A DNA stretch of 64,000 nucleotides, taken from assembly GCA_963745075.1 (NCBI GenBank), contig CAVUWV010000020.1:172280-236279 (forward strand), in the 5' to 3' direction. The DNA is from Candidatus Hydrogenedentota bacterium. Lineage in GTDB: Bacteria > Hydrogenedentota > Hydrogenedentia > Hydrogenedentales > SLHB01. Positions within the stretch are counted from its first letter, which is position 1. Each line of letters begins with the position of its first letter. Shown piece by piece: positions 1 through 64,000 of the stretch. The position numbers and the translations under genes are program-made. Under the pieces are notes generated by a model. It saw only the letters and a list, made by a program, of their open reading frames with translations. It was not told where the DNA came from and ran no database searches.

Positions 1-109
1 TTCGTCCGCCGTAATTCAGAACCCCGCGCTCCGATTCAAATGAAACGGACTACTGGACGGAACGACCAAAAGCAGGGCGTTGCCGCGTAACCTCCATTTG
101 AAAGGAAGG

Positions 110-139
110 TTGATTCGGAAGGCCTTTGCCGGATATATT
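110..139 (+). promoter_or_regulatory. Possible sigma70-type promoter for gltA
   Basis: TTGATT (110-115), 18 bp spacer, TATATT (134-139), upstream of citrate synthase. Confidence 0.35.
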
Positions 140-271
140 ACAGTTCCTCTCGGAGGTCTATGGGCGGTGCGACACCCACGGCTTCCGGCACTGGGCGGAC
201 AACGCAAGAAGAACCGGTACGGGGGAGCGGCGTCATTGGGGGACGGAGCCTGTACGGAAACGGAGAACAGT

Positions 272-1546
272 ATGAGCACTGCGAAATTAATCTTCGAGGG
301 CAACGAGCACGAATTTCCGGTACTTGAGGGAACGGAGCACGAGAAGGCGATCGACATCAGTACGCTTCGTTCGGCGACGGGGGCCATCACTTACGACAAC
401 GGCTATGGCAACACGGGCTCGTGCAAAAGTTCCATTACGTTTATTGACGGCGAAAAGGGGATTCTTCGCTATCGCGGGTACCCCATCGAAGAACTCGCCA
501 CCAAGTCGAAATTTCCGGAAGTCGCGTATCTGCTGATCCACGATCATCTGCCCAATAAGGAGGAGTTACTGGAGTGGCGCCGGCAATTGACGAAACACAG
601 TTTCATCCATGAGGGAATGCTGAATTTCTTCGACCATTATCCTCCGACAGCCCATCCCATGGCCATCCTTTCCGCGATGGTCGCCTCGCTCCATGCGTTT
701 TTCCCGGGCTCGGATTCGGAAGATATGGTCGAGACCAATATCATGCGCCTTCTGGGCCAGGCAAAGACGATCGCCGCGTTTTCGTACAAGAGTTCACGTG
801 GGGAGCCCGTTCTCTACCCGAAAGCGGAACTGAGTTACGCCGCCAACTTCCTTCGCATGATGTTTGGCTCACCGGCCGAAGAGTTTGAAGTTTCCGAAGT
901 CCAGGAACGCGCGCTGAACCAGCTGCTGATTCTGCACGCGGATCATGAACAGAACTGCAGTACGTCCACGGTTCGTATGGTGGGCAGCAGCCATGCCAAT
1001 CTGTATGCCTCGGTTTCGGCGGGCGTCAGCGCGCTGTGGGGTCCGCTCCATGGGGGCGCGAATCAGGCCGTCATCGAGATGCTGGAACGGATCGTTGCGG
1101 ACGGCGGCGACTACAAGAAGTATGTCGAGATGGCCAAGCACAAGGATTCGGGATTCCGGCTGATGGGCTTCGGCCACCGGGTATACAAGAACTTCGATCC
1201 GCGGGCGAAGATCATCAAGAAGGCGTGTGACGAAGTACTTGCCGAAATGGGCGTTTCGGATCCGTTGCTGGACATCGCGAAGAGCATTGAAGAAGCGGCG
1301 CTCAGGGACGATTTCTTCATCGAGCGCAAGCTTTATCCGAACGTTGACTTTTACAGCGGCATCATCTACCGCGCCATGGGCTTCCCGACGAATATGTTTA
1401 CGGTGATGTTCTCCATCGGCAGGTTGCCGGGTTGGATCGCGCAATGGTTGGAAATGCGCAAAGATCCGGATGGCCGCATTCATCGTCCACGGCAGATCTA
1501 CATTGGTGAGAACGAGCGTACGCTTACGCCGGTCAACAAGCGATAG
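272..1546 (+). CDS. gltA: Citrate synthase (type II)
   Basis: Motifs GILRYRGYPIEEL, LHADHEQNCSTSTVR, GPLHGGANQAV, GFGHRVYKNFDPRA, LYPNVDFYSG. ATG at 272 follows a GGAGA RBS; the ORF track's 80 start is an upstream extension. Confidence 0.97.
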   Translation: MSTAKLIFEGNEHEFPVLEGTEHEKAIDISTLRSATGAITYDNGYGNTGSCKSSITFIDGEKGILRYRGYPIEELATKSKFPEVAYLLIHDHLPNKEELLEWRRQLTKHSFIHEGMLNFFDHYPPTAHPMAILSAMVASLHAFFPGSDSEDMVETNIMRLLGQAKTIAAFSYKSSRGEPVLYPKAELSYAANFLRMMFGSPAEEFEVSEVQERALNQLLILHADHEQNCSTSTVRMVGSSHANLYASVSAGVSALWGPLHGGANQAVIEMLERIVADGGDYKKYVEMAKHKDSGFRLMGFGHRVYKNFDPRAKIIKKACDEVLAEMGVSDPLLDIAKSIEEAALRDDFFIERKLYPNVDFYSGIIYRAMGFPTNMFTVMFSIGRLPGWIAQWLEMRKDPDGRIHRPRQIYIGENERTLTPVNKR

Positions 1547-1613
1547 CATCGGAGAGTTGTTGCCGGCCGTGCGCGATGGATCCCGGGCCGCTTCCCGGAT
1601 CGCGTGAGGGGGT

Positions 1614-3494
1614 ATGGGCGTCGATTCGGTTACCGTGACCTTTGAGCCGCAAGGCCGGGCCGTGCGCGTGCACCCGGGGGTGACGGTGCGAGAAGCAGCA
1701 GCCCGGGCGGGGGTCTTTCTGGACTATCCGTGTGGGGGGCAGGGCACCTGTGGCAAGTGCCGCGTTCGGATGTCGGCGGATTCGGGGCAATTGACCTCTG
1801 TCGAGCGCGACCTCCTGCCGGAATCGGAACGGCGACATGGCATGCGGCTGGCGTGTCAATGTGTGGTCAAGGATTCTTTGACTGTTACCGTGCCGGAAAC
1901 CTCGCTTCTCGCGTCGTCCTACAAGATCCTTTCCGAAGCGTCGGCCACGACGCACGCGGCCGACGATCCGCCGATACGAAAGCAATTGGTAAACCTCCCG
2001 ACTCCAGTATTGGCCGACGATTGCGCGGATTTCGAACGGCTGCAACGGGTCCTGGGACCTGTCTCGGCCGACCTCGATTTGCTGGCGGCATTACCGGCCT
2101 TCCTTCGCACACATGGGTTTTCAGGAACGGCAGTTGTCGCGGACGGTCGCCTCCTCGATGTGGAATCTGACGATACGGCGGCATCGTGCCACGTGGCGGC
2201 GGTGGACATCGGCACCACGACGCTGGTGGCGGCGTTGCTCGATTTGGTTACGGGAAATGAGCTTGCCCGCGTGTCGCGGATGAATCCCCAAACGAGCCTG
2301 GGGGACGACGTGCTTACCCGGATTCTGCATGCCCGCGAGGGCGGCGACGGGCTTCGGGAATTGCAGCGCGACGTGGTCTTGGCGGTGGATGCAATGTTGG
2401 CCGAACTCGCAGCGCAGGCCGGTATTCACGCCGCTGACATTTACGAAGTCACGGTCGCGGGAAACACCACGATGCAGCATTTGTTCGCTGGTCTGGATCC
2501 GAGCGCTCTTGGCGAGATCCCCTTTGCACCGGCCATCAGCGCGCCGATGCAGATTCCCGCCGAAGGGCTGGGGTTGACGATCCACGCGCGGGGAATCGTG
2601 CATGTTTTTCCAGTCATCGGTGGTTTTGTCGGCGGAGACACGGTGGCGGGCTTGCTCGCTACGGACTTGGATCAGGCGGCTGCGCCAACGTTGCTCATCG
2701 ACATCGGAACCAACGGGGAACTGGTTCTCCAGAAAGACGGGGAATTGTGGGCTACATCCTGCGCGGCAGGCCCGGCATTCGAGGGCGCCCGCATCGCCCA
2801 CGGTATGCGCGCGGCGGCCGGCGCGATCGAGTCCGTGTCCTTTAACGGAGACGTACGGTGTGAAACAATTGGAGACGCGACGCCGGTCGGCATCTGCGGT
2901 TCGGGGTTGATCGACGCGGCGGCTGGTTTGCTGCGATCGGGTATCGTCCTTCCTCAAGGTTTGATGCTGGACCGGGACCAGGCGCCGGAGACCGTACCGG
3001 CATCGATTCGTGAACGAATCGTTGACGGGCCGAAGGGTCCCGAGTTCGTGTTGGTGTCGGGCCACGAATCTGCAACGGGACATCCGATCGTGATTACGCA
3101 GGTGGACATGCGCGAACTGCAACTTGCGACCGCCGCCATTCGATCCGGCACGGCGATATTGCTGAAGCGGGCCGGTATTGGCGCCTCCGATTTACAGCAC
3201 GTGCTTGTCGCCGGCGCCTTTGGGAACTACGTGCGCTGTGAGAACGCACAGCGCATCGGGTTGCTGCCACACAATGTTGCGCCGTCTCGCCTGACCTTTG
3301 TCGGCAACGCATCCCTGGCGGGAGCGCGCCGGGCGGCGGTTTCTTCCGGGGCGCGGGGATTGGCGGAGTCCTTGGCGCGGCGTACGCGGCACATCGACTT
3401 ATCCCTGGATCCGGAGTTCCACGAAACCTACGTGGAATGCATGTTCTTTCCCGAGGACGAAGCTACAGAAACGTTGCCCGCGGACCATCCATAA
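1614..3494 (+). CDS. ASKHA-domain protein with N-terminal [2Fe-2S] ferredoxin (RACo-type reductive activator of corrinoid proteins)
   Basis: CGGQGTCGKC...RLACQ ferredoxin motif; VDIGTTT, GNTTMQHL, GGFVGGD, IDIGTNGE, CAAGPAFEG, GICGSGLID, AGAFG and GNASLAGA motifs. Confidence 0.92.
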   Translation: MGVDSVTVTFEPQGRAVRVHPGVTVREAAARAGVFLDYPCGGQGTCGKCRVRMSADSGQLTSVERDLLPESERRHGMRLACQCVVKDSLTVTVPETSLLASSYKILSEASATTHAADDPPIRKQLVNLPTPVLADDCADFERLQRVLGPVSADLDLLAALPAFLRTHGFSGTAVVADGRLLDVESDDTAASCHVAAVDIGTTTLVAALLDLVTGNELARVSRMNPQTSLGDDVLTRILHAREGGDGLRELQRDVVLAVDAMLAELAAQAGIHAADIYEVTVAGNTTMQHLFAGLDPSALGEIPFAPAISAPMQIPAEGLGLTIHARGIVHVFPVIGGFVGGDTVAGLLATDLDQAAAPTLLIDIGTNGELVLQKDGELWATSCAAGPAFEGARIAHGMRAAAGAIESVSFNGDVRCETIGDATPVGICGSGLIDAAAGLLRSGIVLPQGLMLDRDQAPETVPASIRERIVDGPKGPEFVLVSGHESATGHPIVITQVDMRELQLATAAIRSGTAILLKRAGIGASDLQHVLVAGAFGNYVRCENAQRIGLLPHNVAPSRLTFVGNASLAGARRAAVSSGARGLAESLARRTRHIDLSLDPEFHETYVECMFFPEDEATETLPADHP

Positions 3495-4073
3495 TCTCGA
3501 AGAGGTTGTGCCCGATCGGAACGCAGGAGGCGATCCAGCCAAACGATCGGCAAACCCAGGACGTTCTGGTAACATCCGTCATACGCCGCGACCAGGAGAC
3601 TGCCGGGGCCATCCACCGTGTACGCGCCCGCGCGATCGATCGGCTTCACGGCGTGAACGAAGTGGGTGATTTCATCCTCGTGAAGCTCGCGAAACGTCAC
3701 CCGGGTGGTTTCACTGCCTCTCCACGTGCCGGCCCGTTTGCGTGTCAACGACCGCGAGACCGGTGATGACCTCATGGGTGCGGCCGGACAATTGGGTGAG
3801 CATCGCGCGCGCGTCGTCCAAATCGCGTGGCTTTGAGAGGATTTGATCGCCGAGAAAGACCAGCGTATCGGCGGCGATGACGAGGGCAGGTCCGTCGATT
3901 CCGCGCGCGACGCCGTCGCGTTTTGCCACGGCGTTGGCAATCACGATTTCTGCGGGAACTTCCCCGTCGTCGACCTCCTCTACCCCGCTCTTCACGACCG
4001 TTACGTCGATGCCTAACGCGGAGAGCAGTGCGTAACGCCGCGGGGATGCGGATGCGAGAACGATAGGGATCAC
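3463..4073 (-). CDS. maf: Maf family nucleoside triphosphate pyrophosphatase (frameshifted near 3715, probably also near 3515)
   Basis: IVLASASPRR, IAADTLV and LSGRTHEVITG in ORF 3711-4115 continue as TTRVTFREL...DRAGAY...GCYQNVLGLP in ORF 3428-3940. GTG at 4073 overlaps the upstream stop; the 3' end is uncertain. Confidence 0.85.
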
Positions 4074-4819
4074 GGCGCGGGCTCGGCGGTCGCGCCGGCC
4101 TCTACGGGAATCCATTTTCCTCCCGGGCCCACTTGTTCCACGTTTTCTTCGTTTTCGATAATCATGGTGCCTTCGGGCAGGTCGATGCGAGCGGCGGCAT
4201 CGCCGGCCGCATCGTTGATTTTGAAGTCATCGACGGAGATCTCGACATTCGATTCGGCATCGTTGATTACATGAATGCGGCAAGGGAGCAGATCGTCGCC
4301 CCGGAGATACAGGGCGATTTCCTGAAACAACGGCGCCACGCTTTCGTCTGTCGAACCGGCGGCGCCGGATGGCTCGGCCGGGAGTGGCAGCAACCGCAAT
4401 CCTTCTTCGCCACAGGTCGACGGGTCCGGATCGAAGAGTTCGATTGAATACGCGTCGCGCAACCGATTGGTATCACTGTCAAACCCGAGAAAGAGGGCTT
4501 CCAGTTGGGGATCGTCGTCGAGATCGTAGACTTGGACCTGTTCGAGCTCGACGTTGTATTGATAGACGCGATTGCCATCGACGAGGTAGGTCACCTCGGG
4601 ATCGAGATACCGCAGCATAATCCGGCGCGGTTTCTGGTAGACGATATATCCGATCGTGCGCGTGGTCTCGTCGGGCGTGACGGTGTCCTGCACGAATCGC
4701 GCTTCCAGTCGTTCGATAGGTTCCCGTTTCTTCGCGAAATCCGCGAAGAACTCATCGACAGTCGGCGCCGTGGTACTCGCAGCAACCGCGAATATTGCGG
4801 CCAGCGATAGAAATCTCAT
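4070..4819 (-). CDS. lolA: Outer-membrane lipoprotein carrier protein LolA family
   Basis: Signal peptide; pattern ARFVQ...G.IVYQKP..IMLRYLDP....LVDGNRVYQY..ELEQV. Confidence 0.75.
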   Translation of the reverse strand: MRFLSLAAIFAVAASTTAPTVDEFFADFAKKREPIERLEARFVQDTVTPDETTRTIGYIVYQKPRRIMLRYLDPEVTYLVDGNRVYQYNVELEQVQVYDLDDDPQLEALFLGFDSDTNRLRDAYSIELFDPDPSTCGEEGLRLLPLPAEPSGAAGSTDESVAPLFQEIALYLRGDDLLPCRIHVINDAESNVEISVDDFKINDAAGDAAARIDLPEGTMIIENEENVEQVGPGGKWIPVEAGATAEPAP

Positions 4820-5655
4820 GGAAAGCGGCCCTCCGGGGACTCGTCGGGGTCGACTTCCACATCCTCCCGGATGGGTGGCGTCTCGTCGACCAGTTCTTCC
4901 AACCCGTCCAGGATATGATCCCCGGAATCGACTTCGAGTTCCGCGTCGTCTTCCGCCGGCGCTTCGGCATCCGAGGGCGTTTCGGCGTCAGAGGGGTCTT
5001 CCAGGTCCGAGTCGTCTGTATTGTCGGACTCCTGCGGATCGGCGACCGGCGCATCTGCGGCCGCCAATTGTGCGGTTGCAGCCGGTTCGTGATGTTCCAA
5101 GAGGTCATCGGGCTCACCGGCCTCGAAGAAGCTGGTGGGGGTCTGTACGGCGTCTTCGGGCACGAGGCTGTCGATCAGTTTCCGATGGGTCTCCAGAATA
5201 GCCATCATTTCCACGCGGAGCCGCGAACGTTGTTGTTCGAGGATGTGAATGTCGCGGGTCAGGGCGGCGGGAACCCGGGAAACCGCGAGTTGGGCCTGGG
5301 CTTTCTTCAATCGGGCTTCCTCGACGATAACGTGGGCCTCGCGCTTGGCGGAGTCGAGCACGTCGTCGCCAAATCGTTGCGCCGAGACGAGGGCGTTGCG
5401 CAGGGTGGTCTCGACTTCTTTCAGTTCCGCCATGGCCTTTCGTTGTTCCTCGGCCTTGTCCTTCAATACGCGCACCTGAACGATCAGATTTTCCACGGCG
5501 TCGGCGACGTGTTCCAGGAAATCGTCCACTTCGCGCCGGTCGTACCCGCCGAAGTGGCTGCGCCTAAACTGTTTCGCGAAAATGTCGCTGGGCGTCAGGG
5601 CGTGCTCGTCGCCCAGGACTTCCTCGACAATCTTGTCATCGCTATTCATGTGCAT
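4816..5655 (-). CDS. DivIVA-domain protein with acidic C-terminal tail
   Basis: LTPSDIFAKQFRRSHFGGYDRREVDDFLE DivIVA N-terminal motif, coiled coil (AKREAHVIVEEAR), then an Asp/Glu-rich tail. Confidence 0.88.
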   Translation of the reverse strand: MHMNSDDKIVEEVLGDEHALTPSDIFAKQFRRSHFGGYDRREVDDFLEHVADAVENLIVQVRVLKDKAEEQRKAMAELKEVETTLRNALVSAQRFGDDVLDSAKREAHVIVEEARLKKAQAQLAVSRVPAALTRDIHILEQQRSRLRVEMMAILETHRKLIDSLVPEDAVQTPTSFFEAGEPDDLLEHHEPAATAQLAAADAPVADPQESDNTDDSDLEDPSDAETPSDAEAPAEDDAELEVDSGDHILDGLEELVDETPPIREDVEVDPDESPEGRFP

Positions 5656-5718
5656 CGCTCCCTACGCCGGAATTCTCACACGCACCCGACGTTGGATCTG
5701 TAACGTCAAGGCGATCCT

Positions 5719-6528
5719 TCACTGCCCCAGTTCACGCGAACGTTCGACGGCCGCATTCACGGCCGCTTTGACCAGATTCTCCAATCCGTCCGCGGCGAAT
5801 TGTTTCAACGCGGCTTCGGTGGTGCCTCCCTTGGACGTAACCCGCTCGCGCAGTGTCGCGGCCGATTCGCCGGAATCGCGCAGCAGCAATCCGGCGCCGA
5901 CAAGGGTCTGGCTCGCAAGCCGGGCCGCCTGGGATTCGGGCAGTCCTTGAGCCACGCCGGCCCGGGTGAGCAACTCCACGACATAGAAGAAATAGGCGGG
6001 CCCACTGCCGCTGAGCGCCGTCACGGCGTCGATGAGCGGTTCGGAGACCATCTCCGCAACGCCGATGGAGCTGAAAATCGTGCGGGCCGTGCTTGCATCC
6101 TCTTCCGAACAATTGGGACTCGGCGCCAGGCCCGCGGCGCCCGCACCAACCATGGCCGGCGTGTTCGGCATGACGCGGACCACACGGAAATTCGCGCCGA
6201 TCCGATCCTGGATGAATTTGATCGAGATACCGGCGGCGATGGATACGATGAGCGTGGAGGGAGCCAGAGCCGATCGAATCTCGTCAAGCGCTTCGTCCAT
6301 GCTTTGGGGTTTTACGGCAAGAACCAGCGTGTCGCAGGCGCCGGCGAGTTCCTGTGCGGAACCATAGACGGTGAGCCCCATCACCTCGGCGGTCGTTTGC
6401 TTCTTTGGATCGAGGTCGAACGCGGCGACGTGTTTGCCGGCAATCGCGCCGTTCTCCAGAAGCCCGCCAGCGATGGCCCGGCCCATGTTGCCGAACCCAA
6501 GAAATCCAAGTGTGCCCCCAAGTGCCAC
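5719..6528 (-). CDS. proC: Pyrroline-5-carboxylate reductase
   Basis: GFLGFGNMG, LAVKPQ, SIAAG, RVMPNTPAMVG, TALSGSGPAY, VTSKGGTT. Confidence 0.97.
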   Translation of the reverse strand: MALGGTLGFLGFGNMGRAIAGGLLENGAIAGKHVAAFDLDPKKQTTAEVMGLTVYGSAQELAGACDTLVLAVKPQSMDEALDEIRSALAPSTLIVSIAAGISIKFIQDRIGANFRVVRVMPNTPAMVGAGAAGLAPSPNCSEEDASTARTIFSSIGVAEMVSEPLIDAVTALSGSGPAYFFYVVELLTRAGVAQGLPESQAARLASQTLVGAGLLLRDSGESAATLRERVTSKGGTTEAALKQFAADGLENLVKAAVNAAVERSRELGQ

Positions 6529-6559
6529 GGGTCGATCTCCTTTTCCGTCCGGACGGGCG

Positions 6560-7048
6560 CTAGCGGTCTGCGGCCCCCACCTCTCGTATCATCGCGACCG
6601 ATTCGCAGTGCATGAACAGATGGCACTGGATACAGTCCCGCTCCACTTTCTGCGGCAGTTCGTATCGGTCGATTTCCCGGAAACCCCGCCGGCCGAAGAA
6701 TCCCGGGGACTTGCTCAATGCGTAGACCCGGGTCACGCCGCGGTCGCACGCGTCGTCGAGGCAGGCCTCGACCAGGTCGATGCCGACATGGTTTCCCCGC
6801 AGGTCCTCGCGAACCACAAGGGCCCAGATTTCGGCCAATTCCGGCGTGTCAAGATGCAAGGCGCAGCACCCGCCGATTCCGTCCTCGTCGGCGTAGACGA
6901 AGAATTCGTGCAGGTTGTCGTAGAGTTCGGCGTGTGTCCGGGGCAACAGCAAGCCCCGCATGACGGCACGGTCAATCAATGCCTTCATGCCCGGCACTTC
7001 CGATACATCCGGTCTGCGAACTCTGTGTAGACTCAAGGCGTCTGTCAT
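6560..7048 (-). CDS. GNAT N-acetyltransferase (short ArgA-like amino-acid acetyltransferase)
   Basis: LLPR...ELY...GCCALH...LAEI.ALVV....RG..VG..LV...FF...GFREI....LPQKV.RDC.QC pattern; start taken at MTDAL (7048). Confidence 0.8.
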   Translation of the reverse strand: MTDALSLHRVRRPDVSEVPGMKALIDRAVMRGLLLPRTHAELYDNLHEFFVYADEDGIGGCCALHLDTPELAEIWALVVREDLRGNHVGIDLVEACLDDACDRGVTRVYALSKSPGFFGRRGFREIDRYELPQKVERDCIQCHLFMHCESVAMIREVGAADR

Positions 7049-7400
7049 GTCACCACTGCAGCCGATCGCCACGAACTGAACTCCCAGGGCCCGGGACACC
7101 CGGTTCGTCGCTGGGAATCCCGCTGAATTTCGCGGTAGTGTAGCATAAGGTGGGCTGGCTTTCGACCGGATCGCTGCGGCCGGGTCGCCGTATGGCCCGG
7201 AAATGGGGCGCGGTTCCCGTTTTCTGCGTTGACCCCGAACGCCGTGTCTGTCGATAATCGTGGCGCAACAGCGAATCGGTTGAGGTGTTTCTTGGCGCGC
7301 GGGCGGCGCGTCGTTTCGCGGAAGTTTCTCGCGCATTCAGCCACGGACGACGCTTGCCCACGGGATGCATCACGAGAGCGTAGAGGAGCGAGGACCGGCC

Positions 7401-9056
7401 ATGAGCTGGAACGCGATTGGGGTACGGCCGTCACGACGGCACTCCGCGGCACTGGAAGTTTGCGGCGTTGGCGGTTTGCTGCTTGTGGCGTTGATTCTAC
7501 GATGTATCCGGTTGGATTCCAGTCTTTGGGAAGACGAAGTGCTCACCTACCGGGGCGCCAACCAGCCGCTCGTCGACGTTTTCATGCACCGTACGCAGTT
7601 CCTGTATTACGTGCTCGCCCACTTCGCACTCAAGATTTCGGATACGGAAGCGATGCTTCGCCTGCCGAGCGTGCTCGCGGGTGTTGCGGGTGTCGCGGCA
7701 ATGTACGGATTTACGCGGAAATTGGCGGGCCGACGCGTCGCCTTTGTGGCCGCTTTCGCACTCGCCCTTTCGCCATATCACGTGGAAAAGAGTCAGGAGG
7801 CACGATTTTATGCTTTCGTCATGTTGGCGGATATTCTCCTGGTCTGGAGCCTTTGGCGGGCGACCAAGGGCGGTCACTGGAAGGCCTTGGCTGCCTTCGC
7901 TGCCGCGGCCAACCTGGGCATTGCATCGCAGTTTACGGTCGCACCGTATGTCGTGGTCCTGGCCATTGCCGCCGTTATTTGGATTGCGTCGATCGCGCGT
8001 GACTTGTCTCCGAAGCAGCGAACCAAGCGTATTCTGCATTTGGCGATGGCCGCACTTCTCGGGTTATCCTGCCTCGGTGCAAGCATCAACGCCCGGGGCA
8101 CCTTTCCATTCGTGATCGCTGGTGAAACGCATCAACTTGTTGGAACCGAGGAGGGAATTGCCAACGTGGGCGATGCCGGAACCTACGTATCCACGTATCG
8201 ACTGCATCTCCGCCAGTACCTCGGAATACTCTACGATTACGTGCCACGGCATGGCACATGGATCGGGCTGGTGTTTCTCTTGCTCATCATAGCGGGGGCC
8301 GCGGTTCTGGTCCGACGACAACGGCTCGTCGCGTATTTGATCGCGGTCCAGTTTATCCTCGTGCCACTCCCCCTGTTTTTCCTCGATGTAAAGCACTGGT
8401 ATCACGAACGGTATTTTTCCGCTGTGTACCCAAACTATGCCTTGTTCATCGCCGTGGGCGGAATCTTTCCGATCGAGCAATGCACACGCCTCGGACTACG
8501 GGGTATTTCGTTTCGCCGGTGGGATGCGCAACGCCTGCGTATGCTTGTGAGCACGATTTTGATCGTCATTTTCATGGTGGGATACGCGCGAGTCTCGTAC
8601 ACCCAATTAATTCATCAATACGAATATGGGCGGCTGAACGACTGGAAAACGGTGACCCGTTGCCTGGCGACCCAACTGGCGCCGGGGGACACCATCGGGC
8701 TCGCATTGCCTTCGGCATATGCAACCCGACAATTACCGAAGCACCAACAGGTGTTTTCGTCAACGCACGTCGCGCTGGAGTTCTATCTGCCGCGCGCTCT
8801 TTCCGCAGCAAACCCCGCAAATGGAGCGATATCGGCCGATGCGGTTCACATCGTCGCGGCGGGGACGAAGAAACAAATCGCGCGGTTGCGCTCCGACGCC
8901 CGGAAGGGAAACGTATACATTATTGTCGAGGATTACCGCGAGGCCGATCGTGCGCCCGACGAAGATCTCGAAAGACTCCCTACCGTTGATCTGATCCGGG
9001 CGCCGGGGCTCACCCTGCGAAAACTGGTTTCACCCGATGAGCCAATCGGGCAATAG
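7401..9056 (+). CDS. GT-C/PMT-like membrane glycosyltransferase (GT39/ArnT-like)
   Basis: SLWEDE, LRLPSVLAG, ALSPYHVEKSQEARFY motifs and many TM segments; GAGGA RBS before ATG 7401. Confidence 0.8.
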   Translation: MSWNAIGVRPSRRHSAALEVCGVGGLLLVALILRCIRLDSSLWEDEVLTYRGANQPLVDVFMHRTQFLYYVLAHFALKISDTEAMLRLPSVLAGVAGVAAMYGFTRKLAGRRVAFVAAFALALSPYHVEKSQEARFYAFVMLADILLVWSLWRATKGGHWKALAAFAAAANLGIASQFTVAPYVVVLAIAAVIWIASIARDLSPKQRTKRILHLAMAALLGLSCLGASINARGTFPFVIAGETHQLVGTEEGIANVGDAGTYVSTYRLHLRQYLGILYDYVPRHGTWIGLVFLLLIIAGAAVLVRRQRLVAYLIAVQFILVPLPLFFLDVKHWYHERYFSAVYPNYALFIAVGGIFPIEQCTRLGLRGISFRRWDAQRLRMLVSTILIVIFMVGYARVSYTQLIHQYEYGRLNDWKTVTRCLATQLAPGDTIGLALPSAYATRQLPKHQQVFSSTHVALEFYLPRALSAANPANGAISADAVHIVAAGTKKQIARLRSDARKGNVYIIVEDYREADRAPDEDLERLPTVDLIRAPGLTLRKLVSPDEPIGQ

Positions 9057-9112
9057 CAGGGGTCCCACGTTGGTGGATGCACCTGCATCGCGCAGTTTGG
9101 TAGTCTGGGTGC

Positions 9113-11221
9113 ATGCGATGCCTGGAGCCCATTCCGGTTTCTTCGAAGTTCACTGGGGTTCGACGCCTACCGGCGGCCCGTGTGGTTGTCTGCGCAGCAC
9201 TGTATGCACTATTCGCGGGATTGACCGCCTCAGGGGAACGCGCGGAACACGTGACCCCGCGACCTCACATGTTCGTGACCGGCCAGCCGGTGAAGGGACT
9301 GCGCTCCCTGGACGATGTACGGAAGGCCATTCGGACTGGACACGCCGCCGCGCTGTGGAATGAACTCCTCGATAAGGTGAAGCGCGAAGCTCAGGAAGAG
9401 GCTTGGACGCCCGCTACTGCCCTTCCCGGACGCGGCGAAGCGCAAATCAAACACGCTAACCGCGATTTCTCCATCGTTGCCATGACGGCAAACCGTATTC
9501 TTGACGCGTCGCTGGCAGCACTGATAACCGATAAGCGGACGTATGCCGATGCCGCGCTCACGCAGTTGGACGCGTTGTTCGACCCCGAGCAATGGCCGGA
9601 TTGGGAAGATAAGGCCCATGTCGAGGCCGGTCTCATTACCGATCTTCGCCACGGCCAGCTTGCTTTTGCCGTCTCCGTGTCCTACGACTGGCTGTACGAT
9701 CTCCTCCGGCCGGAGGAACGCAAACGCATCATCGACGGCCTGGATCGGTGTGCGATTCAACGGTACAAGGCAGGAATTGACGCGAAGGAGAGTTGGACGC
9801 GAAACCGCACGAACTGGATGACGGTCGTTGTGGGCGGATTTGGCATCGCAGGAATGGCCTTGGGCGAAGACCATCCGGACAGCGAATTTCTCGTGGATTT
9901 TGCGCGTCCCCGGATGGAAAGCTACCTGGAGGTGGCGGGCCCCGACGGCGAGTTCAACGAAAGTGTCCAATACGCGGGGTCGATGCTCTTTTTGGTGCGC
10001 TACTTCACCGCGGTTCGGTACGCGTCAGGAGGTCTGGACAACCCGTTCGATCGGCACTCGCTCGCGGAATTCTGCCGCTGGTACCTGTATATGACCTTTC
10101 CCCCGGGGAGGGTTGCGGGGTTTGGGGATCCGGCTCCCGATATGCCGCCGGTGGTTAATTATATCAGCGCGGTTGCGGCTGCGACGCGGGATCCGCTTCT
10201 CCAATGGTTCTATCTCCAGTACTGCGACATGATGCTGGAAACCCACCGCAATCTGGCCATGGAGTTGCTCTATTACGACGCGACGTTGGACGCAAAATCT
10301 CCCGAAGGACGCCTGCCACTGGGAAGAGCCTACCATCATCAGGGCAAACTTATCAGTAGCCGCAGCAGTTGGGATCCGGTCTCGACCCCATCGGTCGTCT
10401 ACGCGAAAGCCAGCCGGGAAAGCACGCACAGTCACGCGGATTGGGGACAGGTCTGCATCGACGGTTTCGGCGAACGTCTCCTCATCGACCTCGGATCGCC
10501 GCCGGGCTACCCGAAAAGCCACAAGGAGCGGTATTACAACTATCAACAGTGGGGACACAATGTATTTGTGTTCGGCAAAAACGATACGGGGGGGATTCCC
10601 TGGGCCGAGCAAAAGCGGGAAGGACGCATCGCGTGGGCCGAGTTCGACGATACTCGGGGCGCCGCGTGGACGATGGACCTGACGGCGATCTATGATGGCG
10701 TTAAAACGGTGACACGGACGGTCGTGCACCTGCTTCCGCGCGTCGCGGTCGTACTCGATTCCGCGGCGTTGCAGGAATCGCAACCCATCAGCATGCGGTG
10801 GCATCTCGCTGCGCCAGCGAATCCCGGCGCCGACGGCGGGTTCCATACGGCGTCCGGCCGCGCGAAACTGGCCGGGTTAACCGCGCGGATCGACGGAGAC
10901 GCTACGGTCCGATCCGGGCGGCACGCCTACGAAGCCCCGTACAACCGGGATCGTCTAGGAGAAATTTATCCGCAACGGCACGAACCATACATCGAAGTGG
11001 CAGCCGAGGACGATGCGTGTCGCGTCCTGTCGTTGTTTTGTGTGTACGGCCCCGACGACATCGAAGATTCCTGGAAGACGTCTCCAAAAGGTTGGTCGAT
11101 TGAAACGCCGGAAGGACTGGTTCGAGTCCAACTGGAGGAAAACAAACTTACCGTCGAGTGTGCGGAAACGGGGAAAAGCTGGTCCGTCGTCGCCGGACCG
11201 ACGGGGAAAGGCAGCTCATGA
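9113..11221 (+). CDS. Heparinase II/III family (polysaccharide lyase-like) secreted protein
   Basis: Helical N-terminal region with TNW..V, DGEFNESVQY and FGD motifs; HSHAD...HN motif of the C-terminal beta domain; hydrophobic leader. Confidence 0.75.
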   Translation: MRCLEPIPVSSKFTGVRRLPAARVVVCAALYALFAGLTASGERAEHVTPRPHMFVTGQPVKGLRSLDDVRKAIRTGHAAALWNELLDKVKREAQEEAWTPATALPGRGEAQIKHANRDFSIVAMTANRILDASLAALITDKRTYADAALTQLDALFDPEQWPDWEDKAHVEAGLITDLRHGQLAFAVSVSYDWLYDLLRPEERKRIIDGLDRCAIQRYKAGIDAKESWTRNRTNWMTVVVGGFGIAGMALGEDHPDSEFLVDFARPRMESYLEVAGPDGEFNESVQYAGSMLFLVRYFTAVRYASGGLDNPFDRHSLAEFCRWYLYMTFPPGRVAGFGDPAPDMPPVVNYISAVAAATRDPLLQWFYLQYCDMMLETHRNLAMELLYYDATLDAKSPEGRLPLGRAYHHQGKLISSRSSWDPVSTPSVVYAKASRESTHSHADWGQVCIDGFGERLLIDLGSPPGYPKSHKERYYNYQQWGHNVFVFGKNDTGGIPWAEQKREGRIAWAEFDDTRGAAWTMDLTAIYDGVKTVTRTVVHLLPRVAVVLDSAALQESQPISMRWHLAAPANPGADGGFHTASGRAKLAGLTARIDGDATVRSGRHAYEAPYNRDRLGEIYPQRHEPYIEVAAEDDACRVLSLFCVYGPDDIEDSWKTSPKGWSIETPEGLVRVQLEENKLTVECAETGKSWSVVAGPTGKGSS

Positions 11222-12207
11222 GAGCGAGGGTGGTCGTCGCGGTAGTCGTAATCATGCTTGCACCGTTGTCCTGTGCCAAGGCCAATCGTATCGCCGTCGC
11301 GCGTCTTTCGGAAACCGAGCACGAGAGCGAGCCGGTCTTCGTTTACGAGAAGGCGCACGGTTCGTTTTACGTGGAGAACATTGGTCCGGATGCATTTCGA
11401 ATCGCCAGCGTCAAGACCACGTGTGCGTGCACGACGGCGGTACAAACCAAGGGCACGATCGCGCCGGGCGACCGGGCGGAAATCGAATATGACATCAGCT
11501 CCGCGGCTCCGCGGGAGAAATCCGTAACGATCGTCGTGCAAACCAACCCGCCGCTTCCGGAGCCGTTGCGATTCAAGGCCTCCGGGATCTTCAAACCCGT
11601 TCTGGTAGGCGAGCCGGACGGGTTGTCCATCGAGGCGCGATTCGGAGAACCGTTCGAGCAATCGATTGCACTGCATCCCGCACCGGGCGTTGGATCGATT
11701 CGGGTAACGAAGGTGTCGACCCGCCAGACGTGGGCCGAGGTAACGCTTGAGAACACCCCAAATAGTGCAGATCCGGTCGTCCACGTGCAGTCGAAGGATT
11801 CGCTGCAACCCGGCACCCACCAACTCGGCATCGCGGTCGAGTTCGAGCGCGAATCTCCCGGCCGGCAGGACATCACGGCGGAGGTCCACGTGGATTCGGA
11901 TTACTCCGTCGAGCCCCGGCAACTAATCGTCAACATCCCGGAAGACGGCAGCGATCCCACGACGGAAATCACGATTCGCAATAAGAAAAAGATACCGTTC
12001 ATTCCGCGGTCGGTGCGGGCGGAGAAATTCCAAATCGAACCTCCGGAATTGCCGACCGAGCCGAGTGCCTTCCAAAGGATTCCCATCACGTTCAAACTTC
12101 AGGACGGCACGATCGCCCGTCGCGGCCGGCTTTTGCTCGACCTGGGCGACAAAAGGGGTCTCTATACCATCGACGTATTCTTTTCGGAACCGAGAAAGAA
12201 GTCCTGA
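11218..12207 (+). CDS. DUF1573-like Ig-fold secreted protein
   Basis: ATGA overlap with the upstream stop; signal peptide; F.VEN.G....RI..VKTTCACT......IAPG motif. Confidence 0.75.
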   Translation: MRARVVVAVVVIMLAPLSCAKANRIAVARLSETEHESEPVFVYEKAHGSFYVENIGPDAFRIASVKTTCACTTAVQTKGTIAPGDRAEIEYDISSAAPREKSVTIVVQTNPPLPEPLRFKASGIFKPVLVGEPDGLSIEARFGEPFEQSIALHPAPGVGSIRVTKVSTRQTWAEVTLENTPNSADPVVHVQSKDSLQPGTHQLGIAVEFERESPGRQDITAEVHVDSDYSVEPRQLIVNIPEDGSDPTTEITIRNKKKIPFIPRSVRAEKFQIEPPELPTEPSAFQRIPITFKLQDGTIARRGRLLLDLGDKRGLYTIDVFFSEPRKKS

Positions 12208-12335
12208 TTGGGGACAGGAAACACGGGGCATTTTGGGCATCCCAGCCGCGCTTTGGTATCATAGCGTGCTTCGGAACCGGGTGCGTCCCATCGATGGCAC
12301 CGGGTAACTATCGGCGGAAAGGAGTTACGGGGAAA

Positions 12336-14006
12336 ATGGCACGAAAATACGCCATCGGGCTGGATTATGGAACAGAATCGGGCCGCGCACTGCTCGTCGC
12401 GGTCGACAACGGCGAGGAAATCGCGACCGCCGTGGAACCGTATCCGGATGGCGTGATCGATGACAAGCTTCCGGGCACGGGCGAATCGCTCCCGCCCGAT
12501 TGGGCGCTGCAGAATCCCCGGGACTACCTCCACGTGCTCGAGAAGGTTGTTCCGCAGGTGCTTAAGGATTCGGGGGTCAGCGGAGACGATGTTATCGGTA
12601 TCGGGACGGATTTCACCGCGTGCACGATGCTTCCCATCGACGCGACAGGCACGCCGCTGTGCATGAAACCCGAGTTCGCCAAGAATCCCCATGCCTGGGT
12701 CAAGCTCTGGAAACATCACGGCGCCCAACCGGAAGCCGACAAAATCAACGAACTCGCCGAAAAACGCGGGGAAGATTTTCTCGCGCGGTACGGCGGGAAG
12801 ATTTCCAGCGAATGGTTCTTCCCGAAGGCGCTTCAGATTCTCGATGAGGCGCCGGAGATTTACGATGCCGCGGACAAATTGATCGAAGCCGGCGACTGGC
12901 TGGTGCTGCAACTTTGCGGGGAAGAGAAACGCAATGCGTGCGCAGCCGGGTACAAGGCCATCTGGGATGACGGATACCTGAGCCCGGACTTTTTCAAAGC
13001 GCTTGACCCGCGGTTTGAGAATATCGTGCGGGACAAGATGAGTGAAGACGTTTATCCCGCGGGCGTGAAGGCCGGTGGTCTTCTCCCTGAAATGGCGAAG
13101 AAGCTCGGGCTGAAGGCGGGAACGGCCGTTGCAACGGGCGGTATCGACGCCCACGTCGCTGTCCCCGCGACCGCGGCCACGGAGGCCGGTAAGATGGTCA
13201 TGATCATGGGGACGAGCCTGTGCCACATGGTCTGCGGTACCGAGAAGAAAGTCGTGGAAGGCATGTGCGGCGTCGTGAAAGACGGTATCCTGCCGGGGTT
13301 CTACGGCTTCGAAGCGGGCCAGTCCGCCGTGGGCGACATCTTCGCGTGGTTCGTCAATACTTGCGTGCCGGCCAGTGTTGCCGAAGCAGCGGCCAAGGCG
13401 GGAATGGATATCCACGGATACCTTGCGAAAGAGGCCGAGGGACTGAAACCGGGCGAATCGGGCGTGCTGTGCCTGGACTGGTGGAACGGGAACCGTTCGA
13501 TTCTGGTGGACGCCGACCTTTCGGGCTTGATGATCGGCATGACCCTGACGACGACCCCGGCCGAAATGTACCGCGCGGTGCTCGAGAGTACGGCTTTTGG
13601 TACGTACACGATCATCCGGCAGTTGGAAGAGGGCGGAGTACCCATTTCCGAGTTGTACGCCTGCGGAGGACTACCCGGGAAAAATCCGTTCCTCATGCAG
13701 ATCTTCGCGGACGTCACGAATCGGGAGATCAAGATCAGCGCCAGCGACCAGACGGTTGCGCTGGGCTCGGCCATGTGGGGCGCGGTGGCAGCCGGATCGG
13801 GGGCGGGCGGTTTTGACGACGTTACCCAGGCCGCGAAGAAAATGGCGCGCCTGCGCGACACGGTCTACAAGCCGGACGCGAAGGCCCACGCGGCCTACGA
13901 GAAGTTGTATGCGATCTACCGCCGTCTTCACGATTTGTTTGGGTGCGGCACGGATATGGCGATGAAGGAACTCAAGTCCATCAAAGCGGAAACGCGCCAA
14001 GGGTAG
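12336..14006 (+). CDS. araB: L-ribulokinase (FGGY kinase family)
   Basis: IGLDYGTESGRA, WALQNPRDY, GIGTDFTACT, WVKLWKHHGAQ, YGGKISSEW, LDWWNGNRSILVD. Confidence 0.93.
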   Translation: MARKYAIGLDYGTESGRALLVAVDNGEEIATAVEPYPDGVIDDKLPGTGESLPPDWALQNPRDYLHVLEKVVPQVLKDSGVSGDDVIGIGTDFTACTMLPIDATGTPLCMKPEFAKNPHAWVKLWKHHGAQPEADKINELAEKRGEDFLARYGGKISSEWFFPKALQILDEAPEIYDAADKLIEAGDWLVLQLCGEEKRNACAAGYKAIWDDGYLSPDFFKALDPRFENIVRDKMSEDVYPAGVKAGGLLPEMAKKLGLKAGTAVATGGIDAHVAVPATAATEAGKMVMIMGTSLCHMVCGTEKKVVEGMCGVVKDGILPGFYGFEAGQSAVGDIFAWFVNTCVPASVAEAAAKAGMDIHGYLAKEAEGLKPGESGVLCLDWWNGNRSILVDADLSGLMIGMTLTTTPAEMYRAVLESTAFGTYTIIRQLEEGGVPISELYACGGLPGKNPFLMQIFADVTNREIKISASDQTVALGSAMWGAVAAGSGAGGFDDVTQAAKKMARLRDTVYKPDAKAHAAYEKLYAIYRRLHDLFGCGTDMAMKELKSIKAETRQG

Positions 14007-14042
14007 GGCCGGGCCGCGCCGAAACTCGGCAGGGAGCCAACA

Positions 14043-14444
14043 ATGATTATTGAATGGAACGACGAACGGTTCGCAACCGGGATTGTAGAAATCGACGAGC
14101 AGCACAAAGAGCTGTTTCGTCAGATAAACCGGTTGACGGATTCGCTGGAGCGCAATCCCGACGGCAAGGCGGAGGCGGGCAATTTCCTGTACTTTCTCGA
14201 AGACTACGTGAAAACCCACTTCGGATGTGAAGAGGACATCATGGAGAAGCGCCGGTGTGCTGCATGCCCGCGAAACAAGAAGGAGCATAGCGGATTCCTG
14301 CGCACGTTTCACGAAATCCGTCTCACGTTCGATCGAGAAGGCATCAGCCCTTCGTTTGTGGAGCGCATCCACCGGGAAGTGGTGGACTGGATTCAGGGTC
14401 ACATCGCCAACACGGATACCGAACTCAGGTCGGTCGCCACGTAA
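14043..14444 (+). CDS. Bacteriohemerythrin
   Basis: TGIVEIDEQHKELF, YVKTHFGCEE, EH..F and W...HI...D iron-ligand pattern. Confidence 0.88.
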   Translation: MIIEWNDERFATGIVEIDEQHKELFRQINRLTDSLERNPDGKAEAGNFLYFLEDYVKTHFGCEEDIMEKRRCAACPRNKKEHSGFLRTFHEIRLTFDREGISPSFVERIHREVVDWIQGHIANTDTELRSVAT

Positions 14445-14504
14445 CCGATATCACCACGGCCCGCATCGCGGGTCGTTCTTTCAAATCAACTCAGGGATTT
14501 GTCC

Positions 14505-15564
14505 ATGCGTAAAGAGTCACTCAATTTCCTCAAACAATTACTATCCACGCCAAGTCCGTCCGGGTTTGAAGAGAGAGATCCAACAAGTCTGCAAGTCGTA
14601 TGCGAAACCGTACGTGGATAAGATCTATAAGGACGTTCACGGCAACCAGTACCACGTGAAGAACCCCGGCGCGGACTTGCGCGTTATGCTCGCGGGGCAC
14701 GTCGACGAAATCGCCCTGATGGTCAATCATATTGACGACAATGGTTTCTTGGGATTTCAGGCCATCGGCGGTATTGACGCGTCGGTGCTTGATGGACAGC
14801 GGGTGCAGGTCCACCACGAGAAAGGGTCGGTCCCCGGCGTCATCGGGCGCCGCGCGATTCATCTGACGGATCCGGAGGAACGCGGCAAGCCCTTGCCGAT
14901 TCATCAGTTATGGATCGATATTGGCGCGCGCGACAAGAAAGAAGCGGAACGGGTCGTCGCCATCGGCGATCCTGCCACGATCGACGTGGGATTTGTAGAG
15001 CTCCGGAACGAGCGCGTCGTCGCGCGGGCCCTGGACGACCGCATCGGCGCATTTGTCATCCTCGAAGCCATGCGGCTGCTGCACAAGCGCAAGATCAATT
15101 GCGCGGTTTACTGCGTGACCACCGTCCAGGAAGAGATCGGCCTGCGGGGTGCAACAACCAGCGCCTACGGCTGCAATCCGCACGCAGGTATCGCGGTGGA
15201 TGTAGCCCACGCGACCGACCACCCGAACTGCGACAGCAAACGTTTCGGTTCGTTTTCCTTGGGTGGTGGTCCCATCCTCAACCGGGGACCCAATATCAAT
15301 CCGATCGTGGCCAAAGGGCTGATCGATACGGCAAAGAAGAAGAAGATCCCCTACCAGATGGAAGCGGCCCCACGCGGCACGGGCACGGACGCAAACGCCA
15401 TGCAGCTCAGCCGCGGCGGGGTGGCCACCGGTCTGATCGGGATCCCGAATCGGTACATGCATTCGCCCGTCGAGATGGTGTCGCTGAAAGACGTCGAGCA
15501 CTGCTCGCAACTGTTGGCGGAATGGATCGGCACCCTGAAGCCCAAGCACAATTTCATCCCATGA
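14505..15564 (+). CDS. M42 family metallopeptidase (one extra base in a GA run near 14570)
   Basis: MRKESLNFLKQLLSTPSPSGFE from ATG 14505 joins ORF 14227-15564 containing AGHVDEI, ALDDRIG, VQEEIGLRGA, GTDA and RYMHSPVE. Confidence 0.88.
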
Positions 15565-16293
15565 GCGAGCCGGTTCGGATCGAAGTGGCCGACAATTACA
15601 ACGACCTCAGCCGCCGCGGCGCATCGATTGTCTTGGAGTCCCTTCGCACGAATCCTGCGGCGTTACTTTGTGCCGCAACTGGAAGTTCCCCCCTGGGTGT
15701 CTATTCGGAATTGGCGAAGGCACACACGCAAGACGCCACCGTCTTCTCCAAGCTGCGCGTTATCAAGCTCGACGAATGGTGCCCACTGGGTCCAGACGAT
15801 CCGGCATCGTGCGAGTTCTACGTTCGTACGAAGGTAATCGAGCCTTTGGCCGTCGCTGAGGATCGAACCATCACCCTGCGCGGAGACGCCGCCGACGCGG
15901 AAGCCGAATGCCGAACCTTCTCCTCGGCACTGGCGAAGGCGGGGCCCATCGACGTTCTGTATCCTGGGTTTGGGCGTGAACGGGCATCTGGGAATGAACG
16001 AACCGGCGGACTGGCTGCATGAGACCGCGCACGTTACGGCGTTGGCGAAGGAATCGCAGGGCCATGCCATGCTGGAAGGCGCCCGTACCCAACCCACGTA
16101 CGGGCTCACGCTTGGGATGGGGGAAATTCTTCGGTCGGATTTGATCCTGCTGCTGGTCAGTGGCGAGAAGAAGCGGGACGCCCTGACCCGGCTCATGTCG
16201 CGCCAGATTACGACGCGGTTTCCCGCCTCCTTCTTATGGACTCACGGCCATACGATCATTATTGCGGATCGCGATGCGTATCCGAATCCGTGA
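15561..16293 (+). CDS. Glucosamine/galactosamine-6-phosphate deaminase-isomerase family (frameshift near 15958)
   Basis: CAATGSSPLGVY and KLDEW in frame 14910-16022, then ILGLGVNGHLGMNEP, TLGMGEIL and PASFL in the next frame. Confidence 0.85.
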
Positions 16294-16969
16294 CACCGAC
16301 GATTGCGGCGTTCACTTGAGCAATGCTCAAGGCCAGGACCGCTTGCCCTCCAAAATAGAGCGGTAGGCCGACAATCGCGTTTATTGAGCCCGGCGCAACG
16401 AATTGTTGCCGGGCCACGAAGACGTCGGATATGTAAAACATCACTGCGCCCAGCAGAATAAGTCGGCCGCCCGGCTTCGATATCGTCCCGCCGGCGAGCG
16501 CGACCATCGTGCTGATGACGGCAACGTATGCCGCGACCGGAATCTTCATATCGCTGGGAACGTGCGGCCAGACCCATCGAACGACAAAGACCGATGCAAT
16601 CACCATCGCCGCACCGGCTACAGCCGCCCCAGGGAGTCGGGTTCCTCGCACGGCGTACGCTACGCAATAGGCAACGTGCGCGATGAAGAAACTGACGAGA
16701 CCGGCCAGAAACCGGCTATCCGTTGGTGCCAGGAGAAAGTAGTCGCCAAAGGACGAGGCTATGAGCCCGGCGAATAATACCCAGCCATAAGTCGAGTGCC
16801 TCGCACCGGCCAGCCAGGCGGTGGCGATAAAGCTGAACGACGCCGCCATCTTGAAAGCTTTGGCGGCCAGCGAGAATCCCGCAGCGTTCAGCGCCAAACA
16901 AAGGCCGCAAAAGACGACCGTGAGCGCCGCGGCGGTCAAGGTTCGATTCCAGTTCGAGACAGACTTCAT
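16259..16969 (-). CDS. YhhN/lysoplasmalogenase family membrane protein
   Basis: GDYFL, FLAGLVSFFIAHVAY, GAVMFYISD, LPLYFGGQ. Confidence 0.88.
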   Translation of the reverse strand: MKSVSNWNRTLTAAALTVVFCGLCLALNAAGFSLAAKAFKMAASFSFIATAWLAGARHSTYGWVLFAGLIASSFGDYFLLAPTDSRFLAGLVSFFIAHVAYCVAYAVRGTRLPGAAVAGAAMVIASVFVVRWVWPHVPSDMKIPVAAYVAVISTMVALAGGTISKPGGRLILLGAVMFYISDVFVARQQFVAPGSINAIVGLPLYFGGQAVLALSIAQVNAAIVGVTDSDTHRDPQ

Positions 16970-16981
16970 TCTGAGAACAGG

Positions 16982-17417
16982 TCAACCGCCGGGCGCGTCG
17001 TTGAGATACCCCTCGAGCGCTTGAATCTCATTCACGAGATCGTTGATCCGGTCGTGCAACAGATACCGAAGCGAGATCATCCCCGCCATTTCACCGTTGG
17101 CCTTCATGATGGGCAGATGGCGAATTCGCTTCTCGCTCATCAGACGGATGGCGTCGGTCAACTCGATGTCTTCGCTGGCCACGGTGATGTCCGCGGTCAT
17201 TACGTCGCGTAGCAAAGTCATATTTGGATCTTTGCCGGCCAGTACGATGCGCGACATGAACGTCCCGTTCGCTGAATATGCCGCGCACATCGGTCAAGTC
17301 TCCAACCAGCACGACGCCGGACCGATGCTCGACCATGACCTCGATAGCCCGTTTGGCCGTGTCGTTCTCGGTAAGCATCAGCAGAGATGTGTTCTTCAAA
17401 AACGGCTTTAGAGACAT
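16982..17417 (-). CDS. CBS-domain pair protein (frameshift near 17260)
   Basis: GIFSERD in ORF 17091-17417 continues as SRIV...RDVMT...MSEKRIRHLP...GMISLR in ORF 16982-17290. Confidence 0.85.
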
Positions 17418-17589
17418 CGTTGCACCCTCTCACATAGTTCGTACAAACCCCGCAGCCCGTCTACCATGCACGAGAAGGGGAAAAAGCGCAAGATAAATCG
17501 GTCAGAAATGGGGTGGACACGCGGCAAGGGGTTTCACCCCAAGCACATACAGAGAATTGCGAATACGTATACTGGACCTAGTCAAGGGT

Positions 17590-18069
17590 TCACGATTTGG
17601 GGCTGCTGCGACCGCCAATTTGCTGGTCCAGTTCGTCGAGGAACCAGCGAAGTGTCCGTTGATCTTCCTCGCTGAGGGCGCGGAACTGGACACCGCACGC
17701 ATGACCCTTCTTTTCCGGGACCGGCTTGGTCCAGCGCACCTGCGCGCGCGGATGAATGGTTGTCGTCGCTTGCAAGTCCACGTGCAGCGTGACATCTTGG
17801 CCGGGAGTGATTTCATATTTGATCAGCACGCAGGCGCCGCCGGAACTGAGGTCAAGCAACCGCCCCTTGGTTGTGTGCGTGTCCATCTGCATATCCCCGC
17901 CGGAGGAGAATCCGACCGCGAATTCGACTTTGACCTGGCAGGTCTTACGGATGGTGCGCCGGCGAAGACGCCGCTGATCGGAGGAGCTATCGCCGCCGGA
18001 ATGACTCGAGGACTCCGGGCTGTACCTCGCGATTGAACCCGGGACCGGGCGCGTAATAGACATGGCCAT
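17590..18069 (-). CDS. PilZ-domain protein (putative c-di-GMP receptor)
   Basis: RRRTIR (RxxxR) and DLSSGG (DxSxxG) motifs; AQVRW...GVQF. Confidence 0.85.
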   Translation of the reverse strand: MAMSITRPVPGSIARYSPESSSHSGGDSSSDQRRLRRRTIRKTCQVKVEFAVGFSSGGDMQMDTHTTKGRLLDLSSGGACVLIKYEITPGQDVTLHVDLQATTTIHPRAQVRWTKPVPEKKGHACGVQFRALSEEDQRTLRWFLDELDQQIGGRSSPKS

Positions 18070-18178
18070 CTCCCTTTCCCAATGTCGCGATACCGGCTGT
18101 AACCATAGCGCGTATGCTATCGTAGCTACAATGTTGGATATCGTGTCGCGACGTACCTAATGAATTGGGGGTTGTCAA

Positions 18179-21100
18179 GTGAAACGGCGTAGCTTTGCAC
18201 ACGGTGGGCTGTCCCTGTTGGAAGCAGGTCGAGGTACCGGATTGCAACGGCGTTACACGATCATCACGGTGGGCGTGTTGGCCGCTATGGCTGTCCTCGG
18301 AACAGCGCGAGCCGACGTGCTCCGGGAAGGCTTTCAAAACCCGCCGCGCGAATTCAGCATGGTGCCGTTGTGGTCCTGGAACGGGACACTCGACCGGGAC
18401 GAATTGCGGTTCCAGATCGACGAATTCGTGGACAAAGGCGTCTACGGGGCGTTCATGCATGCCCGGGCAGGCATCGACAGCAGCGAAACCCCGTATTTTT
18501 CTGAGGGATGGTGGGATGCGATCGCGTTCTGCGTCGAATACGGCGAATCAGTCGGATTCTCCCCCTGGATCTATGACGAGGATAAATGGCCCAGCGGCGC
18601 CGCGGGTGGCCGCACGATGGAACGCAATCCCGAACGAAACAGCCAGAAAACATTGCACCGAATCGAGCAACGGATCACGGGACCCCAAAAGGTTGACGTT
18701 TCGATCCCTGGTGCACGATACGTGGTAGCGGCGAAGGTTGTCGAGGACGGCGGACTTGACCCGGATAGCATGGTCGACCTCAGCCGGTTCAACCACGAAG
18801 CCGACACGCAAAGCATTCCCTGGACCTGCCCGGACGGTGAGTGGCTGATCGCAGGGTACGTGTTCGGCCCGTACGGACATGGCGTCAATTACTTGAACAA
18901 GAATACGGTTCGCGATTTCATCGACATCACCCATGAAGCATATGCCAGCCGGATTGGCGATGCCTTCGGGACGACCGTTCCCGGCGTGTTCTTCGACGAA
19001 ATCATGAATGACGCAGGTAAGGACCCGGAACAAGTGGTCTGGGCCGAAGGTTTTGAAGAACGCTTTCGCGAAATGAAAGGGTACGACATCGCGCCGCTTC
19101 TCCTGGCGTTGACATACGATACCGGGCCGCGCACGCCGGTCATTCGCTGCGACTACTACGATGTGTATACCACGCTTTATGAAGAGGCTTGGTTTGAACA
19201 GATCTCGGACTGGTGCGCGGATCACAACCTCATGCTGTGCGGACATACGATCGAGGAATTGAACCGGTATATCACGCAGGGCGACTACATGCGCACCGAA
19301 CGCCACCTGCAAATCCCCACGACCGACAACGAGGATTTCCGGTACACGTGGCCGCGTACCATCGGTGCCTGGAAACCGAAGCAACTCGCGAGCATCGCGC
19401 AACTCTACGAGAAACCCCGGGCCGCGGTGGAAGCCATGGGCGGCGCCGGATGGTCATTCACGTTGGATTCGGGACGGTACGGTTTCAATATGCTCGCGGC
19501 CTACGGCATCGACTTCTATATCTCCCATCTCTTTCACTACGCCCAGGACACGCCGACCCAGGTGGGAGACTGGCCGAACAGTTGGTTCTTCCGGAATCCG
19601 TACTGGAAGTATTTCAAGACGTTTGCAGACCACGGCAGCCGGATTAGCTATGTCGTTCGCGGGTCCACTCCAGTCGTCGACGTGGCGATTCTCTACCCGC
19701 AGGCAAACCAGTGGAGCGGCAACGGTCCGGGCACGACGCAGGCAACCATGGAAACGCTGGTGGCAGCCCAAATCGATGCCGACCTGATCGATACGGACTC
19801 GTTGCAGCGCGTGGATATCCACGATGGTCAACTTAACGTTGGCAAACTGTTATTTCGCGCGATCATCGTACCGGGGGTCCAGTGCATTCGCACGTCCGAG
19901 TTGGAGAAAATCGCTGCGTTTGCGGACGCGGGCGGCCTTGTGATCGTTCACGATCGATTTCCCACCGCGTCGATGGAACATGGACGCGACGATCCGGCGT
20001 TGCAGCCGCTGGTCGAAAGACTCCAACGTGCCGGGGTCGAACCGGAGCCGCTGGAAACCACTGTGACGCACCTCGCACGAGCCATCGGGCGGGATGTAGC
20101 GATTCCGGACAATCCGGCGAGTCCACTGCGCTACCGGCATGTGCGGCGCGATGGCTTGGATGTCTATTGGATTGCGAACGGCAGCCGCAAGGGAGGCGAA
20201 TGGCATATACGCTTCCGCACCATTGGACGACCCGAGCGTTGGCAGCCCGAGGATGGAAGCATCACTCCCATCGGAGAAATCGTCCGGGACGGCGAATACA
20301 CGGAATGTCCGATGCGGCTCGATGCCTGGCAGGGATGCTTCATCGTATTCGACCCCGCGCAGATGCCAGACCAAGGCGGCGTGCAGGTTGCCGATACCAA
20401 TCTCGAAGGCATGCGCGTTGTTACCGCAGACAAGAATGGCGTCGTCGTATCGGGTCTTCTTCCTTCCGGGGAATCGAGTGCGAAGGCACGGGTTCGCGTC
20501 GTGGATCGCGAAGGCAACGAATCGTTCGTCGAAGGGCAACGGGCGGTTGCGGCCGCACCCGAGACAATCGTCCTTGACGGAGGCTGGGAATTCCTGCCCG
20601 TGGACCATCAACTGGACCACGACTGGCGGATAGACGTGGCGTCAACCGACCTCGATCTGCCGGTGATGCGCGTGCGTTGGGAGCAGGATAACGGTCCTGT
20701 GGCGTCAGATTGGGAAGACCCGGCGCTCGATGACCGCGATTGGCGCGAAATTAAAGTTCTCGACTCGATGCATCCCGACGCGGGCGCGGATCGCTACCGA
20801 ACGCGTTGGGACGGTCAATTCATATCGTACTACCCCTACACGCCCTTCGATGTGGAGGAGTTCTTCGTACCCGTACTCGGGGGAAAGGGCCTATCATGCC
20901 GTACGTCGGTGCAGCTTCCCCCGGAGGCCAGTGGAGGCTGGATTGCGGTGGTTTGCCCGAGTCCGTTCCAGGTTAACCTGAACGACGAACCAGTGGGGAC
21001 TGGTCCCGGAGAAACGGATGCGTCCGTGTTTGAATTCACCTCCGTGCGCCCGGGTGAGTCCGTGATCGAAATCGTGGCGGACGATGCGCCCGCACTCATG

Positions 21101-21943
21101 GCCGAAGGAGCGTTTGAAACGGAGTACGGTGAACCGATTCGGTTCCATACGGATGATTCATGGCAGACCCGGATTGAAGGCCGGGATTGGATCGATGCGT
21201 GGGTGTATGTCAGCCCGCCCGAGAAGCCTTATGGCGAACCGGCCCATCCCTACAGGAAACAGCTTCCGGATGTCGTGTGGTATCGCCAAACGCTGCCACC
21301 GGGCGTCGTGTCGATCTACGAGCCGGAAATCGAGGGATCGTGGAATGCCTGGCTGGGTGGCGCTTTATTGTCCTTTACAAATGGCAAGACCCCTATCGCA
21401 ACGGGGACCGACGCGCGCGTCTTGGCGCTGCGGGTCAAACTTGGCGAGAATGAGCGCGGGCTCATGAAGCCGATTCGCGTGCGGTGCGAGCTCTCGTCGC
21501 AGCGATTAGGTTCCTGGACCGGGCAGAACCTCGCGTGGTACAGCGGCCGCGCCTTGTACACGAAGGAGTTCACGCTCGATTCAGCGTATTGCGAGGAAGG
21601 CGTCACCCTCACCCTGGATTTGGGAAAGGTGTGCTACAACACCGAAGTCTGGATGAACGGCACCCTCGTCGCCACGCGCGTCTGGCCGCCCTACCGTGTG
21701 GACGTCACGGACCACGTCAAGGTGGGCAAGAATGAGCTTACGGTTGTCGTGGCCAACCTTCTGGCAAACCGCATGCATTGGGATATCTTTGACGACGCCA
21801 AAACCAATCTGATCTTCCGCCGTTGGCATGACAGCGTGCTCATGCGCGACGCGTGGTGTTTCGAGTCGGGGCTTGTCGGACCGGTGCGCGTCGAGCCGTA
21901 CCGGCGCGTGGCCCTGACGATTTCGGAGCCGACTCACGACTGA
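18179..21943 (+). CDS. Large secreted glycoside hydrolase, GH106 (alpha-L-rhamnosidase-like) with C-terminal sugar-binding domain
   Basis: FQNPP...PLWSWNG, WIYDEDKWPSG, GVFFDE, W.RNPYWKY; C-terminal LDLGKV...EVWMNG...W.PY.VDVT...N.L.V.VAN...SGLVGPV. Exact start uncertain. Confidence 0.78.
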   Translation: MKRRSFAHGGLSLLEAGRGTGLQRRYTIITVGVLAAMAVLGTARADVLREGFQNPPREFSMVPLWSWNGTLDRDELRFQIDEFVDKGVYGAFMHARAGIDSSETPYFSEGWWDAIAFCVEYGESVGFSPWIYDEDKWPSGAAGGRTMERNPERNSQKTLHRIEQRITGPQKVDVSIPGARYVVAAKVVEDGGLDPDSMVDLSRFNHEADTQSIPWTCPDGEWLIAGYVFGPYGHGVNYLNKNTVRDFIDITHEAYASRIGDAFGTTVPGVFFDEIMNDAGKDPEQVVWAEGFEERFREMKGYDIAPLLLALTYDTGPRTPVIRCDYYDVYTTLYEEAWFEQISDWCADHNLMLCGHTIEELNRYITQGDYMRTERHLQIPTTDNEDFRYTWPRTIGAWKPKQLASIAQLYEKPRAAVEAMGGAGWSFTLDSGRYGFNMLAAYGIDFYISHLFHYAQDTPTQVGDWPNSWFFRNPYWKYFKTFADHGSRISYVVRGSTPVVDVAILYPQANQWSGNGPGTTQATMETLVAAQIDADLIDTDSLQRVDIHDGQLNVGKLLFRAIIVPGVQCIRTSELEKIAAFADAGGLVIVHDRFPTASMEHGRDDPALQPLVERLQRAGVEPEPLETTVTHLARAIGRDVAIPDNPASPLRYRHVRRDGLDVYWIANGSRKGGEWHIRFRTIGRPERWQPEDGSITPIGEIVRDGEYTECPMRLDAWQGCFIVFDPAQMPDQGGVQVADTNLEGMRVVTADKNGVVVSGLLPSGESSAKARVRVVDREGNESFVEGQRAVAAAPETIVLDGGWEFLPVDHQLDHDWRIDVASTDLDLPVMRVRWEQDNGPVASDWEDPALDDRDWREIKVLDSMHPDAGADRYRTRWDGQFISYYPYTPFDVEEFFVPVLGGKGLSCRTSVQLPPEASGGWIAVVCPSPFQVNLNDEPVGTGPGETDASVFEFTSVRPGESVIEIVADDAPALMAEGAFETEYGEPIRFHTDDSWQTRIEGRDWIDAWVYVSPPEKPYGEPAHPYRKQLPDVVWYRQTLPPGVVSIYEPEIEGSWNAWLGGALLSFTNGKTPIATGTDARVLALRVKLGENERGLMKPIRVRCELSSQRLGSWTGQNLAWYSGRALYTKEFTLDSAYCEEGVTLTLDLGKVCYNTEVWMNGTLVATRVWPPYRVDVTDHVKVGKNELTVVVANLLANRMHWDIFDDAKTNLIFRRWHDSVLMRDAWCFESGLVGPVRVEPYRRVALTISEPTHD

Positions 21944-21994
21944 CGAATATCGCGATGCGTGTCTTCTCGGTGTCGATCTGGACAGATTACGCGC

Positions 21995-22354
21995 TCACGA
22001 CGCCAGGATGACGGTCTTTTCCTCCACGCCTTCTCCCGGAGGTCCGTAGCGAAGGAGGGCTCGCGCGCCTTGCATGAAATCCGTCGATTCGAGAATGGGC
22101 CGGACCACATCGAAGAGGCGGTCGGCGTCGGGGCCGTACATGTAGAGGCTGCCGTCGCTCCCGTCCACGGCGATCTCGTTGCCGTCGTATTCGCCCGCGT
22201 GCGCTTCCTCGATCGCGTCTTCCAGCCGTTTTTCCAATTGAAAGATGCGGGACAAGTCTGTCGAGCCGTATTGAAAGCTAACGATAACGGCATGCTCGGG
22301 CGCGGCTTCCGGCTTATCGGTCTTGCCGCCGAAGAGTTTTGCAAAGAAGCTCAC
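21995..22354 (-). CDS. Hypothetical protein (small alpha/beta, GEYDGNE...LYMYGPDAD motif)
   Basis: Compact ORF with coding-like composition, 3 bp downstream of the previous minus-strand gene. Confidence 0.7.
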   Translation of the reverse strand: MSFFAKLFGGKTDKPEAAPEHAVIVSFQYGSTDLSRIFQLEKRLEDAIEEAHAGEYDGNEIAVDGSDGSLYMYGPDADRLFDVVRPILESTDFMQGARALLRYGPPGEGVEEKTVILAS

Positions 22355-22357
22355 CGT

Positions 22358-24115
22358 TTATCGGCCCCAACGTTGTTCCAAGGGCTGGCGCAACTGAATG
22401 CTTGCGTGATCGATATCTTCGTATCGCCTTTCGCCGTCTTTGAGGAAGAACGGCACGAAGGCCATCTTCTCGATGTAGGTCGAGCCCGGGTCCACGGGTA
22501 TGATGGGGCCGCGCTGGTAATCACTGAAAGGATACACCCAGCCCCGCGTGAAATACGTCACCGGGATCGCCCAGAAATGATGGTAATACAGATAGAACGC
22601 GGGCCGGTGCGTCGTCGCTTCACCGCGATTCGGGTTAAATGCGATGGAGGATTCAATCGCTTCGCCGATCCCGTAGTTCCCCGCCTCACACGTGAGGGCC
22701 AACCAAGGCACGTCGTGATCGATCCGCACGGCCCATTCATCCTGCCAATCCGGCCCGTGCAAGGTGCGGCCGCTGCGCAGCGAGCCGTTTTTCTCCTTCC
22801 ACACGTAATGATCGACGAGATAGGAGTCCAGGACGATCTCGCCGTTGCGGATGGCGGAAGCATTCAAGGGATCGCGCACTTCCGTGATCGTCGTGCATCG
22901 CACGTATGGCACGCCCGCGTAGAACGTGTAGGTCACTGACGCGTGGACCTGTGGCGTGGCATCGGGCATGCGGCCGCCGTTCGTTATGCGAAACATGAGC
23001 GGGCCCCGCGCAGTCACGACGGTCTGGTCCGGCGGATCCCACGCGAAGGTGTGCCCCCATTTCCCGTTGTCGGAAAAGGAATCCGGGTTCCAATGAACCG
23101 CCCGGCTGTAGCTGTTTGTCAAACGCGGGACGGGATTGTCCTCCCGGCCTTTCAGGTCGATGGACGCGATCTGGCCGGATTTCTTATCGAGTTCAACGAG
23201 GTAGTGCGCGTTCTCGACGGTCGCGCCGAGCGAAGGACCGGTCACGACGAGATCGGTTGCCGGTTCTGCGGGCGGATCGACGTTCGGATTGTCGTAGAGA
23301 AAGACGTAGACCGCCGCACCGTTGGCCGGAACCGTGGCCAGGAACACACCCTCCAGCGATTGGGAAGGATGCTGGAGATAATTCTCATTGGACGTACCCG
23401 GCGGCGTACCAGCGAATCGCTTCGCATTGAACGTTTGCAGCGGTACCGGCGTGTAGGTGCCCTGCTCGGGATCGCAGGCGAACAACCGGAGTTCCTTTTC
23501 GAGGTCGGCGCAGTCTTCTTTTCGGGCCGTCAGCGAGAACTCGACCGGTTCGCCGTTTCGGGCAAGCCCGGCCGGTTCGTAAAGGGCCAGAGACTGATAC
23601 CGCTGGAATCCGGCGGGCGCACCGCCTTTGTCCGGGGCTTTCGCTTCGAAGTCGCGCGTAACGGTCTTCGACTGACCGTCTTCCCCGCTTGCGCTGAATT
23701 CCACCTCCGCTTTGACATCTTCGCCGTTGTGCCAGACGGAGCGCGTTACGAGCACCACGTTCTTGGCGGTTGTGCTTTCCTGCGTCACCCACCCGGACTG
23801 CACGTGGGAGAATCCGTCCACAAAGACGTAGAACGAATCCGAATCGGTCCCGTTCACCGTCACGCGTTTCACGGTTGCGGAAGCGCCTTCCGTCCAATCG
23901 CCTATCGGAAGCACGACCTCGAAAAACGGGTGTTCCACCGTTGGCGCGACAAAGAGGACTTCGGAAACGCTTTTCGGATCGAAGGGTATCGGATAGAGCA
24001 CTTGCCCGTCGCCGACGTCACGGCCCGACTCGGCGGACGGCGGTAACTGCGCCGAGGCGCATAGGACGGTCAGCGCCGAAAACACGAGGGTGATGGATTT
24101 GCGTGACAACATCAT
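22358..24115 (-). CDS. Secreted hypothetical protein (paralogue of 24112-26325)
   Basis: Signal peptide; ATGA overlap; shares VHWNP, RNGE(I/L)V, VYPF and VPF blocks with its neighbour. Confidence 0.85.
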   Translation of the reverse strand: MMLSRKSITLVFSALTVLCASAQLPPSAESGRDVGDGQVLYPIPFDPKSVSEVLFVAPTVEHPFFEVVLPIGDWTEGASATVKRVTVNGTDSDSFYVFVDGFSHVQSGWVTQESTTAKNVVLVTRSVWHNGEDVKAEVEFSASGEDGQSKTVTRDFEAKAPDKGGAPAGFQRYQSLALYEPAGLARNGEPVEFSLTARKEDCADLEKELRLFACDPEQGTYTPVPLQTFNAKRFAGTPPGTSNENYLQHPSQSLEGVFLATVPANGAAVYVFLYDNPNVDPPAEPATDLVVTGPSLGATVENAHYLVELDKKSGQIASIDLKGREDNPVPRLTNSYSRAVHWNPDSFSDNGKWGHTFAWDPPDQTVVTARGPLMFRITNGGRMPDATPQVHASVTYTFYAGVPYVRCTTITEVRDPLNASAIRNGEIVLDSYLVDHYVWKEKNGSLRSGRTLHGPDWQDEWAVRIDHDVPWLALTCEAGNYGIGEAIESSIAFNPNRGEATTHRPAFYLYYHHFWAIPVTYFTRGWVYPFSDYQRGPIIPVDPGSTYIEKMAFVPFFLKDGERRYEDIDHASIQLRQPLEQRWGR

Positions 24116-26325
24116 TCTTTTTCGTCCTTCGTTTCTTTGTGGCCGCTGATCGCGCCCGCAACGCCTTCATTAAAGGGCATGGTCAGGATCGGCATGACCC
24201 AAGCCTTGGGCGTCCGGTCGTCGGTGGCCATCCATTCGCGAACTTGCAGCGGATGCGTCAGTCGTTTCTGAAGGGTCTCGATTTCGGCGAACGGGTCATC
24301 GCCTTCCGAGAATCGGAACGGCACCCACGCGTTTCGCTCGAAGTAAAAGCTGCCCGCACGCACGGGCATCATGCGCGTGAAGTTCAATCCGCCGAAGGGG
24401 TACACCAGCGGACGCGCCCAGTATACCCACGGGCCGTTTTCCACGTAGAAGTACGGTTGGGTGAGACTGGGCGGTTGACCGTATTTGTTGCCATTCGAGA
24501 AGTCGAGTTCGATATTGGCGAATCCGACTTTTTGTTCTCGATTCACAAAGGCGAGCCACGGAGTATCCGCCGGAACCTCGATCGCGTGGATGGGGTGCTT
24601 TCTAGCGTTCTTGAGGTTCAGGCTCTCCGTTTTTCCCAACGGGTCTTTCCACACGAACTCGTTCAGGACGACCTTGTTGAACACCAGTTCGCCGTTACGC
24701 AAGGCCTGGACGAACATGTCCTTCACGACCTCCATATAAGACGACTCGATCACGTAGGGCTCGCCCGCATAGAACTCGTAGGAGATGGACACGTCCACCG
24801 AGTCCATGTGGGGCAAGGGGGCGTAGCGGCGTGTGCGATGCATCAGCGGGCCGCTGATTTCGTCGTAGATGGGTGTTTCCCAGTCGCTGGCGTGCACCCA
24901 CGGTGTCGGCGGCGAGTAGACGCCCGGATTCCAATGTACGGCGCCGTTGGTTTCGAGCTTGTGCTCGAGCAACACGGGGTCGCCCTTTCCAAGCACGGTC
25001 ACCTGTTCGACCGCGCCGCTGTTCTCCGAGAGGAAGAAGCGATACGAGTCATTCTCAATGGTCTGGCTCATCCCTTCGCCCTTTTGCACCGTCAAGTCGG
25101 CGCTCTGCTCCATAGGCTGGGCCTTGGGATTGCCGTACACGACTTCGTAAACCTTCTCTTCGTAGGGCTGCACATCGGCCAGGAAGACCAGTTCAACGGA
25201 GGTCGTGGCGTCGTAGCGGTGCACGGGCTCGCCCGTCTCCGCGTCACGTTCGTCGGAGTTAAGCAGACGCTCGTCGCGCCAGATGTTCACCGAGGTGACT
25301 TGGACCGGTGCGACGACGTAGCCATCGGCGCCGGCCTTGGGACTGGTCGGTTCATAGGTGACCACGCGAATCTCGTTTTCGGGTTTCGTGATGTCGTCTG
25401 CAAACAGGCCCAGATTCAGATGCACAGGCTCGCCCTGGCGCAGCAGGCCCACGGTCTCGTGCAGCACGATCGAGACGGAATGGGGCCAGTCCGCGTTCCA
25501 GTAACCGCCCGACCCCGGAGCGGTCCCTTCCGCTTCGTAAGTCTTCTCGCCTGCCTTGGTGTCGACCACGACCTTGATGCTGTGCTTGGACCCGTTGAGC
25601 CAATCCACCGGTGCGACGATCTGAAAATCGCGATTTCCGTCGATGGTCCCTTCGTACGTTTCCCCTTCGACCGTGCCGTTGCCGGTCGTTCCCGGAAGGG
25701 CCATACCGGTGTTAAAGAAGCGCGCGTCGCGATTCTCCTTGCCATCGACCGATACTGAAACCACCTTGCCGGCGGAAATCGCTTCTTTGGCCAGGGTCAG
25801 GGTCACGCGGTGGTAGGGAAACTCCGCGGTGGGACCGGCGAAGCTTGGACCACGAACGGCCTGATGTTCTGCCGGGGCCGTTTCGTTGGCGGCAAGTTGT
25901 ACGGGCTGGCCAGACTCGCTTTTCCCCTCGACATCGACGGTATAGGTTTTCCCGGGCTGCCAGTCCGCGTAAAGCGAAACGGAGAAGTCTTCGCTCCCGT
26001 GCACCCAGCGGGCTCCGTTAAAGACGCCGTGGTTCGCAACGACGAAGGGCGTCTTCTCGTCACCATTCACGAGTACGCGTTCGATCTGAAACGCAGGGAC
26101 TTTCCCCTTCGGAAACTTCGCCACCAAGTCGTACGGCACGTTGGCGAATTCTGCCACGGATTGGAATTCCACCGTCTGCGGACCCGCAGGCGCCCCGACT
26201 TCGGTGGTGCCGGATGGGCGCGGGTGGTGAAGCGGAGTGGCATCGCCGGCGGCGAGGGGTGTCAGTCCGGCAAGAACAACCGCCAACGCGAGCGACGTTG
26301 CCAAGAGTCGGTTTCGCATGTTCAA
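24112..26325 (-). CDS. Secreted hypothetical protein (paralogue of 22358-24115)
   Basis: AAGGAG RBS, signal peptide, 737 aa open frame. Confidence 0.85.
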   Translation of the reverse strand: MNMRNRLLATSLALAVVLAGLTPLAAGDATPLHHPRPSGTTEVGAPAGPQTVEFQSVAEFANVPYDLVAKFPKGKVPAFQIERVLVNGDEKTPFVVANHGVFNGARWVHGSEDFSVSLYADWQPGKTYTVDVEGKSESGQPVQLAANETAPAEHQAVRGPSFAGPTAEFPYHRVTLTLAKEAISAGKVVSVSVDGKENRDARFFNTGMALPGTTGNGTVEGETYEGTIDGNRDFQIVAPVDWLNGSKHSIKVVVDTKAGEKTYEAEGTAPGSGGYWNADWPHSVSIVLHETVGLLRQGEPVHLNLGLFADDITKPENEIRVVTYEPTSPKAGADGYVVAPVQVTSVNIWRDERLLNSDERDAETGEPVHRYDATTSVELVFLADVQPYEEKVYEVVYGNPKAQPMEQSADLTVQKGEGMSQTIENDSYRFFLSENSGAVEQVTVLGKGDPVLLEHKLETNGAVHWNPGVYSPPTPWVHASDWETPIYDEISGPLMHRTRRYAPLPHMDSVDVSISYEFYAGEPYVIESSYMEVVKDMFVQALRNGELVFNKVVLNEFVWKDPLGKTESLNLKNARKHPIHAIEVPADTPWLAFVNREQKVGFANIELDFSNGNKYGQPPSLTQPYFYVENGPWVYWARPLVYPFGGLNFTRMMPVRAGSFYFERNAWVPFRFSEGDDPFAEIETLQKRLTHPLQVREWMATDDRTPKAWVMPILTMPFNEGVAGAISGHKETKDEKE

Positions 26326-26349
26326 TCTCCTTGTGTCGTCGAATCGGGA

Positions 26350-26523
26350 TCAGTCTTGTTTCTTCGCATTCTTGGCTTCATGCTCTTCGCGCAGAATGCG
26401 GAGCAGTGCCTTGATATCCAGCGCGCCGCCGACCGTCACCCAGAGGGACATAATCGAGAACGCCGCCACGCTGATGATAAAGACGGCTTTCCATAAGCCC
26501 ATCCAAAACGCTAACGAACCCAT
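26350..26523 (-). CDS. Small membrane protein (57 aa, not in ORF track)
   Basis: MGSLAFWMGLWKAVFIISVAAFSIMSLWVTVGGALDIKALLRILREEHEAKNAKKQD; AAGGAG RBS (ctcctt at 26531-26536); fills the gap between the symporter and the secreted genes. Confidence 0.75.
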   Translation of the reverse strand: MGSLAFWMGLWKAVFIISVAAFSIMSLWVTVGGALDIKALLRILREEHEAKNAKKQD

Positions 26524-26560
26524 CACACAGCTCCTTCACTCCGTGCGCGATTGCGCGCGG

Positions 26561-28240
26561 CTAATTTGTCGCAGCCGCTTCGTCGTCCTCGACTGGACGG
26601 TTTTTGTCCGGAAACGCCAGGGATCCCACGACCATGACGACCAACGCAAGCACAACAACCGCCAAGCCCACGCGTTGGCTCGGCAGGTAGGTCGCCATGA
26701 TCGATTCGGCTTTCGCCACTTCAAGATGCAACACCGATACGAGCAAGAATCGCTGCAGCGCTTCCAGTCCGAGCACCGCGAGGCCTCCCGTACACATCGC
26801 CAAGACGGCCCCGGTGGAACTTGCACGCTTCCAATACAGGCCACCGAGCAGCACGCTGAATGCCCCGGTAAAATAGATCGCCCCGCTCACCGTGAGAAAG
26901 TCCCACAGGTCTTGTCGCAAGGGATAGGCGTAGCTCATGATGAAGATGGTGAGTCCGATCAAGAGAACAAAACTGCGTGTGGTCCACACACGGGCACGTT
27001 GCGAGATTTGGCCTTTAGCCATTGGCACGACCACGTCGTTGGTGAGTACCGAACTCCAACAGAGAAAGTAGCCGCTGTCGGTCGACATCATGGCAGCCAC
27101 CATGGCAGCCGTAATTAACCCAATCATACCGACGGGGAGCGTTCTCGCGAAAAACACGGGCATGCCGTACAGGGAGTTCAACGGTTCCACACCCTCCGCG
27201 GTCGGGAAGAATGCTTCTTTGAGATGGGGCGTACCCATGATGAAGACGAAAGCGGCGATGCCCCAGAAATAAGGCACAATCATTCGGATCGCGTACGAGA
27301 TAGAGGCCCACATGAATTGTTTCTTCACGACGGCCACGTTTTCGCTGGCCAGGGCCCGCGCCACGGAGGTGGGCCAGACCGCGCAACTGACCACTCCCAG
27401 GAAGAACATCCAGAGCACATAGTCCACGCCGAACGCGCTTTCCGCTTCGAGTGGATTGAAACCGGCCGAACCCTTCAACGCCGCCACGGTGTCGAACACA
27501 TGGTTCCAGCCGGCCGCGAGCGTCGCAAACACGCCCGGCGAATTGGATACCGCCTCGGCCGTGGCGGTGGCCGCAAGCGCGTGGACCCCGGTCTCGTGGA
27601 TGGCAAGCATGGTACCCAGGACCATGCCAAATGCAAGCACGACGAACTGCAGGTAGTCGGTCAGCACGACCGAGACCATCCCCCCAAGGACGGTGTAGAA
27701 AAGTTCCACGGCAACGAGAACGACCATGAGCGTGAGCAACGCCCGCTCGGTCTCGAGACCCATCACCGCCTGGAGGAACATGGCCCCGGCTTTCAGGAAC
27801 ATGCTCATGTTGAGGATGCCGCCAAAGGCCAGCATGAGCCCGCCGAGGATTTGCGTCTTGCGCCCAAACCGTTTGCGGTAGAAGTCGGGAATTGTTAAAG
27901 CGTTGTGTCTTCGCAGGGGGCCGATGATAAACCCGCTCGCGCCAATCAGGAATGCCACGATGCCTGCCGCAAGCCCAATGTGAAATGCGGCGAAGCCCCC
28001 GTTAAACCCCTTCTGTGCGGCATACATGACCGTAACAAGGCCCAGTTCGGTGCCCGTCAAGGTCGCCACCCCGAGGGCCGTCCGCACGCCGCGTCCGGCC
28101 ACGACGTAATCGTCCATGTCGGAGATGTAGCGACGCGCGATCAGCCCGAAGGCGATCGTGGCGACCATGTAGACGAACAGGATGGCCCAATCGATTCCCG
28201 TGAAATTGGTGTGCTGAAAGATCTCGCCGAATTGACCCAT
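26561..28240 (-). CDS. Sodium:solute symporter (SSS) family
   Basis: DDYVVAGR, YTVLGGMVSVVLTDYLQF, AAMMSTDSG; many TM segments. Confidence 0.93.
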   Translation of the reverse strand: MGQFGEIFQHTNFTGIDWAILFVYMVATIAFGLIARRYISDMDDYVVAGRGVRTALGVATLTGTELGLVTVMYAAQKGFNGGFAAFHIGLAAGIVAFLIGASGFIIGPLRRHNALTIPDFYRKRFGRKTQILGGLMLAFGGILNMSMFLKAGAMFLQAVMGLETERALLTLMVVLVAVELFYTVLGGMVSVVLTDYLQFVVLAFGMVLGTMLAIHETGVHALAATATAEAVSNSPGVFATLAAGWNHVFDTVAALKGSAGFNPLEAESAFGVDYVLWMFFLGVVSCAVWPTSVARALASENVAVVKKQFMWASISYAIRMIVPYFWGIAAFVFIMGTPHLKEAFFPTAEGVEPLNSLYGMPVFFARTLPVGMIGLITAAMVAAMMSTDSGYFLCWSSVLTNDVVVPMAKGQISQRARVWTTRSFVLLIGLTIFIMSYAYPLRQDLWDFLTVSGAIYFTGAFSVLLGGLYWKRASSTGAVLAMCTGGLAVLGLEALQRFLLVSVLHLEVAKAESIMATYLPSQRVGLAVVVLALVVMVVGSLAFPDKNRPVEDDEAAATN

Positions 28241-28483
28241 GATCCCCTTCCGCGGCGCGTGCCGTGTCGCGGAAAGCCGCATTCACGGGGGCGCCATGAC
28301 CGCTAGATGCAACCCAAAACGTAGGCTGTCATGCTAGCATGTGGGGATCATTTACGCAATCGTGGGGGCCGGCTCGTTCGAACTTGCGCGGCACACCCCC
28401 GCGGGGCAGGGCCAAGAAAATTCATGGCGGGTACCGGGAACCTTCAGAGGTAGATTCCCCGATACCCGCCAAGAGCTATTGCG

Positions 28484-30709
28484 TTATCGCCAATGCTTGT
28501 TCGGCTTGCCTCTACCTGTCCTATGCCCGTCTCGGTGGCCCTGGGAATGGTAGCGCGAAGGGCCGGTTGCTGAATATGCAGTGGCGTTGTACTCTGGCAA
28601 GAATTCGATGAGGGAAATCGCCAACTGAATCTCTGCGGCCAGTTCCTCTTTCTCACTGGACGGGAGGATCCAGTCCGGCGGATTGCGCTCGCCGTCGAGT
28701 TTATTCAGGAGGCTCTCCAGTTCCTCGATTGCCGCGTCGTATGCACCGGCCGCGACCAACCTTGCGGCCGCTTCCAGTTTGTTCGTCATCGCGCCGATCC
28801 GTCCGGCGGCGCACTTCGCGTTATTGGCGTCGATGAGTTTGGGCGGCAAGGACCCGACAACGATTCCGGTTTCCTGAATCGTTGCGACGATGTAGTCGAC
28901 CGGCACGCCCGGTTCCAGCGGCGTTGGATCGTTGCCATCGATCACCCCGTCACCGTCGGTGTCGGGATCGCAGAAGCTGGTGCCGACCACCAGGTACTCA
29001 TCCCCGTCGGACAGGCCATCCCCGTCCGAGTCCCCGACGTACGGGTCCGGACAGGCGCCACCGTTTGCCAGGCTGACTTCGAGTCCGTCCAATAGCCCGT
29101 CGCCATCCGTGTCGATGATATCGTCGGTGGGATCGAGCGGGTCGGTACCGTCGATCAGCACCTCTTCCCCGTCACCGATCCCGCCGCCGTCGGTATCGAT
29201 TGCGAGCGGGTTGGTGCCGTAATCGAGAACTTCATCGCCGTCCCATAAGCCGTCCCCGTCGGTATCGGCCTTGGTGGGATCGGTGCCGTATACGCCGGTT
29301 TCGTCGGCGTCGGTCAGGCCGTCGCCGTCGGAATCCACGTTAACAACGACGGCTTCGAGACTCAATACCCAGACCGCGCCATGGGCGAAACCACCGCCAC
29401 CGTCGTAATACGCGCCCACGCCTATTTCCGGGACACCGTCGGAGTCCAAATCGCCCAGTGAGCTAATTGCGTTCCCGAAACGATCGCCCGCCACCAGCGG
29501 CCCCGTGAAATTGCCGAAAAGCGCGCTGACCTTTCGATAGTCGTGGACGGTACCGTCGCCGTTCATGAACAACACGTACACGGCGCCGGCGGTATTGGCG
29601 CCGTCATCGTCGCCGTAGGCGCCCGCGGCCAAATCGTTGATTCCGTCATTATCGAGATCGGGCAGGGCCGCGACGGCGTTGCCGAACCAATCCGTATTCT
29701 CCAGGGGTCCCGTGAATCCGCCCGCCGTACTACTGATCTTTTGCTCCGACTTCACGGTGCCGTCCGCGTTCAGAAAAAGGATCCAGACCGCGCCACGGAC
29801 GGATCCGCCGTCGTCGTCGCCCATCGCGCCGACCGCCAGGTCCGGGACCCCGTCCATATCGAGGTCACCGATCCCCGCCACGGAGGTGCCAAAATTGTCG
29901 AAGTTATCGAGTGCAGGCGCGAAACCGCCTTCCAGGTCACTGATCTTCTGATGGGACTTGACGGTTCCGTCGGCGTTCAGAAAAAGGATCCAGACCGCGC
30001 CGCGGTTGGTGCCGCCATCGTCGTCGGTCCAGGAGCAGACGGCCAGTTCAGGAACCGCGTCGCCGTCGAGATCGCCCAAGGATGCGATGGCGTTCCCGAA
30101 GTTGTCGAAGAACCCCAACAATCCAGTAAAGCCTCCCGCCGCAGCACTGATCTTCTGGTGAGACTTGACGGTTCCGTCGGCGTTCAGGAAAAGGATCCAG
30201 ACCGCGCCAAAATCCGTGGCGCCGTCATCGTCGTTCATGGCGCCCACGGCCAGGTCCATAACGCCGTCCCCGTCCAGGTCTCCCAGCGAGCACACCGACG
30301 AACCGAACAGATCGCTGTTATCGAGTGAGCCGGTGAAGCTGCCTTCGGTGGAACTGATCTTCTGGTGGGCTTTGACCGTGCCATCCTCGTTCAGGAACAA
30401 CACCCAAACGGCGCCTCGGTCATTCCCGCCATCGTCATCATAGATGCTGCCGACGGCGGCATCGCCGATCCCATCACCGTTGAGATCGCCGACCGAGCAC
30501 ACCGAGTACCCGAACTGGTCGTTGCTGTCGAGGGGCCCGGAGAAGTTCCCCTGGAGACTGTTGATCTTCTGTTCGTCGACCACTTCCCCGGGAAGCGCGA
30601 ATGCGACCAACGAAGCAAACAGACATCCGATCAACAGGAAGCTGAAGGGGGGCAGATTGCGGACAGGCGGCAACCCGCGGGCGGAATACTTACGCGTGTG
30701 TGCAACCAT
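28484..30709 (-). CDS. Secreted FG-GAP (integrin-alpha-like beta-propeller) protein with Ca-binding DxDxDG repeats
   Basis: About six tandem FG..V..LGDLDGDG..DLAVGA..DDDG...GAVW.LFLN.DGTVK repeats, then several D(S/T)DGDGL.D..E units and a helical C-terminal domain. Confidence 0.88.
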   Translation of the reverse strand: MVAHTRKYSARGLPPVRNLPPFSFLLIGCLFASLVAFALPGEVVDEQKINSLQGNFSGPLDSNDQFGYSVCSVGDLNGDGIGDAAVGSIYDDDGGNDRGAVWVLFLNEDGTVKAHQKISSTEGSFTGSLDNSDLFGSSVCSLGDLDGDGVMDLAVGAMNDDDGATDFGAVWILFLNADGTVKSHQKISAAAGGFTGLLGFFDNFGNAIASLGDLDGDAVPELAVCSWTDDDGGTNRGAVWILFLNADGTVKSHQKISDLEGGFAPALDNFDNFGTSVAGIGDLDMDGVPDLAVGAMGDDDGGSVRGAVWILFLNADGTVKSEQKISSTAGGFTGPLENTDWFGNAVAALPDLDNDGINDLAAGAYGDDDGANTAGAVYVLFMNGDGTVHDYRKVSALFGNFTGPLVAGDRFGNAISSLGDLDSDGVPEIGVGAYYDGGGGFAHGAVWVLSLEAVVVNVDSDGDGLTDADETGVYGTDPTKADTDGDGLWDGDEVLDYGTNPLAIDTDGGGIGDGEEVLIDGTDPLDPTDDIIDTDGDGLLDGLEVSLANGGACPDPYVGDSDGDGLSDGDEYLVVGTSFCDPDTDGDGVIDGNDPTPLEPGVPVDYIVATIQETGIVVGSLPPKLIDANNAKCAAGRIGAMTNKLEAAARLVAAGAYDAAIEELESLLNKLDGERNPPDWILPSSEKEELAAEIQLAISLIEFLPEYNATAYSATGPSRYHSQGHRDGHRTGRGKPNKHWR

Positions 30710-31007
30710 ACTTTTCCACTCCTATGTGTGGCAAAAGCACGGTCGCCGGACGCATGGTGCGTCCCATAAACAGTCCCATATGGCCACCCTACAACGCGCG
30801 CTCGTTGGCGCTGATTACCCCCGTCGCAGGGAAGCACCCGGATTGTACCATCTAAGTCGATGACTCGTGCGCGAAAGGCCCACCGAGAAAATACAGAAGC
30901 CCACAATTGTGCGAAATTCAACAGTCGTGTATCGTTGAGAGACAGTAACTTACGAAAAAAGTCTTTTTGTGTCATTTTTCCGTTGTTGCACGGAAGACAC
31001 GGCGAAT

Positions 31008-31311
31008 ATGCCTCGCATTTCCCTTTATTCCACCGGCCTGAATTATCGCAACCCGGTTCCGAATGTCCGGTCATGGCAAGTCCACTTCCCATCCCTCGTT
31101 GAGTTGCCGAATGAGGAGCTGCTCGCGTCCTTCGAGTTGGGAAGCGCAAGGGAAAACCTCGACACAATCGTGCGAATCGCGATCGCAACACGGCGGGCAG
31201 ACGTGGTCGGAACCGATCGAGGTTTATGAACCGAGGGGATTCGACTTTCCCGCGTCCGCGCTGAGACGTCTGAGTAAAATGCGCAACGGGGCGCTGATTG
31301 CGGCGTTCTAG
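31008..31311 (+). pseudogene. Truncated, frameshifted remnant of a BNR/Asp-box (sialidase-like) protein
   Basis: HFPSLVELPNEELLASF in one frame, then RSQHGGQTWSEP (Asp-box-like) in another, ending at TAG 31309-31311. Confidence 0.55.
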
Positions 31312-31511
31312 CGCATCGAAGATCGCGCCGCGCGCATTCGGTGATTTCGCCTGACGCTCGACACAGCGCGAAAGCCGTCGTCAATATCCGCCAAATCTCT
31401 CGCGAGCATGAGTGGACTCGGGGTCACGACGGGCATATACTGCGGCCCGCGTGTAAATGATGGCGCGCGTCGCACTCTGGTCTCCTGCGCGGAAAGGGGA
31501 AACACTCACAC

Positions 31512-32612
31512 GTGGTTCAGGTAAAGGCGGCATTCATACACGAACGCTACGTCTGGTTGGACCAGGCCCGTGGCATCATTGCGTTGCTGTTCATTATCTC
31601 CGCGCTCACGTGGGCCCATCGAGGTGATTTGCTCTTGGGTGTGCCACTACTCGGCCCGACCTACCTCGACCACGGGTACAATTACTACAACGGATCTCCG
31701 CCGATGATTACGCTCATCGATGTGGGACAGTCTATCTTTCTCTTCTTCGTCGGCCTGACCGGGTACATCGCATTCTCCAGCCGCCTCCGAAAACGCGGCG
31801 CAAAGGGCGCTTTGGTATACGGCTTGCAGCGCGTGCTGATGCTTTACGTGCTTAGTGTCATGGGGGAGTTGATTGGTGACGCATCCGGTGAGGCCGGGCT
31901 CAACATCGGATTACTCATGGAGAAATTCGACTGGCAGATGGTCTTTTTGAAAGACATCATGGCCGTCATCGCCGCCGGCGCCGCCGCGACCTATCTGGCG
32001 GTGTATTTTGTGCCCAACGCGGATCGCCGGGCCTGGATCGCCATCGGCATCTTTGCGGTGCACGCGCTTGCCTATGCAGCGTACGTGGTCGATCGGCACT
32101 CCTCTGTCGACGACGTATTGGGCCTCCCTCAGTTACCCATCGGGACCATCGCGCTGGCGGGCCTGTCCATTCTCGGCTCGTGTTTTGGACAATGGCTGCG
32201 ATACGATCCCGAGGATGTTCTCGTCGGCATGCGCAAGCGCATCGTTCCCGTGACAGGGTATTGCCTGCTGGTTTCCTACTGCCTGGAGTGGATCCAGCAC
32301 AGCGATCCGCACGACGACACGGCGGCGCTCATGCTCCTTGCTGCGGGCCTCTCGGGGCTCTTGCTGGTGTTTATGTACGGCCTGAACAGCATCGGAATCG
32401 AACTGCCCATTCTTACACCGTTGGGTAAGAACCTGTTGCTCGTATTCATAATTGGAGCTATCGGGTTCGACTTCTATTTCGAGCTGATTCCCGATTGGTT
32501 GATCTACGGCTATCCCTTCGGAGCGCTGCTCTTCATCGGATTCCTCCCCTTGTATGCCTTGGTGCTGCTGACCCGGTTTCTGGATCGGCACAACATCATC
32601 ATTCGGGTGTAG
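31512..32612 (+). CDS. Polytopic membrane protein, possibly HGSNAT/DUF5009-like acyltransferase
   Basis: R...LDQARG, H...ITLID....FLFFVG and LGKN.L..F patterns; about 10 TM segments. Confidence 0.6.
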   Translation: MVQVKAAFIHERYVWLDQARGIIALLFIISALTWAHRGDLLLGVPLLGPTYLDHGYNYYNGSPPMITLIDVGQSIFLFFVGLTGYIAFSSRLRKRGAKGALVYGLQRVLMLYVLSVMGELIGDASGEAGLNIGLLMEKFDWQMVFLKDIMAVIAAGAAATYLAVYFVPNADRRAWIAIGIFAVHALAYAAYVVDRHSSVDDVLGLPQLPIGTIALAGLSILGSCFGQWLRYDPEDVLVGMRKRIVPVTGYCLLVSYCLEWIQHSDPHDDTAALMLLAAGLSGLLLVFMYGLNSIGIELPILTPLGKNLLLVFIIGAIGFDFYFELIPDWLIYGYPFGALLFIGFLPLYALVLLTRFLDRHNIIIRV

Positions 32613-32685
32613 CCGGGATTTCTCACGACGACGCGATACACCACGAGAACGGCGTCGTTTATCGCGCCGAAGAACAAGGGGTCCT

Positions 32686-34230
32686 TCATCGGGGACGGGC
32701 CCAACGTTCCTGCGGTAAATGGAGCACGTCGATGTCGAGGGTGTCATTCAATTGATCTGGCCCCGGCGTGCTGCGACCGCGAGCGACATAGTCGTTGAGG
32801 AGGTTGAGTAAATCCTGGACCATCTCAGGATGCGTCGCGCTCAGGTCCCGGGTCTCGGCCCAGTCAACATCGACGTTGTATAGTTCGAACGTTGGGTCCT
32901 TGTCTTTCTCCGCATAGATGATGAGTTTCCAGGGTCCCCGCCGGATGCCGAACCGGCCCCAGCGATCGTGATGCACGATAGCCTTACGCACAGGACGCCG
33001 GGTCTTGCCGCGGAAAACGGGCAGCATGTCAAAGCTATCTTCGCCGGCAGTGGCCGGGACATTAGCACCGATGACGTTGGCGCAAGTAGCCATGATGTCG
33101 GTCAGACAGATCAACCGATCGGTCGAAGTCCCGGGTTCGATCTGCCCGGGCCAGCGCACGATGAACGGCACGCGGTGGCCGCCTTCCCAAATTTGGGCCT
33201 TGTGTCCGCGGTACGGCCCGCTGGGCTGGTGACCGGCCGCAATCAATTCCTCCCAACCGGTGTAGTGGGAGTGGCCGTTATCGGCGGTGAAGATCACCAG
33301 CGTGTTATCCGCAACCCCGGCATCGTCGAGGGCCTGGATTACCTGGCCGGCCGACCAGTCTGTTTCCATGACCAAATCGGCAACCGGCGCAATTCCGCTC
33401 TTGCCTTTGAATGGTTCGGACGGCGCGATAGGCTCGTGAGGTGTGGTCATGGAAAAGTACAGGAAGAAGGGAGATTCCTCCTGCGCTTGTTGGTGGACGT
33501 AGTTCACGGCGCGCTCGGTAGTGGTCGGCAGGATCTCGTCGAAGCGCCACCCCGGCGCCATGGGAGCCCCCGGAAATCCGATGTGCATTTCGCGGTCTTC
33601 CACGTTCTTTGCGGTCGGCTGAATCAGGATATGGTCGTTCTCGATAAACGTGAAGGGCGGGAAGTTGGGGACGTGCGTTCCGAAATAGTAATCGAATCCG
33701 CGCGTCGTGGGGCCGGATTCGATGGGCGCGGTGAAATCCGGTTTCTTCGCGCGGCCTTCGCCTTCCCCACTCCAATCCCAGCCCAAGTGCCACTTACCGA
33801 AACACGCCGTGTGATACCCGTGTTGTTGGAGCATTTTCGGGAGCGTCAGTCGATCTTCGGCAATGAGCGGCGGTTCGTAGGCGTCGATGACCCACTCCTG
33901 CAGGCAGGTGCGCCAGGCGTAGCGTCCCGTCAGTAACCCGTAGCGCGTCGGCGTGCACACCGCCGAACCGCTGTGGGCGTCGGTGAAAACCAGCCCTTCC
34001 TCGGCAAACGTATCCAAGAAAGGCGTTGGAATCTTGCCGCGAGGGTATAGCGATTGCACGTCCCCCACGCCCATGTCATCGGCAAGAATCACGACAATAT
34101 TCGGGAAACCCGGCCGGTACGGATCACGGGTCTGACAAGCCGCCACGGAACCCGCCAGTGCAACGGTGGAGGTTCGCAGAAAGGCTCTGCGGCTCACGTT
34201 GCGCGTCTTGTTCGTGTCGGATCGCTCCAT
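32686..34230 (-). CDS. Arylsulfatase (formylglycine-dependent), Tat-exported
   Basis: PNIVVILADDMG, CTPTRYGLLTGR (CxPxR), GKWHLG, WEGGHRVPFIVRWPG; SRRAFL twin-arginine leader. Confidence 0.95.
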   Translation of the reverse strand: MERSDTNKTRNVSRRAFLRTSTVALAGSVAACQTRDPYRPGFPNIVVILADDMGVGDVQSLYPRGKIPTPFLDTFAEEGLVFTDAHSGSAVCTPTRYGLLTGRYAWRTCLQEWVIDAYEPPLIAEDRLTLPKMLQQHGYHTACFGKWHLGWDWSGEGEGRAKKPDFTAPIESGPTTRGFDYYFGTHVPNFPPFTFIENDHILIQPTAKNVEDREMHIGFPGAPMAPGWRFDEILPTTTERAVNYVHQQAQEESPFFLYFSMTTPHEPIAPSEPFKGKSGIAPVADLVMETDWSAGQVIQALDDAGVADNTLVIFTADNGHSHYTGWEELIAAGHQPSGPYRGHKAQIWEGGHRVPFIVRWPGQIEPGTSTDRLICLTDIMATCANVIGANVPATAGEDSFDMLPVFRGKTRRPVRKAIVHHDRWGRFGIRRGPWKLIIYAEKDKDPTFELYNVDVDWAETRDLSATHPEMVQDLLNLLNDYVARGRSTPGPDQLNDTLDIDVLHLPQERWARPR

Positions 34231-34594
34231 ACCAGGTGCTCTCCTCTCGTCATCGACGGATTGTATGGTGTTCCGTAACTTCATGGCGACATGTGATGAG
34301 CCAGCATAGCAGATCCGGCTCCGGCGCGGCGGTCGGACGGTGCGGTCCGGTACGCTGATTTGGTGAGGCAACGAACGGTTGTTAGTGGGAGAACGAACTG
34401 ACGTGGAAACGAAACGACCGGCCGACGCGAGGTGGCAAGTCCCTCCCATGGTTTCCTGCCGCCATAACCGCACGGTTCGTCGCCAACCATTGTGTCGCCG
34501 ATCAATGCCACGACGACTCCCACAAGCCATTGAAGCGCTTTGCGTTGCACCCAGCCACCCATACCCGTCGCACCGTGGGCGACGGCAGTCAGGA

Positions 34595-34623
34595 TTGAAA
34601 CGTTACCGAACTCGGTCTATCAT
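34595..34623 (+). promoter_or_regulatory. Sigma70-type promoter for the aminotransferase gene
   Basis: TTGAAA (34595-34600), 17 bp, TATCAT (34618-34623); about 57 bp before ATG 34681. Confidence 0.55.
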
Positions 34624-34680
34624 GCACTCGTTCGCGCGGCCTGCGGGGAAATGGCGCCGCGCACTGAAAGGGGGCATTAG

Positions 34681-36006
34681 ATGTCTACGCAAGGTGTATC
34701 GATTTCCAACCGACCTTCCCGCCGTGACTTCCTGATTGCTTCGGGCGCCGCGACCGCGAGCGTGTCGCTGGGGCTGGGCAGCCGCGCATACGGCGCGTCG
34801 GTCGAGAAACTTGCCGTCGCGGGTGGACCCAAAGCGGTTACCGTCGATACGAGCGACGCCACGAAATGGCCGCAATACGGCGAAACCGAGGAGCAGGCCG
34901 TCCTCAAGCTGCTGCGTGCGCCGAACTACGATCCCAATGGGGAACTGGAAAAGGAATGGGCGGAGTTTCTGGATGTGCCGTACTGCTCGTCGCACTGCAA
35001 CGGCACGAGCGCCTTGTGTTCTATGTTCTTCGCGTTGAACCTGCCGCCGGGCAGCGAAATCATGGTGCCGAGTTATACGTTCTTCGCCACGATCGTGCCC
35101 ATGCGTCTGTTCGGTTTCGTTCCCAATTTTGTCGACATCAATCCGCGCACGCTGAACTTCGACCTCGAAGACGCCAAGAAGCGGCTCACACCGAACACCA
35201 AGGCCGTCTTGCCGGTGCACTGGATTGGCTTGCCGGCCGACATGGACCATATCAGCGATTGGGCCAACGAGAAAGGTCTGATCGTTCTCGAAGATTCGGC
35301 GCATGCGCACGGCGCCAGCCTTAAAGGCAAGAGAATGGGGTCCTGGGGCCGGATGAGCATTTTCAGCTATCAGGCGTCCAAACCGCTCCCGGCGATCGAG
35401 GGCGGCATGGGCGTGTACCAGAATGAGGAAGACTTCGGCCGCGCGACGGCCTTCGGCAATTACGATATGCGCGGCATGACCGAAAACATGCCGTACTACA
35501 AGTACAAGGGTTCGGGGCTGGGCCTGAAATTCCGGATGCACCCCATCGCGGCGGAACTCGCGCGGTGCCAGTTGCACGGCTTGGTCGAGCGCAACGACGC
35601 CGGCGCGGCGCAGGTACGGAGCCTTAACGACCGCATCCTCGAACTTCCAGGGCTCTACGAACAGTCCAGTCACCGGGACGACGTGCATCGCCTGTATTAC
35701 GCGTGGAACATGCTCTTCATCGACGAGGCGGAAGTCGGCGTATCGCGGGATAAGCTGATCGAGGCCCTGACCGCGGAGGGCGTCAACGTCACCGGACGTC
35801 ACTACACGCTGCAACATGAACTGCCGCTCTATGCGGAAGAACAGTGGTGGCACCACAAGCCCGTGATCCCTGAACTGCCGGGGTCCACGCAAGCCAACGA
35901 CACGTGTCTCGGGCTGCCATTTTTCACGAAGCAGGTACCGGAACTTTGCGACCAGTACGCGAATGCCTTCGAGAAGGTCTGGGCGCACCGCAAGGAACTT
36001 GCGTGA
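34681..36006 (+). CDS. DegT/DnrJ/EryC1/StrS PLP-dependent aminotransferase with Tat signal
   Basis: NGTSAL, PSYTFFAT, PVHWIG, EDSAHAHGA, SYQASK (catalytic Lys), EGG; N-terminal SRRDFL plus hydrophobic stretch and AYG. Confidence 0.93.
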   Translation: MSTQGVSISNRPSRRDFLIASGAATASVSLGLGSRAYGASVEKLAVAGGPKAVTVDTSDATKWPQYGETEEQAVLKLLRAPNYDPNGELEKEWAEFLDVPYCSSHCNGTSALCSMFFALNLPPGSEIMVPSYTFFATIVPMRLFGFVPNFVDINPRTLNFDLEDAKKRLTPNTKAVLPVHWIGLPADMDHISDWANEKGLIVLEDSAHAHGASLKGKRMGSWGRMSIFSYQASKPLPAIEGGMGVYQNEEDFGRATAFGNYDMRGMTENMPYYKYKGSGLGLKFRMHPIAAELARCQLHGLVERNDAGAAQVRSLNDRILELPGLYEQSSHRDDVHRLYYAWNMLFIDEAEVGVSRDKLIEALTAEGVNVTGRHYTLQHELPLYAEEQWWHHKPVIPELPGSTQANDTCLGLPFFTKQVPELCDQYANAFEKVWAHRKELA

Positions 36007-36058
36007 GCGTGTCCGTGCCACGGGAGCGACTACTGCTTCGTACATACCTTTGAGACAA

Positions 36059-36190
36059 CCTCGTAATCGTAATCGAGGCTTTGGTCTCAAATAGAACGGG
36101 AAAGACGATTTCGGTCGAATCCTGCACTTTGACCTGAATTTGATGGTGTTTTGTCGATTACGACAACGATTACGAGCGCGATTACGATCG
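36059..36190. repeat. Inverted hexamer repeat cluster (CGTAAT)n ... (CGATTA)n
   Basis: CTCGTAATCGTAATCGA near 36060-36076 and TCGATTACGACAACGATTACGAGCGCGATTACGAT near 36154-36188. Confidence 0.7.
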
Positions 36191-36245
36191 GGGAAGTCGT
36201 CGTGGGTTAACCTGCGTTTCATGGTGTCAATAGAGGGGGTTCTGT

Positions 36246-37103
36246 ATGAACAGGGGAATCATCGGGATTCTTTGTGTCTGTTGCGGGCTTTCGATGACCG
36301 CGGGATGCGCGTCCACCGCGGGTGGAATGCAAGACAACGCGCCGTGGCCGTTGGCGGTGCGCATCATGAGCTACGGCGACTATCAGGAGGCCGGGTGGGC
36401 GCAGCTTCAGCAGATCGGCGTCAAGTACATCTTTATGTCGGTGCCCGCGCCCGGTGAGGTGGACGCTGCCAAACAGAAGCTGGCGCGGTATGAGCTGACG
36501 CCGCTCGTGTTTCGTGGCAGCGCGGACCTGAGCAAGGAAACCTTTGCCCAGGACCTCGAGCCGCAGCTTGCGGTCTGCGAAGCGATGGGTGTGAAGTACC
36601 TGTTCCTTTCGGCCAAGCGGGGAGATGCGCCCAAGGAAGCCGCATATCAACGGCTGCGCGCCGCAGGTGACAAAGCAAAGAAACACCGCGTCACCATTGC
36701 GCTGGAAACCCACCCGGATCTCGGCACGAACGGCGCGGTTCAGGTCGAAACGATGAAGTCGGTCAACCATCCCAATATCCGCGTCAATTTCGACACCGCG
36801 AACATCACGTACTACAATCACGACACGAGCGCCGTGGATGAACTCAAGAAGAGCATCGATTACGTGGCCACGGTCGAGTTCAAGGACCACAACGGCGGAT
36901 TCGAGACATGGGACTTCCCCGTTCTGGGTCAGGGCAACGTGGACATCCCATCCATCATTTCCATGCTGCGCGCGAAAGGGTACGCCGGGCCGGTGACACT
37001 CGAATTCGAAGGGACGGAAGGCGTCAAACTCGATCAGGAACAGACCCTGCAGGCCATCGCCGATTGTGTCGCATACGCGCGATCCGTGGGTAACTTCAAC
37101 TAG
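36246..37103 (+). CDS. Sugar phosphate isomerase/epimerase (xylose-isomerase-like TIM barrel), probable lipoprotein
   Basis: IALETHP, NFDTAN, EFKD, LGQGNVD, GY.GPVTLEFEG; MTAGC lipobox-like leader. Confidence 0.88.
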   Translation: MNRGIIGILCVCCGLSMTAGCASTAGGMQDNAPWPLAVRIMSYGDYQEAGWAQLQQIGVKYIFMSVPAPGEVDAAKQKLARYELTPLVFRGSADLSKETFAQDLEPQLAVCEAMGVKYLFLSAKRGDAPKEAAYQRLRAAGDKAKKHRVTIALETHPDLGTNGAVQVETMKSVNHPNIRVNFDTANITYYNHDTSAVDELKKSIDYVATVEFKDHNGGFETWDFPVLGQGNVDIPSIISMLRAKGYAGPVTLEFEGTEGVKLDQEQTLQAIADCVAYARSVGNFN

Positions 37104-37119
37104 CGGGAGACGTGGAATC

Positions 37120-38841
37120 ATGCCGGTGACGCAGGGGCACTTCGAGTTTCCCGACATTTTGATGATTGTGGGGTATTTCGTACTGATGCTCGGGATCGGC
37201 GCGTACTTCTACAATCGCATGCGCCGCATGAAGGATTTCTTCAGCGGCGGTAACCGTATCCCGTGGTGGCTGAGCGGCGTCTCGTTTTACATGAGCAGTT
37301 TCAGCGTCGCGGCCTTCGTCTTTTATCCCGGCCTGTGTTATCGCTACGGCTGGGTGGGTATTACCCTGTTGTGGGTGGCGATCCCGGCAACGATCTTCAG
37401 CGTGATGCTTTTCGCCGTCCGCTGGCGAAGGGCGCGGATCGATAGTCCGGTCGAGTACCTTGAAACGCGGTACAGCTCGTTCCTCCGGCAACTCTTCGCG
37501 TGGCACGGCATTCCGGTTAGAATGGTGGACGACGGGATTAAACTCACCGCAACGGCGACGTTTATCTCAGTTTGCGCCAACGTCAGTCTCACGAATAGCA
37601 TTCTCGCAGCGGGCATCATTATTCTCATCTACACGTTTATGGGTGGTCTCTGGGCGGTGACCGTAACGGACTTCATTCAGTTTGTGGTCCTCGCGGTGGG
37701 TGTCATCATCATCCTCCCCCTTTCGATAGCAAAGGCAGGGGGTATCAACACCGTCCTTACCCAGGTTCCCGAAGGGTTCTTTCGTTTGACGTCGGACGAA
37801 TACGGCTGGAGCTACATCATACCGCTCGTACTCATGTATGCCCTGGCCTGGAGCAGTATCAATTGGTCGCTTATCCAGCGGTATTACTGCGTGCCGAGAG
37901 AGCGCGACGCGCTCAAAGTGGGCTGGCTCGTGGTGGCGCTCTACGTGATAGGTCCGCCTCTCATGTTTTTTCCAGCCATTGCGGCGCGGCAATTCATTCC
38001 CGAGTTGGAGGATGCGGGGCAGATTTATCCCCTACTTTGCACACAGCTCCTGCCCGCCGGCATGCTCGGTCTCGCCGTGGCCGCCATGTTCGCAGCGACC
38101 ATGTCGACGTTGAGTTCCGACTACAACGTGTGCGCGGGGGTATTGACGAACGACGTATACCGCCGCCTGGTTCGGCCCGACGCGTCGCAGAAAGAGCTTG
38201 TGCTCGTAGGACGGTTCATGACTTTACTCGTCGGAATCGTGGCACTCCTCACCGCGATCCTCATGTCTCACGGCGCTGCCGAAGGACTATTCCCGAAGAT
38301 GGTCACGCTGTTTGGTCTGGCCACCGCGCCGGTAGCGGTGCCCATGTTGCTGGGTCTCGTGTCGCGGCGGTTCACGAATCTCAGCGCAGTGCTCGGGTGC
38401 GTGTTCGGACTCGCCGTGGGACTAGCGCTATTCCTATTCGGCCCAAAAGACGAACTGACGATCGCCGGTCTGACGATGAAAATGGAAATCGTTCTCATTT
38501 TGAGTACCGCTACAGTAACGTTAGCCGTCATGATCGTCGTGAGCGCGATCGCGCCGGCGGGTCCCTCGGCACAGGCCCGTACCGACGAGTTCTTGCGCCG
38601 CATTGAAATTCCAATTGGCGACCTTCCCGAAGACGAGGATTCGGCCTCTACTGAAGGCGCCTTTTCGCCCTTCCGGGTCGTGGGGATCTCGGTTGGTTTG
38701 ATTGGGCTGCTGTTGCTGGGCGTCCTTCCCTGGGTCAGTGGCCGGACGGAAGTCTTGCTCGCAGGAGCAATCGGTGCGATCCTCGCGGTGGTGGGAGGTC
38801 TTGTGACGTGGGCCAGTAAAAGGCCGGTCCAGGCGTCGTAA
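37120..38841 (+). CDS. Sodium:solute symporter (SSS) family
   Basis: DFFSGG.RIPWW, YTFMGGLWAVTVTDFIQF, IQRYY, FAATMSTLSSD. Confidence 0.93.
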   Translation: MPVTQGHFEFPDILMIVGYFVLMLGIGAYFYNRMRRMKDFFSGGNRIPWWLSGVSFYMSSFSVAAFVFYPGLCYRYGWVGITLLWVAIPATIFSVMLFAVRWRRARIDSPVEYLETRYSSFLRQLFAWHGIPVRMVDDGIKLTATATFISVCANVSLTNSILAAGIIILIYTFMGGLWAVTVTDFIQFVVLAVGVIIILPLSIAKAGGINTVLTQVPEGFFRLTSDEYGWSYIIPLVLMYALAWSSINWSLIQRYYCVPRERDALKVGWLVVALYVIGPPLMFFPAIAARQFIPELEDAGQIYPLLCTQLLPAGMLGLAVAAMFAATMSTLSSDYNVCAGVLTNDVYRRLVRPDASQKELVLVGRFMTLLVGIVALLTAILMSHGAAEGLFPKMVTLFGLATAPVAVPMLLGLVSRRFTNLSAVLGCVFGLAVGLALFLFGPKDELTIAGLTMKMEIVLILSTATVTLAVMIVVSAIAPAGPSAQARTDEFLRRIEIPIGDLPEDEDSASTEGAFSPFRVVGISVGLIGLLLLGVLPWVSGRTEVLLAGAIGAILAVVGGLVTWASKRPVQAS

Positions 38842-38966
38842 TACGACACGGGATATCGGAGCTGAATCACCTCGCACTGTACCCGGGAAATCACGTGCCA
38901 AGCCTTTGTTTGACGGCTCAGTCACAAGATGGAATCCCGCTCGAGTCCCATTCCGAGTCCTAACAA

Positions 38967-38998
38967 CGAGAGGCGGCCGGTAGTCCGGCCGCCTCTCG
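38967..38998. terminator. Perfect 14 bp hairpin between convergent genes (probable terminator)
   Basis: CGAGAGGCGGCCGG-TAGT-CCGGCCGCCTCTCG; only weak U-tract. Confidence 0.65.
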
Positions 38999-39039
38999 CG
39001 TGCAATCTGTCCAACGTCGCGTTCGGACGTATATAGAAA

Positions 39040-40365
39040 TTACGTAATCTCGGGCACCACGAACGGATCGCGGTAGTAGTCCTTCAGCATCGCGTTCGCT
39101 TCATCGTCGTTCTTGAACATCCCCGCGTCGGGATCGAATTCAAGCGACCGTTGCAGACGGTAGGCGATGTTGCCGAGATGAATGTGCGCGCAGGAAACAA
39201 ACGCGTCGTCAGGGTTCCCGTGGATCTTATCCCAGTCGCGGTTCTTGACCGATTCCAGGAAGTTCCCGAAACATCCCTTGGACGGCGGTTTCTCGGCGTT
39301 ATCCGGAATCGCAATGGGTTTGTTTTGATAATCGAAGAAACCGCGCTCCTTCACCCAGTACCCGTCGGTGCCGAAGGCGCTGTTCGCGCAGGCGTCATCG
39401 CAGTCCTCGGGGAACGAACCCAGGTTCCGCACTTCAAACGTCAGCATGGTGCCGTCAGCGTAAGTGAAATCGATTTGCTGCGTGTTCGGGGTCTGGCCGT
39501 CGTCGTCCCACTTGTAGCGGTTACCCGTGCTGTAGACGCGTACGGGCAGTCCTTTGTGCGCGGCCCAGGCCGCAACGTCCATTTCGTGGACGCCCTGATT
39601 CCCGCTTTCGCCGTTGCCGAAATCCCAGAACCAATGCCAATTATAGTGCACGAAGAGGCCGCCCGGATCGTTACGCACATCGCCGCCCTCGCGCCACATC
39701 CACTGGCGTTCGGCCGCCGGTCCCAGCCAGAGGTTGTAATCCAGGAACTCCGGCGGATCCCCGGGTTTGCCTTTGCCGATGCTTGCGCGGTTGCCGTTCT
39801 TGTACACGTAGCCGCGGGCGTGAACCACCGGCCCGATGATTTCGCCCTTGTGGAGCAGATTCATGTCGCGGATCCGTTCGGGATCGGAGCGCTGCTGCGT
39901 ACCGTGTTGCACGACGCGGTTGTACTTTCGCGCCGCTTTCACGAGTTGCTGGCCTTCCCAGAAGCTGTGGGCCATGGGCTTCTCGACGTACACGTCTTTG
40001 TTCGCCTGGCAACCCCAGGTCGCGGCGAGGGCGTGCCAGTGGTTGGGCGTGGCAATGCTGATGGCGTCGATGGAATCATCGGCGAGCGCGTCACGCAAGT
40101 CGCGATAGGCCTTGGGTTTCTTCCCGGTCTTCTGTTCGATTTGTTTGACGCGCGCGTCGAGGACACGCTGGTCAACGTCGCACACAGCGACAACGTCCGA
40201 TCCGTCCTCTTCGACGAAGGCTTCGATGTGGGAGCCCCCTCGCCCGTGCAGACCGATGCAACACATGTTGATCCGATCATTTGCTCCGAAGGCGGTGCGT
40301 GGGAGCACCGTCGCGGCCGCAACTGCCGCCGACGTGCCCAGGAATGTTCTACGCGATATGCTCAT
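39040..40365 (-). CDS. Gfo/Idh/MocA oxidoreductase, Tat-exported
   Basis: SRRTFL leader; IGLHGRG, VCDVD, IATPNHWH, DVYVEKP, GTQQRS, NQGVHEMD. Confidence 0.95.
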   Translation of the reverse strand: MSISRRTFLGTSAAVAAATVLPRTAFGANDRINMCCIGLHGRGGSHIEAFVEEDGSDVVAVCDVDQRVLDARVKQIEQKTGKKPKAYRDLRDALADDSIDAISIATPNHWHALAATWGCQANKDVYVEKPMAHSFWEGQQLVKAARKYNRVVQHGTQQRSDPERIRDMNLLHKGEIIGPVVHARGYVYKNGNRASIGKGKPGDPPEFLDYNLWLGPAAERQWMWREGGDVRNDPGGLFVHYNWHWFWDFGNGESGNQGVHEMDVAAWAAHKGLPVRVYSTGNRYKWDDDGQTPNTQQIDFTYADGTMLTFEVRNLGSFPEDCDDACANSAFGTDGYWVKERGFFDYQNKPIAIPDNAEKPPSKGCFGNFLESVKNRDWDKIHGNPDDAFVSCAHIHLGNIAYRLQRSLEFDPDAGMFKNDDEANAMLKDYYRDPFVVPEIT

Positions 40366-40958
40366 GTTTCCGTGCCTCCTTCATTGGCTGGAGATAGTGA
40401 ATTATCGCCCGCTTGTTAGAAAGTCCTATTCTGGACCTCTACGAAGGGGAGCGTCAAGTGCGGCAGAACATGAGGGCCCCGAAACATGGGCGAAAGCGTG
40501 TCTAGATCATGCCTTATCAGGCGGTTGGCGCGTTGAATAGGCGCCGTAATTTCACCGTGTGCGTATACGGTTCACACCATCCGGCCGGATGATTCTTGCA
40601 CGTCGGCTCGTGGAGATACGGTTTGATCTCGGCGTCATCGCTGCCCGGTGTGAAGGTGAATACGCGGCTCATGGGCAGGAACCGGCGTGGGATTGCGTGC
40701 CGTCCACCACGTTGAGAAACGTGACGCCCCATTTCTGGTCCTCGATGCGTATTCCGCCGGTCGCGATTGAAACGCAACCACCACGCAGCTCATTCGCCCA
40801 AGCCGCGCTCAGCCTCCCCATGGACAAGGCAGTCTTGCCCGCCCGTTGTTTCGGGTGATAGGCTGCTGAAAGGGCCGGGCTTCCACGCGGGCGCGGGGAA
40901 TCGGTTTGGCACGAGGGGGGGGCAATTGCATCGCCCAAGGATTGGAAGGGAGTCAAAG

Positions 40959-43900
40959 ATGTATCGCGTCGTGGGATTGCTATTTGTCACCACCATTCTG
41001 AGCATGACGGCATCCGCCCAGGAGCCGGCATGGACCTACATGCCACCTTCCGGCGTGATCGACTCGTCGCCTGCGTTGGGTGACCTGGACCTGGACGGCA
41101 ATGTGGAGATCGTTGTCGGCACAACATGTCCGGGCAGGTTATCGCCCTGGACGAGAAAGGGCGCGATATCTGGCAATACGAGATGCGTGGCCCCATTCAC
41201 ATGGCACCCACGATTACCGATCTGAACAACGACGGAAAACCCGAGGTGCTGGTCGCGAACCGGCAGGGCCAGATCCGGTGTCTGGACGGCGCCGGCGGGA
41301 ACGTCCTCTGGGAAGCGGCACTGCCCGCGTTCATCAATTGGGGTATGACGGAAATCGCCGTGTCGGACCTCGACGGCGATGGAAAGGCCGAGGCCGTGAC
41401 GGGCGACCGTGAAGGCTCCGTGCTTTGCGTGAACGCTGACGGTACGCAAGAGTGGCTATACAAGGGCGACCACGGTGAGACCTTGTGCCCGGCCCTTGCC
41501 GATCTCGATGGTGACGGCCCGCAGGAAGTCGTCGTGGGTGGGACACAGGTTCCGCTCGTCTGTCTGGACGCAAACGGCAAGGAATTGTGGCGTCTCGATG
41601 CCGGTAGCCGTGGGTCCAGCCCGATTGTCTGCAACCTTGACGGGAAGGGGTCCATGGAAATCGTCGTGGGAATCGACCAATCGCTGGCGGCGGTTGACCA
41701 CGCGGGCAAACTGCTATGGACGCAACCGATGCACGACACCATCGATAGCGCCATTTCCGCCGCTGACGTCAATGGCGACGGGGCCGTCGAAATCGTGGCC
41801 GTCGATCTCTCGGGCTACGCGGCGTGCGTCTCGTCTGACGGGAAACTGTTGTGGTCGGGCGACGTGGAAGAGCGCGCGCGCCGGTCGCCATCCATTGGCG
41901 ACGTGGACGGGGACGGCGAGGTGGAGATCCTTATCGCCGGATACAGCGGCGCGATTCACGTGTTCGGACCGGACGGTAAGCTGGAGGAGCGCATCGCACT
42001 TGAGGGCTCCCCCAATGCAACGGCTACGCTCGCACGTTTCGACGACGGCGGGCTGTACATGATCTGCCCCACCGACAGCCTGATGCAGGTGTATCGCTGG
42101 CCCGATGCCAAACCGGATGCCACGATGCTGTGGCCGGAATATCGGTTCAACTCCGCCCGGACCGGCACGCCGGAATTGCCCGCGTCGCGGTCCAACGTGC
42201 GGATTGCTCGCATCGATTTCGGCGAGCGTTACGTCGGCTCCAACGCGTTTTCCGTGACCGTCGAAAACCCGGACGCCGAACCACTCGAACGTCAAACTGG
42301 CGATCGGCGTGAATCAGCAAGAACCGTCGCGAGCGGACGTATCGAGCGCGGAAACACAAATCGAACATCAAATGCCGTACACAATCTCCGGCAATGCGAC
42401 GGAGAACCTCACATTCAGTTGCACCGTCCTTCAGAACGGAGAGGTCGTCGCGCGACGCACGCACACCGACTACGTCGTGCCTTTCGTCAATGAGGTCTCC
42501 GATGCGGAACGCGCCCTGGCGGACACGAAGAATCGTCTGTCTCATCTCGCGGTCACGTCGCGGCCGAAAGAGCGGTGGTACCTGTTGCAGGGCCGGTTGG
42601 ACGAATTGCGGGACCGCGCAAACGCGGCCAGCGCGTACAGCGATGACACGCGGCGTACCTTGCGCGACGATCTGCGGGAACTGGTGGCTCAGTCGCAAAC
42701 GCTTCAGCAAATGGTCATCGCTGCCGATCAAGCCGGCACACCGCTGCTTGTGTGCGCGGCCAATCCATGGGCGCCGTTCGGCGGCATGGAGGAACTCGTC
42801 GAAGGCCGCGCGACGCCGCCGGACCTGTCGGTGGAAGCTTTCGCCGGCGAAACGGAATCCGCCGCGCTGAATCTGTTCAACTTCACCGACATCGCGCGCA
42901 CGTTTCGCGTGGAAGTCGCCGATCTCACGCTGGGCGACCAGTCCGTCGCGGCCAGGAATACCGTGCACCTCCACGAAGTCGTGGCCGTTCCCACGGAAAT
43001 GCGGGACTATTCCGCCGACGCGATCCCGGAACTGTCCGACGCGCGCATCATCACCGTCCCGGCATGGGACGCGCGCCAACTTTGGCTGAACGTGGAGACG
43101 AGCGCATTAATGCCCGGCGAATGGAGTTCCGCCGTGCACGTGCGAAGTCTCGATCCCGAACCCATCGAGGCCGCCGCGCCGCTTTCCGTCACGGTATGGA
43201 ACGCGCACCTGCCCAAAACCCAGCCCATTCGTTCGTGCCAGTGGGGCTACGTGCACAGCTCCATGTTGCGCGATTATCCGCAGGAAGCGTTGGAGGACCA
43301 GGTGCGCCACGGCACGAACGTGTTCGTGGGCCTTTTTCCGCCCAAGGCCACATACGACGAAGACGGGAACCTTGGACCAATCGACTTTGCCGAGCACGAC
43401 GCCTACGTCAAAGCGCACGGGCCTCACGGACTGATTCTCTTCTTCAATTACCAGCACGCGTTGAAAGGGCCCGGGGACCGGGATTCCGAGGCGTTTCACA
43501 AAGCCCACGTGGCGTGGCTGCGGGCCTGGGTGAAGCATTTAGCTGAACTCGGGGTGGGATACGACGGTTTTGCGCTGTATCCCGTAGACGAACCCGGGCT
43601 TCGCGACGGCTTGGTCGAGACCTACCTCGTCTTCGCCCAACTCGCACGGGAAGCCGACCCGAAGATTCATCTGTACACCGATCCCGTCGGCCGCATCACC
43701 GCCGAGGAACTGGAACGCATGACGCCATACGTGGACATCTGGTGCCCGAACCGAAACGGGCTCCTGCTGCACGAGAATGCGGACAAGTTCGCCGTCATCC
43801 AGAATAGCGGCGCGACGGTCTGGACCTACGAATGCGACGGCAACGCGAAGCACCAATCGCCATTGGGGTATTATCGGGCGCAGGCATGGCTGGCTTGGCA

Positions 43901-44315
43901 CGATGGCCTCACCGGCATCGGGTTCTGGTCGTATTGCACGTCGAGCGCCGATCCGTGGTTCCGGCCGGAGGCTACGAAGGACTACCTGCTCGTATACCCC
44001 GGAAAAGGCGTCATCTCGAGCAAGCGCTGGGAAGCCGTTCGCGATGGGATCGAGGATTACAGCATGCTCTGGGTATTGCGCCAGGCGGTGAACGATCGTC
44101 CAAGCGCAGATGCAAAAACGCGAGACGCTGCGCAGAAACTGTTGGAAACCGACGCTTCCGCCGTCGCGCAATTCTGTGGCCTGGACTCGGATGACACGCA
44201 ACCCCGGAAGGACGGCTTGCGGGGCGTGCGGGCGCTGGCGGACCGGCGTTGGTCCACCATACAGGAGACCCGGCGCGAACTGGCCGGTCTATTGTCCGAG
44301 TTGATCGCGAATTAG
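40959..44315 (+). CDS. Secreted FG-GAP/PQQ-like beta-propeller fused to a DUF4091-like glycoside hydrolase domain (frameshifts near 41125 and 42295)
   Basis: Signal peptide MYRVVGLL...; repeated SP...DLDGDG..E(I/V)VVG units; C-terminal YPVDEP, VDIWCP, WTY, GIGFWSY, YP.....SSKRWEAVRDGIEDY; three ORF pieces abut. Confidence 0.72.
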
Positions 44316-44361
44316 CGTCGGGCACACGATTCCACATAATGCCAACCAGGGAGACGGGGCG

Positions 44362-45354
44362 ATGAAAGCGGCCGCGGTTATGCTGCTGGGTATTGCGATC
44401 GGAATACTGTTCTCCCCGGCGGTCCTCGCCGGTGAGACGGATCAATTCCTCGTTTGGGGGGTGGAGCTAAACGACTCGGCCCCGGCGATCAACCGCTTTA
44501 TCAACGAGCAAACCGAACGATACCTGGAATCCCTGAACCAGGAAGAGGACATCCCGGACGATCCGGATGAAATCGTAAACGGCGTGTACCGGAACCTCTT
44601 TCGGGGACTTCAGGCGTCCAAACTGCGGAACTGGCTACAACATTCGGACGACGTTGACCGCTATCCGCCGTCATCTGTTTCGTACTGGCGCTATGAGAGG
44701 ATGAGCATTTACCGGGGTCGCTCGTTCCCGTACATTCTCCCCATGGCTCGTACGGTACGAGTCGGCGACGTGTATTTCGGCATTGATAAGTTTTCCCACT
44801 TCTTCGGATTCGGACGACACAGCTACAACCGGTATCAGAAGCTGCGCGGGCGAGGGTTGGACGAGCGGGAAGCGCTGGAACGGGTGGTCCGCCGAAGCAT
44901 TTGGTGGGAAAATACGACGGTCGGAAAGCTTGTGGACGGCATCTTTTCCCATGCGGATATCGAAGCGAGCTTTCAGGGTTGCCAACTTGCGCGCGATCTC
45001 TGCGGAGAAGACGACGCGAATATCAAGCGCGTGGACGGCGAATGGAAGCTGGTGCGCCCGATCGATCTGCGGGATTATGTCACACCGGATTTCGACGAGT
45101 CCTACAATCCCAACCACTATTGGGCTTTGCGCAAACGGTTCGTGCTGCCACTTCTTGAGAAGGAGTATAAGGACAAGTTCTCAACACCGGAGGTGCAGGA
45201 ACGGTTCGCCAGTTACCAGCGCCACGAACCCAGTTTGTCGGTGCGCGCGATCGAGCGCCACTTCGCCAGCCAGGGAATGGACCCTCAGAAGGCCCAGTAC
45301 CGGCAAGTCTTTCATCTCCCACCGCGGCGTCTGGCCTCGAACACGGAACCCTGA
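44362..45354 (+). CDS. Secreted hypothetical protein
   Basis: Signal peptide; conserved-looking GIDKFSHFFG.G, GIFSHADI.A..QG and FDESYNP blocks. Confidence 0.8.
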   Translation: MKAAAVMLLGIAIGILFSPAVLAGETDQFLVWGVELNDSAPAINRFINEQTERYLESLNQEEDIPDDPDEIVNGVYRNLFRGLQASKLRNWLQHSDDVDRYPPSSVSYWRYERMSIYRGRSFPYILPMARTVRVGDVYFGIDKFSHFFGFGRHSYNRYQKLRGRGLDEREALERVVRRSIWWENTTVGKLVDGIFSHADIEASFQGCQLARDLCGEDDANIKRVDGEWKLVRPIDLRDYVTPDFDESYNPNHYWALRKRFVLPLLEKEYKDKFSTPEVQERFASYQRHEPSLSVRAIERHFASQGMDPQKAQYRQVFHLPPRRLASNTEP

Positions 45355-45368
45355 GCGAGTCAGCGCCG

Positions 45369-46067
45369 TCACGTATCGCTTTCTTCATGTTTTTGCACGG
45401 GCGTGGATGACGGCTTCTCCCGCGAACCTGCGACGTGTTGCAGTCGCTTCCGAAGTCCCTTTATCACGTTTGGCATGGCGGTTTCCGAAGCCATATTGGC
45501 CACCCAGCCCGGGATGTTGCCGCCGGGGTCGGTGAAAACCGTGTAACGCACGGAAGATTTGCCGCCGGGGTACGGCCGCACTTCCCACGATCCGTAGGTA
45601 TCGTTGATATTGCCGCTGCCGGGTTCGTACGTCCAGCTATTCACCAGGACCGACCCCTTGGCGGTGTCGACGGTTTTATCCTTCATCCGCAGCACGTAGT
45701 AGCGATCGCCAATCGGCCACGGGAAATCCAAGTCGAACCGGACCCAGGTTTGTTCGTCATTCTTCTTCTGCACCTTGACTTTCCGGCAATACGGCATGAA
45801 TTGTGTAAAGGAGTCGTAGTCGGTGAGTACCGCAAATACCTGTGACGGCGTTGCGTCGACTACGGCAACGGCCGTTGCCCGCTTTATCGCGGTTCCCGAA
45901 ACGGCGGCAAGGTCAACCAGGATTTCCCCGCGCTCGAGTTGCGCGCGCTCGGGTTCGGTAAGTGCGGTCCCTTGCGGCGAGAGCAGTTCCGTGCCAGGTT
46001 CCGCCGCGAAGGCAGCGAGAATCAGGGCAGTGCCTGTCACGAGCAAAACAGTCCAACGCCGGACCAT
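45369..46067 (-). CDS. SRPBCC/START (polyketide cyclase-like) domain protein, secreted
   Basis: VDATPSQVFAVLTDYDSFTQFMP, PWPIGDRYY, GSW, DPGGNIPGWVAN; signal peptide from ATG 46067. Confidence 0.82.
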   Translation of the reverse strand: MVRRWTVLLVTGTALILAAFAAEPGTELLSPQGTALTEPERAQLERGEILVDLAAVSGTAIKRATAVAVVDATPSQVFAVLTDYDSFTQFMPYCRKVKVQKKNDEQTWVRFDLDFPWPIGDRYYVLRMKDKTVDTAKGSVLVNSWTYEPGSGNINDTYGSWEVRPYPGGKSSVRYTVFTDPGGNIPGWVANMASETAMPNVIKGLRKRLQHVAGSREKPSSTPVQKHEESDT

Positions 46068-46233
46068 CGTAAGAGCCCCTCCATTGATTGCCACGCATCG
46101 GAGTAACGCCGACCAGCGTAGCACAACGCGCCTCTTACCCGCGTTGACCCGCGATTGGGCCGGGCCCAATACCGGTAGAAACGTCATTTGTGGCATAGTG
46201 TCGGGCAAACAAACTGACTGCGAGCGTATCCGG

Positions 46234-47256
46234 ATGAATCGATTCACCGTCATAGCAGCCTTCTTAGTGGCATTCGGCCTGATGCCCGCGTTTTCGATCG
46301 GCGCCGTTGCCGCCGATGTGCAACCGGACGGCGGCGCGCTGGCCGGGTTGCGGCCCCGCGTCGTCATATCCACCGATATCGGAGGTTCGGACAACGATGA
46401 CTTTCAGTCCATGGTCCATCTCCTCTTGTATGCGGACGTCCTTGCTATCGAGGGGCTGCTCGCCTCACCGCCTGACAAAGGGCGCGCCGCCGACTGTCTT
46501 TCGGTGATCGACGCGTACGAGAAGGACTATCCGCGATTGAAGCAGCATTCCGCCGCGTACCCGCCACCGGAAACCCTGCGCGGTCTCGTCAAGCAGGGCG
46601 CGACCGATCCGGCGCCACCGGCAGGGTTCTCCGAGAGCACGGACGCATCCAGGTGGCTGATCGACCGGGCACATGCCAACGCTCCCCGCCCGCTCTACGT
46701 GCTCGTTTGGGGGTCGATCACCGATATCGCCCAGGCCGTCCATGATGATCCCGCGATCGAACAGAATATCAGGGTCTATTCGATTGGATCGTGGAATACG
46801 AGCAAGGACCCTTCCGCCCGCGACTACCTCTTCAACAATCACCCGGATCTCTGGTGGATCGAGGCGGATACCACCTTTCGCGGAATGTATATCGGCGGCA
46901 ATCAGGACGGAGATTTGGGCAACAAGAGCTTTCTGGATCGCCACGTGCGCGGCCACGGCGCATTGGGCGATTTTCTGGTGGATAAACTCGACGCCATCAA
47001 AATGGGCGACACGCCGTCGCTTCTCTATCTGCTCCGTGGTAACCCGGACGATCCCACCGGTCCGCATTGGGGCGGACAATTCGTCGCTACCGGACACGGC
47101 CCCCACTACTGGACCGACGACCCGGCGCCCGCACAACAAGAGGGGCGGTATGCCGGCGCCAAGACGGTAAACCGATGGCGAGAAGATTTTTTGCGCGACT
47201 GGCAGCGGCGGATGGAGCGCGCCGTGCCGAAAGCACCTGCCGCAGCGAAGAATTAG
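46234..47256 (+). CDS. DUF1593 / nucleoside-hydrolase-like secreted protein
   Basis: RPRVVISTDIGGSDNDDFQSMVHLLLYAD, RPLYVLVWG, MGDTPS, WGGQF, DWQRRM. Confidence 0.85.
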   Translation: MNRFTVIAAFLVAFGLMPAFSIGAVAADVQPDGGALAGLRPRVVISTDIGGSDNDDFQSMVHLLLYADVLAIEGLLASPPDKGRAADCLSVIDAYEKDYPRLKQHSAAYPPPETLRGLVKQGATDPAPPAGFSESTDASRWLIDRAHANAPRPLYVLVWGSITDIAQAVHDDPAIEQNIRVYSIGSWNTSKDPSARDYLFNNHPDLWWIEADTTFRGMYIGGNQDGDLGNKSFLDRHVRGHGALGDFLVDKLDAIKMGDTPSLLYLLRGNPDDPTGPHWGGQFVATGHGPHYWTDDPAPAQQEGRYAGAKTVNRWREDFLRDWQRRMERAVPKAPAAAKN

Positions 47257-47265
47257 TCCGGCGCG

Positions 47266-48420
47266 CTACTCCGAGTAAATCCCGTATTCGAATGCCGCGT
47301 CAAAGAGCGCAACGATATTCTCCGGCGGAACACCTGCCTGAATATTGTGGCAATTGTTGAACACGTAGCCGCCCCCGGGCTTAAACGCATCGAGATTGCG
47401 CTTCACATGCTCACGCACTTCGGCCGGGGTCGCGGCCGGCAGAACGTGTTGCGCGTCGATACCGCCGCCCCAAAACGTCAGATCGCGGCCGTATTGACGC
47501 TTCAACATTTCGGGGTCCATATTCGCTGCGCTGATCTGCACGGGGTTCAGGATATCGATGCCGTTGTCAATCAAATCGGGGATGTACGTGACGCACGAGC
47601 CGCAAGTGTGGTACCAGATACGCGCGTCGGTGAGAGACCGGATGTGCTGCACGAGGCGCTTCTGCCGAGGCTTGACCACGGTACGGTAGAACTCCGGGGA
47701 AAACAACGGACCAGCCTGACCGGCAAGGTCATCCCCGATCATGATGACGTCGACCAGATCGCCAACCTCGCCCATGAAGTCACTGTAGTAACCGGTCCAA
47801 AACGCCAGCATGCGGTCCAGCAGGGCCTCGCAGAATGCGGGATTCTCCAGCATATCGACAAGCCACCGTTCGAGGCCGCGCAGGTACCAGCAATACTCGT
47901 AGACCACGCCGCCGATGCCGGTGCAGGTCGCATATGGCGTCTCGTCGCGCATGTGCTGGGCTTTGTCGCGGAGACCTCGGAACCGCGTGGGATCGTTGCC
48001 GCGGGGAAAGGGGTAGCTGTCGAGGTCACCAATGGTGGCGTTCGCCAGCGGGTGGTGGGAAATGTCCATAAAGAATGGCTGGTCGTCGGGCATGGACCAC
48101 ACCACGCCGAATTCATCGCGCAAATCGTGCCACAGCCGGCCTTCGCGGGTATTCTGCTCGATGCCGCCAGCAAAGCTTTCCGGCGCCCCCGCCACGAGGT
48201 AACGCGTGTCCACGTGCAGACGTTCCAGCACCGCTTCGCAGGGACGGGCCAACTGCTGGACGGGGTCCAGGATCGCCAGGTCATCCTGAATACCCAGATG
48301 CTCCAGCAACTGGAGGTAAGGGAGCCGGTGGATGCCGGTCTGAAACCCGCCCAAATCGATTGGTACGCGGTCGGGCTCTTCGTGGTTTAATGCAGTGACC
48401 AGACGTTCGCGTGATGTCAT
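47266..48420 (-). CDS. Uroporphyrinogen decarboxylase-like / MtaA-CmuA methyltransferase family protein
   Basis: MTSRER...EPDRVPID, GDDLAGQ, HTCG, LNPVQ, FWGGGID, HNIQAGVPPENI. Confidence 0.88.
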   Translation of the reverse strand: MTSRERLVTALNHEEPDRVPIDLGGFQTGIHRLPYLQLLEHLGIQDDLAILDPVQQLARPCEAVLERLHVDTRYLVAGAPESFAGGIEQNTREGRLWHDLRDEFGVVWSMPDDQPFFMDISHHPLANATIGDLDSYPFPRGNDPTRFRGLRDKAQHMRDETPYATCTGIGGVVYEYCWYLRGLERWLVDMLENPAFCEALLDRMLAFWTGYYSDFMGEVGDLVDVIMIGDDLAGQAGPLFSPEFYRTVVKPRQKRLVQHIRSLTDARIWYHTCGSCVTYIPDLIDNGIDILNPVQISAANMDPEMLKRQYGRDLTFWGGGIDAQHVLPAATPAEVREHVKRNLDAFKPGGGYVFNNCHNIQAGVPPENIVALFDAAFEYGIYSE

Positions 48421-48619
48421 CGTCCCCCCATTTTTCGACTTCCCAGTGATGCGCGACAATTAATTATCTTGTTACTCGCCAGGCAATTCAATCTGTCGCG
48501 GAAGCCACCGTGATTCGCAATATGCAGCGATTCGTGTTTGCAGACCGGCACGACTAAAATGAAGTCGGGCGTTTGCCAATGTGGGGGAAACCGGCCAACC
48601 AGATTCAACGGAGGCAATC

Positions 48620-49463
48620 ATGATCGAGCTGGGCATGCACACGGACAACTGGCGCCCGCTGAGCGGGGGATTCAATCAGGCGGCGGAGACCGCGGTCAAG
48701 TACGGCATTCAACACCTCGAATTTGTCGCGATCCACGGCCAGTACTTCATCCAAGCCATGGGTTATGAGCCGGGCATTTCGTTGGAATCCAATCCGCGCG
48801 CGTTGAAACGCTACTGTGACAAGCGGGGCCTGAAGATCTCGCAGATCGACGGCGCGTACCCGCTCATGGGGCCCGACGGCTCGACCTACGGCGTGCAGTA
48901 CGTCCGGCAATGCATTCGCTTTGCGGCGGAACTGGACTGCCCCATGGTGGACACCACCGACGGCGCTTCCACCATCGAGGGCCTCAGCCGCGACGAAGTC
49001 TTCCGCATCACCTGCGACAACTATCGGCAGGTGCCTGTCCTGGGCGGAGGACTACAAGATCGTCATCAACGTCGAGCCGCACGGCCCCTATACGAATGAC
49101 GGGGAGTTCATGCTCAAGCTGTTCAAGTATTTCGATTCCGAATGGCTGCGCTGCAATTTTGATACCGGCAATTCCTTCATCGCGGGCCACGACCCGCTGG
49201 AGTACCTGAAGACCTTGCGCCCGTACGTTTCGCACTGCCACATCAAGGATGTAAGCGAAGGGTTGGCCGCCGCCGCCCGCGGCGAAGACACCGGTATCGC
49301 GTGCAGCGAAGTCCCCATCGGCGGCGGCGTCAACGCCGGCAACATCACGAACTGCCTCGCCTTCCTGAACGAAACCAACTGGGACGGCGTCGTCTCCCTC
49401 GAATGCTACGGCTCCGACGAAAACATACAGAAGAGCGTGGAGTTCCTGCGCGCGTTGGTATAA
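48620..49463 (+). CDS. Sugar phosphate isomerase/epimerase (TIM barrel; frameshift near 49030)
   Basis: GGAGG RBS before ATG 48620; the first half joins INVEPHG, NFDTGN, HIKD and VSLEC in ORF 48921-49463. Confidence 0.85.
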
Positions 49464-49527
49464 GCGCTGATCGGTGTCCCTGGGAGCGCCAGGCCGTCAT
49501 CCTCGCGAAGGCGGGGCCAGCCTAGTT

Positions 49528-49658
49528 CACTGGGAGCGCCTGGCTCCGGCCTGGCGTGCTTCGGAGGAATGACGGCTGCAAACACAGCGCAGTCGTTGCA
49601 GCGAGTTACGCGCACGCTCCGAAGCACGCCACGCTAGAGCGAGGCGCTCCCAGTGGGG
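49528..49658 (-). repeat. REP doublet (REPIN-like hairpin) copy 1, inverted relative to copies 2 and 3
   Basis: CACTGGGAGCGCC...GGCGTGCTTCGGAG / CTCCGAAGCACGCC...GGCGCTCCCAGTG; its reverse complement aligns with 50406-50540. A partial unit CTGGGAGCGCCAGGC lies at 49480-49494. Confidence 0.9.
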
Positions 49659-50353
49659 CCATCAGTGTGGCCGTCTTCCAAGTGTATGCGGGCGCTGCTC
49701 CAGCGCCAGGCTTCGGGTGTAGCGCACAGGCTCGCCGCGGTTGGATTGTTGTGAACATACGCCATGACGGCGTGAAAATGTCTTTGGTCGCGGACATATC
49801 GGTCCCGGTATTCGCGATACCACACATGACGTGCCGAACCCATTCCGGGAAGCACACGCATCATCGGGATTAGCCGCCTTCCGGTGTAGGATTTCCAAGT
49901 TGTGACCACACGCGCCAGCTTCCACCCCCGTATCTGTTCAAAAAGGACATGGACATGGTTAGGCATGATCGCCCATGCAAGGAGACGGTAGCGAACGCCA
50001 TCGAAATACAGAAGCGCGTCTTGTGTCAGTTCGGCCGCTCGTGGCTCCCGAAGCAAACAGCATCCGTGCCCCGCGTCGATCCAGGCCTCGATACGCTTGT
50101 AGCGCTCGACCTCCCGCTCGGATTCCGGCATCTCGCGGATTTCATCTTCGAAACGATCGAGGACGACCTTCGGCAAGCTGTCCGCGAGGTGAAACGTCAC
50201 ATGTTGAATGGAGCCCGGCGAGTCGAAGTGCGGGATGTAGCCGCGCGAATGCCAATGCGGTTGTGCGGAACTGTCATGGTCCTGCCTGAGGACAGCGCGA
50301 CCTCGGTATTCGCCGGACTGGTGCCCCACACCTTCACGCACCTCCCCCATCAT
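49634..50353 (-). mobile_element. rayT: REP-associated tyrosine transposase (RAYT/TnpA-REP; IS200-like HUH Y1)
   Basis: RGYIPH, HVTFHLADSLP, WAIMPNHVHVL (HUH), WKSYT, W.REY.DRYVRD, YVHNNP (catalytic Tyr), WRWSSA; GGAGG RBS; flanked by REP doublets. Confidence 0.9.
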
Positions 50354-50405
50354 CGATATCCTCCCTTGGGGCCGTCACACTATTGCATGCCATAGTAACA
50401 TATCA

Positions 50406-50540
50406 CCCCACTGGGAGCGCCATGCACCAGCGCGGCGTGCTTCGGAGCGTTCAAGTCACTCCCTGCAACAGCCGCCTTACCGCCGTAACCGTCACTCCTC
50501 CGAATCTTCGCCAGGCTGGTGCCTGGCGCTCCCAGTGGGG
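50406..50540 (+). repeat. REP doublet (REPIN-like hairpin) copy 2
   Basis: CCCCACTGGGAGCGCCA ... TGGCGCTCCCAGTGGGG perfect terminal inverted repeat. Confidence 0.9.
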
Positions 50541-50640
50541 GCATCCACGATTGCAAGCCGACCCACTGCAACGCCCGGCACCTAAAGGGTAGGAGGATGT
50601 TTGCTATGGGTTACCCTGAAATACCCCCGAGGACAACACC

Positions 50641-52041
50641 ATGCCGGCGGTAGTGGAACGCAAACCAGGCCTCGATCCCGGCGTGGATTTGCGACAGGCG
50701 GCGGCGACGTTGTGTACCGATGTCGCGAATGCGGGACGGTTTGCGGAGGCGGCCGGTTCGCTCATCCGGTTTGTCCCGGAATGGGGCTGGCTGCGGTGGG
50801 ACGGGCGGCGTTGGGCGCGGGACACCCTGGGCGTCGTGCGGAAGATGGCGCAAGATGTGCACACCTTCGTGCGGGCCGAGGCCGCGGCGGCGGAGAACCC
50901 CCAGGTCGCGGACGCCCTGTGGAAACACGCCAAATACACGGCGAAAAGCTCGGCCATCACGGCCTTTCTACGCGAGACGGAACCCATGTGCGCGGAACGG
51001 GCGGAGGTCTTCGACCGGATACCGGATCGCGTGAATTGCCGCAACTGCACGCTGGACTTCAGCCGGATTGACGGCGATCTACCCCATCACGGCGACCATT
51101 CAAGCGCCAACTATCTCACGCGGATGATTCCCCACGACTGGCACCTGGGTGCACGGCGCGTTGCATGGGAGAACTTCCTCGAAGACGTGTTGCCGGATGC
51201 GGAAGTGCGGGCTTTCGTGCAACGGGCGCTCGGCTATTCCTTGCTGGGCCACACGCGGGAGCAGTGCTTCTTCATCCTCCACGGCACAGGGTGCAACGGG
51301 AAATCGGTGTTTCTGAACACCATCAAGGCCGTGCTCGGCGAGGACTACGCCCGGCAGGCCGACCCGGAATGTTTCATGGCGGGCCGCGGTCCCGCGACGC
51401 GCAACGACCTGGCGCGGCTGCAGGGCGTGCGGTTTGTCACCGCCGTCGAATCGGGCGACGGGCACCGTCTCGACGAGTCGCTGATTAAATCCATCACCGG
51501 CGGCGATGCCGTGCAAGCGCGATTCCTCTATCGCGAATACTTCGAGTTCGTGCCGCAGTTCAAGCTGTGGCTGGCGACCAACCATCCGCCGCGCATTCGG
51601 GGCACGGACCACGCCATCTGGCGGCGCGTCATGCTGGTGCCGTTCACGGTGACCATCCCCGGCGACCGGCGCGACCCGGCGTTGCAGGACACGTTGCTCC
51701 GCGAGGCGGAAGGCATCCTCGATTGGCTCGTCGAAGGATGCGTCGCCTACAGCAAATACGGACTCGACCCGCCGCCGCCCGTCTTGGCGGCAACCCAGGC
51801 GTACCGCGATTCGGAAGACACGGTCGGCCAATTCCTGGCCGACCGCGCCGTGCTGGAACCCCACGCCCAATGCGCGAAGAAGGTCATGTATGCCGCGTAT
51901 ACCCAGTGGTGCGAACGCAATGGCGAGCGCCCCGCCAGTCAACGGGCGTTTTCGAAAGTCCTCCAATCCCACGGCCTCGACGAGTACCGCGGTTCCGGCG
52001 GCCAACGCTTCTGGATTGGCGTCCGGCTCGTCCTCGAGTGA
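50641..52041 (+). CDS. Phage/plasmid P4-family 'primase' C-terminal part: D5_N, SF3 helicase and winged helix, with no primase domain
   Basis: TDVANAGRF...W..WDGRRW (D5_N), GTGCNGKS (Walker A), RFVTAVE (Walker B), IKSITGGD...ARFLY, LATNH.P, DHAIWRR, YTQWC..NGE; GAGGA RBS. Confidence 0.9.
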   Translation: MPAVVERKPGLDPGVDLRQAAATLCTDVANAGRFAEAAGSLIRFVPEWGWLRWDGRRWARDTLGVVRKMAQDVHTFVRAEAAAAENPQVADALWKHAKYTAKSSAITAFLRETEPMCAERAEVFDRIPDRVNCRNCTLDFSRIDGDLPHHGDHSSANYLTRMIPHDWHLGARRVAWENFLEDVLPDAEVRAFVQRALGYSLLGHTREQCFFILHGTGCNGKSVFLNTIKAVLGEDYARQADPECFMAGRGPATRNDLARLQGVRFVTAVESGDGHRLDESLIKSITGGDAVQARFLYREYFEFVPQFKLWLATNHPPRIRGTDHAIWRRVMLVPFTVTIPGDRRDPALQDTLLREAEGILDWLVEGCVAYSKYGLDPPPPVLAATQAYRDSEDTVGQFLADRAVLEPHAQCAKKVMYAAYTQWCERNGERPASQRAFSKVLQSHGLDEYRGSGGQRFWIGVRLVLE

Positions 52042-52141
52042 CAAGAGTGACGCTAGTGACACATGGTTCAGAAATCGATCGCGTAGGAGATGTTATAGAG
52101 CAAAGAATGGAATATAGCGTCACAAACGACACAGCGCCACT
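52037..52141. other. Putative replication-origin-like iteron set
   Basis: AGTGAC three times at 9 bp period (52037, 52046, 52055), an AT-richer spacer, then inverted CGTCAC/CGACAC/CGCCAC (52118, 52127, 52135); GTGACGCTA and TAGCGTCAC are exact reverse complements. Confidence 0.55.
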
Positions 52142-52269
52142 GGGAGCGCCATGCACCAGCGTGGCGGGGTACGGAGTGTGCAAATCCTTCGGTATAAGGA
52201 CTACGTTGCCTTTGCGACAGTCACTCCTCCGACTCATCGCCAGGCTGGTGCCTGGCGCTCCCAGTGGGG
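52137..52269 (+). repeat. REP doublet (REPIN-like hairpin) copy 3, direct repeat of copy 2
   Basis: CCACTGGGAGCGCCATGCACCAGCG ... GTCACTCCTCCGA..TCGCCAGGCTGGTGCCTGGCGCTCCCAGTGGGG, arms nearly identical to copy 2. Confidence 0.9.
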
Positions 52270-52271
52270 TC

Positions 52272-52300
52272 TTGACACTCACGGGGCGCGGTTCTATGAT
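52272..52300 (+). promoter_or_regulatory. Near-consensus sigma70 promoter
   Basis: TTGACA (52272-52277), 17 bp, TATGAT (52295-52300). Confidence 0.7.
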
Positions 52301-52548
52301 CCTTGCAGAGGACTTGCTCTGGTTGGCCGGGGGCAGGTTCAGACGGGGGAGTTTCGGCCAGACGTTAGGGGGTGCTGGAGCCATGCTTCGGCCATTTATT
52401 CCGGTAAGCTGGTCTTGCCGTCAAACCTCGGAGAGACATCTCACCCACATCGTCCATGCTGAATTCCGCGTCGCGACACGTCTCCCCCACTGTAACCAAC
52501 CGAAGGGGCGTCGGCCCTGAGCGCAAACTGCTGAGAGGAGAACATGCC

Positions 52549-53520
52549 ATGTCACAGAAGACCGATCGACGGACGTTCGTGAAGAGCGCGCTCGCGGCAC
52601 CGGCTGCCATGGCAATGTCCATGCAAGCTCGTGGAGAAGCCCCGGCCGGGCCGGTGTCCCAGGGAACCGCGCCCGAGGCCACCTTACCTCAAGGACGCAT
52701 CGGCAACATGCAGATCAGCCGACTGTTGTTGGGGGGCAATTTGCTGACTCACTTCACCCACAGTCGCGACCTGAAATACGTCTACAATCTCGCGGCCCAT
52801 TACAACACCGACGATAAGATTATCGAAACGCTGGCGGTCGCCGAGCAGCACGGGATCAACACGCTTGTCATCCACACGGTGCCCGAGGTGCTTGCCACGC
52901 TGCGGAAATACCGTGTCGAGATGGGCGGTAAAATACAGTGGATCATCTGCCCGACGGCGCCCGTCGGGGCCGACCTCAGCGAGTACGCCAAATCGGTGGA
53001 AGCGCTCGTGGGCGACGGCTGCGAAGGCATCTACCTCTGGGGTGTCCACGCGGACAACCTGGTGGCCGACGGCCGGATGGACACGATCAAGCGATTGGTC
53101 GACCTCGCGAAGGAACACGGTGTCCCCTCCGGTGTTGGCTGTCACGATACGAACGTCGTTGTGGAGTGTGAGAAGAACAACGTCGACGCGGACTTCTACA
53201 TCAAGACGTTCCACCATCACAAGTACCCGACCGCGCCAAAGCCCCACGAACTCACGGCACCGTATTGCGAGATTCCCGGGTACTGGTGCAAGAGTCCGCA
53301 AGATACGATCGAGGTCATGGCAACGGTGGAGAAGCCATGGATCGCCTTCAAGGTCATGGCTGCCGGCGCCATCCCGCCGCCGAGTGCATTTCAATATGCG
53401 TTCAACAACGGCGCCGACCACGTCCTCGCCGGCATGTTCGACTTTGAAATCGCCGAGAACGCCGGAATCATGAAAGAGATTCTTCCCAGCGTCGACCGGA
53501 AACGTCCGTGGAGAAGCTGA
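52549..53520 (+). CDS. Tat-exported hypothetical protein, aldo/keto-reductase-like barrel
   Basis: GAGGAG RBS; DRRTFV leader; LP.GRIG..QISRLLLGGN and KPWIAFKVMAAG patterns. Confidence 0.75.
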   Translation: MSQKTDRRTFVKSALAAPAAMAMSMQARGEAPAGPVSQGTAPEATLPQGRIGNMQISRLLLGGNLLTHFTHSRDLKYVYNLAAHYNTDDKIIETLAVAEQHGINTLVIHTVPEVLATLRKYRVEMGGKIQWIICPTAPVGADLSEYAKSVEALVGDGCEGIYLWGVHADNLVADGRMDTIKRLVDLAKEHGVPSGVGCHDTNVVVECEKNNVDADFYIKTFHHHKYPTAPKPHELTAPYCEIPGYWCKSPQDTIEVMATVEKPWIAFKVMAAGAIPPPSAFQYAFNNGADHVLAGMFDFEIAENAGIMKEILPSVDRKRPWRS

Positions 53521-54422
53521 CGCGGCGGCTATCGATTCTGGCCGCGTGCCTCGTCGCACCGCAGTTTTCGCTCGCCGACAACGTGGTACCCACCGTTTCG
53601 GACGAAGTCCGTCCTGCCTTCTTCGCGTTCTGCATGGACACCCACGACAGCCAGAAGCGATCCCTGGAGGAGCAAGCCGCGCTGCTCGATGAACTCGGGT
53701 ACGATGGCGCCGGTCATCTTTGGCTGGACGATCTCGACCAGCGCATCCAAACGCTCGACGCCCACGGGCTCAAGCTGTTCCAGGTCTACTTGCGCGTCAA
53801 CATCGCTCCCGACGCAACGCCATACGATCCCCGTATCGAGGAATCGCTGCCGTTGCTTAAGGGCCGTGACACTATGCTGGCGTTATTGATCAGCGGAGGC
53901 CCCCCGTCCGATCCCGCGGGCGATGCCCGGGCCGTCGAACTCGTGCAAGCAATCGCCGATCCGGCCGCCGGGGCCGGGGTACGCGTCGCGCTTTATCCCC
54001 ATTCCGGGGAGTGGCTCGAACGCGTGGAAGATGCAATCCGGGTTGTGCAGAAGGTGGATCGCCCGAACGTTGGGGCCATGTTCAACCTATGCCATTGGTT
54101 GAAAGTGGACGACGAGGACAACCTGCAACCGCTGCTGACTTCCGTCCTGCCCTACTTGTTCGCCGTGAGCATCCATGGCGCAGATACCGCGACAGAGATC
54201 CACGCGGGCACGGGCAATTGGATACAGCCCTTGGACAGCGGATCATTCGATGTGAGCGCGTTGCTGGATCTGCTCCGAGACCTCGGCTATCGCGGTCCCA
54301 TTGGGTTGCAATGTTACGGCATCCCCGGCGATGCACGGGACCATCTGACGCGGTCGATGGCGGCTTGGCGCGAATTAACGCAAGAACGCAAGACCTCCAC
54401 TTCCGGCGAAGGCCGACCCTAA
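53508..54422 (+). CDS. Secreted sugar phosphate isomerase/epimerase (TIM barrel)
   Basis: ELGYDG, VALYPH, MFNLCHW, SIHG, QPLDSGSFD, GYRGPIGLQCYG; start approximate. Confidence 0.8.
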   Translation: MEKLTRRLSILAACLVAPQFSLADNVVPTVSDEVRPAFFAFCMDTHDSQKRSLEEQAALLDELGYDGAGHLWLDDLDQRIQTLDAHGLKLFQVYLRVNIAPDATPYDPRIEESLPLLKGRDTMLALLISGGPPSDPAGDARAVELVQAIADPAAGAGVRVALYPHSGEWLERVEDAIRVVQKVDRPNVGAMFNLCHWLKVDDEDNLQPLLTSVLPYLFAVSIHGADTATEIHAGTGNWIQPLDSGSFDVSALLDLLRDLGYRGPIGLQCYGIPGDARDHLTRSMAAWRELTQERKTSTSGEGRP

Positions 54423-54437
54423 TCGGGTTCGAGATCG

Positions 54438-55352
54438 CTACTCGCCTCTAGCGCCGGAAGCGATCCACATGCGGATGGTGTGGAGTTCGTCTTCCGTGAG
54501 TTCGTCTGCATCTTTCGGCATTTTGGGTTCGTAAATGCCGCGGATGTGAAGCACCATGGGACTCTGGTCCGGCGCACCGGGTAACGCGGCGGGTCCGGCG
54601 TAGTCGCCTCCTTTAAGGATAGCGTCCTGGGTGGCGAGGTCAAGACCGGCCTTGGGATTCTCGCCACTGTGACACGTGTAGCAGTGGCGTTCCAGGATCG
54701 GGGCAACGTCACTTTGAAACTGCACCAGCGCGGCTTGGGCGGGATCAATGGACTGGATAGTCGGGGTGTAGGTCGCGTCAACGGGTTCAACACGAACGGA
54801 AGTCGCGAAGGGAATGGCGGCGGATGCCCCACTTTGGTACGCGCCCACGACCGGGGTCGCCCCGGATCGACCGTCGGCTCCGACGACGGGGGTGCCGATA
54901 CCGAACCCGTAGACCAAACGTCCGCCGCTAGACCCTGCGAGCAATACCATGCCTGCGAGACCCAGCGCGTTAACGACCGCAAGTCCGGCGAGGAGTCTTC
55001 CGAGAAAGCGGCCACCAAAGTGGCTTGCAGTAACAAGAATGGAAGTTACGAGGGCCAGCGCCGCTACGGAGAAGCCGAGTTGCCGGTGTTGCGCGACGAC
55101 GGCCTCGATTTTGTCATTCGCCAGGGCAACAAGTTCCGCCGCTGCCCGGTCCCCAGCCAGTACGGCTGCCAACGCGATGACACTTGTGAAAAAGAAAAAG
55201 ACCCCGGCGTGGAGGCGCACATTCGGCCAACGTCTTGACTCGCGGACGGCGAGGAGAATCAGAGGAAACCCGAGGATGCCAAGGCTGATAGGCAAATGCG
55301 CGGTCGCCGCATGCAAGGCGTGCGGTGATTCAAGAACTCTCGTCAAGTCCAT
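54438..55352 (-). CDS. DUF2231-like membrane domain fused to a planctomycete-type cytochrome c
   Basis: H.ATAHLPI, G...GG.LVY..G.G; C-terminal F..DVAPILERHCYTCH (CxxCH), PG.P..S.M, PKMP, IRMWI..GA. Confidence 0.8.
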   Translation of the reverse strand: MDLTRVLESPHALHAATAHLPISLGILGFPLILLAVRESRRWPNVRLHAGVFFFFTSVIALAAVLAGDRAAAELVALANDKIEAVVAQHRQLGFSVAALALVTSILVTASHFGGRFLGRLLAGLAVVNALGLAGMVLLAGSSGGRLVYGFGIGTPVVGADGRSGATPVVGAYQSGASAAIPFATSVRVEPVDATYTPTIQSIDPAQAALVQFQSDVAPILERHCYTCHSGENPKAGLDLATQDAILKGGDYAGPAALPGAPDQSPMVLHIRGIYEPKMPKDADELTEDELHTIRMWIASGARGE

Positions 55353-55497
55353 AGGGAAACCCCAAGCGGGGGAATTCAGGCCTGAACAAAGGGGAACGAA
55401 CCACGCCATCCAACGGGAATGACGCTCCATTTCGCCCGCTATTCCAGCAGAATTCGTCCTTCCAGGTCAAAACATTGTCACTGCGCCGAATGTATCC

Positions 55498-56340
55498 TCA
55501 CTTCATCCTGCGCTGAACGGCCTTCTGTCCGTTCGGGGCCGGGGTAAAGAGATCGACCTCGGTCAGGCCAAGTTCCCGCGCCATGGTCAACGAATAGTCC
55601 AGCAGTCCCATCTTGGGATACCGGCCGTTGGAGCCGAAGGAGAATTTGACGCCCGCCGCCTTGGCCTGTTCGAGCCAGGGGCGTTTGGGCAGTTGAAATC
55701 CCGAGCTGATCTCGATGGCGATGCCGTATTGGACAGCCGTGTCGACCACGCGCCCCACCCGCGGTTCCGTCCACAGCGTATCGTAGTCCGCCGCGAAGGG
55801 CGCGGGCAGCCAGGATACATTGGCGAGGACGTCGATGGGCATCCGTTCCATGTTCTCGACGTAAAAGTCGACGTACCGATCCATGAACGTGTTCGGGTCG
55901 CCGATGTCGAGACCCGGCTCCCACATCTTCTGCCGCTGACCGTCTTTGCCCGGCCACGTCATCATGTCCGTCAGCACATAGTCGAGCCGCGCCAGGACAT
56001 CGCGCGAGAAGCAGTCCATCCAGTCGATCCACTCGGCTTGAATGCCTTTGTAAACCGGTTTCCCTTCGAGCATGGCTAGGTAGCCTTCCAGCTCTTCGTC
56101 ATTGCTAAGCACCACCGGATAGTTGTTTTCCTTCGTGCCCGCGTGCTCGACAATTCCGAACGTGACGTGGCGCTCGTCCGCCAGACGAAGTACATCCTCG
56201 ATCGTGCTGTTATCGAGATGCACGTGAAGATCGACAACCGGATAGTTGGGCGCTTCGGCCGCGTGGGTAGCCGCAGCATAGGCGGATGCAACAACAGCGC
56301 TGCGGGCCAGAAAATCACGACGGGACAAAAGAGAACGCAT
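55498..56340 (-). CDS. PHP-domain phosphoesterase-like protein, Tat-exported
   Basis: SRRDFL leader; VDLHVH, GIVEH, G.AIEI, FSFGSN. Confidence 0.78.
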   Translation of the reverse strand: MRSLLSRRDFLARSAVVASAYAAATHAAEAPNYPVVDLHVHLDNSTIEDVLRLADERHVTFGIVEHAGTKENNYPVVLSNDEELEGYLAMLEGKPVYKGIQAEWIDWMDCFSRDVLARLDYVLTDMMTWPGKDGQRQKMWEPGLDIGDPNTFMDRYVDFYVENMERMPIDVLANVSWLPAPFAADYDTLWTEPRVGRVVDTAVQYGIAIEISSGFQLPKRPWLEQAKAAGVKFSFGSNGRYPKMGLLDYSLTMARELGLTEVDLFTPAPNGQKAVQRRMK

Positions 56341-56446
56341 GGTACTTCCCCCGAAAGGATCAGACTTCGGACGATCAAGCATCCCCGCTCGAGCGCCCAA
56401 AGAACGTCCAGCACGTTTGGTCTAAGGCTCGGATTCCTTCGCGCTA

Positions 56447-57808
56447 CTAGACCTTAATATCCTTGAGTTTCCAGCCCTTGCGGAACGCCGGCTTAATGTA
56501 ATCGTTGGCCTTCTCGTTGTTCGTGAACCGCAGATTCGCGGCATCCCACATAAGTTCCTCGTTTGGGAACCGCCAACTGATGGCGCCAAGCAATACCCAT
56601 TCTGTGTAGGGCCCGGCAATGCCGAAGGGCGAGCACGTCTCGTCCTCGCCTTTGCAGGCCTGGATCCAGTTCTCATAGTGTCCCGGCGACCGCTTCAGGA
56701 CCTGCGGCGGCAACGCGTAGTCCGTCATCTTCGCCGTCGGAAGCAGGCTGACAGATTCGCCGCGGCCCTTGGTGCCCATGTAGCCCTTCGACCCAACGAA
56801 GATTTCGTTGAATTCCTTCACCTCGTCCGCCGGAAGATCCGCGGGCGGTTTGTAGGTTCCGGCCATCTTGCCCTCATACCAATGTACCGTCACCGGACCC
56901 ATCTTGCCCCCGGGAACATATTGATTTGGGCGTTCCGGAAACTTCATCTTGCACGCATAGTGCGGATAGGTGACCGGGTTCACCCCTTCTACCGCGGTGC
57001 ACTCGACACTGACGGGACTGCCGAGTTGCAGGCCCCAGTTCGCCGGCCCGAGCATGTGGATGCCCCAGTCGCCGATCATCTGGGAGCCATACTCCAGGAA
57101 CCCGCGCCAGTTGGAGGGATGAATCTTCGAACTGTAGGGATGCTTGGCAGCCCGGCCGGTCCAGAGATCCCAATCCAGCGTGGGCGGCACCGCCTCACCC
57201 GTAGGCCATTCGGTAATGTCGCGCGCGAAACCGCCCCCGCTCATGGAGTGGACCTCGGTGATATCCCCGAGTTCGCCGCTCCAGATAATTTCGCAGGCGA
57301 CCCGCGTCGCTTCGGAGGAGTACCCCTGGTTGCCCATTTGAGTGACCACGTTGTACTTCTTGGCGGCTTTGGTCAGGAGACGGGCTTCCCAGACGGTTTG
57401 CGTGAGCGGCTTCTGGCAGTGCACGGCGACCCCGCGTTCCATGGCGTATAGCGCCACGGTGGCGTGCATATGGTCGGGAATGGTGATGGTAATCCCGTCG
57501 AGATTCTTGTGCTCCTTGTCAAGCATCTCACGATAATCCCGGTACAACTTCGCCTTTGGAAACAGCTCCGCCGCCTTCCCCAAGAAAGTCTCGTCCACGT
57601 CGCACAGCGCGTAGATGTTTTCGGTGCTGACGTTGCGGGTATCGTTGAGTCCCTGCATGCCGCCGACCCCGACGCAGCCGAGGTTCAGCTTGTCGCTCGG
57701 CGCTTGCTCGCCGGACGCCGCCAAAGCAGTACGCGGCACAATGGAAAAGGCCGTAAACGCTGCCGTTGAGGCCATGAATTCCCGCCGCGTAAATCGCTTC
57801 TTGCTCAT
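56447..57808 (-). CDS. Gfo/Idh/MocA oxidoreductase, Tat-exported
   Basis: AAGGAG RBS; TRREFM leader; VGVGG, ALCDVD, IPDHMH, CQKPL, TQMGNQG, GDWGIH. Confidence 0.95.
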   Translation of the reverse strand: MSKKRFTRREFMASTAAFTAFSIVPRTALAASGEQAPSDKLNLGCVGVGGMQGLNDTRNVSTENIYALCDVDETFLGKAAELFPKAKLYRDYREMLDKEHKNLDGITITIPDHMHATVALYAMERGVAVHCQKPLTQTVWEARLLTKAAKKYNVVTQMGNQGYSSEATRVACEIIWSGELGDITEVHSMSGGGFARDITEWPTGEAVPPTLDWDLWTGRAAKHPYSSKIHPSNWRGFLEYGSQMIGDWGIHMLGPANWGLQLGSPVSVECTAVEGVNPVTYPHYACKMKFPERPNQYVPGGKMGPVTVHWYEGKMAGTYKPPADLPADEVKEFNEIFVGSKGYMGTKGRGESVSLLPTAKMTDYALPPQVLKRSPGHYENWIQACKGEDETCSPFGIAGPYTEWVLLGAISWRFPNEELMWDAANLRFTNNEKANDYIKPAFRKGWKLKDIKV

Positions 57809-58123
57809 TCCATTCGCTCCTTGAGTTATTGCCGTCGTTTTCACCTTGGTTCGATTATCAACCGTCGCGGCGCTGGCACGGTTCCCCGGCTCGACAGTCC
57901 CCCGATACCCGGGAACCGGACCCTGGGTTCGCCCGAATCCCGTCTTGCGTAGCATTGCTTCCGGCGACGAATCCCTCTTCACGCCACAAGCCGCCAGAAC
58001 GGATGATATCGGTTTTGGGCAACCCTTTGGAAGTCGCATACCCAAGACGGTATGGCCCTCGAATGTTCTCGTCCCGGAACATTCCCATGTTTGGAACCTG
58101 CAGACAGGGAGGATGAACCAACA

Positions 58124-58132
58124 TGCTATACT
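58124..58132 (+). promoter_or_regulatory. Possible extended -10 element
   Basis: TGCTATACT about 67 bp before ATG 58199. Confidence 0.35.
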
Positions 58133-58198
58133 GAATCGTGATGTGAGATTGAAAGTTTTCCCATTTCTGCGAACGCTCAATGATCGGGAGGTCATACG

Positions 58199-59088
58199 AT
58201 GAAAATGCACCGTCGCGAATTCCTGGGGGCCGCCGTCGCTGGGGCTGTCGGCGTAATGACCGCAGACACAATATCGTTTGCGGCGCCGGTGGATGCTAAT
58301 CCCGCAGCGACCGTGCCCCTCGGACAAGCGCTGAAGGCTTGCCGCATTTCTTGCGGAACCGGAATGGCCGGCAGCAACCGGGAGACGAACCAGACGCGGT
58401 TGGGAAAAGAAAAATTCGAAGCGTTGCTCGAGTACGCGTACGACCGCGGGGTGCGACAGTTTGACATGGCCGACATGTATGGCACGCATCCATTCGTGGG
58501 GCGTGTGTTAAAGAATAAGCCGCGTGACGAAGTCCAACTGGTCAGCAAGATATGGACGCAGCCCGGAGGGCTTCCGAGAAGGAACGGCTTCCGGCTGACC
58601 AATTGGTCGAGCGCTTTCTCAAGGAATTGCAGACCGACTATATCGACGTGCTCCAGATTCACTGCATGACCGCCGCCGATTGGAACGTCCAAGAACGGCA
58701 ACAGATGGACATCATGGCGGAACTCAAAGAAAGAGGCCTGATTCGAGCGCATGGGGTGTCCGTTCACTCCCTCGAGGCCTTGAAGACCGCAGCGGAAGAG
58801 CCTTGGGTCAACGTCATTCACGCCCGCGTCAATCCCTTCGGTCATCGAACGGACGGCCCCCTCGAGGAGGTCGTCCCGGTTCTCCAAAAGGCCCACACCA
58901 ACGGCAAGGGCATCATCGGCATGAAACTGATCGGTGAAGGCAGCTTCGACGCCGAGCAACGCAAGACGACGCTGAAGACCGTGATGGACTTGGGCTGCGT
59001 GGATTGCCTGACGGTCGGTTTTGAAAAGCCTGAAGAGGTCGACGAATTCCTCGCCAATGTAAGCGAGCGGCTGGCGGTCCAGGCGTAG
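58199..59088 (+). CDS. Aldo/keto reductase, Tat-exported (frameshift near 58575)
   Basis: HRREFL leader; FDMADMYG and VSK in the first frame; RFLKELQTDYIDVLQIH, GLIRAHGVS and GMK in the second. Confidence 0.85.
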
Positions 59089-59337
59089 CGAAACGGTCAT
59101 AGATCACGAATTGCTTCGCGCCGGGGCAGGGACGGCGTTCACAGCAAGGTGAGCAACGTGTACGATTACCGGTGTTCGAATACTTGGGGGGCTCGATGTG
59201 CCGTAGTAAACGGCGCTGAGCGATGACTTGAGTTCAGCTGGAAGATAGGCCGTTATTAAGGCGTACAGACAGCTGTTCTCGGGCACTGGACAGAACGAGG
59301 CCATTGTTTGGCAAGCGTCTGTGGGGGAAAAGCACGC

Positions 59338-61252
59338 ATGCGCGCACTCACGAATGAGGCTATCATCAGGAGAATCGTCGCGGGCGTTGCACTGTGCGCA
59401 TCGATCGCGATCACGGTGTGGGCAGAGCCACTCACCCTTCCTCCCGACGAGCGACCCGCATGGCTGTCGCGTGACGGCATCGTTATGGCGGGGAGTTGGG
59501 AACCGCTGTTGTTTCGGGTCCGCAGGGATGGTGCGGCAGGTTATGAACCGTCACCGGAACAGCAGTCCGGGTATGCGCGCGAACACAGTGCGGAGATGGT
59601 CGCACAGCTCAAAGCGTTGGGCGTGAACTTCGTCATGAGCCACTGCTACAAGGGAGCAGGGCTTGAGGCCGAGCGGCAAAGCATGGAAGACGCCGCCCAG
59701 TTTCTCCAAGGTTTGCCACGATGCCGGGTCTGCACGTCGGCGTATACACGTACAGCGGCGCATTTCTCTGGGAACCCTTCTTCAAGGAGATCCCGCAGGC
59801 CCGCGATTGGCTGCTCCTGGACGAGCACGGCGACCCTCGACCGTACGGCAGCGCCTCGTATCGATACTACTGGGACCGAAACAACCCGGACGCCCAAGCC
59901 TTCTACCGTCGGGTCGTCGAGTTCGCGGTCAAATGACATTCGCGCCGACCTCATCCATTTCGACAACTACTCCTACGGTCCCGGCAGCGATGCAAATTCA
60001 GTGCAGCGGTTCCAACAATACTTGGCGGAGACGTTTCCCGCGAAGGTACTTGAGGCTATGGGGCCGGTGGATGCCGAGGTTGTGCGTTCCGTCATGGTGG
60101 GCGCGCCGGACGATTTGCTGCGGCGCGCATGGCTCGATTTCCAGGCCCAATCGCTCGCCGACTCCTACCGCGACATGGGGCGCTACGCCCGCTCCCTGCG
60201 GAAGGACATTCTCCTTGAGTGCAATCCGGGAGGCGTAGGAGATCGGATTCGTCCTTCCATCGACCACGGACGCTTGCTGCAAGGCGGTGAGGCCTTCTGG
60301 GACGAGGGGCCCGCGCCGGGCCTCCGAGACGGTCAACTCCACACACGCATTCAGACGTACAAGATCGCGCGGCGCATGGATAACATAGCCTTTCTGTACA
60401 CGACCTCTCCGCTCGAGATGGCCGAGGCGATGGCCTTCAATCGGGACTGCCTGGGCTGCATATGCTGGTTCGAGTACGGGAACATCGTACGCCGTCCCGG
60501 TTCGACGGAGACCGATGTCGAGCGACGTGACTCCGTACATTCAATTCTTCCGCGAACGCCGCGATCTATTTCGGGATGCCGAGGTCGTGGCCGACATCGC
60601 GGTGCTGCGGAGCTTTCCTTCGCAGGTTCTGGCGGGTCCGAAATACGGTGAGATGACGGCGCGGACCGAGCAGTCGCTGATCGAGCATGCGGCCTGTTTT
60701 CAGATCATCTATGACCACCATCTGGCCGATCTCGCCCGCTACCGGTATCTGGTACTGGCCGGCTGCGTGGCCCTTTCCGACGCGCAGGTCGAGGCAATCA
60801 TGAAGTACGTCGAGAATGGCGGACAGCTTGGCATCATCGGTCCGCTCGCCACCCATGACGAATGGATGCGGCCTCGCGCGGTGCCTGCCCTCGCCGATCT
60901 TCCTCTAGGCCGCGTGACGCGGTTCCAAACGCCCCAGCAGTTTTCGGACGAGTTCCACCAGGCTTGGGCCAATGATTTGACGCTTTCGACGGACGGGCCT
61001 GTGGGATTATGTTCGGAAGTAACCGAACAGGCGGGCAAACGGCTGGTCCATCTTGTGAACTATCGGCAGGACGGTCCCGTCCGAAACGTTCGCGTGCAAC
61101 TGCGGGTGCCGCGCGAGGTGCAGCGCGTGACGCTCGCCACTCCCGGCCAAAGCGATGAGCTTACCGAACCTTTCGAACAGGTGGAAGGTATTGTCAGATT
61201 CATTGTACCGGAGGTAGCCATTTACGAAGTGGCCGTGATTGACTATGGCTGA
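59338..61252 (+). CDS. Secreted putative glycoside hydrolase-like protein with a C-terminal GATase-like/beta-galactosidase trimerisation-type domain (frameshifts near 59705, 59930, 60515)
   Basis: Signal peptide; GLHVGVY, ADLIHFDN; L..YRYLVL.G..ALSD.QVEAI..YVENGG, VHLVNY; pieces in ORFs 59308, 59721 and 60515. Confidence 0.6.
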
Positions 61253-61290
61253 CGCAATTTCTGCGAACATCGCATCAGGAGTACAAGCCA

Positions 61291-63186
61291 ATGAGAATTC
61301 TCTTTGCATCCACCATACTCGTTATTGCTGTATTCGCTTTGGATCTTCCTGCGGCGGCCGGAGAGTCGCCGAAACCCGAGACCAATGAATACCATGTCTC
61401 CGCGAGCGGCGACGATGCGAATGACGGCTCGGCGGCGCAACCTTTGCGGACCATCTCGGCGGCGGCGCAACGGGCGCAGCCGGGCGACGTGATCACCGTG
61501 CACGAAGGCGTCTACCGGGAGCGCGATCAACCCGCCGCGGGGCGGGAGTCGGACGCACAAGCGGATCGTCTATCAGGCCGCCGCAGGGCGAGAAGGTCGA
61601 GATCAAGGGGTCGGAGGTCGTCACGGGTTGGGAGAAGGTCCAGGGCGACACCTGGAAGGTGACGCTGCCCGAACGCGTTCTTCGGCGACTTCAATCCCTA
61701 CCGCGACCTGATCCACGGCGACTGGTTCAATCCCAAGGGCCGCGCGCACCACACCGGCGCCGTGTATCTGAACGGCGACTGGCTGACCGAGGCGGCCACG
61801 CTGGAGGAGGTGCTGAAACCCGCGACGGCCGATGCCGCTCTGGTTCGGCCGAGGTGGACGAGGACACGACCACGATCTGGGCCCAGTTCAAGGGCGTCGA
61901 TCCCAACCAGGAGCTGGTCGAGATCAACGTGCGCCGGGCGGTCTTCTACCCGGAAAAGCCCGGCGTCGAACTACATCACCGTGCGCGGCTTCACCATGCG
62001 GCACGCGGCCACCCCCTGGGCCCCGCCCACCGCCGAGCAGATCGGCCTGATCGGCACGCACTGGAGCAAGGGCTGGATCATCGAGAACAACACGATCAGC
62101 CACTCGATCTGCTCCGGCGTCACGCTCGGCAAGTACGGCGACCAGTGGGACAACACCTCGGCGAACACCGCCGAGGGCTACGTCAAGACGATCGAGCGCG
62201 CGCTGGCAAACGGCTGGTCCAGGGAGAACATCGGCCACCACATCGTGCGCAACAACACCATCTCGCACTGCGAGCAGGCGGGCATCGTCGGCAGCCTGGG
62301 GGCGGTGCTTCAGCACGATCACCGGCAACGACATCCACGACATCCACGTGCGGCGCCTGTTCACCGGCGCCGAGATGGCGGGCATCAAGATCCACGCCGC
62401 CATCGACACCGAGATCAGCCGCAACCACATCTACCGCACCTGCCGGGGATCTGGCTGGACTGGATGGCCCAGGGCACGCGCGTCACCGGCAACCTGCTTC
62501 CACGACAATGCAGAGCGAGGACCTGTTCGTCGAGGTCGACCACGGCCCGTTCCTGGTGGACAACAACCTGTTCCTTTCGGCACCGGTCCTGCTGGACATG
62601 TCGGAGGGCGGCGCATACGTCCACAACCTGTTCGCCGGGCGAGATCATGCCACGTCCCGAGCTGAGCCGCGAGACGCCGTTCCACAAGGCGCACTCGACC
62701 GAAGTCGCCGGGCTGCGCAACATCGAAGGCGGCGACGACCGGTTCTACAACAACATCTTTGCAGACACCCGGCGGCCTGGCCGGCTACGACGCGGCGGCG
62801 CTTGCCGGTCTACATGTCCGGCAACGTGTTCCTGCACGGCGCCACGCCGTCGAAGCTTGAACAGGATCCGCTCGTGCAGGCGGACTTCGACCCCGGAATC
62901 AAACTCGTTGAAGACAAGGACGGCGTCCACCTGCATATCACGCTGGATGCCGCCTGGGGTGCCGAGAAGGAACACGCGCTCGTTACTACCGAACTGCTCG
63001 GACGCGCAAAGATACCGGATCTTCCCGTACGTGAACGGTGACGACACGCCGGTTCGCATCGATACCGACTACTTTGGCGCAGGCAGAGACGAGAGTAATC
63101 CGTTCCCGGGACCGTTTGAACTGCCCGAGGGTGGTAAGCACGTGCTTAAAGTCTGGCCGGTGAGCGAAAGTGGTAGCGAACGGTGA
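61291..63186 (+). pseudogene. Right-handed beta-helix glycoside hydrolase, GH120 beta-xylosidase-like, broken by many frameshifts
   Basis: EYHVS...PLRTISAAA..AQPGD.ITVHEGVYRE, HTGAVYLNG, AATPWAPPTAEQIGLIG.HWSKGWIIENN, CEQAGIVGSLG, EMAGIKIH and EVDHGP spread over three frames. Confidence 0.8.
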
Positions 63187-63389
63187 TGTACAAGGCAGAA
63201 CCGCACGTGCGAGACTCGGGCTGACCGCCATCGCGGCCCGATGCTGTCGTTTGCATGACGGCGTCCGGGAATTTCTCGCCCCCAAAATGGTCATCTCCAG
63301 TATACGGGAACCTACGAACGGCCCAATCCGGTCGCCGCGGACGCGCATTGGACGATGGCAGCTCCAGACGTAGTCGCGTGCCGATGCCG

Positions 63390-63465
63390 CCCCCCCTCTA
63401 ACTCCCCCCCGTGAACAGGGGGAGAACAGCTCCCTCCCCGTTCACGGGGAGGGTTGGGGAGGGGG
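63390..63465. repeat. C/G-rich palindromic REP-like doublet between convergent genes
   Basis: CCCCCTCTAACTCCCCCCCGTGAAC ... GTTCACGGGGAGGGTTGGGGAGGGGG with two internal hairpins. Confidence 0.7.
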
Positions 63466-63560
63466 TCTTCTCGTTCTTGCTTTCAAAAGGATTTCGTATT
63501 CCCCACGTTCTGGAGATGAACCCAGAAAAGGCCGTTGAACGGGACTCACATCGTATTGAA

Positions 63561-64000
63561 TCACCCAGAAAACGTTTTCACGGCGTCAAACATCGCCACG
63601 AGATTTTTGATGGGGGTACGCGCCTGTATGTTATGAATGGTGTTAAAGACAAATCCGCCGTTTGCGCCGAAGATCTGGCAGCGTTCGAGGGTCTGCCGCC
63701 GCACTTCTTCGGGCGTGCCAAAGGGCAGCGTATTCTGCGTGTCCGCGCCGCCGCCCCAGAAAACCAGCCGGTCACCGTAGCGTTCTTTCAGACTACTCGG
63801 CTCCATGCCCGCGGCCGAGCACTGGACGGGATTGATAATGTCGAAGCCGGATTCGATGAAGTGGCTCATGAAATTCTCCACGGCGCCGCAGGAATGCTTG
63901 AGGGTCTTCCATGTGGTGTGTTGGTGAATCCAATCGTTCATGGCCTTGTAATAGGGGTGCCAGAGCGAATCATAGGTCTCCGGTGAACAGAAGCTATTGT
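63561..64000 (-). CDS. UroD-like/MtaA-CmuA methyltransferase family protein, 3' part (runs off window)
   Basis: Frame open to the window edge; HSCG, INPVQ, FWGGGADTQ..LPFG, HNIQ. Confidence 0.88.
   Translation of the reverse strand, partial: NSFCSPETYDSLWHPYYKAMNDWIHQHTTWKTLKHSCGAVENFMSHFIESGFDIINPVQCSAAGMEPSSLKERYGDRLVFWGGGADTQNTLPFGTPEEVRRQTLERCQIFGANGGFVFNTIHNIQARTPIKNLVAMFDAVKTFSG

Follow-up and report, generated by a model that had tools for sequence, protein, structure and literature searches.

Whether a RAYT nuclease gene and an SF3 helicase gene lying among three REP hairpins make up one mobile element, or whether one part moves and the other is only an occasional partner, is the question raised by a short interval (49480-52270) of the 64,000-nucleotide stretch of Candidatus Hydrogenedentota DNA analysed here, called the window. 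The initial annotation had described the hairpins, rayT on the minus strand, the helicase gene on the plus strand and iterons, with catalytic motifs kept in both proteins and no integrase or capsid gene. Coordinates, folding and profile matches bear out this anatomy (Table 1), and neither the ORF list nor profile searches give an integrase or capsid ORF in the interval; it contains no tRNA, and there is no Rfam match. As single-stranded DNA, REPINs 1, 2 and 3 fold with z = -9.3, -6.9 and -8.6, respectively (equally good shuffles 0/200 each), and the rayT stop codon falls inside the first hairpin. The direct orientation claimed for hairpins 2 and 3 is correct, while the inverted orientation claimed for hairpins 1 and 2 around rayT holds in the window but not in the second copy described below, where the equivalent hairpins are direct. 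The best reading of the sequence comparisons is a minireplicon that docks at REPINs and has RAYT as a facultative partner.

Table 1. Features of the RAYT-helicase locus, in window positions.
Feature	Position	Strand	Remarks
Chimeric REP	49477..49525	+	module REP 5' half joined to a unit from another dispersed repeat family
REP doublet (REPIN) 1	49528..49655		overlaps rayT 3' end
rayT, RAYT / TnpA-REP, Y1 HUH nuclease	49634..50353	-	239 aa; H133-V-H135, Y199
REPIN 2 with spacer X	50406..50540		two GTCACT (iteron complement) sites, 50455 and 50491
Conserved cassette leader	50562..50640	+	left boundary motif CC(A/C)CTGCAAC; AGGAGG at 50591
Primase-less D5/P4-family SF3 helicase	50641..52041	+	466 aa; C-terminal Pox_D5 (winged-helix-type) domain
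Predicted origin	52036..52132	+	AGTGAC x3, AT-rich core 52067-52116, opposed CGTCAC and CGACAC
REPIN 3	52137..52267		direct repeat of REPIN 2 (79%); one GTCACT at 52220
Sigma-70-like host promoter	52272..52300	+	TTGACA-17-TATGAT; right limit, outside the element

The chimeric REP has 23 BLAST matches on 9 contigs (self match included) and its own hairpin is not significant (z 0.14), and the promoter at the other end is kept in congeners. The leader holds no sigma-70 consensus promoter; TGCAAC-17-TAGGAG was considered as one and dropped, being absent from the promoter scan, and its AGGAGG is more plausibly a ribosome-binding site. A leader mini-ORF of 15 codons starts at 50606 and overlaps the helicase start, its counterparts in the congener G002 and the metagenome locus L210 having 12 codons and being ATGA-coupled.

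The RAYT matches PF01797 with 34.1 bits (cut-off 23) and NF047646 with 70.9 bits, under the latter's cut-off of 80; it does not qualify as an IS200-type TnpA (IS200/IS605), its NF033573 score being 20.4 bits against a cut-off of 55. The two histidines of its HVH motif and the tyrosine, which lies in YVHNNP, are invariant across 14 sequences. The RAYT type is present in 47 other genomes of the phylum, in none of which is a RAYT match found near a helicase match, and the module's REP also flanks a 57% identical RAYT in another genome (G034). Alignment against viral contigs gave no RAYT locus, and two weak matches were found among plasmids.

The helicase matches the D5_N, DUF5906 and Pox_D5 profiles, with TIGR01613 above its cut-off, and keeps all four motifs (GTGCNGKS at 215, FVTAVES at 265, WLATN at 310, DHAIWRR at 323), but it aligns only with the C-terminal 440 aa of profiles 750-850 aa long and thus has no primase domain. 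Of the eight other sequences in the two clusters nearest to it, six are also 466 aa long. Relatives at 35-50% identity have integrase, excisionase, terminase or tRNA sites nearby, and opposed repeats of their own downstream; the family, whose tree is a quick version, is of satellite origin. Broad alignments against viral contigs returned generic P4/D5 primases (34-42%), the tight alignment a single one at 36%, and the 464 plasmid records matched were all below 60%; a scan of metagenomes turned up a single close cassette, L210, which is truncated at its 3' end. Downstream, AGTGAC stands at 52037, 52046 and 52055, followed by a stretch of 64% AT and by CGTCAC at 52118, the right-hand set consisting of one exact and one degenerate iteron in the window and of two iterons in the second copy. 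The helicase is predicted to be a self-loading initiator, and its union with the iterons into a replicon module is supported.

SaPI Reps are described as SF3 helicases that load themselves and have the origin immediately downstream (PMC9371898), and the cassette resembles the Rep1/PriRep5 modules of SaPI/PICI in its SF3 ATPase, C-terminal winged-helix-type domain and origin right after the stop codon (PMC9371898, 10.64898/2026.10.17.759575), as well as in the opposed iterons around an AT-rich core downstream of Rep (PMC9371898). Compared with SaPI/PICI as these sources present them, a Rep and downstream iterons are found, whereas integrase, excisionase, tRNA att site, primase, regulators, terminase and other packaging genes are missing, only the mini-ORF of 12-15 codons lying upstream; the origin is ~100 bp instead of ~300 bp long, and REPINs bound the cassette. 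The SaPI replication modules in these accounts include a primase (PMC9371898, 10.64898/2026.10.17.759575), and its lack in the cassette is counted against the reading proposed here.

The whole RAYT-helicase arrangement recurs, with the same order and orientation and different neighbours, on a second contig (C24) of the window's genome (G000; the window's contig is C20), a recurrence that counts in favour of the initial annotation's reading. The helicase is 96% identical in nucleotides between the copies, with ~50 changes, mostly synonymous and evenly spread, while the RAYT paralogues are 78% identical in amino acids and 79% in nucleotides, with upstream regions 81% alike. Synonymous differences amount to 0.12 in the helicase and 0.57 in the RAYT (pS 0.086-0.159 vs 0.46-0.67), and fourfold-site differences to 22/260 and 36/78. 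Because these values disagree, the two halves did not travel together, and the co-inheritance that a fixed pair implies is not observed. The cassette is under purifying selection (helicase dN/dS 0.06 between these copies and 0.12 against G002, with differences not clustered), as are both RAYT paralogues. From REPIN 2 to the leader there are 17-21 nt that show no relation between the copies (5/17 matches), and the origin-to-REP junction differs as well. Also within the C24 insert is a dehydrogenase-like gene of 3 kb that was not found in any of five congeners, which is likewise counted against the proposal.

Outside this genome, what recurs is a 1.57-kb cassette with sharp boundaries, in which the conserved leader is followed by the primase-less D5/SF3 helicase gene and an iteron origin of SaPI style. 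It occupies four different sites, two in G000, one in G002 and one in L210, besides a remnant at the window's site in G001, the sister of G002; every intact copy retains leader and origin together with the gene, and wherever both flanks of an intact copy are known (n = 3, in 2 genomes), direct REPIN repeats bracket it. Helicase dS against G002 (0.92) is close to host dS (0.89 and 1.24); the cassette is therefore as old as the genus, yet its sites differ. In G002 the cassette has no RAYT within 4 kb, and the direct repeats on either side of it are specific to the locus and belong to a different REP family: a composite REPIN of ~430-570 bp is duplicated only around the cassette and occurs elsewhere as pieces of 93-165 bp (40 of 437 candidates scored). 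In G001 this family brackets a RAYT whose counterpart is not found in G002, a genome 93% complete. The gene upstream of the G002 site is not next to the TPR gene in loci from five congeners. Single same-family REPINs stand at sites orthologous to C20 in G002 and to C24 in G004, and no REPIN is recognisable at the G001 remnant or in the L210 upstream flank. The congeners offered no clean empty site of the kind that the initial annotation had proposed looking for; the C20 interval is instead a hot spot, since its cargo and REPs differ in each of them. No circle was found either: one sequencing run, with a 0.14 share, gave the same species in short contigs at 2-4x depth, where no joint appeared at the element and where gaps and coverage carry no weight as evidence. 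The pairing itself is confined to G000, being found in 0/10 other genomes of the phylum that hold both genes and at no foreign locus among 229 helicase loci, and no report of it was found in the literature searched, which left subscription journals largely outside.

The module REP is dispersed across G000, with 69 exact and 105 one-mismatch cores and 29 doublet sites, an abundance that the initial annotation had itself listed as speaking against its proposal. The six module doublet sites have another doublet within 0.9-1.8 kb, and the remaining 23/29 have none within 13.5 kb. Spacer X, left of the helicase in the window, has an 88% match right of the origin in C24, the top value of 300 spacer pairs (median 59%, 95th percentile 73%) and a divergence that matches the helicase's 12% synonymous difference; it shares CCGTCACTCCTCCGA with spacer Z. 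Its position on opposite sides of the helicase in the two copies suggests a circular intermediate, while the fact that both junctions differ counts against a simple circle, which should carry both. The spacers flanking the RAYTs are the most alike in G000. The iteron hexamer, expected ~0.013 times per spacer, occurs in 6/8 module spacers (9 copies), 0/21 other G000 spacers and 0/5 congener spacers, a count that is not independent because module spacers share ancestry. The motif columns have conservation values of 0.89 and 0.93, compared with 0.69 in the spacer middle (best 7-column window of 23, 0.80), though the motif was recognised post hoc and its second site overlaps the hairpin's inner arm. 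The repeats that flank the cassette in G002 lack the hexamer, which is also counted against the proposal.

The RAYT part of the locus resembles a REPtron (REPIN-RAYT system), with a Y1 HUH gene that keeps its catalytic tyrosine and is flanked by cognate REP doublets also dispersed genome-wide (PMC3333891, PMC8266576, PMC3337134, PMC6006769), and with tandem REP-spacer units and a proposed capture of neighbouring genes (these sources and 10.1101/119735). TnpA-REP is described as cleaving and joining single-stranded DNA at REPs, gene capture being proposed there as well (PMC3333891). In contrast to the REPtrons of these accounts, the cargo here is a replicon, beside each of two RAYT paralogues, and the spacers of the module REPINs are a family of their own and contain iteron-like sites; no GTAG is seen at the REP 5' end. 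REP-targeting insertion sequences of the IS110 family, such as ISPpu9/ISPpu10, also use REPs as landing sites, with circular intermediates reported for ISPpu9, but they encode their own recombinase and no replicon (PMC1525189), while the cassette encodes no recombinase.

Taken together, the cassette is, on balance, probably a stripped-down phage-satellite replicon without an integrase, primase or capsid gene, moving by recombination between REPIN hairpins and found beside both RAYT copies; the REPIN-mediated cargo capture that the initial annotation had named as its alternative fits well with it. A hexameric helicase whose C-terminal domain binds the AGTGAC iterons would melt the origin, as SaPI Reps do, with host primase and polymerase serving replication. 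A circle holding the helicase gene, the origin and one REPIN could be released by replication in place or by a RAYT that nicks exposed REP strands and joins them; its insertion into another REPIN, through host recombination or through strand transfer by the RAYT, would leave direct repeats. The window order X-helicase-Y would come from a crossover in the left REP arm and the C24 order Z-helicase-X' from one in the shared 15-nt spacer tail. REPINs flanking a RAYT would be the best targets by homology, and since iteron-like sites are present in them, the helicase may open these hairpins for the RAYT as well. If this is true, a genus-old replicon of ~1.6 kb changes site without an integrase by means of dispersed hairpin landing pads, and such REPIN-hairpin recombination would be an undescribed mode of replicon movement.

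In parvovirus and CRESS-DNA Reps, Helitrons, IS91 and Replitrons, an HUH nuclease and a helicase are found beside hairpins, the same combination as here. A doubtful but more ambitious reading is a new element class, in which the SF3 initiator loads at REPIN iteron sites, RAYT serves as integrase/excisionase and REPINs as att sites; it is similarly tentative that the helicase supplies the RAYT with single-stranded hairpins, as a bacterial counterpart of the parvovirus HUH-plus-SF3 pairing built from separate genes. Unlike the parvovirus/CRESS/Helitron type, the two genes are separate, divergently transcribed and of different ages, with a Y1 transposase in place of an RCR Rep and a D5-type initiator with a predicted iteron origin, and neither co-inheritance nor fusion was found. 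The source of single-stranded REP DNA for the RAYT, the amplification of REPIN arrays and RAYT duplication are given as open questions in PMC3333891, PMC8266576 and 10.1101/119735, and the locus, with two small genes and three hairpins, is a compact testable system.

It is unlikely that the pair forms an autonomous element in which the helicase loads at the iteron-like sites of its own REPINs and feeds single-stranded DNA to a RAYT that moves the whole unit, the helicase module being exchanged later between old copies. The order, orientation and RAYT upstream region shared by both copies would suit it, as would the hexamers and conserved motif columns of the module spacers, the absence of any RAYT match above 39% in five congeners, and the retention under selection of two RAYT paralogues, since RAYTs are described as rarely duplicating (10.1101/119735). 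The fixed two-gene element of the initial annotation nevertheless fails on co-divergence, on the fourfold-site contrast, on the genome-wide REPs, on a pairing not found in other genomes or loci, on the close helicase without RAYT in G002 and on distant helicases that sit in ordinary satellites; no D5 domain is present in the best 120 of 268 long RAYT relatives, and the spacer motif has the shared ancestry, post hoc discovery and hairpin overlap noted above.

An equally improbable account makes the helicase a satellite remnant or a host-retained gene, carried passively in REP-rich intergenic hot spots and given a second copy by ordinary recombination or gene conversion between RAYT-flanking REPINs. 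The variability of the C20 interval in all congeners, the decayed 5' piece in G001 at the same site, nearer to the window's copy (72%) than to that of its sister G002 (65%), the likeness of the RAYT-flanking spacers, the differing junctions and the satellite origin of the family all agree with it. Set against this are purifying selection, the joint retention of leader, origin and gene in every intact copy, and the independent locus-specific REPIN duplication in G002, and gene conversion would not shift spacer X to the opposite side.

An assembly artefact, with strain mixing or repeat mis-joining creating the second copy or the permuted spacer, is very hard to credit: the single-base homopolymer insertions in the assembly (window epimerase, C24 helicase) speak for it, but against it stand the evenly spread, mostly synonymous differences, long contigs with flanks syntenic in congeners, a contamination of 0.8% and a second species (G002) with the same design. 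The C24 helicase frameshift is not read as decay, because a comparable one-base insertion breaks the window's epimerase relative to G001.

All the features listed in the initial annotation, namely three REP doublets (REPINs), rayT, a helicase gene and iterons, were found in the window (C20:172280-236279), within the 6.8-Mb Candidatus Hydrogenedentota assembly G000. The three doublets fold far above shuffled sequences (z -6.9 to -9.3), and the iterons begin within the last codons of the helicase gene. The helicase is without the primase half of the D5/P4 family, and its predicted model (pLDDT 85) aligns along most of the chain with structures of D5-family helicases (TM 0.62-0.77). The window element is free of integrase, capsid and tRNA genes. 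The helicase and RAYT (REP transposase) genes are both under purifying selection.

Coordinates of the element, its second copy and other loci mentioned in the text
Feature	Location	Strand	Details
rayT	window 49634-50353	-	H133-V-H135 and Y199 present
D5/P4-family helicase, 466 aa	window 50641-52041	+	Walker A, Walker B, motif C and DHAIWRR intact
Left boundary motif CTGCAAC of the cassette	window 50562-50572		
Recurrence of CTGCAAC inside spacer X (also present in hairpin 1)	window 50459-50468		
Sugar-phosphate isomerase/epimerase gene	window 48581-49463		interrupted by a one-base insertion when compared with G001
Second copy of the full arrangement	C24:14290-17240 (= L001:5290-8240)	-	between dehydrogenase-like and GH38 mannosidase genes
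Composite doublet of G002	L004:950-1380, 3060-3622		four or five palindrome types nested in one REP doublet
Epimerase-to-TAT-signal interval in congeners	L011:140-2330 (G001); L278, L344 (G004); L299 (G002); L340 (G005)		
Small element near tRNA-Met (G040)	L021:5540-9400		tandem 62-bp repeats, 217-aa ORF, primase-less helicase, opposed iteron sets, apparent integrase fragment
Other GTGAC repeat array	G000:C36:353916-354064		GGTGACAA x4
Cluster of REP half-units	G000:C24:447259-453908		includes four ~130-bp tandem repeats
Pair of divergent RAYT genes separated by 2.6 kb	G094:C12:256074-259822		internal TGA in each

The whole arrangement is repeated on a second contig of the same assembly, C24, and its two halves differ in age. 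Between window and C24, dS and dN are 0.13 and 0.008 for the helicase against 1.05 and 0.07 for the RAYT core, fourfold sites differ at 22/260 and 36/78, and the bootstrap intervals of synonymous difference (0.086-0.159 and 0.46-0.67) do not overlap, contrary to the co-inheritance of nuclease and helicase expected of a two-gene element. At 50562 the copies abruptly become highly alike, with 95% identity over the leader, 96% over the gene and 85% over the origin, and the 17-21 nt ahead of this point are unrelated. In the C24 helicase gene a run of G has one inserted base, likely an assembly error since a like insertion, probably an error too, breaks the window epimerase gene; further ORFs on C24 look broken in similar fashion. 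Each end of the C24 copy has a triple REP array, and its tandem junctions, where CTCTT meets CCCCACTGGG, are identical, which suggests a site-specific joining step.

The recurring unit is a cassette of leader, helicase and predicted iteron origin. At near-full length it was detected by DNA similarity only in G000 (twice) and in the congener G002; G001 keeps a 5' remnant, and a metagenome contig (L210) holds another copy in a different context; intact copies with both flanks known number three, from two genomes. The left boundary motif is common to all copies, and intact ones have a ribosome-binding site and a mini-ORF of 12-15 codons overlapping the helicase start. The TGCAAC within this motif equals the SaPI5 iteron, probably by chance (10.64898/2026.10.17.759575). 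Helicase dS relative to G002 (0.92) equals that of host genes (0.89, 1.24), and the cassette is therefore as old as the genus, though at different sites. The G002 copy has host genes around it and is bracketed by direct repeats of a composite doublet, 430-570 bp long. This composite, whole only at the cassette locus (40 scored of 437 candidates), belongs to another REP family (62 copies in G002), which flanks a RAYT in G001; that RAYT was not found in G002, and the G002 cassette has no RAYT gene within 4 kb. One palindrome type of the composite resembles the G000 REP.

The most likely reading, held with slightly better than even confidence, is that the cassette is a minimal replicon leaving and re-entering the chromosome via REPINs. 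In E. coli, TnpA-REP acts on single-stranded REP arrays by cleavage and joining; circular excision products, tandem amplification and the capture of adjacent genes have been put forward, while REPtrons are apparently immobile as units (PMC3333891; PMC8266576). Either RAYT or host recombination could serve for the joining step. The REPINs beside RAYT offer the targets of greatest similarity, which can account for two dockings next to RAYT with no functional tie. The most similar of 300 spacer pairs joins X, left of the window helicase, and the C24 tandem unit right of the origin (X'), with 88% identity against a median of 59% and a 95th percentile of 73%, and the 12% difference matches the helicase synonymous difference. 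Both spacer orders would follow from a circle made of the helicase, its origin and REPIN X: crossover in the left REP arm would give X-helicase-Y, the window order, and crossover in the 15-nt tail common to X and Z would give Z-helicase-X', the C24 order. Single REPINs of the same family at orthologous sites in G002 and G004 are what would be expected of targets or scars. However, the junction sequences that such a circle should carry differ between the copies, and no recognisable REPIN lies at the G001 remnant or in the L210 upstream flank. It also speaks against such a circle that the C20 interval, from the epimerase to the TAT-signal gene, is an insertion hot spot, and in place of the empty site envisaged there every congener has other cargo. 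This cargo differs by congener: a HicAB-like toxin-antitoxin pair, an oxidoreductase-like ORF, other REP families and a helicase remnant.

An obligate two-gene element of RAYT and helicase is rather unlikely. It is best supported by the layout common to both copies, by the unusual keeping of two RAYT paralogues (10.1101/119735) and by iteron-like sites in the module spacers, which are at the same time a clue to how the cassette moves. The iteron hexamer AGTGAC has a low frequency in the genome (1.9e-4 per nt), and 6/8 module spacers together contain nine copies, always oriented as the origin's right-hand iterons; it is absent from all 21 other spacers, from five congener spacers and from both G002 flanks. 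At the two positions of the motif, conservation reaches 0.89 and 0.93, compared with 0.69 across the spacer middle. These sites are a lead rather than proof, given the common ancestry of the spacers, the post hoc discovery of the motif and the overlap of one site with the hairpin's inner arm. No recurrence of the pairing was found beyond G000: among 135 phylum genomes, 24 had a helicase match, 48 a RAYT match and 11 both, and in the ten besides G000 the matches lie on separate contigs or >0.5 Mb apart. A RAYT profile (21 sequences) matched 3/229 helicase-bearing loci, all from G000's two copies, with flanks of 1-6 kb, some redundant loci and distant RAYT groups that could escape the profile; 0/120 listed long RAYT relatives (of 268) contain a D5 domain. 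Among the matches listed, fusions of this RAYT subfamily to DUF1156 DNA methylases are very frequent; type I restriction subunits, SNF2 helicases and metabolic enzymes also occur as fusion partners, and RAYT looks as though it had inserted in frame.

The REPs extend well beyond the locus: G000 contains 69 exact copies of the 13-nt core and 105 copies with one mismatch, in 29 doublet sites. Only 6/29 doublets, three in the window and three in the C24 copy, have a neighbour within 2 kb, and the remaining 23 have none within 13.5 kb. A RAYT with 57% identity in G034 has this REP at its flanks, so REP and RAYT appear to be cognate. G000 has two REPIN spacer families, since another spacer motif (ATCGAGGCTGCGCAATC-like) is common to many REPINs outside the modules. 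That the cassette is a passive remnant lodged in REP hot spots is about as improbable as the two-gene element, and an artefact is very improbable.

Every part of the element is already known individually; a REPIN-bracketed replicon without primase or integrase is not reported in the literature searched, including PMC6006769, PMC3337134 and 10.1101/2024.07.17.603846. Helicase relatives at 35-50% identity come from satellites or what is left of them, alongside integrase, excisionase, terminase or tRNA sites. Each such relative has its own opposed repeats 3' of the gene, and in a quick tree the cassette clade (support 99) is nested among primase-less and primase-fused relatives. The Reps of SaPIs are self-loading helicases of the SF3 class; immediately 3' of the gene, their winged-helix domain binds opposed iterons that surround an AT-rich core (PMC9371898; 10.64898/2026.10.17.759575). 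Given this design and the satellite setting of its relatives, the cassette would work like a SaPI replicon, yet it is not a PICI. The GTGAC array on contig C36 shows no relation to the window helicase by tblastn and is possibly the origin of a different element.
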